34,225 bases of DNA from positions 1 to 34,225 of IMG/VR virus record IMGVR_UViG_3300032136_000014; one strand, written 5' to 3'. The notes under the pieces were generated by a model, which was not told the origin of the DNA, did no database searches, and was given only the letters and a program-made list of their open reading frames with translations. A program made the position numbers and the translations under genes. Position 1 is the first letter of the stretch. Each line of letters opens with the position of its first letter. Below are positions 1-34,225 of this stretch, piece after piece. The stretch is from a virus (lineage: Duplodnaviria; Caudoviricetes).

Positions 1-648
1 GTGGTCAATCCTCTTCAGGCTTGAGTTTTTGAACCCGGAAAGCAGTCGCCCGATGTCGGGAGTGGTGTCGTAGTTCGATGCGATCTCGGCAGGGACTATG
101 ATTTCCTCGCCGTTCTTTATCCCCTTGACTGCCACCCGCGTCGCCGCCATGTCTTGATACAGGACATCGTAGTCAACGCTTTGAGCGTTCACAGGGTAGT
201 TTGGCAGCGGCATGTTGACGGGTGGCTGACCGATGACCGGCACCATCCCGACGATCTCATCGATCGGCTCAGAGCCCGGATCAGAGCCCGGCTCAGAGCC
301 CGGCTCAGGGGCCGGCTCAGGGGCCGGCTCAGGCTCGATTACAGGGGGGTTCGTCGGCTCCTGGGGTGGTTCTATAGGGACACCCCCGTTACCCTCGTCA
401 GGGGGTTCTGACGGCGTCTCCTGGGCGGGCTTGCACCATAGGCCATCAGGCCGCCGCACATGGGCGCACTGCTCGGGGGAGTTTAGGAAGTTCTTCAGCA
501 GGGACCGGTCGCTTTGAGACGCGGTCGTGCCTTCGAGCTGATTCCCCTCGGCATCGCTAAGGTACATGTTCGGCAGGGGGAAGTTCCACTCAGCCAGAAC
601 CCCTGCCGTCAAGAATGCCCCCATCGCGAAAAGTGCTAGTCTGCTCAT
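1..648 (-). CDS. Putative secreted/exported protein with Pro/Glu-rich linker (partial; runs off window start)
   Basis: Not in the ORF track; translated by hand from ATG 648 (ATGA overlap with the stop of 645..992). MSRLALFAMGAFLTAGVLA-EWNFPLPN... looks like a Sec signal peptide and is followed by EPEPAPEPAPEPGSEPGSDPGSEP; no stop down to base 1. Confidence 0.75.
   Translation of the reverse strand, partial: MSRLALFAMGAFLTAGVLAEWNFPLPNMYLSDAEGNQLEGTTASQSDRSLLKNFLNSPEQCAHVRRPDGLWCKPAQETPSEPPDEGNGGVPIEPPQEPTNPPVIEPEPAPEPAPEPGSEPGSDPGSEPIDEIVGMVPVIGQPPVNMPLPNYPVNAQSVDYDVLYQDMAATRVAVKGIKNGEEIIVPAEIASNYDTTPDIGRLLSGFKNSSLKRIDH
266..337. repeat. Six tandem 12-bp units (GGCTCAGAGCCC / GGCTCAGGGGCC variants), coding EPAP/EPGS on the minus strand
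   Basis: Read directly: ggctcagagccc ggatcagagccc ggctcagagccc ggctcaggggcc ggctcaggggcc ggctcaggctcg. Confidence 0.9.
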
Positions 649-992
649 CGATGATCCCTGTCCCTTTCTTTTCTCAATGCCCGTACCTGCTCTTGCAATC
701 TACTGATCTGGTTTTCACAGTAACGGATACGCACGTAGCCTTGCCGACTTTCCTTTCGGTGCTCGTTATCTACCGCCTGCGCACTCTCTAGCTTCACTAT
801 TCGATCTCGCAGGATCTTTCCGTCGGCTCCGGTGAAAGGGTCAGGCCGGCCGAAAAAGGTGCCGCCCGTACCTCCACCGATTAACGCAGCCAAGATCAAA
901 GCCAGGGGATTCCTCACTATAGCCCCGAGTAAAGAATCATCAGCCATAGTGTCATCGCCGCCGTCAGAATCAGAGCTGTTACGTCCGCCCAT
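645..992 (-). CDS. Small membrane-anchored coiled-coil protein (possible holin/lysis accessory)
   Basis: One hydrophobic segment (LLGAIVRNPLALILAALIGGG) followed by a charged heptad-like C-terminus; lies in the late operon. Start could be the downstream ATG (MADDS...). Confidence 0.5.
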   Translation of the reverse strand: MGGRNSSDSDGGDDTMADDSLLGAIVRNPLALILAALIGGGTGGTFFGRPDPFTGADGKILRDRIVKLESAQAVDNEHRKESRQGYVRIRYCENQISRLQEQVRALRKERDRDHR

Positions 993-1026
993 TCCTCCAC
1001 CTTCTTTCGTGTGTCACGCTTCATGG

Positions 1027-1524
1027 TTACAGCGCGTGCGATCCGATCTGCACTTCCATCTGGATCTTCAGGAAGTCAGAGTCCTGCAAGGTGGAGGCCA
1101 CCGAGTTTACCACGTTGAGGATCTGGCCCTGCCCGCTGCTCGCATGATTGACCGAGGCCCCAGACGCCAGTGCGACGCCGGTCAGGCCATCGGTATTGCC
1201 CGCCCAGGTAGCAACCAGGATCGCAACCTCATTGGAGCTGGTCTGCGTGGCGGCGATCTTCCGGTCTACCTCCCCGAAGTTTGAAGACCCAAGCGACGCG
1301 GCAGCGGTCACCGTACCCACTGCGAGGTACAGGAATGCCGATTGTGCGTTACTGGTAGTCATGGCGGCGAGCTGGTTCAGGCCTCCCGCGATCATGGTGT
1401 TCTTTACCCGGTGCGATTCCACCGATCCATCGGCCCGCGTGATCTCAAAATCCCATACGGCCGATACCGATACGTTGTTATCGCCGTAGAATGCCTCGAC
1501 GATGTCACTCGGTTTCTTACTCAT
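1027..1524 (-). CDS. Putative virion structural protein (collar/fibre-attachment-like beta protein)
   Basis: Ser/Thr/Ala-rich 165 aa with a VKNT...GLN...YLAVGT...EVDRK pattern reminiscent of tail-collar fibre domains; overlaps the stop of the glycosyltransferase gene. Confidence 0.5.
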   Translation of the reverse strand: MSKKPSDIVEAFYGDNNVSVSAVWDFEITRADGSVESHRVKNTMIAGGLNQLAAMTTSNAQSAFLYLAVGTVTAAASLGSSNFGEVDRKIAATQTSSNEVAILVATWAGNTDGLTGVALASGASVNHASSGQGQILNVVNSVASTLQDSDFLKIQMEVQIGSHAL

Positions 1525-4504
1525 AGCTGCTCACCCTCTCGTGAAGTACTGCATTGACAAATTGCTTGGCGTCTTCTTCGTTAAAGAATACCCCGGTCAC
1601 AGGTGCGACATTCTCGACGGCGGTGCCGCCTAATTGTTTACTGGTATCGAGCTTGAACGAGCATTCAAACCCGCCCCCAAGCACGGCTACCAATCGGCTG
1701 TAGAACGGCAGGCCGTCCACCAGCATCTTGATCTGCCCGGCCTCCATTAGGTCGGACCACATCTCAATCCCCTCTCGGGCGCGCTCGCGCATGGCCTCTG
1801 TAGGCTGGCCTCCCGTGCGCTCAAGCTCGTAACCGCACATCTGCGATATGTCGCGCATCCAGAGAAACTTACCCAGCCAGCGAGCCGGATACTGCTCTCG
1901 ATCACGGGCCATCAAGGTGATGTTGCGATCAAAGCGACCGCGCCGGATCTCCTCATTCAGGTAGCCGGTGTGCATGATATCGACCCCGGCCAGGGTCTTT
2001 GCATAGCCGACTCCTTTGTTGATCTCGCGCTCGGGATGCTCATGGACCACGCCGTAGAACCTGATCCCCTTGCGATTGCGGAACAGCCGTACCGGAAAGT
2101 CAGTCTTGAGAACGCCCAGGGGCTCGACAGCAAAGTGATGCTGCGGGATGCCGAAGCCGGTCCAGCCGTTCGGCTTGAGTACGCCCAGGAGCCGCTCAGG
2201 GTAGCTGACCACCTCGTCGGCATCGATCCACATGATCCAATCTCCTGACGCCTTGCTGATCGATTCATTGCGGGCGGCATCGAAGCCGATCTCGGTGACC
2301 GGGGCGCTCAGCTCCATAGTTCGGACTATAGGCCAGAGAGGGCACTCCTCCTCGAAAAGGTCTACGGCGCTCAGAGTCTCCCCGTTGTCGCTTGGATCAA
2401 TTGCGACGATGACCTCGTCGACCACACCCTTGACAGAGCGCAGGGTACTGAGCAGGGATGCCTCGCCGTTCTTCACAATCATGCAAAGGCTCAGGGTCTC
2501 ACGACCTCCGGCGTATCTGATCTTGCGCTCTATGTCTATCTTGCCGACCTCTTGTTCGGGATCGCATCGGAATGAGTAGACATAAGACCCAATCGCTTCG
2601 CCCTGGTAGTTGCCCGCTGGCACGCAGGTGACCCCGAAGCCCTCGAAGTGCCCGTACATGTCGTGAAGGTCGGCCCGTTCAAAGTGCCAGAGGTGCGCGC
2701 GCCAGGGATAATGTTCCTCATACCCAATCGCTTCCCAGGGGCCGTAAGGGGTGGTAATGATCATCTGCCCGCTCGGCGCATACTTCATCAGGGTATCAAC
2801 GTGACCACCGGGGTCACCGACATGCTCCAGGACCTCGGCTGCGATCACCGCATCGAACAACCCCAGGTTGCTTGTCGGGCTGATCATAGTAAGGGCAGCA
2901 TCAACAGCGGCAACGTGGAAGGATACATTTTCGATGCCCTCGTCGGCCGCCCATTTCTTAGCGGTCTTGATATTGGAGGCGGTGATGTCGATTCCGACGA
3001 ACTCGAAGTCAGGGAACCGCTTGGCCAGGGCGATGGTGTAGTGCCCGTGCGCACATCCGTAGTCCAGAACTCGAGAACCTGCCGGCAGCGCAGCGACGCT
3101 TGCAGCCACCACCTCGAAGCGGTCGTTGCCTTCCATCTCCTCAGGGCCGTAGATCGCCCCGCGCTCTTTCTCATAGGCGTAGTAGTTCGCATAGTGCTCA
3201 GCGAACCTGTCTTTAAAAGCGAAGGAATAACACTCTGAGAGCTCGGTTATTGTTCGGCTGAGAATCGAGCTGGGAACCCCCGTCTTCGAGAGTATAGATC
3301 TGGCAGCGTAGATGTCGCTGTTGCGAACCATTGACCGGGCAATCGCCGCAGTCGAGAATCGAGAGAACACCCACTCTATACGGTACAGGAGGCGATCAGC
3401 CGCAGCTTCCCAGGAATACGTCGAGGCCGTGTCTCGCTGCAGGTGACCCATGGTGATAAGGTCATACTCCTCCCCGTCGTGCATCTCGATCAGGGTCTCG
3501 ACAAACGCATCCTCATCTACTTCGCCATCCTTCAGGTCCAGCAGGATCGACCCGTCCGCATGCATGCAAGTTTCTGGCAGAGCGGCTGTGCTGCACGACA
3601 AGAACGGCAGGGCCGCTGCCATGCACTCCATGGCCGTGATGCAGCTCACCTCGGGAAAAGTGGTTGGGTATACGTGGCAATCAGCATGCTCCTGCAAGAT
3701 CGCCAAGTCCTGCTTGCTCAAGGCCCCCAGGTTGGTGACGTTCGGCAAGGCCTCGCAGGCGCGCCAGAGCATGCCATAGTAATCGGCCATCTGCGGGGTT
3801 GTGTTCTCGTAGCCGCAGACCGCGAGCTTGAAGTGATACCCGGCCTCCCAGAGCCGGTGCATGATGCCGTTAGGCTTGACCAGGTGTTCCAAGCCGCGCT
3901 CTGGCCGAGAACTGTAGGTGAGCACCAGCTCGTTTGTCTTCACACCGTCAAGGAACTCGCACAGCTTTTCCTTCTCAGGGGCCGGCGGGGGGTCGCGGTT
4001 ATACAAATCAAGATCGATGCCATTGGTAATCGGCATGACGATGTCAGGGTCGACGCCCCAGGTCTTAACGATCTCCTGCTTGTGGAACTCGCTGACTGTG
4101 AGAATGCCCTGGATGTTGTAGAGCACCTCGAAGACCAGACCCTGCTGCTCCTTGTGCGGCATGTCGTGAAGCCAAAGCAGGTTGACCTTGGATGCCCACT
4201 GATACCGGAACGCGCCGGGGGCTCGCTGGATGATCAGCACATCGCTCGGCGTATTGGATGCGTAGTAGTGGAAGCTCTCGCCGAGAGGATGTTCCTCCGA
4301 GGGCTGGCCGGCAGGGACATAGCGAACGCCGTCCCACTCACCGCCCTCTGGATGGTTTGTGAATAAGGTAACCCGGTGCCCTTCCGCTGCCAGCGACTTG
4401 GCCATGTAGTATGCCGCGCTCTCGGATCCGCCCAGGGATTTTGTCTTGATGGTCTCGCCGTTGAAGGGGAGTCCACCGCAGTGCATGATAATGAACAGAG
4501 ACAT
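1517..4504 (-). CDS. Tri-domain GT4 glycosyltransferase / class I SAM methyltransferase / GT2 glycosyltransferase
   Basis: N-term GT4: LGGSESAAYYMAKSLAAEGHRVTLF, LWLHD, E-x7-E (EVSCITAME). Middle: VLDYGCAHG, VGIDI, AAEVLEHV, IITTP. C-term GT2: LSLCMIVKN, FDAARNESI, IDADE (DxD), GVVHE. Confidence 0.9.
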   Translation of the reverse strand: MSLFIIMHCGGLPFNGETIKTKSLGGSESAAYYMAKSLAAEGHRVTLFTNHPEGGEWDGVRYVPAGQPSEEHPLGESFHYYASNTPSDVLIIQRAPGAFRYQWASKVNLLWLHDMPHKEQQGLVFEVLYNIQGILTVSEFHKQEIVKTWGVDPDIVMPITNGIDLDLYNRDPPPAPEKEKLCEFLDGVKTNELVLTYSSRPERGLEHLVKPNGIMHRLWEAGYHFKLAVCGYENTTPQMADYYGMLWRACEALPNVTNLGALSKQDLAILQEHADCHVYPTTFPEVSCITAMECMAAALPFLSCSTAALPETCMHADGSILLDLKDGEVDEDAFVETLIEMHDGEEYDLITMGHLQRDTASTYSWEAAADRLLYRIEWVFSRFSTAAIARSMVRNSDIYAARSILSKTGVPSSILSRTITELSECYSFAFKDRFAEHYANYYAYEKERGAIYGPEEMEGNDRFEVVAASVAALPAGSRVLDYGCAHGHYTIALAKRFPDFEFVGIDITASNIKTAKKWAADEGIENVSFHVAAVDAALTMISPTSNLGLFDAVIAAEVLEHVGDPGGHVDTLMKYAPSGQMIITTPYGPWEAIGYEEHYPWRAHLWHFERADLHDMYGHFEGFGVTCVPAGNYQGEAIGSYVYSFRCDPEQEVGKIDIERKIRYAGGRETLSLCMIVKNGEASLLSTLRSVKGVVDEVIVAIDPSDNGETLSAVDLFEEECPLWPIVRTMELSAPVTEIGFDAARNESISKASGDWIMWIDADEVVSYPERLLGVLKPNGWTGFGIPQHHFAVEPLGVLKTDFPVRLFRNRKGIRFYGVVHEHPEREINKGVGYAKTLAGVDIMHTGYLNEEIRRGRFDRNITLMARDREQYPARWLGKFLWMRDISQMCGYELERTGGQPTEAMRERAREGIEMWSDLMEAGQIKMLVDGLPFYSRLVAVLGGGFECSFKLDTSKQLGGTAVENVAPVTGVFFNEEDAKQFVNAVLHERVSSYE

Positions 4505-4604
4505 TGTCTACTGATTCCTCTGGTAGAGATATAGGTGACCGGTCCCAGGCCCAACCGTTGAGGCAGGATCAAAGGGGGATGCGGGCAAGGGACCGATCAT
4601 TGAC

Positions 4605-4751
4605 TTACTTCGCTGCCTGTCGGGCAGCCATCTTCTTGTCGCGCTCTGCCCGCTCCTTAGCGCTCAGCTGCTTGCCGAAAGTATCCGGCTCCTCAGCCTT
4701 GCGCTTCAGCTCCTCGGCGCGATTCGGGTCATCGTGTGATGGGCTAAGCAT
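4605..4751 (-). CDS. Small charged hypothetical protein (48 aa)
   Basis: Below the ORF-track cutoff; AGGAG RBS, then MLSPSHDDPNRAEELKRKAEEPDTFGKQLSAKERAERDKKMAARQAAK*; directly follows the capsid gene. Confidence 0.6.
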   Translation of the reverse strand: MLSPSHDDPNRAEELKRKAEEPDTFGKQLSAKERAERDKKMAARQAAK

Positions 4752-4770
4752 GTTGCTTCTCCTGGTTAGT

Positions 4771-4791
4771 GAGGGGGCGCGTGGCCCCCTC
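4771..4791 (-). terminator. GC-rich hairpin after major capsid gene (weak terminator or mRNA stabiliser)
   Basis: GAGGGGGC-N5-GCCCCCTC perfect 8-bp stem just after the capsid stop; no good U-tract. Confidence 0.5.
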
Positions 4792-4801
4792 GGGTTACGG
4801 G

Positions 4802-5755
4802 TTACTGGCTAGAGTTCACGCCGACGAGCAGGAAGCCATACTCGTCACCGACGATCTTCTCGTCCTGGTAATACCCGGCCTCGATGTCTTCCGACTTCGT
4901 GCGAGAGTCATACGGGTGACGCTCAACCTGAAGCTGCGGCAAGCCTGCTGCCGCCCAGCGGAAGGTATACATAAACGCCGGGACCTCGCGCTGCGCCGTC
5001 ATCGGGCTGTAGGAAACCAGGACGTTGTCGTCCCAGATCTGGTCCAGGCTCTCGGCCAGGCCTTCGGCACCGGTGTTCTGATAGGCATCGCCCACCAGGA
5101 CTTCGTCGACCTCCAGCAGGGCTGCAGCCTGGGCCCGGTTCACGTACCCGCCACCGTTGTTCGTGCCATGCACGATGTCGCGGATCGAGGTGTTACGGCG
5201 GAAAGAATCCCAGGCATTACGACCGAAGGTCACCCGGTTCGGGTGCTTGCCGGTGGTATCCTGAATGTTCTTGATAGCCGTCTGTACATCGCCCAGGGGG
5301 TCGGCGTTGGTGTAGTCATTCCAGCCGGAGCCGGTCGCAGAATACGATCCAACATTCGAGCCCGAAGTCACCTGCGAGGCGACGCGGACTTCCCAGTCGA
5401 GGAACAGCTTGTCGAGAACCAGCTGCGTTTTGCCGTTGATGATGCCCTGCAGCATGATCGGGTCGGCGTTTGCTCGATCCTCCAGAGTAACCGGTGAGCC
5501 CAGAGCGTAGTTCGTGCAGAAGAACGTTCCAGAGCCGACACTCTCTTGGATCTGGTTGGCCCGAGTGCCAGGGGCACGGCGGGTGTCTTCAACGCGCAGA
5601 CGATCGGCGCGGCTGAAGATCGGGAAGTACCCAGACTGCTGAGGCACCTGGGCAATGGGGGCAATCATGTCAGCGATCATGCCCTCCGGGCGGTAGCCCA
5701 GAGCCATGTTGCTGAGCATCTTGTCGATGTAAAGATCACGTCCGTTCGCAGGCAT
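4802..5755 (-). CDS. Major capsid protein (HK97 fold, capsid protein E-like)
   Basis: 317 aa; YIDKMLSNMALGYRPEGMIADMIAP N-terminus, ADPLGDV...TGKHPNRV motif; follows protease and decoration genes. Confidence 0.85.
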   Translation of the reverse strand: MPANGRDLYIDKMLSNMALGYRPEGMIADMIAPIAQVPQQSGYFPIFSRADRLRVEDTRRAPGTRANQIQESVGSGTFFCTNYALGSPVTLEDRANADPIMLQGIINGKTQLVLDKLFLDWEVRVASQVTSGSNVGSYSATGSGWNDYTNADPLGDVQTAIKNIQDTTGKHPNRVTFGRNAWDSFRRNTSIRDIVHGTNNGGGYVNRAQAAALLEVDEVLVGDAYQNTGAEGLAESLDQIWDDNVLVSYSPMTAQREVPAFMYTFRWAAAGLPQLQVERHPYDSRTKSEDIEAGYYQDEKIVGDEYGFLLVGVNSSQ

Positions 5756-5757
5756 GA

Positions 5758-6099
5758 TTAACCTCCGTTAGTTGCGAAGTTGACGATGCCGGTGAACACG
5801 CCGCCAGAAGCGACAGCGGTGAGGGCTTTACCGCATTGCAGAGCCCCCGAGTTCACAGCGACGAAATAGCCGGTGGAGTTCACCCCTACGGATGCACCAG
5901 CCGTGATAGCCCCACCGGCTTTGAGACGCGAACGCCCCATGAATACCAGAGAGGCATCCTCTCCAGATTCCGGCTTGTTGTCGAGGACGCCAAAGGCGAC
6001 CCGGACGGTGCCCGCAACGGTGCCGTCTACTCCGATAGCAAGGCCCTGGCTACCGGACAGATCAGCGCCGGCACGAACGGCGAGTTTTTCGTTATACAT
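5758..6099 (-). CDS. Capsid decoration/cement protein (DUF2190-like)
   Basis: 113 aa, Gly/Ala/Val-rich, KAGGAITAGASV and GKALTA motifs; sits between protease and capsid genes. Confidence 0.75.
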   Translation of the reverse strand: MYNEKLAVRAGADLSGSQGLAIGVDGTVAGTVRVAFGVLDNKPESGEDASLVFMGRSRLKAGGAITAGASVGVNSTGYFVAVNSGALQCGKALTAVASGGVFTGIVNFATNGG

Positions 6100-6112
6100 A
6101 ATGGCGACCTCC

Positions 6113-7138
6113 TCAGTCGTTCATGTTGATGTAGGCACGGGCCAGCTCGGGATTCCGTCGGAAAGCCCGCTGCTGAGCGGTGGCATAATCCACCTGCTCC
6201 TTGTCCACGATGTCGCTGATAATGGTATCCAGCTCGACATCGGGGGAGCCTGCGGCTGCGCCACCCTGACCACCACCCTGCTCACTTCGCGCAAACAGTC
6301 CGCGCTCTTTTCCCTGGTCGGACAAAGCCTCGACCGTGAACTTTACAGCGGTGATAGTCGCCTCGTCGGTAAGCGACGCAGAGAACTGGTCCCGCTTGGC
6401 AGGGGTCAGGAGGCCCGCTTCCACGAGTGTCTCCATCTCGCCGCGCAGGTCCTCAACCTTACGGTTAAACTCCGCCTTCGCAGCCGCTTCGGCCTGCTCC
6501 TGTTTATCCCTTTCAAGCGCTTCGTTCTGCGCCTTGAAGGTCGCCGCCTGCGTAGTAGCTTCGGTAAGTTGCTCACGCAGAGCGGACATCTCTTGCTTCA
6601 GTCGTTCGATTTCTTCCATCTCGAAGTCCTCTCGTTTGTTAAACAAAGCCCCTGTACCTACGCTGAAACACGCATGGCGACCGGTGGGATTGTAGTTACC
6701 ACCTTCGCGCCGGGAGGCCACATAAGCGCTGAGATCATTGAGCCCATTGACTGCGGGCAATTCAGCCCCGAGCAATGCGACTCCAGTCAGCACCAGATCG
6801 AACTCAGCATCACCGTGCTTAACGGCGATGTCTAGCTCAATGCTTTTATTGCGATACATCTTGTTTTGCATCGCCTTATAGGCAAGCTCGGGAATATCCA
6901 CGAACTTGGCCATCAATTTCTCACCCTCGACCCACACACTATCAACCCAGCCCAGGGCCGGCTGCCCGTCCTCGTCCATCTCGACGCCGGGCTTGTGACC
7001 CATCTTGAGCGGAACGTCGAGCATGCCCTTGAAGTGCTCAAAGGAATCAACGATGGCCTGGAGGTCCTCTGCCGCGAACGCCATGCCGTTCCAATAGCCG
7101 ACGGAGAAGATCTCCTCGGTGGTGGTATATGTCTTCAC
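6113..7138 (-). CDS. Mu gpI-type prohead protease with C-terminal scaffold
   Basis: PLKMGH, PALGWV, YRNKSIE, LTGVALLG..PAVNGL protease motifs; coiled-coil C-terminal half starting near MEEIERLKQE. Confidence 0.85.
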   Translation of the reverse strand: MKTYTTTEEIFSVGYWNGMAFAAEDLQAIVDSFEHFKGMLDVPLKMGHKPGVEMDEDGQPALGWVDSVWVEGEKLMAKFVDIPELAYKAMQNKMYRNKSIELDIAVKHGDAEFDLVLTGVALLGAELPAVNGLNDLSAYVASRREGGNYNPTGRHACFSVGTGALFNKREDFEMEEIERLKQEMSALREQLTEATTQAATFKAQNEALERDKQEQAEAAAKAEFNRKVEDLRGEMETLVEAGLLTPAKRDQFSASLTDEATITAVKFTVEALSDQGKERGLFARSEQGGGQGGAAAGSPDVELDTIISDIVDKEQVDYATAQQRAFRRNPELARAYINMND

Positions 7139-9552
7139 GCAAAGCCCTCCTGTGGGTCTATGGTCGGCGGTTCGCTCGGATCCAGCTTGTCTACCAGGGT
7201 GATCGGGATCAGCAACGAACGGCAGTTAAAGTGATTGGGGGGATTATAGCTCTCCCAGACGGCATCGTCAGCCGGATGTTGCTGCCCATCAAGATGCTGG
7301 CAGATCTCGGTTGTGCGTGAGTCGAGAATAGCCGAATACTCAAACCCCTGTACAAATGACTCCAGTCCGGGGTCAGTGAAGTAGGAGAAGCGCGCCTCGT
7401 TTATCGCCTTGAAGCCCGTTGTCCGGATCGCGGTGGTCAGTCGGCTGTCAGCGATCAGATCGCCCAGGGCATCGCCCAGGGCATCGAGGGCAAAGCTCTG
7501 GCTCACCAGCCCCTCGCGCGCGAACATGGTATAGATCTCCTCCTTGATCACCGCCGAGGTCTTATCCTTCTGTAGCCCGTTCTTGATGATCTCTCGCGTC
7601 TTGTTCAGGATATCGTCTGAGAACTTACCCGACATCGTAAATGATTCGATGTCTATAAAGTCATTCAGGGAGGTGGCCATGCGAGCGCGATCAAACTTGG
7701 CGGAGAAGGTATCCTTCTTGGCGGTGTCGATCTCGGTCTTGGCGTGCAGCTCTCCCAAACGCCAGAAGCGGCGCAGGGCGGAAGCGGCTGCGGTCTTTAG
7801 CCGTCGCTTGAGTTTGCTCTCGATGGCAAGGTCCTTGGCCCCCGCGCCTGCATCAACCTGCTCAATCAAAGTGGCTGCGATCTCATCCATCACCGCTGAT
7901 ACCTCAGCGACGCCGTTGCCCACATCATCTTCCGAGGTCTTGTCGATGACCTTGAAGCTGACCCGGCCCATCACCTGTTCTTTACTGTACTGAGACCAGA
8001 GGTATCCCGCGATAGTCTCCAATACCGGAGCCCCAGCGCCCTCCTCGTCGTTCTCCTCGTCGCTCTCCTCGTCGGCCATAGGATCCCCTTCGGCAGCCGG
8101 GATCTCCTCGCCAGGGGGCGAAGAAACGGGCGGAGGGGTAGGCTCCTTTACTTCGATAGTCTCAACCATCCCTTGCGCCTTATCCTCATCGATGGGATAG
8201 CAAGCCACGATCGTCGCAACCGCGCTCTCCTTAGGCAACACGCCGGTCGCCACCTTCTCGAGAATTGAGACTAGGGACGCTACCTGAGCGCCGTTGAGGG
8301 CGCTACTCTGAGACGCCCCGGCGGAAGTATCCTCTTCAAGGCGGGCAGGAATCTCCAGGACCTCGCGGATGTAGTCCTCATCGCTCTGCGTCCGCGATAC
8401 CGCGCCGTCTTTAACCAGCTCTTTCCAGAGCCTCACCAGGTCGTGCTGCTTCTCCTCGCTGACTGCCTTGAACACCATCCGTGGATAGTGCTCATCACCG
8501 AAATTATACCATCCGAGCTCGGAGAACAGCTGCTCATTGACCGCGTCTTGCAAGCGGGTGGCGTCGGTTGTGATAGTCCACAGGAAGGCCTCCAGCTGAC
8601 GATCGCTTTGTGAGTAGCTGCCCGTCTGCCCTGCTGGAGTAACGCCGAGCAGGTTAGGAACCAGGAGGGCGCGGGCGATCTGGAGATCGTATTTGTCGAT
8701 GGCCCCATCGAACGGAACAGCGCCTGATGGGTAGTCCTGGTTCATCGTCATGTCCGCAGGGAGAATGCCCATAGACACGCCGGCCTGGATGTCGTTAAGG
8801 AACTTCTGGGCGGCAGTATAGTTCGGGCTGCCAACAGTCAGGGTTTTGCCCTCTTTCATCTGTAGCCAACGCATCCCGCCCGCATGCCGCTCCAACCACA
8901 TGTTGTGAAGCTTGATGACTACGTCTTTCGAGAACCAGGGACGGTAGGCCTCGCGCAGATCGCTCTGCCCATAGTGGGGATCGATGTCAGGATTCTGAAC
9001 AAAGTGGATAAACCGAATGGGGTCAATCTCAACCTCTTCCCCGGTCGAAGTACGCTGAATCACCTTGAGGAGGTTGTCGTACTTATCCACCTTGAAGGTA
9101 AAGGTATCAGCTGGGCGTAGTTTGAGGGCCTTGATCCCCCAGTAGGTTTTCCCCTGCACTTCAATAGGGTGGTAAATCTTCTCGACCAGGGAGAAGCCAT
9201 AGACGGTGGCCGATAGAATCCGGTTGAGTCCATCGATGACAGTGCCCGGTGCCAGATCGGTCAGGGCGGTGAACAGGTCAACCCGTCGCTCAGCCTCTTC
9301 CTCACCGAGCTTCTCCCGCGACGCCGGGGACATCTCAAAGGTGTAGTCTCGACTGGTGATAGCGTCACGCCGGAACTTGGCCGCTGCCTTCACCTGCTCA
9401 TCCAGGGACATCTTCTTGTAGGTGAGGAGGCCCTTCATTCCGACCAGTGAATCAGGATTGTACTTCTCGAAGTGATCGGCACCATAGATCAGCGACCCGA
9501 CTGCGACTTCGTCGGTCTTCGGAGCCTCGCTGCGCTTGAACCACTCAAACAT
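7135..9552 (-). CDS. Portal protein (DUF935/Mu gp29-like) fused to MuF/SPP1 gp7 head morphogenesis domain
   Basis: N-term DEQVKAA..FRRDAI, YGFSLVEKIY, PHYGQSDLR, GSYSQS portal motifs; C-term FEYSAILDSRTTEICQHLDG and PPNHFNCRS MuF motifs. Start placed at ATG 9552 (GGAGG upstream). Confidence 0.85.
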   Translation of the reverse strand: MFEWFKRSEAPKTDEVAVGSLIYGADHFEKYNPDSLVGMKGLLTYKKMSLDEQVKAAAKFRRDAITSRDYTFEMSPASREKLGEEEAERRVDLFTALTDLAPGTVIDGLNRILSATVYGFSLVEKIYHPIEVQGKTYWGIKALKLRPADTFTFKVDKYDNLLKVIQRTSTGEEVEIDPIRFIHFVQNPDIDPHYGQSDLREAYRPWFSKDVVIKLHNMWLERHAGGMRWLQMKEGKTLTVGSPNYTAAQKFLNDIQAGVSMGILPADMTMNQDYPSGAVPFDGAIDKYDLQIARALLVPNLLGVTPAGQTGSYSQSDRQLEAFLWTITTDATRLQDAVNEQLFSELGWYNFGDEHYPRMVFKAVSEEKQHDLVRLWKELVKDGAVSRTQSDEDYIREVLEIPARLEEDTSAGASQSSALNGAQVASLVSILEKVATGVLPKESAVATIVACYPIDEDKAQGMVETIEVKEPTPPPVSSPPGEEIPAAEGDPMADEESDEENDEEGAGAPVLETIAGYLWSQYSKEQVMGRVSFKVIDKTSEDDVGNGVAEVSAVMDEIAATLIEQVDAGAGAKDLAIESKLKRRLKTAAASALRRFWRLGELHAKTEIDTAKKDTFSAKFDRARMATSLNDFIDIESFTMSGKFSDDILNKTREIIKNGLQKDKTSAVIKEEIYTMFAREGLVSQSFALDALGDALGDLIADSRLTTAIRTTGFKAINEARFSYFTDPGLESFVQGFEYSAILDSRTTEICQHLDGQQHPADDAVWESYNPPNHFNCRSLLIPITLVDKLDPSEPPTIDPQEGFA

Positions 9553-11056
9553 GTGCCATGCCTCCAAACGCAGACCCGCCTATAGACATCGGCTCGAAGT
9601 TAGAGCCCGAACCTATCGTCGGGCTTTTATCGGTCATCTGCATCATTGCTGAATCCGCTCGGTCTGGAGATTTCTTACTGTGCTTATAGTGCATCTCTTT
9701 TGTCTCGACATCTTCGTCCCGCTCATTGCCAGGGCGTGAACGTATGGAGCAGAGCTGAGCCACATACTCATCCCAGTCGTCGGTAAAGCCATCGAGATAA
9801 ATCGCTCGGTGGTCACGGTGCATGTCACGCAGAGCGATATACCCGGCAGCTCGCCTGTTGCGGTAGGCTGAATCCTCGACGCTCTCACCACCCCGAAAGG
9901 TTATCACATTGAAGTTTCGGTCAATCAAGGTGCCTGCCGTGCCTGCGCCTACGCCTATGGAGTCGACCACTATATCATCACCGTTCTCAGCGTTTCCACC
10001 GAACTGCTTGAACAGCTCCTCTGCGTAATCAGCGCATCTGATAGGTGACTCAGCTTGCGGAAAGTTTTCCTTGACTTGCTTGACAAACAGCGTAAAGGAT
10101 TCGAAGTGCTGGCAGACGGTGAACACGGAGAAGTCCTCACCTCCATCAGCTACGTCCACTGAGATACGCAAGCGTGCATGAGACCCGTCACTGCGCCGCT
10201 CATCTTCTCGGCACTCTTCTAGCCAGGACATGCTGATCAACTGGTGGCGGCCCATTGGGGCGAAGTCACCGAGAACGCGCACCTTGAAGATAGGTGAAGT
10301 CTCACCGTACTTCACGCGCATGTTGTTGACCCACTCTCTAGAAACTATCTTGGGTGCGTCTTCCGGCTTGACGTGCATACGGAAGTACATGGGCGCTAGG
10401 TCAGCGCGGGTATGATGCTGGTAGAACTCACCCTCGTCCCTGGTCGGGTTGCCGATCTCTACGCAAACGGAACCAGGGGTGGTGAGCGCACCTTCGATGA
10501 CTGGGAACATGTCGTCCATACGTCGACCGCTCGCCTCGTCAACAAGGAACAGCTGAGGGGTGTCATGGTATCCTGCAAGGTTCTCTGGCTCGCTGGCTGT
10601 CTCCCCCTGAATTCCCCATGTCTCATCGCCAGCGAAAGAAGCCTTGAGGTTGTCCACCGTTATCAGCATGGCGTACCAATCAGCAGAGTGCCGATGGAGC
10701 CGCTTATAACGATAGAAGAATCGAGTGCGCAGGAGGTCTTGCTTAGGTGCGGTAACAGCTATGAGCCCATAGGTAGTAAAGCTCCATAGGTGTGCTATGG
10801 CGGCGAGACCATGTGTCTTACCCGTACCATGGCCAGAACGAATAGTGATGCGGGGCTTACCTTCGTGATTGATGCGCGTCTCAACGCCATCAAACTTGCG
10901 GCGCACATCCATGATTGCTTCGGAGAGATCTACCTGCCAGGGGCTTGGCTCGAATCCAAGAACTTCTTCAAAAAACCAAGCTGGCTCACTTTCAGCGCGC
11001 GCAACAGCGTCGCTCATAAGCTCACTTTGGCTCTGCGGTAATTGCAGTGAGTTCAA
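9545..11056 (-). CDS. terL: Terminase large subunit
   Basis: Walker A RSGHGTGKT, Walker B LFLVDEA, coupling motif IGNP, nuclease ISVDVADGGED and SPDRADS. Confidence 0.93.
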   Translation of the reverse strand: MNSLQLPQSQSELMSDAVARAESEPAWFFEEVLGFEPSPWQVDLSEAIMDVRRKFDGVETRINHEGKPRITIRSGHGTGKTHGLAAIAHLWSFTTYGLIAVTAPKQDLLRTRFFYRYKRLHRHSADWYAMLITVDNLKASFAGDETWGIQGETASEPENLAGYHDTPQLFLVDEASGRRMDDMFPVIEGALTTPGSVCVEIGNPTRDEGEFYQHHTRADLAPMYFRMHVKPEDAPKIVSREWVNNMRVKYGETSPIFKVRVLGDFAPMGRHQLISMSWLEECREDERRSDGSHARLRISVDVADGGEDFSVFTVCQHFESFTLFVKQVKENFPQAESPIRCADYAEELFKQFGGNAENGDDIVVDSIGVGAGTAGTLIDRNFNVITFRGGESVEDSAYRNRRAAGYIALRDMHRDHRAIYLDGFTDDWDEYVAQLCSIRSRPGNERDEDVETKEMHYKHSKKSPDRADSAMMQMTDKSPTIGSGSNFEPMSIGGSAFGGMAHV

Positions 11057-11412
11057 CTACCACCCCGAACTGATTGCTTGAGTGATGCAGCCAGCTCGTG
11101 GAACAGATCATTGCCATTGCTGGTAAGGTCCACGTTCGCCTCTTTCGGTAAGCCTACCTGTATGCGCTTCAACTTTGTTGCTGCGAATGAGCGTGTAGCT
11201 TCAAAAAGGGCGTGGTCCAGCTTGGCCCCGCGCTTTGCTTCTGTCTCGGTGTACAGCATATGAGCCTCCAGCTGACGGCGCATATACTCTTCGGACCATT
11301 CGAGATCTGCCATCGATCTATTGTTAGCGAGCCGAGCCCGTAGATCTCGGCGCTGCCGCTCGATGATCTGAGGTTTACGCTCGGCGCACTGCTGTTTTAA
11401 TGACTTAGGCAT
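11053..11412 (-). CDS. Probable terminase small subunit
   Basis: 119-aa helical protein overlapping the terL start by 4 bp, with a GGGAG RBS and a NVDLTSNG C-terminal motif; assignment is mainly positional. Confidence 0.55.
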   Translation of the reverse strand: MPKSLKQQCAERKPQIIERQRRDLRARLANNRSMADLEWSEEYMRRQLEAHMLYTETEAKRGAKLDHALFEATRSFAATKLKRIQVGLPKEANVDLTSNGNDLFHELAASLKQSVRGGS

Positions 11413-11479
11413 AGCACTCCCTGGGCGGGGAGTATAGCCTAAGGAGCTTGCCAGAAAAACCCATGTGCGGTATGCACCC

Positions 11480-11870
11480 CCCTAACCGGCCCTAAATTAG
11501 TATCTTCTAAATTACCCATTAGCCACTTTTTACTCATAAAACGCCATAATGGTTGCCGCTGACTTTTTTGCCGAAGCAGGCACAAAGTAAAACCTAACCA
11601 CTGAAACCTAACCGCCGGTTAGTTTGAAATTCAAACTCATAATGCAATTAAAACAAATACATAACCGCTAACCGCTAACCGCCTGCCTAGTACCCCCGTG
11701 TATTTTTTATTTTTCCCCTCTTTTTTCCCTTTGTATTATGACGCTTATTTTTTATATACCAACAATTTTATAAAAGTCCGGTTAGGCGGTTAGTAACGGT
11801 TAGTTGGTTGTTTATTAAGGACTTTTTTCCTAACCGCCTGCTGATCCACGCCGGTTAGGCGGTTAGGGCC
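11480..11870. other. Putative replication origin: AT-rich core with TAACCG iterons in both orientations
   Basis: Non-coding; about 12 exact TAACCG/CGGTTA copies counted by eye (e.g. 11662, 11669, 11676; 11779, 11787, 11797; 11852, 11860) flanking T-rich 11700-11775; immediately downstream of the primase-helicase. Confidence 0.75.
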
Positions 11871-11884
11871 TCCTGGCCCCTGGT

Positions 11885-13885
11885 TCAGACCTTGCGTCCA
11901 CCCTGAATTCCACGCAATTTGTCTTTGCGCTGCCCCTGGTCCTGATAGGTGTCGTAGAGGTCGCTTGCCGACATCCCACGGTATTTACCCTGATCCCGCA
12001 CTGCCCAGACCCGAACAGGGGTCTTCTTCCACCGCTGGCCTTGCAGCGACAGGCAACCTAAGCGCCGCAGCGTCTTGATCACCGTCTGACGTAGGGTAGG
12101 GGGGAGGGTAAGCCCCTCCGTGGCCTCCATGGCCGTTACAAGGTCCACGTGGAATGGTGGAACGCGGTCGGCTATGCGCTCCTCGATGTCGGATTCCAGC
12201 CCGCCCCGTGAGTCACAGACAATCTCTCGGCTAAACTCGGTAGGCCGAGCGTTACCTGATGAGTTGAACTCACTGATATCTCGATGCTGTAAATAATTGA
12301 GTACGATGCCGGCATTGTTGTGGAGCCAGGGTGCGAGGTTGTCATAGTATGAGTCTGGCTTCTTGGTCACGTCGCACCACCAACAGAGATAGCGTGCCGC
12401 GTTGCCGCCCGTGATATTCAGCGCATCGCGGTGGTTACTCATGAATATCACTGATACGATGTTCGGGACGTTGAACCGCTTCTGCCCCTTGATGTTGATA
12501 CCCAATTCCTTAGGCGGGCTCGCGAGGATCTGCTTCAACTTGTTCTCGATCTTTCTAGCTGAGCGAACGTCCGTGAACATTTCACCTATTGTAAGCAGCT
12601 TGGTTTGGAATAAAAACTGGTTAAACTCACTGTCAAGCTCAGGGGCGTTTATCTCATCACAGTTATTCCAGCCGATCGCTTCTTTAAGTGGCAGAAACAT
12701 AAGGTCCTTACCCACCCGCTCCGGCCCACCTATAAACAGTGAGTAATTGATTTTTGTACCCGGCCTCTGTACTGTGTGAGCCATCCAGTCAAGCACGTCG
12801 TTACGCACCGCTTCGTCAGGTATAAGCCAGGCGACGTGGTCAAGCCATGGGCTAGGGTCGCCTGCTCTTGCTTCAAGGGTTGACGGTTGGTAGGTGTTCA
12901 GACAGATCGAGCCGTTGTCATTCTCATATGTAAATTCCTTTTCTGGGTGCCAGCCGATGCTGTCGACTACCTGCAGACGTTCGGACGCACGCAGGAACTT
13001 GACGGGCGGTACGCGCTTACCATCTTCATCCTGTGGCATGTCCTTATAGTAAGACATGTCCAGCGACAGACTACTGATGATGATGCTGCTGGAGCTATCC
13101 CAGAACGCACCCTGATCCTTTACCCACACCATATTCTCCGTAAGCCAGGAGTACATATCAAAGTCACGATCATAGCTGATAGCGCTTTTGAGAAGAGCGT
13201 GCACCTCCTTCTCTGGTAGTGGGTTTGGCAGACCACGATTGAAGCCGGTCAGTGTGATGGCGATCGTGTCTGCCGGCACGCCGTGATAGTGCAGCGTGCA
13301 AGCATGTCTAAAGATAGTGTCGTTGCGCGACCCTTCGACAAGGTCCTCAGCAGCGACCGGTTGAAACTTTTCACGCTCTGGTTTACCGAACTCGTCGATG
13401 AACCGTTTAAGCTGTTTGTTGTTTTCAACGATATGGGTGTGATCGTCGACTACGTCGCCAGTAAAGGTCATGTATCGGCCAGACCAGTACGCTTCATACG
13501 GCGACTGATTGAAGCTCTTGAAGGCTTCGCCTTTCAGTATGATGTGGTAGCCTGTACCCGAGGGCGATCGTTCTGCGTATGACTTAAATTGATTGATCAT
13601 GTCCCGGTGCGAGACATCTAGAACAGGATCCCCCTGTTTATTATCAAGGTCGATGGCTATGTATTGATCATCGTCGGTAAATACGAACCCTATACCGTCG
13701 GCTAAGCCTTTCTCCACCAGCTTGCAACATTGTTTGAAGCTGCGCCATGTTTTCTCGTTCGTTGATGAAGCGTTTCGTGAACACTTACCAGCGCCCACCT
13801 TTGGCATCTTAGTACCGTTCTCTGATTTCCAAACCACCCACTGGTCAATAGCCTGCAGCTCAGCAGGCACTAGCTTGTAGTGCAT
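11885..13885 (-). CDS. NrS-1-like primase-polymerase with PriCT domain and SF3-type (DUF5906-like) helicase
   Basis: QWVVWK, GIGFVF, IAIDLD, ERSPSGTGYHII, RYMTFTG (prim-pol); EGSRNDTIF...PLPEKEV (PriCT); GPERVGKDL Walker A and FMSNH motif C. Confidence 0.9.
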   Translation of the reverse strand: MHYKLVPAELQAIDQWVVWKSENGTKMPKVGAGKCSRNASSTNEKTWRSFKQCCKLVEKGLADGIGFVFTDDDQYIAIDLDNKQGDPVLDVSHRDMINQFKSYAERSPSGTGYHIILKGEAFKSFNQSPYEAYWSGRYMTFTGDVVDDHTHIVENNKQLKRFIDEFGKPEREKFQPVAAEDLVEGSRNDTIFRHACTLHYHGVPADTIAITLTGFNRGLPNPLPEKEVHALLKSAISYDRDFDMYSWLTENMVWVKDQGAFWDSSSSIIISSLSLDMSYYKDMPQDEDGKRVPPVKFLRASERLQVVDSIGWHPEKEFTYENDNGSICLNTYQPSTLEARAGDPSPWLDHVAWLIPDEAVRNDVLDWMAHTVQRPGTKINYSLFIGGPERVGKDLMFLPLKEAIGWNNCDEINAPELDSEFNQFLFQTKLLTIGEMFTDVRSARKIENKLKQILASPPKELGINIKGQKRFNVPNIVSVIFMSNHRDALNITGGNAARYLCWWCDVTKKPDSYYDNLAPWLHNNAGIVLNYLQHRDISEFNSSGNARPTEFSREIVCDSRGGLESDIEERIADRVPPFHVDLVTAMEATEGLTLPPTLRQTVIKTLRRLGCLSLQGQRWKKTPVRVWAVRDQGKYRGMSASDLYDTYQDQGQRKDKLRGIQGGRKV

Positions 13886-14008
13886 TTATATCTCCCTAGA
13901 CTTACTGTATCATTAGTCGGTCAAGCCCACTGCACGGCACGCGGTGGGCAGCGTAGTATACCACTGTATGCCGCGTCGACACCCTCCGGATCTCTCTGGT
14001 CCACCTTT

Positions 14009-14046
14009 AAGCCCCGGTCGCTCCCTAGCACCGGGGCTTTCTTTTT
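14009..14046 (+). terminator. Rho-independent terminator
   Basis: AAGCCCCGGT-N11-ACCGGGGCTT followed by TCTTTTT. Confidence 0.75.
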
Positions 14047-14104
14047 ACTTCCTGCTAAAGGTGCGCTAACTTCCCTATCTCTGACAACGAAGGTAGGAAC
14101 TCAC

Positions 14105-14284
14105 ATGGATAAAATAACCCCGCTCTACCAAGACCACCGGCTGTACTCTGACGAATATCGTCACCTATTTGTTGCGATCCATGGTAGTGAGCCACGCGCC
14201 TTACCGACTGGCAAGTTCACTAGCGATGGCACCCGCATGTGGGCGCGGAATCCGCACTCGATTAAGAAGGGGAGAGGGAAGTGA
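14105..14284 (+). CDS. Hypothetical protein (59 aa)
   Basis: ATG 14105 after AAGGTAGG; GTGA overlap with next gene. The longer track ORF from 13880 crosses a terminator and is unlikely. Confidence 0.45.
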   Translation: MDKITPLYQDHRLYSDEYRHLFVAIHGSEPRALPTGKFTSDGTRMWARNPHSIKKGRGK

Positions 14285-14538
14285 GCGATAAAGAATTCTG
14301 GGATATATTGAGAGCGGATAGAAAAGAGAAGTTCGACGCCGATCGCAAGCGGTTCATGGAAGAGGCACAAGCAAGGGATGATGGCGAGTGGACCAAGCAC
14401 ACGCAGTGGCACTGGTCGCGCACTGTCAACGGCAAGCGTCTGGACTACTGGCCCAGTCGTAAGAAGTTCATGTATGAGGGGAAGGTACGTCGAGGCGATG
14501 TGCTGAAATTTATTTATAAAAACACTTTACAAGTCTGA
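14281..14538 (+). CDS. Hypothetical phage protein
   Basis: GGAGAGGG RBS; 85 aa with a Trp-rich NGKRLDYWPSRKKF motif. Confidence 0.65.
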   Translation: MSDKEFWDILRADRKEKFDADRKRFMEEAQARDDGEWTKHTQWHWSRTVNGKRLDYWPSRKKFMYEGKVRRGDVLKFIYKNTLQV

Positions 14539-14600
14539 AACCTTCAACGACAATAAACTCAGGTTGGAGGAACGGCCTCCAACCAGAAAAGTGAGAGAAG
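14525..14600 (+). promoter_or_regulatory. Early promoter-hairpin cassette, copy 1
   Basis: TTTACA-N17-GACAAT, then hairpin GGTTGGAGG-AACGG-CCTCCAACC and AGAAAAGTGAG; 71/76 identical to 16425..16500. Confidence 0.85.
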
Positions 14601-14604
14601 AGAG

Positions 14605-14802
14605 ATGAACACCGAATATGACCTCTACCTGATAGTCGCCACCTTTCGTCATGGTGCTCGTGACTATTGGACTGGCAGCAAGTTCTCCGCTGACGCTAAG
14701 AAGGCGAAGTACTACAAATCACACAGCGCAGCCATCAAGGCCCGGAACCGGGCACAAAGCCTGGTCTTTGGCATCGGCGGCGTCGTGACAATTGAAAAGT
14801 GA
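14605..14802 (+). CDS. Hypothetical early protein
   Basis: ATG directly after cassette 1; 65 aa basic protein. Confidence 0.65.
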   Translation: MNTEYDLYLIVATFRHGARDYWTGSKFSADAKKAKYYKSHSAAIKARNRAQSLVFGIGGVVTIEK

Positions 14803-14812
14803 GGATAGAGAG

Positions 14813-15667
14813 ATGAGCAGCCAGCTGACATTCACAGACCTTGACGATTTCGACACCGTCCAGGTGCGCGCCCCCAAGGAGGCGAAGAGGTTCCCATGTC
14901 CGCACTGCGGCGGAACCGGCTTCTATCAAGGCGTCAGAGTCCACCAGCACAAGACTGAGTGCTTTTCCTGCAAGGGTAAAGGCTACTTCAAGACCAGCCC
15001 TGAAGCCCGCGCTAAGGCGCGCGCAGCCAGCAAGGCTAACAAGATCAAGAAGCTGAAGGCCGCCCAGGACGCCACCAAGCACAAGCTGGAGGGAGCCCGC
15101 GCCGGTCTGGCCAAGTGGTTGGTTGACAACCGTGATTGGAATGACTTTGCCGCGTCTCTCATCAATCAGGTTAGCGAGCGCGGTACGCTCAGTGACCGTC
15201 AGATCGAAGTGGCTGCCGGCATGATGGCCAAGACCGAAGCGAGCCGCGCTAAGCGCGCCGCTGAGAAAGCCGAGCGCGAAGCGGCTGCCCCCAAGGTTGA
15301 CTTGAGTGTCATCCACAACATGTTTGCAACCGCTATGAGTAACGGCCTACGGAAACCACGATTCCACTACAACGACCTTACCATTAGTCGCGCTCCTGAC
15401 TCTGGCGTAAACGCTGGCCACCTGTACGTGAAGGACGCCGGCGAGTACGCTGGAAAGGTCACACCTGACGGTCGCTTCTTGGCAGTGCGCTCGGCTCGGG
15501 AAGGCATCATGGATGAGTTGATGAAGCTGGCTGCCGACCCTCTCGAAGGTGCCAAGGCGCACGGACAGCAGACTGGCAGCTGCTCTTGTTGCGGCCGTGA
15601 GCTGACGAACAAGGTAAGCGTAGAGCTTGGCATCGGTCCTATCTGCCGAGCTCGCTGGGGACTCTAA
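14813..15667 (+). CDS. Zinc-finger protein (DnaJ-like CxxCxGxG pair plus C-terminal DUF6011-like zinc ribbon)
   Basis: CPHCGGTG, CFSCKGKG, CSCCGRELTNKVSVELGIGPIC; start set at ATG 14813 after GAGGA. Confidence 0.75.
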   Translation: MSSQLTFTDLDDFDTVQVRAPKEAKRFPCPHCGGTGFYQGVRVHQHKTECFSCKGKGYFKTSPEARAKARAASKANKIKKLKAAQDATKHKLEGARAGLAKWLVDNRDWNDFAASLINQVSERGTLSDRQIEVAAGMMAKTEASRAKRAAEKAEREAAAPKVDLSVIHNMFATAMSNGLRKPRFHYNDLTISRAPDSGVNAGHLYVKDAGEYAGKVTPDGRFLAVRSAREGIMDELMKLAADPLEGAKAHGQQTGSCSCCGRELTNKVSVELGIGPICRARWGL

Positions 15668-15675
15668 CAACGAAC

Positions 15676-15697
15676 GGGGCGTCTAGGTAGACGCCCC
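15676..15697 (+). terminator. Intergenic hairpin (possible terminator or processing site)
   Basis: GGGGCGTCTA-GG-TAGACGCCCC inverted repeat; no U-tract. Confidence 0.45.
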
Positions 15698-15716
15698 ACA
15701 CCAATGGAGAATTGAT

Positions 15717-15905
15717 ATGTCACTGATGATTCTACTCAACCTGAGCGTCATTGCTCTGATGGCCCTGATCCTGATCCTCCTGATCTGGACCAACCGGCCC
15801 GAAGACGGGGAGACTCTGCCCGACGAAGTCGAGCTGGCCGTGACCATCGTATCAGGGGTGATTCTGGTGCTATCGGTCGGCTCCCTCCTGACGGAGGTAT
15901 TCTAA
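15717..15905 (+). CDS. Small two-TM membrane protein
   Basis: GGAG RBS; two hydrophobic segments with an acidic loop. Confidence 0.6.
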   Translation: MSLMILLNLSVIALMALILILLIWTNRPEDGETLPDEVELAVTIVSGVILVLSVGSLLTEVF

Positions 15906-16150
15906 TGTCACGCGCAAACGGTGAGGCGATCCTCTACTACCGAGATATCGTAGAGGCCTGCCGGTTTGGGCGAACCATGAGCCAGGGGGTCCTGATGCTA
16001 TTGCAGCGAGAAGGGGCACCGGTCGATGGCTCCGTCTTCTTTCGCACCGATTCGGCAACCCGATGGTCCATGCGCGTAATCTCAATGCATAGCGGCGCGC
16101 TTCGTTACAGCTGGAGTTCTTTAAAGAACTCTTCAAGGAGAATATCATGA
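15905..16150 (+). CDS. Hypothetical protein
   Basis: GGAGG RBS, TAATG coupling upstream and ATGA coupling downstream. Confidence 0.6.
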   Translation: MSRANGEAILYYRDIVEACRFGRTMSQGVLMLLQREGAPVDGSVFFRTDSATRWSMRVISMHSGALRYSWSSLKNSSRRIS

Positions 16151-16422
16151 TCCACTTACTCGCGATACTTATGCCACCTATTGCAGTGGCCGTTACCGGG
16201 CGCTGGGGTGCCCTTCTCCGCAATATGGCTCTGGGGGTAGTGCTGCTGATCGTCGGTGGTTCCCTGTCGGTGGTGTTCCCGCCCGCCCTCCTGATCGCCT
16301 GGGCGGTCTGGGCGATCCACGCCATTGGGGTGATCAGGGCGCAGCGGCGCGCTCAGGAGCAGGAGGCCCTAGCCTCGGCGATCTGGGCCGAGCAGAGGAG
16401 GCGCGAAAATAGTGAAAAATAA
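16147..16422 (+). CDS. YqaE/Pmp3-like small membrane protein
   Basis: LLAILMPPIAV...AIHA pattern typical of YqaE/Pmp3; AAGGAG RBS. Confidence 0.6.
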   Translation: MIHLLAILMPPIAVAVTGRWGALLRNMALGVVLLIVGGSLSVVFPPALLIAWAVWAIHAIGVIRAQRRAQEQEALASAIWAEQRRRENSEK

Positions 16423-16424
16423 TT

Positions 16425-16500
16425 CTTTACAAGTATGAAATCTTCAACGATAATGAACTCAGGTTGGAGGAACGGCCTCCAACCAGAAAAGTGAGATAAG
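16425..16500 (+). promoter_or_regulatory. Early promoter-hairpin cassette, copy 2
   Basis: TTTACA-N17-GATAAT and the same 9-bp hairpin; exactly 1900 bp after copy 1. Confidence 0.85.
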
Positions 16501-16504
16501 TGAA

Positions 16505-17101
16505 ATGAAACTGAACAAAGCACAATCTGAAGTCTTCAACGCCATCGCTGACATCGATGACATCGGCACTTTCACCCCGCATCACGTAGCTGAGCTGGTC
16601 GGTAAGACCTACAACGCAGTGCGCCGCCACTTCCCCGCCCTGGTCGAGGCCGGCCTGATCGAGAAGGTTGGCAAGGGCGTCTACGCCCTGGTCGAGCCAG
16701 AGCAGAAGCCCGCCAAGGCTGAGAAGCCCGCCAAGGCTGAGAAGCCCGCCAAGGCCAAGTCTACTGCACATCGCGGCGCTACCAAGGGCAGCACCAAGAT
16801 GCGCACTGACAATGTTGCTGCCAGCGACACGCTGAGCGACCTTTGTGACGAGCTTCAGGGTCATGATGGTTACGACGCTCGCATCGCTGCCTGCGGCCGG
16901 GTCGCTGTACGCGGTCTGAAGGCCCTTACCTACATTGGCATGGTAAAGGGTGGGGGCTACCGGGTAACGACCTACCACGGCGCTAACATCGACGCTGTGC
17001 ATGCTCTCTTGCCTGAAGGCTACGTGGTCGGCTCCGGTGCCACCAGGGTGGTGCTCAACAGCGAGGCCGCAGTCAAGAAGCTGCTGAAGAAACTTTCCTA
17101 A
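16505..17101 (+). CDS. Winged-HTH DNA-binding protein with (E/Q)KPAKA repeat linker
   Basis: TPHHVAELVGKTYNAVRRHFPALVEAGLIEKVGKGVY wHTH pattern; histone-like Lys/Ala linker. Confidence 0.7.
   Translation: MKLNKAQSEVFNAIADIDDIGTFTPHHVAELVGKTYNAVRRHFPALVEAGLIEKVGKGVYALVEPEQKPAKAEKPAKAEKPAKAKSTAHRGATKGSTKMRTDNVAASDTLSDLCDELQGHDGYDARIAACGRVAVRGLKALTYIGMVKGGGYRVTTYHGANIDAVHALLPEGYVVGSGATRVVLNSEAAVKKLLKKLS
16704..16755 (+). repeat. Three tandem 18-bp units AGAAGCCCGCCAAGGCTG (KPAKAE)
   Basis: Read directly; the third copy is truncated/diverged. Confidence 0.9.
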
Positions 17102-17113
17102 CCTACACCCAAC

Positions 17114-17133
17114 AAGGGGGCTTCGGCCCCCTT
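17114..17133 (+). terminator. cUUCGg tetraloop hairpin (terminator or stabiliser)
   Basis: AAGGGGGC-TTCG-GCCCCCTT after the stop of 16505..17101; short U-tract. Confidence 0.6.
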
Positions 17134-17151
17134 CTCAATATGGAGAATGTG

Positions 17152-17529
17152 ATGAGTGAAATTAGTGAACTGATGAAAGAGCTTGCCGCGCTGAAGCGTC
17201 GCAAGGACACCGCCGATCGCAAGGCTGCCGCGATAACGAAAGAGTACGACGACAAGCGCGCTGAAGTGCTCGGCCTGCTGAACGAAGAGCACCTCACATC
17301 TGCCAAGAGCGGCAAGGTTTCGGCTGCCGTCTATCAGGCAGAGATCATTGAGGTCGAAGACCGTGATGCATTCACCCAGTGGATCATTAGAAATAAGGCC
17401 ATCGATGCACTGCAGTTCCGGCCAGCGCTGAAAGCCCTGCAGGATCGTCGTGAAGACCAGCGTGGCGGCAAGATACCGGGCATCAAGTTCGGCAAGGTGC
17501 GCCGGTTGCGTGTGACGGTCGGTAAGTAG
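17152..17529 (+). CDS. Coiled-coil phage protein (Gam/Gp157-like, recombination-associated)
   Basis: N-terminal coiled coil and EVEDRDAF...IPGI C-terminal pattern; precedes the SSB-like gene; start set at ATG 17152 after GGAG. Confidence 0.5.
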   Translation: MSEISELMKELAALKRRKDTADRKAAAITKEYDDKRAEVLGLLNEEHLTSAKSGKVSAAVYQAEIIEVEDRDAFTQWIIRNKAIDALQFRPALKALQDRREDQRGGKIPGIKFGKVRRLRVTVGK

Positions 17530-17629
17530 CGTTCACTTGCCCCACCTGGGCGAAATAGTAACCTTGGTGGGGCAAGTGCAACATGTGTGAGAACCATCGG
17601 GCTAAGCCCGTACAATTTGAGGAATGAAG

Positions 17630-18436
17630 ATGGCTACAAAGAAAGCATTGGTATCTATGGCAGATATCGAGAAGCAGATGGCCGCTGATGCTCGTAATGA
17701 GTACGACAGCGAAAAGACTGGAGGCGGCGGATTGCAGATCGGGATTCGCGGCAGCGAGTTCCGCATGAACGGTGAAGATCTCGGCGATGAGATGGACGTG
17801 GTGGTGGTGGCGACAGCCTACGAGCATGCGTGGTATGACTCAGCGTACAATCCGGATGACCCGCAACCACCGGCATGCTTTGCTATCGGCGAAGATGAAG
17901 ATGACCTTGCGCCACACGCCGACAGCCCGAACCCCCAGGCAGACAGCTGCGCTGACTGTGAGTTGAACGAATGGGGGTCTAGCGAAACCGGACGTGGTAA
18001 GGCCTGTAAAAATTCTCGTCGCCTTGCTCTGCTGGCTGCCGGTGAAGACGGCATTGCACTCGGCGAGATGCCAACCATCAAGGTGCCGCCTGCCAGCCTG
18101 CGCAACTATTCTGGCTACGCCAAACGATCCACCAAGACCACCGGCCGGCCTACTTACGGACTGATCACCAAGATTGGTTTCGATGAGACTGCCGACTACG
18201 AAACCCTGACATTCGAACTGGCTGGCAAGATCGACGACGTAGAGGACATGCAAGGCATCCTCGGGCTGCGTGAGACGGCCCAGGAGCTTGTTCTTGAGCC
18301 GTTCGATACTAGCGGATACAAGGACCCCGAAGAACTGCGCAAAGCTCGCAGAGCAGCGCCTAAGCGGCGTGTTGCTAAGAAGGCAACGGCAAAGAAAAAG
18401 GCCACCGTCAAACGTGGTCGGTCAAAAATGAGCTGA
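17630..18436 (+). CDS. Putative single-stranded DNA-binding/annealing protein with Zn site and basic tail
   Basis: PPACFA, SCADCELNEWGS, GKACKNSRRLA, VPPASLRNY motifs typical of phage replication-module SSB-like proteins; start ATG 17630 after GAGGA. Confidence 0.65.
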   Translation: MATKKALVSMADIEKQMAADARNEYDSEKTGGGGLQIGIRGSEFRMNGEDLGDEMDVVVVATAYEHAWYDSAYNPDDPQPPACFAIGEDEDDLAPHADSPNPQADSCADCELNEWGSSETGRGKACKNSRRLALLAAGEDGIALGEMPTIKVPPASLRNYSGYAKRSTKTTGRPTYGLITKIGFDETADYETLTFELAGKIDDVEDMQGILGLRETAQELVLEPFDTSGYKDPEELRKARRAAPKRRVAKKATAKKKATVKRGRSKMS

Positions 18437-18441
18437 TGCTC

Positions 18442-18475
18442 AGAGCGGCGTTCAAATTACACAGAGCGCCGCTCT
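18442..18475 (+). terminator. Hairpin after SSB-like gene
   Basis: AGAGCGGCG...CGCCGCTCT 9-bp stem, extendable with TTC/GAG; no strong U-tract. Confidence 0.45.
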
Positions 18476-18494
18476 ACTCCACTGAGGTAGAACA

Positions 18495-18737
18495 ATGGGC
18501 AAGAAACGAGGACCCTGTCTGGTCTGTACGTGCTCATCATACAAATTCCCTCACAGGCTAGGCGGTGGCCGTTGCTCTGGTGAAGATTGGGTGCAGCAGC
18601 AGCGTCTGTTTGGCGACTCTAGAGTGTGCCAGACATGCAGCGAAAATGAAGGTCACAGCTGTGCTCCCGCCGAAGGCCGTGAGCGCCTAATCCACTGCCA
18701 AGTGTATATAGATGCGCTACACGAGCAAGGAATCTGA
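18495..18737 (+). CDS. Small Cys-rich hypothetical protein
   Basis: GAGGT RBS; CLVCTC..FPHR.GGG.C and CQTC motifs. Confidence 0.6.
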   Translation: MGKKRGPCLVCTCSSYKFPHRLGGGRCSGEDWVQQQRLFGDSRVCQTCSENEGHSCAPAEGRERLIHCQVYIDALHEQGI

Positions 18738-18738
18738 A

Positions 18739-19272
18739 ATGAGAAATATTTCCATAGACCTTGAAACGCTTGGCATTTTGCCAGGAGCTGCTATCGCGTC
18801 TATAGGCATGGCAGAATTCGACTCATCGGGAGTGATAGATAGCGTTCAGATCAACGTTAGCCTAACCTCTTGTCAGGCAGCTGGTTTGAATGTAACCGCC
18901 GACACCGTAGTGTGGTGGTTCATGCAAAGTGAAGAAGCTCGCCGTAACCTTTTCAATCCTAAGCCGGTACTACTTGAGACGGCATTGCGCAAGGTAAGTA
19001 AGATTGTTGACCAGGATAGCACCCTTGTCTGGGGGAATGGAGCGTCATTCGACTTAGGAATCTTGGCAGCTGCCTACCGCGCTGTTGATCAAGACAAGCC
19101 CTGGCACTTTCGCCATGAGCGCGATGTGCGAACCGCTAAGGACCTTGGCAAGAGGATGGGGCTAAAGCTGCCAGAGCGGCCTACTGAAGGGCACCACACA
19201 GCAATTGTTGATGCTGAGTATCAGGCTGAGATTGTTGCCGCCGTATTCAGGCAATGCAATGTACGTAATTGA
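18739..19272 (+). CDS. DEDDh 3'-5' exonuclease (exonuclease VIII/Rv2179c-like)
   Basis: IDLETLG, VWGNGASFD, RDVRT, HTAIVDAEYQA; start ATG 18739. Confidence 0.85.
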   Translation: MRNISIDLETLGILPGAAIASIGMAEFDSSGVIDSVQINVSLTSCQAAGLNVTADTVVWWFMQSEEARRNLFNPKPVLLETALRKVSKIVDQDSTLVWGNGASFDLGILAAAYRAVDQDKPWHFRHERDVRTAKDLGKRMGLKLPERPTEGHHTAIVDAEYQAEIVAAVFRQCNVRN

Positions 19273-21064
19273 CTTTGAGACTGAGGCCATAGTACCGGGG
19301 TCGCCACATCCACCGCGCCCGGTCGGGTTAGCTGTCAAGCACCCAAACCGCAAATCTCAGTACTTAGCCTTCGGTCACGGCATTGAGAATAACGCCACCC
19401 CCGCTCAGGCAGAAGATATCCTTCATAAAGCATGGCGCAGCCACATGCTTTTTCACAATGCTAAATTTGACTTGGCTGTCGCCATGCATTGGTTCAATTT
19501 ACCCATGCCGAGCGATCCTCTCAAGGTGCATGACACCCTGTTCCTGGCGTACCTAAACGATCCACGTGCACCCTCTCTAGAGCTGAAAGACCTTGCCAGC
19601 GATCATCTTGGTATCGCACCAGATGAGCAAGAGGAACTACGTGACTGGCTGTTCGCTAACGTGCCTGGAGCGAGGCAGGCCAAAAAGAGCTGGGGTAAGT
19701 ACATTTCACGCGGTCCTGGCAAACTGGTGGGGCGCTATGCAATAGGTGACGTTGACAGAACCCTTGCCCTATTCGATCACTTCATGCCAGTGATTAGTGA
19801 GTGGGATATGGTTGAAGCGTATCAGCGCGAACAGCGCCTGCTACCAGTCATTCTTGATATGGAACGCGAAGGCGTGCCAATCTCCGACCGGGTGCATGAC
19901 GTTCTGGCAGAGCAGCAAGCGCGCTTTGACGCAGCAGAGAAGCGTATCCTACGTAAAGTTGGAGACATCAAGATTGGGCACGGCCCATCGCTTTACAAAG
20001 CTCTCTGCGGCCTGAATCTGGTGGACCACGAAAGGGTTAATAGAACTGAGAAAGGCAACCCCATGACCGGCCGCGATGAAGTCGTGAACTGGTGTACTGA
20101 TCGTAAGATGGTTGAAGACCTCGCAGTGCGCAGTCGACTCAGTAAGGTCCTCGGCACCTACCTAAAGCCGTGGGCGGAAGCACAGGACGCCCATGGACGA
20201 TTCTTCCCCTACTTCAATCAGACGCGCAGTCCTGAGGATCGTGGCACCCGCACTGGCCGCCTGTCGTCGAACTTTCAACAAGTCCCCCGTGAGCCAGATG
20301 AAGAGCTGAATTTACCATACCTTAGAGATCTGATAATTCCAGAGCGCGGCCATATAATCAACGCACGGGACTACTCTTCTCAAGAGGTGCGCATACTAGC
20401 TCACTACGCCGAGGGGGCGCTACTCGAAGCGTACAAGCAGAACCCGGACCTTGACGTTCACCAGTGGGTACGAGATCTGATACATACGCTTGTTGGTCTG
20501 GATCTCAAGCGGTCACCCGTTAAGCAGGCTAACTTTCTACAGATCTACGGTGGTGGAGCACCGGCTTTAAGCCGGAACATACCTTGTCCAGAAGATGAGG
20601 CACGGCGAATACTCAAGGCACATCGCCGAGCACTACCAGAAGTCAAGGAACTGTCCAGCGAGCTGACAAGCATGGCCAAAGCTGGTGAATTTATAAGAAC
20701 TTGGGGCGGCCGCCTATACGAAGTTGAAGAGGGGTTTAGTAAGTCAGGATCCTGGGAAAAGCTATTCTATAAGCTCATCAACGTGCTCATACAGGGCAGC
20801 GCAGCAGACCAGACTAAGGAGTTGATGATCAGCTACTACAACCACCCAAAGCGCGAAGGTCGCATATTACTGCAAGTGCATGACGAGCTGCTTACCAGCA
20901 CGCCGAAGCGCGCGCAGAAACGTGACATGTGCCTGCTTAGAGATCTGATGAATGACTCGACAAAGTGGGATGTACCAATGCGCTCTGACGGTAAGACCGG
21001 GTTGACCTGGGGCAGTGCTGCAGAATATGATGACGCTAAGTGTCTACGAAAGAGGAGAGCCTGA
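19259..21064 (+). CDS. Family A DNA polymerase with proofreading domain
   Basis: Exo I DFETE, Exo II FHNAKFD, Exo III YAIGD; TGRLSS; motif A DYSSQEVR; motif B RSPVKQANFLQIYG; motif C VHDE. Confidence 0.95.
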   Translation: MYVIDFETEAIVPGSPHPPRPVGLAVKHPNRKSQYLAFGHGIENNATPAQAEDILHKAWRSHMLFHNAKFDLAVAMHWFNLPMPSDPLKVHDTLFLAYLNDPRAPSLELKDLASDHLGIAPDEQEELRDWLFANVPGARQAKKSWGKYISRGPGKLVGRYAIGDVDRTLALFDHFMPVISEWDMVEAYQREQRLLPVILDMEREGVPISDRVHDVLAEQQARFDAAEKRILRKVGDIKIGHGPSLYKALCGLNLVDHERVNRTEKGNPMTGRDEVVNWCTDRKMVEDLAVRSRLSKVLGTYLKPWAEAQDAHGRFFPYFNQTRSPEDRGTRTGRLSSNFQQVPREPDEELNLPYLRDLIIPERGHIINARDYSSQEVRILAHYAEGALLEAYKQNPDLDVHQWVRDLIHTLVGLDLKRSPVKQANFLQIYGGGAPALSRNIPCPEDEARRILKAHRRALPEVKELSSELTSMAKAGEFIRTWGGRLYEVEEGFSKSGSWEKLFYKLINVLIQGSAADQTKELMISYYNHPKREGRILLQVHDELLTSTPKRAQKRDMCLLRDLMNDSTKWDVPMRSDGKTGLTWGSAAEYDDAKCLRKRRA

Positions 21065-21222
21065 TGGACAAGATTAATGTTCGAATAGAAGAGCTATTGA
21101 GAGAGCTCAGTCATGAGATCGCCTTCACCAATGAACTTCAATGGGGGTTAGAGGCTAACCAGGAAGCCATACGACTGCATATGCTTCTTATACGTCGGGA
21201 GAAAGAAAGTGAAAAAAGGTAA
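21064..21222 (+). CDS. Hypothetical protein (52 aa)
   Basis: GAGGAG RBS; TGATG coupling with the polymerase stop. Confidence 0.5.
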   Translation: MDKINVRIEELLRELSHEIAFTNELQWGLEANQEAIRLHMLLIRREKESEKR

Positions 21223-21871
21223 CGGTGTAAAGAATTGGAGCCTGTCCGCTCTGCAGTGCTATGAGTCGTGCCCTGCCAAGTACAAGGCCGAGCGTATCGA
21301 CAAGGTAGGCAAAAAGATGTCTAGCCCAGCCATGGAGCGTGGCATCAGCATTCATGCCAAGGGCGAAGGATTCCTACGTGGCGACATACCGAACGTACCA
21401 AAAGAGTACGAGGGCTTCAAGACAGAGATGCGCAATCTGAAGAAAGCTGGTGCCATACCTGAGGAGAAGATAGCTTTCACGAAGGACTGGCAGCTGACTG
21501 ACTTCTTCAGCAGACAAGCGTGGCTGCGCATGGTTGTCGACGTACAATTGGAGTCCCATGACGGCGGCATGTTCGCTATCGACTTCAAGACCGGTAGAGT
21601 GTACGCCGACAAGCACGACGATCAAGCGCACCTGTACTCAACCGGATACCTGTCACTTGGCTACCCTCGGGTAGATATCGAATTCTGGTATCTTGATCAA
21701 AACGATATCAGAACGTACAGCCATAATGATTCTTGCGCCGATGATTATCGCACATACTGGGAGAAGCGAATCGAACCGCTGTTCACTGACACCGACTGGA
21801 AGGCCACGCCTAGCAAGTTTGGCTGTCGGTACTGCGCCATCAACGCATCATGTAAGTATGCTGAGGTCTGA
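21209..21871 (+). CDS. Cas4-like / RecB-family PD-(D/E)XK exonuclease
   Basis: WSLSAL..YESCP, ERGISIH, VVD, IDFKTG, QAHLY and C-terminal CRYC.....C Fe-S cysteines. Confidence 0.85.
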   Translation: MKKGNGVKNWSLSALQCYESCPAKYKAERIDKVGKKMSSPAMERGISIHAKGEGFLRGDIPNVPKEYEGFKTEMRNLKKAGAIPEEKIAFTKDWQLTDFFSRQAWLRMVVDVQLESHDGGMFAIDFKTGRVYADKHDDQAHLYSTGYLSLGYPRVDIEFWYLDQNDIRTYSHNDSCADDYRTYWEKRIEPLFTDTDWKATPSKFGCRYCAINASCKYAEV

Positions 21872-22166
21872 GCCACCGGTTGAGACCAAGGCAGAGAATA
21901 AGTTCCGGTTGTGGGTGGAGAAGGAACGCAAGGAACTGTGCTTCAAAATAAACCCCCTCGGCCGAGCAGGGCTGCCTGACAGGATCATCGTAGGTAAGGA
22001 TCGTTTGATTTTCTTTATTGAGTTCAAACGAGCGGGTAAGACGCCTAGAAAGCTGCAAACCTACATTCACAAACTATTGCGAGAGTTCGGATTTAATGTC
22101 TACGTTTGCTACAGCCTTGAAGAAGCGCAAGAAGCCTACTGGAAAGAGCGCGCCGCTCTCTGGTAA
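21858..22166 (+). CDS. VRR-NUC domain nuclease
   Basis: GRAGLPDRII, FFIEFKR.GKTPRKLQ, GFNVYV; start set at ATG 21858. Confidence 0.9.
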   Translation: MLRSEPPVETKAENKFRLWVEKERKELCFKINPLGRAGLPDRIIVGKDRLIFFIEFKRAGKTPRKLQTYIHKLLREFGFNVYVCYSLEEAQEAYWKERAALW

Positions 22167-23523
22167 TGTGCAGCCTCACCCTTACCAGAAGGATGCTATA
22201 GGCTGGATCGTTGACAGAGCCATATCAGGACTGTTCCTAGCTCCTGGTCTTGGTAAGACTCTCATATCACTGGAGGCGTTTGACATCTTACGCCGCACTG
22301 ATAAGTTAGAAAGGACATTAGTGGTAGCGCCGTTGCGCGTTTGTTACAATGTGTGGCCAGCTGAAGTGAAAAAATGGGGTTATGAATTCTCTGTTGGTAT
22401 CCTGCATGGACCGGACAAGTTGAAGGTATTGAATGAAGACCATGACATCTACGTCATCAACCCTGAGGGATTGGTGTGGTTTGCTTCTCAGATGGCGCAC
22501 GGCTTTGCGCGCAAATGGTTTGCCTACAAGTTCTGGCTAATTGTTGATGAGAGTAGTCTGTTCCGGAACGGTCGCAGCAAACGGTTCAAGACACTAAAGA
22601 AACTTTTGAAGTACTTCAACCGTAGAACGATCCTTACAGGTACGCCAGCGCCTAACGGTCTAGAGGGGCTATGGGGGCAGTTGTACATTCTTGATCGCGG
22701 CGATCGCTTAGGTGAGTACATCACAGCGTTTCGCAATAGATGGTTCTATCCAAGCGGTTACGGTGGCTATACGTACATGCCGCAAGAAGGTGCGAAGGAA
22801 AAGATATACAGTGCCATAAAAGACATTGTCATGCATAAAGGCAGAGAAGAGCTGAACCTGCCACCTCTTATCAATAATAAAGTCGTGGTATCTCTCGACG
22901 ACGATCCTGTAGCTCGCAACGTATACAGCGAAATGAAGGATGAATTCATAGCAGATGTAGGAGAGCGCGGATTAGTGGCAGCCATCAACGGAGCAGTAAT
23001 GAATGGTAAGCTGCGACAGATCACGGCCGGTGCAGTGTACAATGAAGACCATGAGGCGATCGAGATACACAGCAAAAAGCTAGAGGCACTCGACGATCTG
23101 ATTGAGGAGCTAGAGGGACAGCCGCTTATGATCTTCTATGAGTTTGAGTTCGAGCGCGATAGATTACTCAAACGATACAAGCAGGCGAAGGCATTAGGCG
23201 GTGGTACTTCTCCTAAGCAGGGCATGCGGATAGAAGAAGATTGGAACGCTGGCAATATACCGATACTGCTCCTACATCCCAAGTCTGGAGGGCATGGTCT
23301 GAACCTGCAAAAATCATCATGCCATGACTTATGTTGGATGACCATACCATGGGATGCGGAACTATACGAGCAGGCCTATTCAAGAGTGTGGCGGCAGGGC
23401 GTTGACGACTCAGTGACCATGCATCACATCATCGCCATTGATACGATCGACGAGCAGGTTGTGCAAGCTCTCATAAACAAGACCAAGCTGCAGGATGAAT
23501 TGAAGGCGGCCCTTACAAGATAG
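22096..23523 (+). CDS. SNF2-family (DEAD/DEAH-like) helicase
   Basis: PHPYQ, PGLGKT, VVAPLRV, IVDESS, LTGTP, GHGLNLQ, QAYSRVWRQG; start uncertain (ATG 22096 or GTG 22168). Confidence 0.92.
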   Translation: MSTFATALKKRKKPTGKSAPLSGNVQPHPYQKDAIGWIVDRAISGLFLAPGLGKTLISLEAFDILRRTDKLERTLVVAPLRVCYNVWPAEVKKWGYEFSVGILHGPDKLKVLNEDHDIYVINPEGLVWFASQMAHGFARKWFAYKFWLIVDESSLFRNGRSKRFKTLKKLLKYFNRRTILTGTPAPNGLEGLWGQLYILDRGDRLGEYITAFRNRWFYPSGYGGYTYMPQEGAKEKIYSAIKDIVMHKGREELNLPPLINNKVVVSLDDDPVARNVYSEMKDEFIADVGERGLVAAINGAVMNGKLRQITAGAVYNEDHEAIEIHSKKLEALDDLIEELEGQPLMIFYEFEFERDRLLKRYKQAKALGGGTSPKQGMRIEEDWNAGNIPILLLHPKSGGHGLNLQKSSCHDLCWMTIPWDAELYEQAYSRVWRQGVDDSVTMHHIIAIDTIDEQVVQALINKTKLQDELKAALTR

Positions 23524-23552
23524 TTTACAAGCTAGAATTATTCTAGCATAAT
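23524..23552 (+). promoter_or_regulatory. Sigma70-like promoter with palindromic spacer
   Basis: TTTACA-N17-CATAAT; the spacer holds GCTAGAAT-T-ATTCTAGC. Confidence 0.7.
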
Positions 23553-23596
23553 GTAATTTCCAGATAAGCCCGACACCGTCGGTAGAGGCAAGTATT

Positions 23597-24241
23597 ATGA
23601 ATATTGCTGTGAAGAAGTTGATGGACCATGCCATCAACGTGGTGAGTAAAAGTGAAGGAAGTGCGAAGGACTTACGCATAGCTGTTGTTGAGCAGATTGA
23701 TATCAGGCTCGGCAGTCGGCTGCCAGCTGAATTGTTAGAGCTCGTAAAGGAGCTCGACATCAACGTCGGGTCTAAGGTAAAGCTCGGCGACCTTCTGTCA
23801 AAAGTGAAGGCCGCTGTCTTTAAGGAACTCCGTGTAAAACAGTTCCCCGATGGTGACTTTAGCATCCTGAGGGACTCCCCCATACCTGTGCCAGAACCTG
23901 TAATGACTAACCAAGAGGAAACTACCATGCCTGCAAAATCCACCAGTAAGAAAAGCGCAAAGAAGTCAGCGCCCCGCAAGACCACCGGCCGTACTACCGG
24001 CTCGCGTCTGTCCACCTACAGCCTTGGCATTACGAAAGCCCAGCTGAAAAAACTTGAAGGCTATTCTCCGCAAGCCCTGGGCATCATGCAGGCAGTTTCT
24101 GAGTGTGGCGGCAAGAACGTCGATCGTCAAGACCTGCTGGCGTCGATGCCGAACTACGTGGAATCCAAGCAGCCCATGAGCTCCATCCTGTCATTCTATC
24201 AGAAAAAGCTCATCGCCGATGGTCTGCTGAAGGCCGAGTGA
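23597..24241 (+). CDS. Putative DNA-binding protein with Lys-rich segment; probable internal start at 23927
   Basis: Open 214-aa frame; strong internal RBS (AAGAGGAAACTACC-ATG) before MPAKSTSKKSAKKSAPRK. Confidence 0.6.
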   Translation: MNIAVKKLMDHAINVVSKSEGSAKDLRIAVVEQIDIRLGSRLPAELLELVKELDINVGSKVKLGDLLSKVKAAVFKELRVKQFPDGDFSILRDSPIPVPEPVMTNQEETTMPAKSTSKKSAKKSAPRKTTGRTTGSRLSTYSLGITKAQLKKLEGYSPQALGIMQAVSECGGKNVDRQDLLASMPNYVESKQPMSSILSFYQKKLIADGLLKAE

Positions 24242-24263
24242 TAGCAGCGTCGTCAACTACCAC

Positions 24264-24290
24264 AGCCCGGCGATAAGCCGGGCTTTTTAT
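24264..24290 (+). terminator. Rho-independent terminator
   Basis: AGCCCGGC-GATAA-GCCGGGCT followed by TTTTAT. Confidence 0.8.
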
Positions 24291-24307
24291 GCTAGGGAGA
24301 TAAGTGA

Positions 24308-25114
24308 ATGTCATCGATAAGAAAGCGTCTGGAAGTCAACGCCAATGACTCCAAGAATACCAGAATGGATATTGCAGGAGCCGGCTACTACGGCGATTTC
24401 CGCGCTGATATCCTGGCCCATATGAGCCGCTTCAGTAAGATTGCACAGCTGATGGTGGAGGAGGCCAAGCGACTTGGCCGGCCGCTCTCGCTGCTGGACA
24501 TCGGATGCGGCGGAGCTTTTCCCATCAAGGTGCTGTACAAGGCTTACGTAGTGCGTAAGGCAGAGATCGTCAAGAGCTATCGCGGCATCGACATCGACCC
24601 GGTGGTGCTGGAGCTCGAGGATGAGTTCGCCACCATGATGAAGACTATGAATATGTCCATCGACATCCAAGACCTGACGGTCGACCCAGAGATCAAGCTG
24701 AAGCGATCGTCAGTTGACTTCTTCTGGACAACGGAAGTTATCGAGCACATGAAGCCGGAGTTTATCGCACCCTGGTTGGACGAGGCGCACCGCGTTCTCA
24801 AGAAGGGTGGACTGATCTACGTGTCGACGCCGAACCATGACGGCAGCAACAAGAAGCTGCCTGAGGACCACGTGTACGAATGGGGCTTCGAGGAGCTGAA
24901 GACCGAACTCACTAAACGGTGGAAGCTGCAAGAGGTCACTGGCACCTTCATTCAGATACCGAAGTTCCGCGCTGCTAACCGTAAGCATGGCCGTATCCCT
25001 CAGGAGTTGGTCGACGCGTATACAGCTCGGTTTGACGGTAACTGGCTGCGCAATGTCTTGGCAGCACCATACCCTGAGTACGCTAACAATTGTGCGTGGA
25101 TCCTGCGCAAGTGA
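24308..25114 (+). CDS. Class I SAM-dependent methyltransferase (small-molecule/O-methyltransferase type)
   Basis: LLDIGCGG, YRGIDID, TEVIEHM, RVLKKGGLIYVSTPN, HVYEW; no DPPY/NPPY or PC DNA-methylase motif. Confidence 0.88.
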   Translation: MSSIRKRLEVNANDSKNTRMDIAGAGYYGDFRADILAHMSRFSKIAQLMVEEAKRLGRPLSLLDIGCGGAFPIKVLYKAYVVRKAEIVKSYRGIDIDPVVLELEDEFATMMKTMNMSIDIQDLTVDPEIKLKRSSVDFFWTTEVIEHMKPEFIAPWLDEAHRVLKKGGLIYVSTPNHDGSNKKLPEDHVYEWGFEELKTELTKRWKLQEVTGTFIQIPKFRAANRKHGRIPQELVDAYTARFDGNWLRNVLAAPYPEYANNCAWILRK

Positions 25115-25986
25115 TAGCCTACCAACCGCTTCTGCAGTGGATGCAGGAGCGGCACTCCATATACCTACGGCGAGCCGAAGGGAAGCCGGCTCCGTGGACC
25201 GACGATCCTATTTTGCAGTCTTACAGGTTTACGAACGTGCGTCGTGAACTAGACAAGGTGAGTGTGGATCTCATCAACATTCTAAACAATCACCACGACG
25301 CACCTGACGATCAAATACTATTCAATATTTTAGTTTACCGAATCTTCAACCTGCCACACGTGTACCGAACGCTAGCAGGGTCAAAGGTATGGATCACACG
25401 CTGGAGACCAAACCAAGCTATCGGTAGGTTGTCGCTCCTACAGGATCAGGGTAAGCGCATCTTCACTGGAGCATACATGATGAACGCAGTCGGCAGTGAC
25501 GGCCAGCGTAAACACATCATGTACGTAGATCGACTATCCATGATGTACAGAGATCGTAAACTTGTCGTAAGTGCCATACGGCGGCACAATAGCATTCAGC
25601 ATGCCGTTAACCTTCTGTCTCAGTACCGAAACATTGGTCAGTTCGTAGCCTATGAGTTTGCAACAGACCTTACCTACACTTCGATACTCAGCAGAGCTGA
25701 CGACCTCTATACGTGGGCAAACCCTGGTCCCGGTGCAAGTCGTGGTTTGTGCAGACTACTTGGTCGGCCCGTTAAGTTGAACATGAAAGCAGAGGAGGCG
25801 GTACCTTATATGCAAACCCTTCTCAGTTGCATATCTCGGGACGTGCCTGCAAGCTTCTGGGGTAGGCGTCTTACCATGCGCGATATTGAGCACTCTCTAT
25901 GCGAGTTCGATAAGTATGAGCGAGTGCGGTTAGGCGAAGGTAGGCCGCGTGCTAAGTTCAGAAAAGGAAAAGGTAAAGAAAAGTGA
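25111..25986 (+). CDS. aGPT-Pplase1 / 5-hmdU DNA kinase helical-domain family protein (DNA base hypermodification)
   Basis: ERHSIY.RR..G.P.PWTDDPIL..YRFTNVRRELD, YRIFN, FTGAY, GQFVAYEFATDL, GPGASRGL, DIEHSLCEFDKY; start GTG 25111 (GTGA overlap). Confidence 0.85.
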   Translation: MIAYQPLLQWMQERHSIYLRRAEGKPAPWTDDPILQSYRFTNVRRELDKVSVDLINILNNHHDAPDDQILFNILVYRIFNLPHVYRTLAGSKVWITRWRPNQAIGRLSLLQDQGKRIFTGAYMMNAVGSDGQRKHIMYVDRLSMMYRDRKLVVSAIRRHNSIQHAVNLLSQYRNIGQFVAYEFATDLTYTSILSRADDLYTWANPGPGASRGLCRLLGRPVKLNMKAEEAVPYMQTLLSCISRDVPASFWGRRLTMRDIEHSLCEFDKYERVRLGEGRPRAKFRKGKGKEK

Positions 25987-26990
25987 AGACATTTACAGTG
26001 AGAGATACAAACGAAGCCATGTACCCTGTATACAGCTATCTATGGTTGCATGGCGTTAAAGAAGACAGCAGAAACGGTCTAGTGCTACGTGCCCCGGAGC
26101 CGGTGACAATCACCTACACCAATCCACTTGATCGCGTGAACCTCTCTTCAATCCGCGATGCTAACCCTGCATTTCACTTACTTGAAGGTGTGTGGATGTT
26201 GTCCGGCTCTAACAGGCTGGCCCCAATAGCCAGGATCGTGCCGACTATCACTGACTATAGCGACGACGGTGAAACAAGTAACGCCGCTTATGGTCACCGT
26301 GCCATCAACCACTTCGGGGTTGACCAGCTAATGGAAGTTGGGTCACTACTGCGGCATGAACCGTTGAGCAGGCAGGCAGTGGTACAGCTTTGGGATGCGG
26401 CTGATTTAGTGAAGAGTACTAAGGACAAGGCTTGCAACATGCAGTTGGTGTTCTCATTCAACGCACGAAGCAATCAGTTAGATATGCTCATCTACAACCG
26501 AAGTAATGATGCGGTGTGGGGCGGTGTGTCCGGCGCTAACGTGGCGCACATGCCGTTCTTTCTGGAGTACGTTTCTAGGATAGCCGGCCTTTCCCCAGGT
26601 AGTATTACGGTGGTCAGCGCTAACTTGCACATGTACTTAGACAATCCGAAAGTGGAAAAGCTTCTGGACCACTACACCTCCAACCTATCGGACGAGCCGT
26701 ACAAGCAAGGTATCGTGCATCGTTTGGATCTATTTCAAGCCCATGAGTCATGGATGTCCTTAGAGCGCAATGCCAAGAATATCTGCAATTGGTTCGAAAA
26801 GGCACGCACTGATCTGGCACTGCCAATTGTGGAGAATAACTTTCTTCAATTCACGGTAGTTCCTTTGCTTGCCAGCTGGCTAACGCACAAGAACGGTAAC
26901 ACTAAGCAGGCAATATCGAAGTGCAGCAACATTGAAGCTAGCGATTGGCGCAAGGCCATGGAGTTGTGGCTCTACAGGAGGTTGCCATGA
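25983..26990 (+). CDS. Thymidylate-synthase-fold enzyme, probable dUMP hydroxymethylase
   Basis: SRNG, YGHR, SRQAV, catalytic C in DKACN, RSND..WG....AN (Asn at the dUMP-specificity position), NLHMY. Confidence 0.8.
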   Translation: MKTFTVRDTNEAMYPVYSYLWLHGVKEDSRNGLVLRAPEPVTITYTNPLDRVNLSSIRDANPAFHLLEGVWMLSGSNRLAPIARIVPTITDYSDDGETSNAAYGHRAINHFGVDQLMEVGSLLRHEPLSRQAVVQLWDAADLVKSTKDKACNMQLVFSFNARSNQLDMLIYNRSNDAVWGGVSGANVAHMPFFLEYVSRIAGLSPGSITVVSANLHMYLDNPKVEKLLDHYTSNLSDEPYKQGIVHRLDLFQAHESWMSLERNAKNICNWFEKARTDLALPIVENNFLQFTVVPLLASWLTHKNGNTKQAISKCSNIEASDWRKAMELWLYRRLP

Positions 26991-27493
26991 AGTCACTACA
27001 ATTCTGCTTAGCCGGTGGTAATGTTATGCGGTACCACACCCACGCACATACAGCTCGCCATCAGACCGTTGCTGAACACAGCTTCCGCGCCTACCACGTA
27101 GCCATGTACTTGACAGACGGTGACGTTACACCGAATGTTGTGCATGAACTACTGCACCATGATGTTGCTGAAGCCTACACCGGAGACACGCCTTACCCGG
27201 CCAAGAGGTCTTCTTCATCGCTGAAAAAAGCACTGGACAAGTTAGAGGCGTCGAAACGTACCGAGTACAATCTTTATTTTCCCATATCGAAAGCTGATGA
27301 GAAGTTTGTGAAGCTCTGCGACATGGTAGAGATGGGCCTGTACGCTACTGAGCAGGTTGAAGCCGGTGCTAAACAATATCAAGGTGTGGTCGATAACGTC
27401 TTAGAGTGGTTAGACCTAACTACCCACAGTCTCGATGCAGACATCGCATTGAGGTTGCAAAAACTCTACAACTACATGAGGACAGTAAAGTGA
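26987..27493 (+). CDS. HD-domain deoxynucleotide phosphohydrolase (YfbR/DatZ-like)
   Basis: RYH, QTVAEHSF, LHHDVAEAYTGD.P.PAK, VKLCD; start ATG 26987 with AGGAGG RBS. Confidence 0.85.
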   Translation: MKSLQFCLAGGNVMRYHTHAHTARHQTVAEHSFRAYHVAMYLTDGDVTPNVVHELLHHDVAEAYTGDTPYPAKRSSSSLKKALDKLEASKRTEYNLYFPISKADEKFVKLCDMVEMGLYATEQVEAGAKQYQGVVDNVLEWLDLTTHSLDADIALRLQKLYNYMRTVK

Positions 27494-27912
27494 GAGCCAA
27501 CGATATTCAAGTTGACGGAAACCACTACCAGAAAGGCACGCTTCAGCATTGGGATGTGATGATCATTATGAGAACGCACTACATGCCCGGCTGTGCATCG
27601 AAGTACCTGCTGCGACACCAGGACAAGAATGGTCTATTAGACCTGCAGAAGGCGCAGCACTTCCTGCAGAAGATGATAGAGTGTGCCGGTGAGTACTTTC
27701 GACCGAATGAAAATTATCAGCCGATATTGGTTGAAGGGCTTTTGGCTACCCACGGCACACCGCCTGCACTGCACTCAGTGATCCGGGCGATTCTTGACCC
27801 TAAGAAAAGTGTCGGTGAACTAGAGTTGGCCAGTATACAGCTAACCGACTACGTGGCCGGTTACGAAGCAGATGAGTGTGACGCCACTCACAGGTACACC
27901 AACCAGGGTTGA
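27490..27912 (+). CDS. DUF3310 family protein (T7 gp1.7-like putative nucleotide kinase)
   Basis: ANDIQVDGNHY, KYLLRHQDKNGLLDLQKAQHFL; start GTG 27490 (GTGA overlap). Confidence 0.8.
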   Translation: MRANDIQVDGNHYQKGTLQHWDVMIIMRTHYMPGCASKYLLRHQDKNGLLDLQKAQHFLQKMIECAGEYFRPNENYQPILVEGLLATHGTPPALHSVIRAILDPKKSVGELELASIQLTDYVAGYEADECDATHRYTNQG

Positions 27913-27938
27913 GACGGCCGGCTGTAAGCGCCGTGGCG

Positions 27939-27968
27939 GGGCGGTAGGGGTGTGGGCGGTAGGGGTGT
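27939..27968 (+). repeat. Tandem 15-bp repeat GGGCGGTAGGGGTGT x2
   Basis: Read directly in the convergent intergenic gap. Confidence 0.85.
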
Positions 27969-28036
27969 GGAGGCTACCAAGAGATCGCCTTACCTGCGTA
28001 AACTGGGCCGGCCAGCTTAGGCGATCACACCCCTAT

Positions 28037-28606
28037 CTAAGCCTCTTGCCAGCTGTCGACGACCTCAGGCCGGTCTAACCGCACCAGAGTGTCAGCTACG
28101 GCCCGTACAGCTACCGCCCTTTGGCGCTGGATGGTGCCCTTTCGGTGGATGAAATCGGGCTCAATGATCACAGCTGCGGGCCGGGTCCGGGCCAGGAACC
28201 AGTCCGGGCCGTTCTCCGGGCTCAGGCGGTACCATCCTTCCTTGATGCCCCGATCAGGGGGGAACAGCCCGGAGATCGCCTCCTGAACCCCCTGGGCCAC
28301 GATCCTGCCCCGCTTGCTCCCCGGATAGTAGAGCGTCTCGCTACCGCGCCCGACCCGCCGCCCCTGCTCATCAGCAGCGCCATTAAAATGGATTTCCACC
28401 GCGATGTCGGACTGCCCCGCCCAGCTATTGATAAAGGTGGTCTTTGTCGCCAGGCTTCCGCTGGGCACTGCCATCGCCTCGCCACCATGCTGGCAGATCT
28501 CATAGAGCAGGAGTGAGGCCCAGATCTGAGCCTCCGGCCACTCGGCAAAGCCCTGGTGACTCGCACCCTGGGCCTCCTGATGATGACCCGCAGAGACGAA
28601 GATCAC
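28037..28606 (-). CDS. Endolysin, N-acetylmuramoyl-L-alanine amidase (Amidase_3)
   Basis: IFVSAGH, E, VEIHFN, GSETLY, AVIIEP zinc-amidase motifs. Confidence 0.88.
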   Translation of the reverse strand: MIFVSAGHHQEAQGASHQGFAEWPEAQIWASLLLYEICQHGGEAMAVPSGSLATKTTFINSWAGQSDIAVEIHFNGAADEQGRRVGRGSETLYYPGSKRGRIVAQGVQEAISGLFPPDRGIKEGWYRLSPENGPDWFLARTRPAAVIIEPDFIHRKGTIQRQRAVAVRAVADTLVRLDRPEVVDSWQEA

Positions 28607-29082
28607 GCCGGGAAGCTCGGGTCAGTGCTGGGGTCATAAGCCCGCACTGCAGCAATGGGGGCGGTGCGTACCTGGACGATCTTGGCCTTTGCGTAGACGT
28701 AGATGTCTCTCACCACTGCAAGGTTGCTGCCGTCTATCGGCGGGTTGGCCATGGACCCTTGCACCATCTCGATCATGAGCCCGATCATCTCCAGATCAGC
28801 GAGGGCCGGCACCAGCGCCTCGATGCGCTCAAGGGCCAAGGTTCTGATCTCCTGCTCCTTCGCCGCCCGGTCGGTAGACTCTGAGCGCTGCGCAGCCAGG
28901 GCGATAAGGGCCGCTTTGAGCGTTCCGGCATTGACGCGACGATCCTCATCGTCAGGGTAGGTGATACGGGGCAGTCCGTCTACCTCCTCCTCCAGGTAGG
29001 CATCGGTGATGTCAGCAGGGTCGGGCTCCTCACCTCTCCAAGAGCACGGGATCCCCTGAGCTTCGAGTACCTCGATAATCAT
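28603..29082 (-). CDS. Hypothetical tail-associated protein (possible fibre assembly chaperone)
   Basis: Follows the fibre-like gene with 4-bp overlaps on both sides; helical C-terminus ending YDPSTDPSFPA. Confidence 0.5.
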   Translation of the reverse strand: MIIEVLEAQGIPCSWRGEEPDPADITDAYLEEEVDGLPRITYPDDEDRRVNAGTLKAALIALAAQRSESTDRAAKEQEIRTLALERIEALVPALADLEMIGLMIEMVQGSMANPPIDGSNLAVVRDIYVYAKAKIVQVRTAPIAAVRAYDPSTDPSFPA

Positions 29083-29600
29083 ACCATCACCTCCATACTT
29101 GCAATCGCACCGTTCTGTATCTTGGCGCTGGTGCCCATGTTGATTCGATAGGTCTGTATCGCCACGGTGCGAGATCCTGAAGCAACAACCGTCTTGATCC
29201 CGGCCAGGGGGATTGCTGCGCCTCGACTCTCCGCATGGATATCCACTGACCCGGTCGATACCACGGTGCCATCGATCGTCAAACGAGCGTGGAAGCTGCC
29301 GTTGACTGCCGAACCACTACCCGCCATGGTGACCATTGCCTGCGCAGCAACAGAACTGCCGCTATGGATGACCGTGATCGTGTCGGTCAAATAGTTTGCG
29401 AACGAGGTGCCGATGGAAGCCCGCACCGTTGACGACACCATCTCAATATTGGTCTTGATGGTGTCGTCTAATGCTGGCAGGGTGATCTTCGGCGCACCGC
29501 TATCGCCTGCCGCCAGCGCCTCGAAGTTGTCGTCCAGGTTGGTCATCTGCGCCGAGGTCAGCACAGAGCCAAACGGGAAGGATAGGTTTGTCCAAGTCAT
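29079..29600 (-). CDS. Putative tail fibre / receptor-binding protein
   Basis: TWTNLSFPFGSVLTSAQMTNLDDNFEALAAG anchor-like N-terminus, beta-rich Ser/Thr C-terminus; follows tail-tip genes. Confidence 0.6.
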   Translation of the reverse strand: MTWTNLSFPFGSVLTSAQMTNLDDNFEALAAGDSGAPKITLPALDDTIKTNIEMVSSTVRASIGTSFANYLTDTITVIHSGSSVAAQAMVTMAGSGSAVNGSFHARLTIDGTVVSTGSVDIHAESRGAAIPLAGIKTVVASGSRTVAIQTYRINMGTSAKIQNGAIASMEVMV

Positions 29601-29609
29601 GGGGTTACC

Positions 29610-30812
29610 TCAAGTCAATATGTCGCTGGAATCCAGCGCCGAGTAGTCGAGAACGAAAGCATCTACCAAGGTGACATTGTGTACCGATAGCCCGACCAGG
29701 AGCTTTTCAAGATCCACCGTTTTCTCAAGCACCCGGTAGCCGCCGTTGATCAGGGTCTGCGGATCGTAGATGTTGATCGGATCCCCCACCTCTGGCCCCA
29801 GGCCGTACAGGGTGGTGCTTAGGTCGACCTCTTTATGCGGAACACCATACAGATTGGTGCGGCGCTGGCCCAGGCTTTGCGCTGAGGAGCTGCCGACTAG
29901 CCAGAGGATCTCCTCATCGAACAGGACCTCGTAAGGCCCGTAGCTGTTGACGCTCGCGCTATCTGCAATGATCACCACCGTCTCGTGGGTATCGCTCCCC
30001 GTATTCCAATCGGCGTTAACGAACACCTTGTTCTGGATCTCGTTCTCGTCGACGACCACTGAGGTCGCTATGAACTGCCCAGGGGTAAACGAGTTGACCA
30101 GGGTGTCAGCGATTGAGAACCGCTTGAAGGAGAGCTTGTTGTTGTGATCAACATAGATAGCAGTATCCGCGAGCTTACCAAGAACCGTCAGGGCCTCGCT
30201 GACCTTCTCCCCCCTGAACTCTCCGCCCATGCGCACGGCATCGGAAGACATCGCGGCCGTCCAGCTGTTGAAGCTCGAATAATCGATGTCAGGGTTGGAG
30301 CTATCTTGCGTACTTGAATACCCGCCGTAACAGGTGACCAGGGTCCAGGCGATGTCATGGGCGTAGTAGATCGAACTCGGATCGCTGAACTCCACCGGGG
30401 TTTCGTCGGTGCCTATCAGACGCCTAGTGAGCTTGTCCCATTTATCGGTGATGTTCAGATCAACCCGGCCCTTGGAGTAGTTGAGCCGGTCGATGTTGCC
30501 CTGGAACAAGGTCAGGTACTCAGCGTCCAGGCCCAGTTGAATCTTGGCGTCCCTGGTCAGGTGCAGGCCGTCTGCGTGCAGGCGATTGAAAAAGCCATCT
30601 GCATTGCTCAGCGTCACCTTGGTGTTGTTCGGGGCGAAGTCGTTCCACGAGTGCTTGAACTTCGGCCACTTGATCACCCGCTCTGAAACATCGACATTAT
30701 TGAACCAGTAACTGGAGCCATCGGTCGTCGAGATATCAACCAGGAGACGCCGCTCAGGTCGCAGGTGGTTCTCCTGCAGGGTGGCCAGGAATGAGGAGCT
30801 TGCATCTAACAT
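29610..30812 (-). CDS. Tail tip / baseplate hub-like minor tail protein
   Basis: VTLSNADGFF, LFQGNID, DSASVNSYG, EVGDPINI patterns; second gene after the tape measure. Confidence 0.7.
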   Translation of the reverse strand: MLDASSSFLATLQENHLRPERRLLVDISTTDGSSYWFNNVDVSERVIKWPKFKHSWNDFAPNNTKVTLSNADGFFNRLHADGLHLTRDAKIQLGLDAEYLTLFQGNIDRLNYSKGRVDLNITDKWDKLTRRLIGTDETPVEFSDPSSIYYAHDIAWTLVTCYGGYSSTQDSSNPDIDYSSFNSWTAAMSSDAVRMGGEFRGEKVSEALTVLGKLADTAIYVDHNNKLSFKRFSIADTLVNSFTPGQFIATSVVVDENEIQNKVFVNADWNTGSDTHETVVIIADSASVNSYGPYEVLFDEEILWLVGSSSAQSLGQRRTNLYGVPHKEVDLSTTLYGLGPEVGDPINIYDPQTLINGGYRVLEKTVDLEKLLVGLSVHNVTLVDAFVLDYSALDSSDILT

Positions 30813-31165
30813 CAGTAGGTGCTCAGTTCTATGGTGCCCCGGAACAGGTCGGTATAGGGCTGCTCGTATCGATCCACCGGGGTCTTCTTGCCGAGCAGGA
30901 TCATGGTGCTGACATCGGTGCAGTTAACATGGGTGAAGGCTTGCAGCACGGCCTTGCCTCCCCACCAACTATTGACCTGCACCTTGTCGGCGTTTGATAG
31001 ATAGCGAACGCCAAACTTGAATCGGCGGAAGTTGCCGAAGTAGTAGGTGAATAGCGACCCGTCGGCAGTGCGCTGCTCGGTACCGGCCAGTTCGCTTTCT
31101 TCCTTGAAGTCATACTCAGGATAAAGTACCACTTCGGTTCCTGCTGAATCCTGTAATACAAACAT
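30812..31165 (-). CDS. Distal tail protein-like
   Basis: 117 aa directly after the tape measure; QRTADGSLFTY and FRGTIELSTY patterns. Confidence 0.6.
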   Translation of the reverse strand: MFVLQDSAGTEVVLYPEYDFKEESELAGTEQRTADGSLFTYYFGNFRRFKFGVRYLSNADKVQVNSWWGGKAVLQAFTHVNCTDVSTMILLGKKTPVDRYEQPYTDLFRGTIELSTY

Positions 31166-33261
31166 TATACAAACCCCGGTCGGACGCCCTTCTTGCTGAG
31201 CGTGCTCATAGCCTCATAGATCGGCCCCGCGACAATGCGCCGCCAATCCCCCGCGTCCATCCCCAAGAAGGAGTCGGCATCCTGTACCCCCTCCACCACT
31301 ATATTCAGGGTATCAATAGACATCCCCGACCCTCCCTGGCTGCTCTCAAGATACTCGGTCAGATCTCGGTTCTGGTCTGACTTGATCACGCGCTCACCGC
31401 CCTGCAGGAGATAGGTTCCTGAGCGCGGTACGTAGTTGATGCCGTCATCGAACTGGCCGGCAATGGCCGCTCCCAGGGCTCCCCCGATAGCTGATCCACT
31501 AGAGAATATCGCGGCCGTGGCTGACATGTGAGCAGCCGCCACAGCGGGAGCCGTCAGGTTGATCGGGAAGGGGGCCGCCGCCATCGATGCGGCCATGTTG
31601 GCACCAGCCAGGCCGACTGCCTTCGCACCCTCTCCTGCCGCCTCAGAAGCGACCAGGCCCTTGCTGAGCGTGCTCAGGATCGTGCGCTGCAGGCCGACCT
31701 GTATCAAGGTGGAGATGATGGACGATAGTATCTGCTTAGCTAACTGACTGAGGCCCTTGCTCAAGCTCTTACCGTACACCACCGTCTGGGCGAAAGCCTG
31801 CCCGGCCCCTTGCGCAAAGCCCTGGATGCCGTTGTTCACCCGCTCGGCCATCTCATCCCAGGTCGTTAGAATGTTCTCCTTAAAGCCCGCGTTGTATTCG
31901 AGCATGGACTCAGACATCACCTGTAGCTTTTCCTTCATGGCCTCACCTGAGGCCGTGGCCATCTGATCCATGCTCGCCATGGTATCAGCGGTGGTGATCT
32001 TCGTCTGCTCACCAAACGCGACCAGGGTCTCAAGCTGTGACAGGGCAGCGGTATTGGCCGCTGATACGCTGATCCCGAAGGCCTCCGAAAAACCCAGGCC
32101 AAGCTCTGCGCCGACATCGCTGAAGTCTGAGCCCATCGCATACAGGCCATCCACGATATTGTTGATCGAGGCGTTGATGTTCTTGCTCACCGACTGGGCC
32201 ATCGCCTCCCCCAGGGAGCCAGGGTCTGGAACGTTGTCCTCGAAGATATACGCGAGCTTCTTGCCGATCCAGGCCCCGAAGTCATTCAGTATCCTGGTGG
32301 CACCCTTGACCCCTTCCCATATGGACTCGATCAAAAACTTGCCTAACAGCCCGAAAGCTTTCAAGGCTGCGACCACCATGCGCATGATCCCGACCAGGAG
32401 TTGCTCCCAGGCGTCGCCGCTGAAAGTTACCAAGTCCTTTATGCGCTGGCCTACCTGACCCAGGGCGTTGACGAAGGTCAGGAATACCTCAATCGACTTC
32501 TTTATAAACGCGACGATGTTGTCTCTGTTGCGCGCGATCCAGTCAGCCATGACCTTCATCGCGCCCGTAAAGATCGGCACTACATCCTCGCTCAATGCAT
32601 AGCTTAGACCAGTGAAGGCTTTACCAATCCGCGTCACCTGATCCTGAAAGGCTTCTGCATTGCGGCCCGCTTTTTCAGTGAGCACCACGCCCAGGAAGCG
32701 GGCATCCTCAGCCATCGCTCGAAGGCCCTCGGAGCCGTTCTGGAGCATCTGCAGCATGGCCACGCCTTCGGAGTCAAACAGCTTGAAGGCCAGGCGCACC
32801 CGCTCTCCCTGGTCGCTGACGCTCTTGAGACGGTCGGCGAGAATCGACATCTTCTCGTCGAGCGGTAGCTTGGTAAAGGTAGCGGCGTTGATGTTCAAGG
32901 CCTGAATCGCTTTTACCGCTTCTCCGGTACCACCCGCCGCTTCAGCCACTCGCCGGGTCATGCGCTGGATGCCCATGTTCAGGGAGTTGGTGGCTACCCC
33001 TGCTCGCTCCCCGGCGTACTGCAGGGCCGATAGATTCTCGACCGAGGCCCCCACTCGGTCGGAGAACTTTTGTATCTTGTCCTGAGCAGCAGTAACGGAA
33101 TTGGTAAACGCGAATACCCCCGCGCCTACAGCAGTCGCAGCAGCGCCGAACGCAGCAGCGCTCTTGGCTACCTTGCCTAGTATGGCTCCGACCTTACCAA
33201 GGGGCTTCGAGAATTGGTCGACGCCCTTGATGACATACTCAACTACGTTTCTTATTGCCAT
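31165..33261 (-). CDS. Tail tape measure protein
   Basis: 698 aa, Ala/Gly-rich helical; LSALQYAGERAG, AFKLFDSEG, C-term FDDGINYVP...GERVI; follows the chaperone pair. Confidence 0.92.
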   Translation of the reverse strand: MAIRNVVEYVIKGVDQFSKPLGKVGAILGKVAKSAAAFGAAATAVGAGVFAFTNSVTAAQDKIQKFSDRVGASVENLSALQYAGERAGVATNSLNMGIQRMTRRVAEAAGGTGEAVKAIQALNINAATFTKLPLDEKMSILADRLKSVSDQGERVRLAFKLFDSEGVAMLQMLQNGSEGLRAMAEDARFLGVVLTEKAGRNAEAFQDQVTRIGKAFTGLSYALSEDVVPIFTGAMKVMADWIARNRDNIVAFIKKSIEVFLTFVNALGQVGQRIKDLVTFSGDAWEQLLVGIMRMVVAALKAFGLLGKFLIESIWEGVKGATRILNDFGAWIGKKLAYIFEDNVPDPGSLGEAMAQSVSKNINASINNIVDGLYAMGSDFSDVGAELGLGFSEAFGISVSAANTAALSQLETLVAFGEQTKITTADTMASMDQMATASGEAMKEKLQVMSESMLEYNAGFKENILTTWDEMAERVNNGIQGFAQGAGQAFAQTVVYGKSLSKGLSQLAKQILSSIISTLIQVGLQRTILSTLSKGLVASEAAGEGAKAVGLAGANMAASMAAAPFPINLTAPAVAAAHMSATAAIFSSGSAIGGALGAAIAGQFDDGINYVPRSGTYLLQGGERVIKSDQNRDLTEYLESSQGGSGMSIDTLNIVVEGVQDADSFLGMDAGDWRRIVAGPIYEAMSTLSKKGVRPGFV

Positions 33262-33502
33262 TGGACTCTTGCGCCTCTGCGTGTTCGGCCTTGATCAGAT
33301 CGAAGGCCTGTACAAGTATCGACTCCTGCTCTAATAGAGGTTGGCCATCAGGCCACGCCCGTAGTACAGGCGCGCCCATTATGAAGTCGTGGCTGTCTTG
33401 CCATAGGCTCAGCCACTCGATGATAGCAACACCCGCTATGCTGCTATCATCGATGTCCTGCATCCGAAGGAACCGCCTCCTTGCGGCTCGCTTCAGTTTC
33501 CC
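33239..33502 (-). CDS. Tail assembly chaperone frameshift extension (gpT-like)
   Basis: -1 frame opens at GGGAAAC (33502-33496) and reads GKLKRAARRRFLRMQDIDDSS...WPDGQPLLEQ to 33239. Confidence 0.75.
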   Translation of the reverse strand, partial: GKLKRAARRRFLRMQDIDDSSIAGVAIIEWLSLWQDSHDFIMGAPVLRAWPDGQPLLEQESILVQAFDLIKAEHAEAQESNGNKKRS

Positions 33503-33837
33503 GCGTTTTTCTCACTCAGGAATGACTGCTCTGCGATGTCTCCAAAGATCTCGGCAAACAGCTCGGTGAAGTAGGCTTCGTCGACAGCATCTTCCAGAGT
33601 CACCGGCTCCCCTTCGCTATCGGTCAGGCCCTCGAACCGCTTGATGATATCGGGCAGATCCTCCGACAGGTCAGACAGCAGGGCCAATGACTGCGCTGCT
33701 GTCATGTCGGTGCCAGGGGTTGGCAGGTGGTTAATGACCTTGGTCATGTGCCGACGCTTCAGGCGTGAGAATATTACTGTCACCTCGTCCCCGTCGAACG
33801 TGTAGGTGCGCTTGATGGTTTTAGTAAAACCTGACAT
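33493..33837 (-). CDS. Tail assembly chaperone (gpG-like)
   Basis: 114-aa acidic protein between tail tube and tape measure, AGGAG RBS, slippery heptamer just before the stop. Confidence 0.8.
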   Translation of the reverse strand: MSGFTKTIKRTYTFDGDEVTVIFSRLKRRHMTKVINHLPTPGTDMTAAQSLALLSDLSEDLPDIIKRFEGLTDSEGEPVTLEDAVDEAYFTELFAEIFGDIAEQSFLSEKNAGN

Positions 33838-33849
33838 GTGGTTGTCTCC

Positions 33850-34224
33850 TTAGACGTATGCGGCCTTGGTATTGACCAAGGTGAATTGGACAGCGGTGCC
33901 GCTGTCCTGTGAATAGTTGCCCTTGGCCGAGAAGCCGACCTCGATCAGGCCAGGGCCTCCTGCGCCGAGCGGGTATTCCGTGTAGCGCATGGCCGGGACC
34001 TTGACGGTCAGGGTCTCATAGAACCCCGATTGAATCTCGGTCGGGCCTTTCATCGATACCACCAGCTCGCGCTCGGTAGCTTCGATGTACTCCTTGAACT
34101 CGTTCTGGTTGTCGAGGCGCATCGTACCGCTGATCTCAACCATGCGGAAGCCAGAGTGCTTAACGCGGGCCGGCCACTTGCCGCGCGATACCGCGAGCGA
34201 GTGCATACCCTCCAGCGATTCGTT
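33850..34224 (-). CDS. Tail tube (major tail) protein, C-terminal part
   Basis: Frame open to the window end; EISGTM, LTVKVPAMRY and VQFTLVNTKAAY tube-like C-terminus; upstream of the chaperone. Confidence 0.75.
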   Translation of the reverse strand, partial: NESLEGMHSLAVSRGKWPARVKHSGFRMVEISGTMRLDNQNEFKEYIEATERELVVSMKGPTEIQSGFYETLTVKVPAMRYTEYPLGAGGPGLIEVGFSAKGNYSQDSGTAVQFTLVNTKAAYV

Positions 34225-34225
34225 C

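Follow-up and report, generated by a model that had tools for sequence, protein, structure and literature searches.

The operon and its genome context

The window, i.e. the whole stretch of 34,225 nucleotides analysed here (IMG/VR record IMGVR_UViG_3300032136_000014), is a fragment of a phage genome, with a CheckV completeness of 78%. Its operon starts with a gene for a class I SAM-dependent methyltransferase (MT; 24308..25114), assigned from Pfam matches (Methyltransf_31/11/23, best E 3e-11), an AF2 model, fold searches and alignments. The second gene (25111..25986) encodes aGPT-Pplase1 (PF18723 HMUDK_hel, E 1.6e-62), with an invariant E260-x3-C264 and a helix-hairpin-helix fold; the aGPT-Pplase name is reportedly due to Iyer et al. 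2013. The third (25983..26990) encodes a thymidylate synthase (TS) homologue (PF00303, E 2e-17) with a dUMP hydroxymethylase signature. Then follow an HD-domain 5'-deoxynucleotidase, YfbR-like (26987..27493; PF12917/PF13023, E about 1e-8), which shares cluster and position with PaMx11 gp52, and a DUF3310 protein (27490..27912; PF11753, E 3e-5, 24.4 bits versus a cut-off of 24), a homologue of PaMx11 gp53 in which no kinase domain was seen. An ORF check places all five genes on the plus strand at these coordinates. They are chained, as the preliminary description had it, by four 4-bp overlaps (GTGA at 25111 and 25983, ATGA at 26987, GTGA at 27490), an arrangement present at only 2 of the 18 other listed same-strand junctions of the replication arm, for which gene starts are approximate. 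Longer upstream starts are possible for three ORFs (25090, 26945, 27406); the profile matches, however, set in at the start codons within the overlaps. Between the MT gene and the upstream gene for a basic protein lies a terminator-like hairpin with a T run (24264..24290, plus strand), of a class that is not above chance in the window (4 sites found versus 3.7 expected in shuffles).

The operon occupies the slot after the helicase gene, as in phages AXL3 and PW916. The backbone of the window is AXL3-like, its polymerase having its nearest cultured counterpart in AXL3 (37% identity) and being 26% identical to that of PaMx11. Both ends of the fragment fall inside the minus-strand arm of virion genes, so the missing part likely holds neck and tail genes. 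An MT identical in sequence is encoded by a record on a 42,261-base contig. The replication arm of Pelagibacter phage HTVC023P is similar; no cassette is annotated there between helicase and polymerase, and no MT match was found. Among palindromes, only CTAG (0.54) and TTAA (0.71) are low in the window.

The TS homologue is 35–37% identical to PaMx11 gp51. It has the TS fold and its Cys (C151), and comparison with published residues (PMC13326640) shows Asn at the position specifying dUMP (N186, equivalent to Asn177), Asp in place of L143 (D148) and retention of Asp169 (D176). The D169N substitution of 5-hydroxy-dCMP synthases (RB69, DLP3) is thus absent. Every complete TS ORF in the MT set (77/77, counting that of the window) shares this Asn and Asp. 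From these residues the protein is likely a dUMP hydroxymethylase and the cassette of 5-hmdU type. The HD enzyme likely removes dTMP from the pool. In marine relatives, HD (1/80 loci) and DUF3310 (0/80) are not conserved partners.

Kinase and transferase genes

The window had been described as lacking a 5-hmdU kinase or ADDT, and neither was found in this 78% complete record by a Pfam family search and our own profiles (hmmsearch --max). A strict Walker A pattern also gave no match in the window, but this is a weak test that missed even the primase and terminase. Furthermore, 5-hmdU kinase, AADT (aGPT-Pplase2, PF18724) and TAGT were absent from all 24 MT-bearing genomes searched, 19 of them at least 90% complete. 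These genomes form one related marine group, other than the phage of the window, and the near-complete ones have MTs that are 51–56% identical. The kinase search recovered 3/3 positive controls; as a second check, hmmsearch --max was applied to 4 of the 24 genomes as well as to the window. The 25 MT records, of which the window is one, gave no TAGT (PF20691 glycosyltransferase) match, with 8/8 controls recovered. The Pfam whole-genome ADDT search missed the known divergent ADDT of locus L294, so these negatives are not absolute.

The earlier proposal of a distinctive kinase-free cassette stands only in part. The window and the 24 genomes lack kinase and AADT, but kinase-free aGPT-Pplase1 occurs also with TAGT (57 of 80 aGPT-Pplase1 loci; eight such genomes have no kinase); kinase and MT are the partners at 8 and 7 of these loci, respectively. 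Nor does MT always exclude the kinase/AADT pair: distant MT homologues lie beside a kinase and an ADDT at L287, L288 and L294, and beside a kinase at L293. With such mixed clusters (L287, L294) and a record only 78% complete, a canonical kinase/AADT or glycosyltransferase pathway could lie in the missing fifth of the genome, or a 995-aa glycosyltransferase-MT encoded in the window (1517-4504) could act on DNA, the cassette MT merely tailoring the product. We consider this very unlikely indeed: the gap probably corresponds to neck and tail genes, the near-complete genomes with related MTs lack these genes, and the 995-aa gene sits after the major capsid gene.

Linkage of the methyltransferase to the cassette

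Conserved linkage of the MT to the cassette was borne out. Among viral loci (best 80 of 128), aGPT-Pplase1 lies downstream of MT in 80/80 and TS is present in 78/80; the counts are 74 and 68 for 79 metagenome loci with MT, many of them short. Backbones differ among MT loci, and at L177 and L193 the gene order is aGPT-Pplase1, TS, MT. The MT is absent from all 18 records with TAGT, with a kinase or from cultured reference phages, SPO1 among them. On a quick tree (70 rows), MT-linked aGPT-Pplase1 requires at least three label changes; a branch with support 88 sets the 12 U-type MTs apart from the rest. The MT family is phage-enriched, with mostly viral Atlas neighbours. The single match in prokaryote genomes, on a 5-kb contig of a Maricaulis MAG, has a marine phage layout, and no cellular role was seen.

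At AXL3-type loci the MT family occurs without aGPT-Pplase1 (0/27), next to a TS with Asp (26/27, one TS being out of view). As the MT accompanies a hydroxymethyl-pyrimidine synthase even there, it appears to follow the synthase. This bears on the possibility that the MT methylates some other target (a protein of the phage or its host, an RNA end or a cofactor), the DNA containing only 5-hmdU and T. Such a role would fit a generic class I fold, the activity of Hen1 itself on RNA ends and the fact that HD and DUF3310 are not conserved as partners in marine relatives. We judge it distinctly improbable, however, since the MT excludes TAGT and, whatever the backbone or gene order, keeps a pyrimidine-modifying synthase of one or the other specificity as its neighbour.

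The most divergent MT branches are covered by five contigs only. Five distant MT loci are kinase-bearing or could not be assigned, and 3/5 also carry a transferase. An inositol-1-phosphate synthase is encoded at L287 (in full) and L288. For the MT homologues at kinase/ADDT loci, a transferred adduct would be a natural substrate.

A Hen1-like metal site in the methyltransferase

The MT is a single domain of 268 aa with the SAM motif DIGCG and D95 (AF2 model pLDDT 90). DNA C5, N6 and N4 methyltransferases have PC or (D/N/S)PP(Y/F) as catalytic motifs. Neither occurs in the 268 residues, in agreement with the earlier designation of the enzyme as not of DNA type, and the five best Pfam matches listed are general class I families. 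Four ligands of a Hen1-type metal site (E143, E146, H147, H188; ligands from PMC10781085) are invariant in 52/52 aligned MTs. Hen1 chains came at ranks 2-6, 8 and 10 in a PDB sequence search with these ligands aligned, at E-values of only 0.002-0.009. In fold searches HEN1 (Z 15.5) was level with many small-molecule methyltransferases and below 4htf (Z 16.9). The motif ExxEH...TP...H is not diagnostic, being found in 109 of 115 full-length profile matches, weak ones included, and inside the unrelated 995-aa protein of the window. Pfam and NCBIfam searches of the MT gave no Hen1 family match (bacter_Hen1 included); it has no Hen1 accessory domain, and no Pnkp-type partner was found among its conserved neighbours. 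It lacks any additional DNA-binding domain, and basic character is not a constant feature: the median pI is 5.9 (n=52), versus 9.3 for six kinases. The predicted E/E/H/H site points to O-methylation. Hen1 chelates a vicinal diol (PMC10781085), whereas 5-hmU has none.

Possible roles of aGPT-Pplase1

The best structural match of aGPT-Pplase1 is PaMx11 gp46 (Z 11.6, rmsd 4.2, 226 aligned), a score that for a helical fold lies below the tool's caution line of about 13. Its Cys is invariant and of catalytic type, and the E260-x3-C264 spacing equals that of metal ligand and catalytic Cys in AADTs. Profile cross-matches between the two families are weak (E 4e-4 and 1e-3), profile-profile comparison with a four-sequence AADT alignment gave a probability of 1%, and Foldseek found no match at E<=0.001. 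Judging from the gp46 match and the weak cross-matches, aGPT-Pplase1 looks related to the AADTs. It also looks like an enzyme separate from the MT. The suggestion that it serves as the dedicated recognition partner of the MT appears unlikely, given the AXL3-type operons without it, its own invariant Cys and the lack of any MT/aGPT-Pplase1 fusion among 7,993 longer proteins scored, a weak test that gave two generic MT-glycosyltransferase matches. That aGPT-Pplase1 is itself the kinase was rejected, as the PaMx11 kinase is gp49 and the window protein matches gp50. aGPT-Pplase1 is present in SP10, PhiW-14 and ViI and absent from SPO1. One genome (G036) combines a D-type TS with a divergent aGPT-Pplase1, so the latter is not strictly tied to uracil.

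Although SP10 has clade 1 (aGPT-Pplase1) only, glutamylthymine is made there (PMC5889632, Table 3; PMC8989533), which would allow clade 1 to be a transferase. Together with the AADT-like fold and Cys, the diols bound by Hen1-type sites, and the MT homologues that adjoin ADDT, kinase and inositol synthase, this speaks for a pathway in which 5-hmdU first receives an amine, a sugar or a polyol as a small adduct from aGPT-Pplase1, with no kinase involved, and a larger base results once the MT has methylated this adduct. On balance we find this rather unlikely: known AADTs require a phosphate leaving group, AXL3-type operons have MT without aGPT-Pplase1 or ADDT, and in M6, gp55 is dispensable for the glycine adduct (PMC8989533).

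The MT takes the position of the kinase directly before aGPT-Pplase1, and in SP10 kinase and aGPT-Pplase1 are fused. Methylation, or transfer of a SAM-derived carboxymethyl or aminocarboxypropyl group, could therefore be an activation replacing phosphorylation, with aGPT-Pplase1 eliminating the group to leave plain thymine or a non-methyl adduct in the virion. Methyl ethers make poor leaving groups, aGPT-Pplase1 occurs with TAGT alone and the MT family without aGPT-Pplase1, all of which make this quite unlikely, even if the route from 5-hmdU to T in phage DNA is stated to be an open question (PMC5889632).

Proposed pathway and its significance

We favour, with a probability of about 0.5, a pathway in which the operon fills the phage DNA with 5-hmdU and the MT O-methylates the 5-hydroxymethyl group, yielding putative 5-methoxymethyl-dU with no kinase step. 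Methylated hmdU, predicted from the outset, remains the leading candidate product. From residues and synteny, the TS homologue would convert dUMP to 5-hmdUMP while the HD enzyme drains dTMP, and the family A polymerase of the phage would incorporate 5-hmdU, as suggested by M6 and SPO1 biology. A divalent metal held by the four conserved ligands may activate the hydroxyl toward SAM, by analogy with Hen1. Action on DNA is favoured over action on nucleotides because the MT fills the slot taken elsewhere by a DNA-level kinase or glycosyltransferase. Separately, aGPT-Pplase1 might attack C6 via C264, the best candidate reaction of this weakest step being conversion of remaining 5-hmdU to thymidine. 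The purpose would likely be protection from host nucleases. More broadly, and only as a doubtful extension, phage-specific Hen1-like metal-dependent O-methyltransferases might cap hydroxymethylated pyrimidines, producing two novel bases in natural DNA, namely 5-methoxymethyl-dU, present both in the window phage and across a widespread marine group, and 5-methoxymethyl-dC, present in cultured AXL3, with aGPT-Pplase1 as a kinase-independent enzyme converting 5-hmdU to thymidine in DNA.

Thymidine hypermodification proceeds via kinase and transferase in the pathways of PMC8989533, PMC5889632, PMC11472151 and PMC13458397; a one-step methyl cap, if true, would be a different chemistry. Our literature search found no description of 5-methoxymethyl-dU as a DNA base, and Iyer et al. 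2013 or supplements may mention a methylase neighbour. An enzyme methylating 5-hmU or 5-hmC would serve for labelling and mapping. Kinase-free cassettes isolate aGPT-Pplase1, which makes the 5-hmdU to T question directly testable, and AXL3 is a phage in culture that combines a sister MT with unexplained restriction resistance.

Comparison with known systems

Phages of the SPO1 type, with plain 5-hmdU, likewise replace thymidine via a dUMP hydroxymethylase, but have neither aGPT-Pplase1 nor MT. The RNA 2'-O-methyltransferases Hen1/HENMT1 share the class I fold and the metal site (E-x2-E-H ... STPN ... DH.(F/Y)EW) with the MT, at about 20% identity; their context is RNA repair, that of the MT nucleotide modification. 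The cassettes of aGPT-Pplase1, TAGT and TS, as in cultured phiJL001 (gp19, gp22, gp24), have the same kinase-free core plus one hydroxyl-modifying enzyme, a glycosyltransferase where the window has the MT; among the literature matches listed, no base measurement was found for phages of this type. Stenotrophomonas phage AXL3 and Pseudoxanthomonas phage PW916 have an operon of MT, NTP pyrophosphatase, dNMP kinase, TS and dCMP deaminase. The sister MT is 26% identical over the full length and keeps the metal ligands, whereas Asp marks the TS as dCMP type and aGPT-Pplase1 is absent. AXL3 DNA withstands 35 of 37 enzymes, namely the ones whose site contains G/C (PMC7504290), and this restriction resistance is all that is reported on its base. 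Finally, the M6/PaMx11 clusters (PMC5889632, PMC8989533) share aGPT-Pplase1, dUMP hydroxymethylase, HD enzyme and DUF3310 protein in the order of PaMx11 gp50-53; three of the four are 36%, 35% and 31% identical to their counterparts. They differ in having genes absent from the window in view (5-hmdU DNA kinase, AADT, PLP, radical SAM, FAD and acetyltransferase), while the window operon lies on another backbone and is led by a class I MT.

Organisation of the operon in the phage genome

The window is a tailed-phage fragment, 78% complete according to CheckV. Genes for terminase, a Mu-like portal, capsid and tape measure make up a virion arm on the minus strand; those for exonucleases, a family A polymerase and an SNF2 helicase make up a replication arm on the plus strand. 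As both ends lie inside the virion arm, the missing part probably carries neck and tail genes. The nearest cultured relatives of its polymerase are those of PW916 and AXL3 (37%). Directly after the major capsid gene, a 995-aa fusion of GT-B glycosyltransferase, class I methyltransferase and GT2 domains (1517–4504, minus strand) likely glycosylates virion proteins.

On the plus strand, the five cassette genes encode a class I SAM-dependent methyltransferase (MT, 24308–25114), an aGPT-Pplase1 protein (PF18723, HMUDK_hel; 25111–25986), a thymidylate synthase homologue (TS, 25983–26990), an HD protein (26987–27493) and a DUF3310 protein (27490–27912). Gene content, family assignments and the four joining 4-bp overlaps all agree with the preliminary description, and such overlaps occur at just 2 of 18 other junctions in the replication arm. 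A terminator-like hairpin precedes the MT gene, such sites being no commoner than chance in this region. Immediately 5' of the operon, 23597–24241 (plus strand) encodes a protein of 214 aa, part of which is rich in lysine and serine and for which a family search gave no match; in L247, an AXL3-type locus, MT is likewise preceded by a gene whose basic stretch looks similar. The gap between the operon and a convergent amidase gene holds a short G-rich direct repeat (27935–27972, ggcggtaggggtgtgg twice).

Conservation of the MT cassette

A scan of IMG/VR confirmed 128 MT relatives, and the best 80 of these (52–56% identity) were analysed. The linkage of MT to the cluster proved to be conserved: aGPT-Pplase1 is downstream at 80/80 of these best loci and TS is present at 78, the remaining two ending soon after aGPT-Pplase1. 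HD was matched at one of the 80 and DUF3310 at none. Matches to the 5-hmdU DNA kinase or amino acid:DNA transferase (ADDT, or AADT) of PaMx11 or Pam3 were found within 7 kb of MT at none of the 80. In a metagenome set of 79 loci, from which the window's own record was left out, aGPT-Pplase1 was present at 74 and TS at 68. In many marine relatives among the same best 80 of 128 (L006–L085), further genes lie near the cassette, upstream of MT: a 2OG-Fe(II) oxygenase at 46 loci and a pyrimidine dimer glycosylase at 39.

Profile searches bore out that kinase and amino acid:DNA transferase are both missing from the 78% of the genome in the window. Whole-record searches of 24 MT-bearing records (19 with a completeness of 90% or more) gave 0/24 each for kinase, ADDT and TAGT (PF20691 base J-type glycosyltransferase), while positive controls were detected. 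Because the Pfam ADDT search overlooked one known divergent ADDT, four genomes and the window were searched again with broader profiles and --max, which yielded nothing there beyond weak cross-hits to aGPT-Pplase1. The 24 genomes are not 24 independent cases, since they form one related marine group with a backbone unlike the window's (polymerase about 28% identical). We conclude that this is a genuine and conserved form of the 5-hmdU cassette that does without the kinase and includes a methyltransferase not yet characterised.

Predicted functions of the cassette proteins

The TS homologue carries C151 and an unchanged D176; its residue at the dUMP-specificity position is N186, and where the E. 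coli enzyme has L143 it has D148. N177 has been related to substrate, L143 to hydroxymethyl versus methyl product, and D169N to hydroxylases (PMC13326640). From these residues the protein reads as a putative dUMP hydroxymethylase.

The MT model (pLDDT 90) has a class I fold. It matches HEN1 with Z 15.5 (rmsd 2.8, 186 aligned), level with many small-molecule enzymes. When PDB sequences were searched, seven of the ten top places went to Hen1 chains, with weak E-values (0.002–0.009). In the alignment, E143, E146, H147 and H188 fall on the metal ligands of Hen1 (PMC10781085); all four are unchanged across 52 close homologues and retained in distant branches. The ExxEH...TP...H motif is unspecific, being present in 109/115 full-length matches and in the MT domain of the unrelated 995-aa enzyme. 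It supports a predicted metal-assisted hydroxyl methylation, not Hen1 membership. No fusion of MT with aGPT-Pplase1 was found among 7,993 scored candidates. The best reading of the product is 5-methoxymethyl-dU, to which we give a probability of about one half.

The aGPT-Pplase1 protein was also considered as a kinase. This was rejected, since the name of PF18723 comes from the helical part of SP10 gp186 and the PaMx11 kinase is a separate protein, gp49. The best structural match of the model (pLDDT 94) is PaMx11 gp46 (rmsd 4.2, 226 aligned), with a Z of 11.6 that is modest for a helical fold; HhH glycosylases come next. E260-x3-C264 is invariant (38/38) and has the spacing of AADT metal ligand to catalytic Cys (gp46 C247; PMC11472151, PMC13458397), and the protein may be a transferase. 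Our preferred guess is instead a reductase converting 5-hmdU to T. The family was found in SP10, PhiW-14 and ViI, whose virions contain T and lack 5-hmdU according to PMC8989533, and not in SPO1, a single negative case. The same source reports that the M6 glycine adduct forms without gp55. PMC5889632 describes the route from 5-hmdU to T as unknown and lists SP10 with clade 1 only.

Methyltransferase relatives in other gene clusters

Cultured matches to MT comprise only five records, namely AXL3 (Stenotrophomonas), PW916 (Pseudoxanthomonas) and two spring-water phages. There MT is the first gene of an operon that also encodes NTP pyrophosphatase, dNMP kinase, TS and dCMP deaminase (7989–12023 of L002, the AXL3 locus; also L247–L273). 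The TS carries Asp, the dCMP signature, in 26/27 loci, and aGPT-Pplase1 was found in 0/27. Four loci of the set (L262, L263, L270, L272) read RSND. These operons are annotated as ordinary thymidylate synthesis; a cytosine-replacement pathway is more likely. According to PMC7504290, 35 of 37 restriction enzymes fail on AXL3 DNA, all with G/C in their site. Since these sister MTs accompany a dCMP-type TS without aGPT-Pplase1, the MT family follows hydroxymethyl-pyrimidine synthases of either base. Every other enzyme of the AXL3-type operon works on nucleotides, and it is possible that MT also acts at that level.

In more distant loci, MT could act on an adduct. L287 (3944–12693) and L288 (280–4542) combine aGPT-Pplase1, MT, ADDT, a dual-specificity phosphatase, 5-hmdU kinase, Nmad1 and a UDG-polymerase A fusion with a myo-inositol-1-phosphate synthase, which is seen in full in L287; TS was not found in these two fragments. 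The cluster suggests an inositol-derived base modification. L293 has MT with a kinase, and in L292, a record 75% complete, no kinase or ADDT was seen. In L294 (4474–8148), ADDT, a 5-hmdU-kinase family gene and MT lie beside a dCMP-type (Asp) TS, and this complete genome also encodes a divergent aGPT-Pplase1 elsewhere; a kinase/transferase pathway on hydroxymethylcytosine is possible.

Comparison with related cassettes

In the literature searched, which took in few subscription papers and no bioRxiv supplements, we found no methoxymethyl bases in phages and no mention of this MT-led cassette. In PMC13229309, O-methyltransferases appear among the neighbours of phage dioxygenases, with no product given.

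Among the best 80 of 417 aGPT-Pplase1 loci, 57 have TAGT, eight the kinase and seven MT. The kinase is absent from the eight TAGT genomes searched, and MT from 18/18 TAGT, kinase or cultured reference records. The widespread kinase-free aGPT-Pplase1/TAGT/TS cassette (these 57 loci, within L086–L165, and L375, phage phiJL001) may give marine phages a glycosylated uracil resembling base J. In six further loci (L090, 5952–9943; L100; L109; L130; L148; L155), aGPT-Pplase1 is accompanied by a radical SAM/SPASM protein, an unassigned 350-aa protein or both, and MT, TAGT and kinase are all replaced; the window polymerase is 40% identical to that of L090.

A quick tree built from 70 aGPT-Pplase1 proteins requires four changes of the MT label, at least three of these being forced by well-supported branches; the window sits there on a long branch of unsure placement. 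The 12 MTs from uracil-type kinase-free cassettes lie on one side of a branch with support 88. Together, these trees indicate that one MT subfamily joined several distinct cores, including one with another gene order (L177, L193). In its choice of partners, MT resembles an exchangeable enzyme for modifying the hydroxyl. In the window, the last four genes of the operon stand in the same order as PaMx11 gp50–53.
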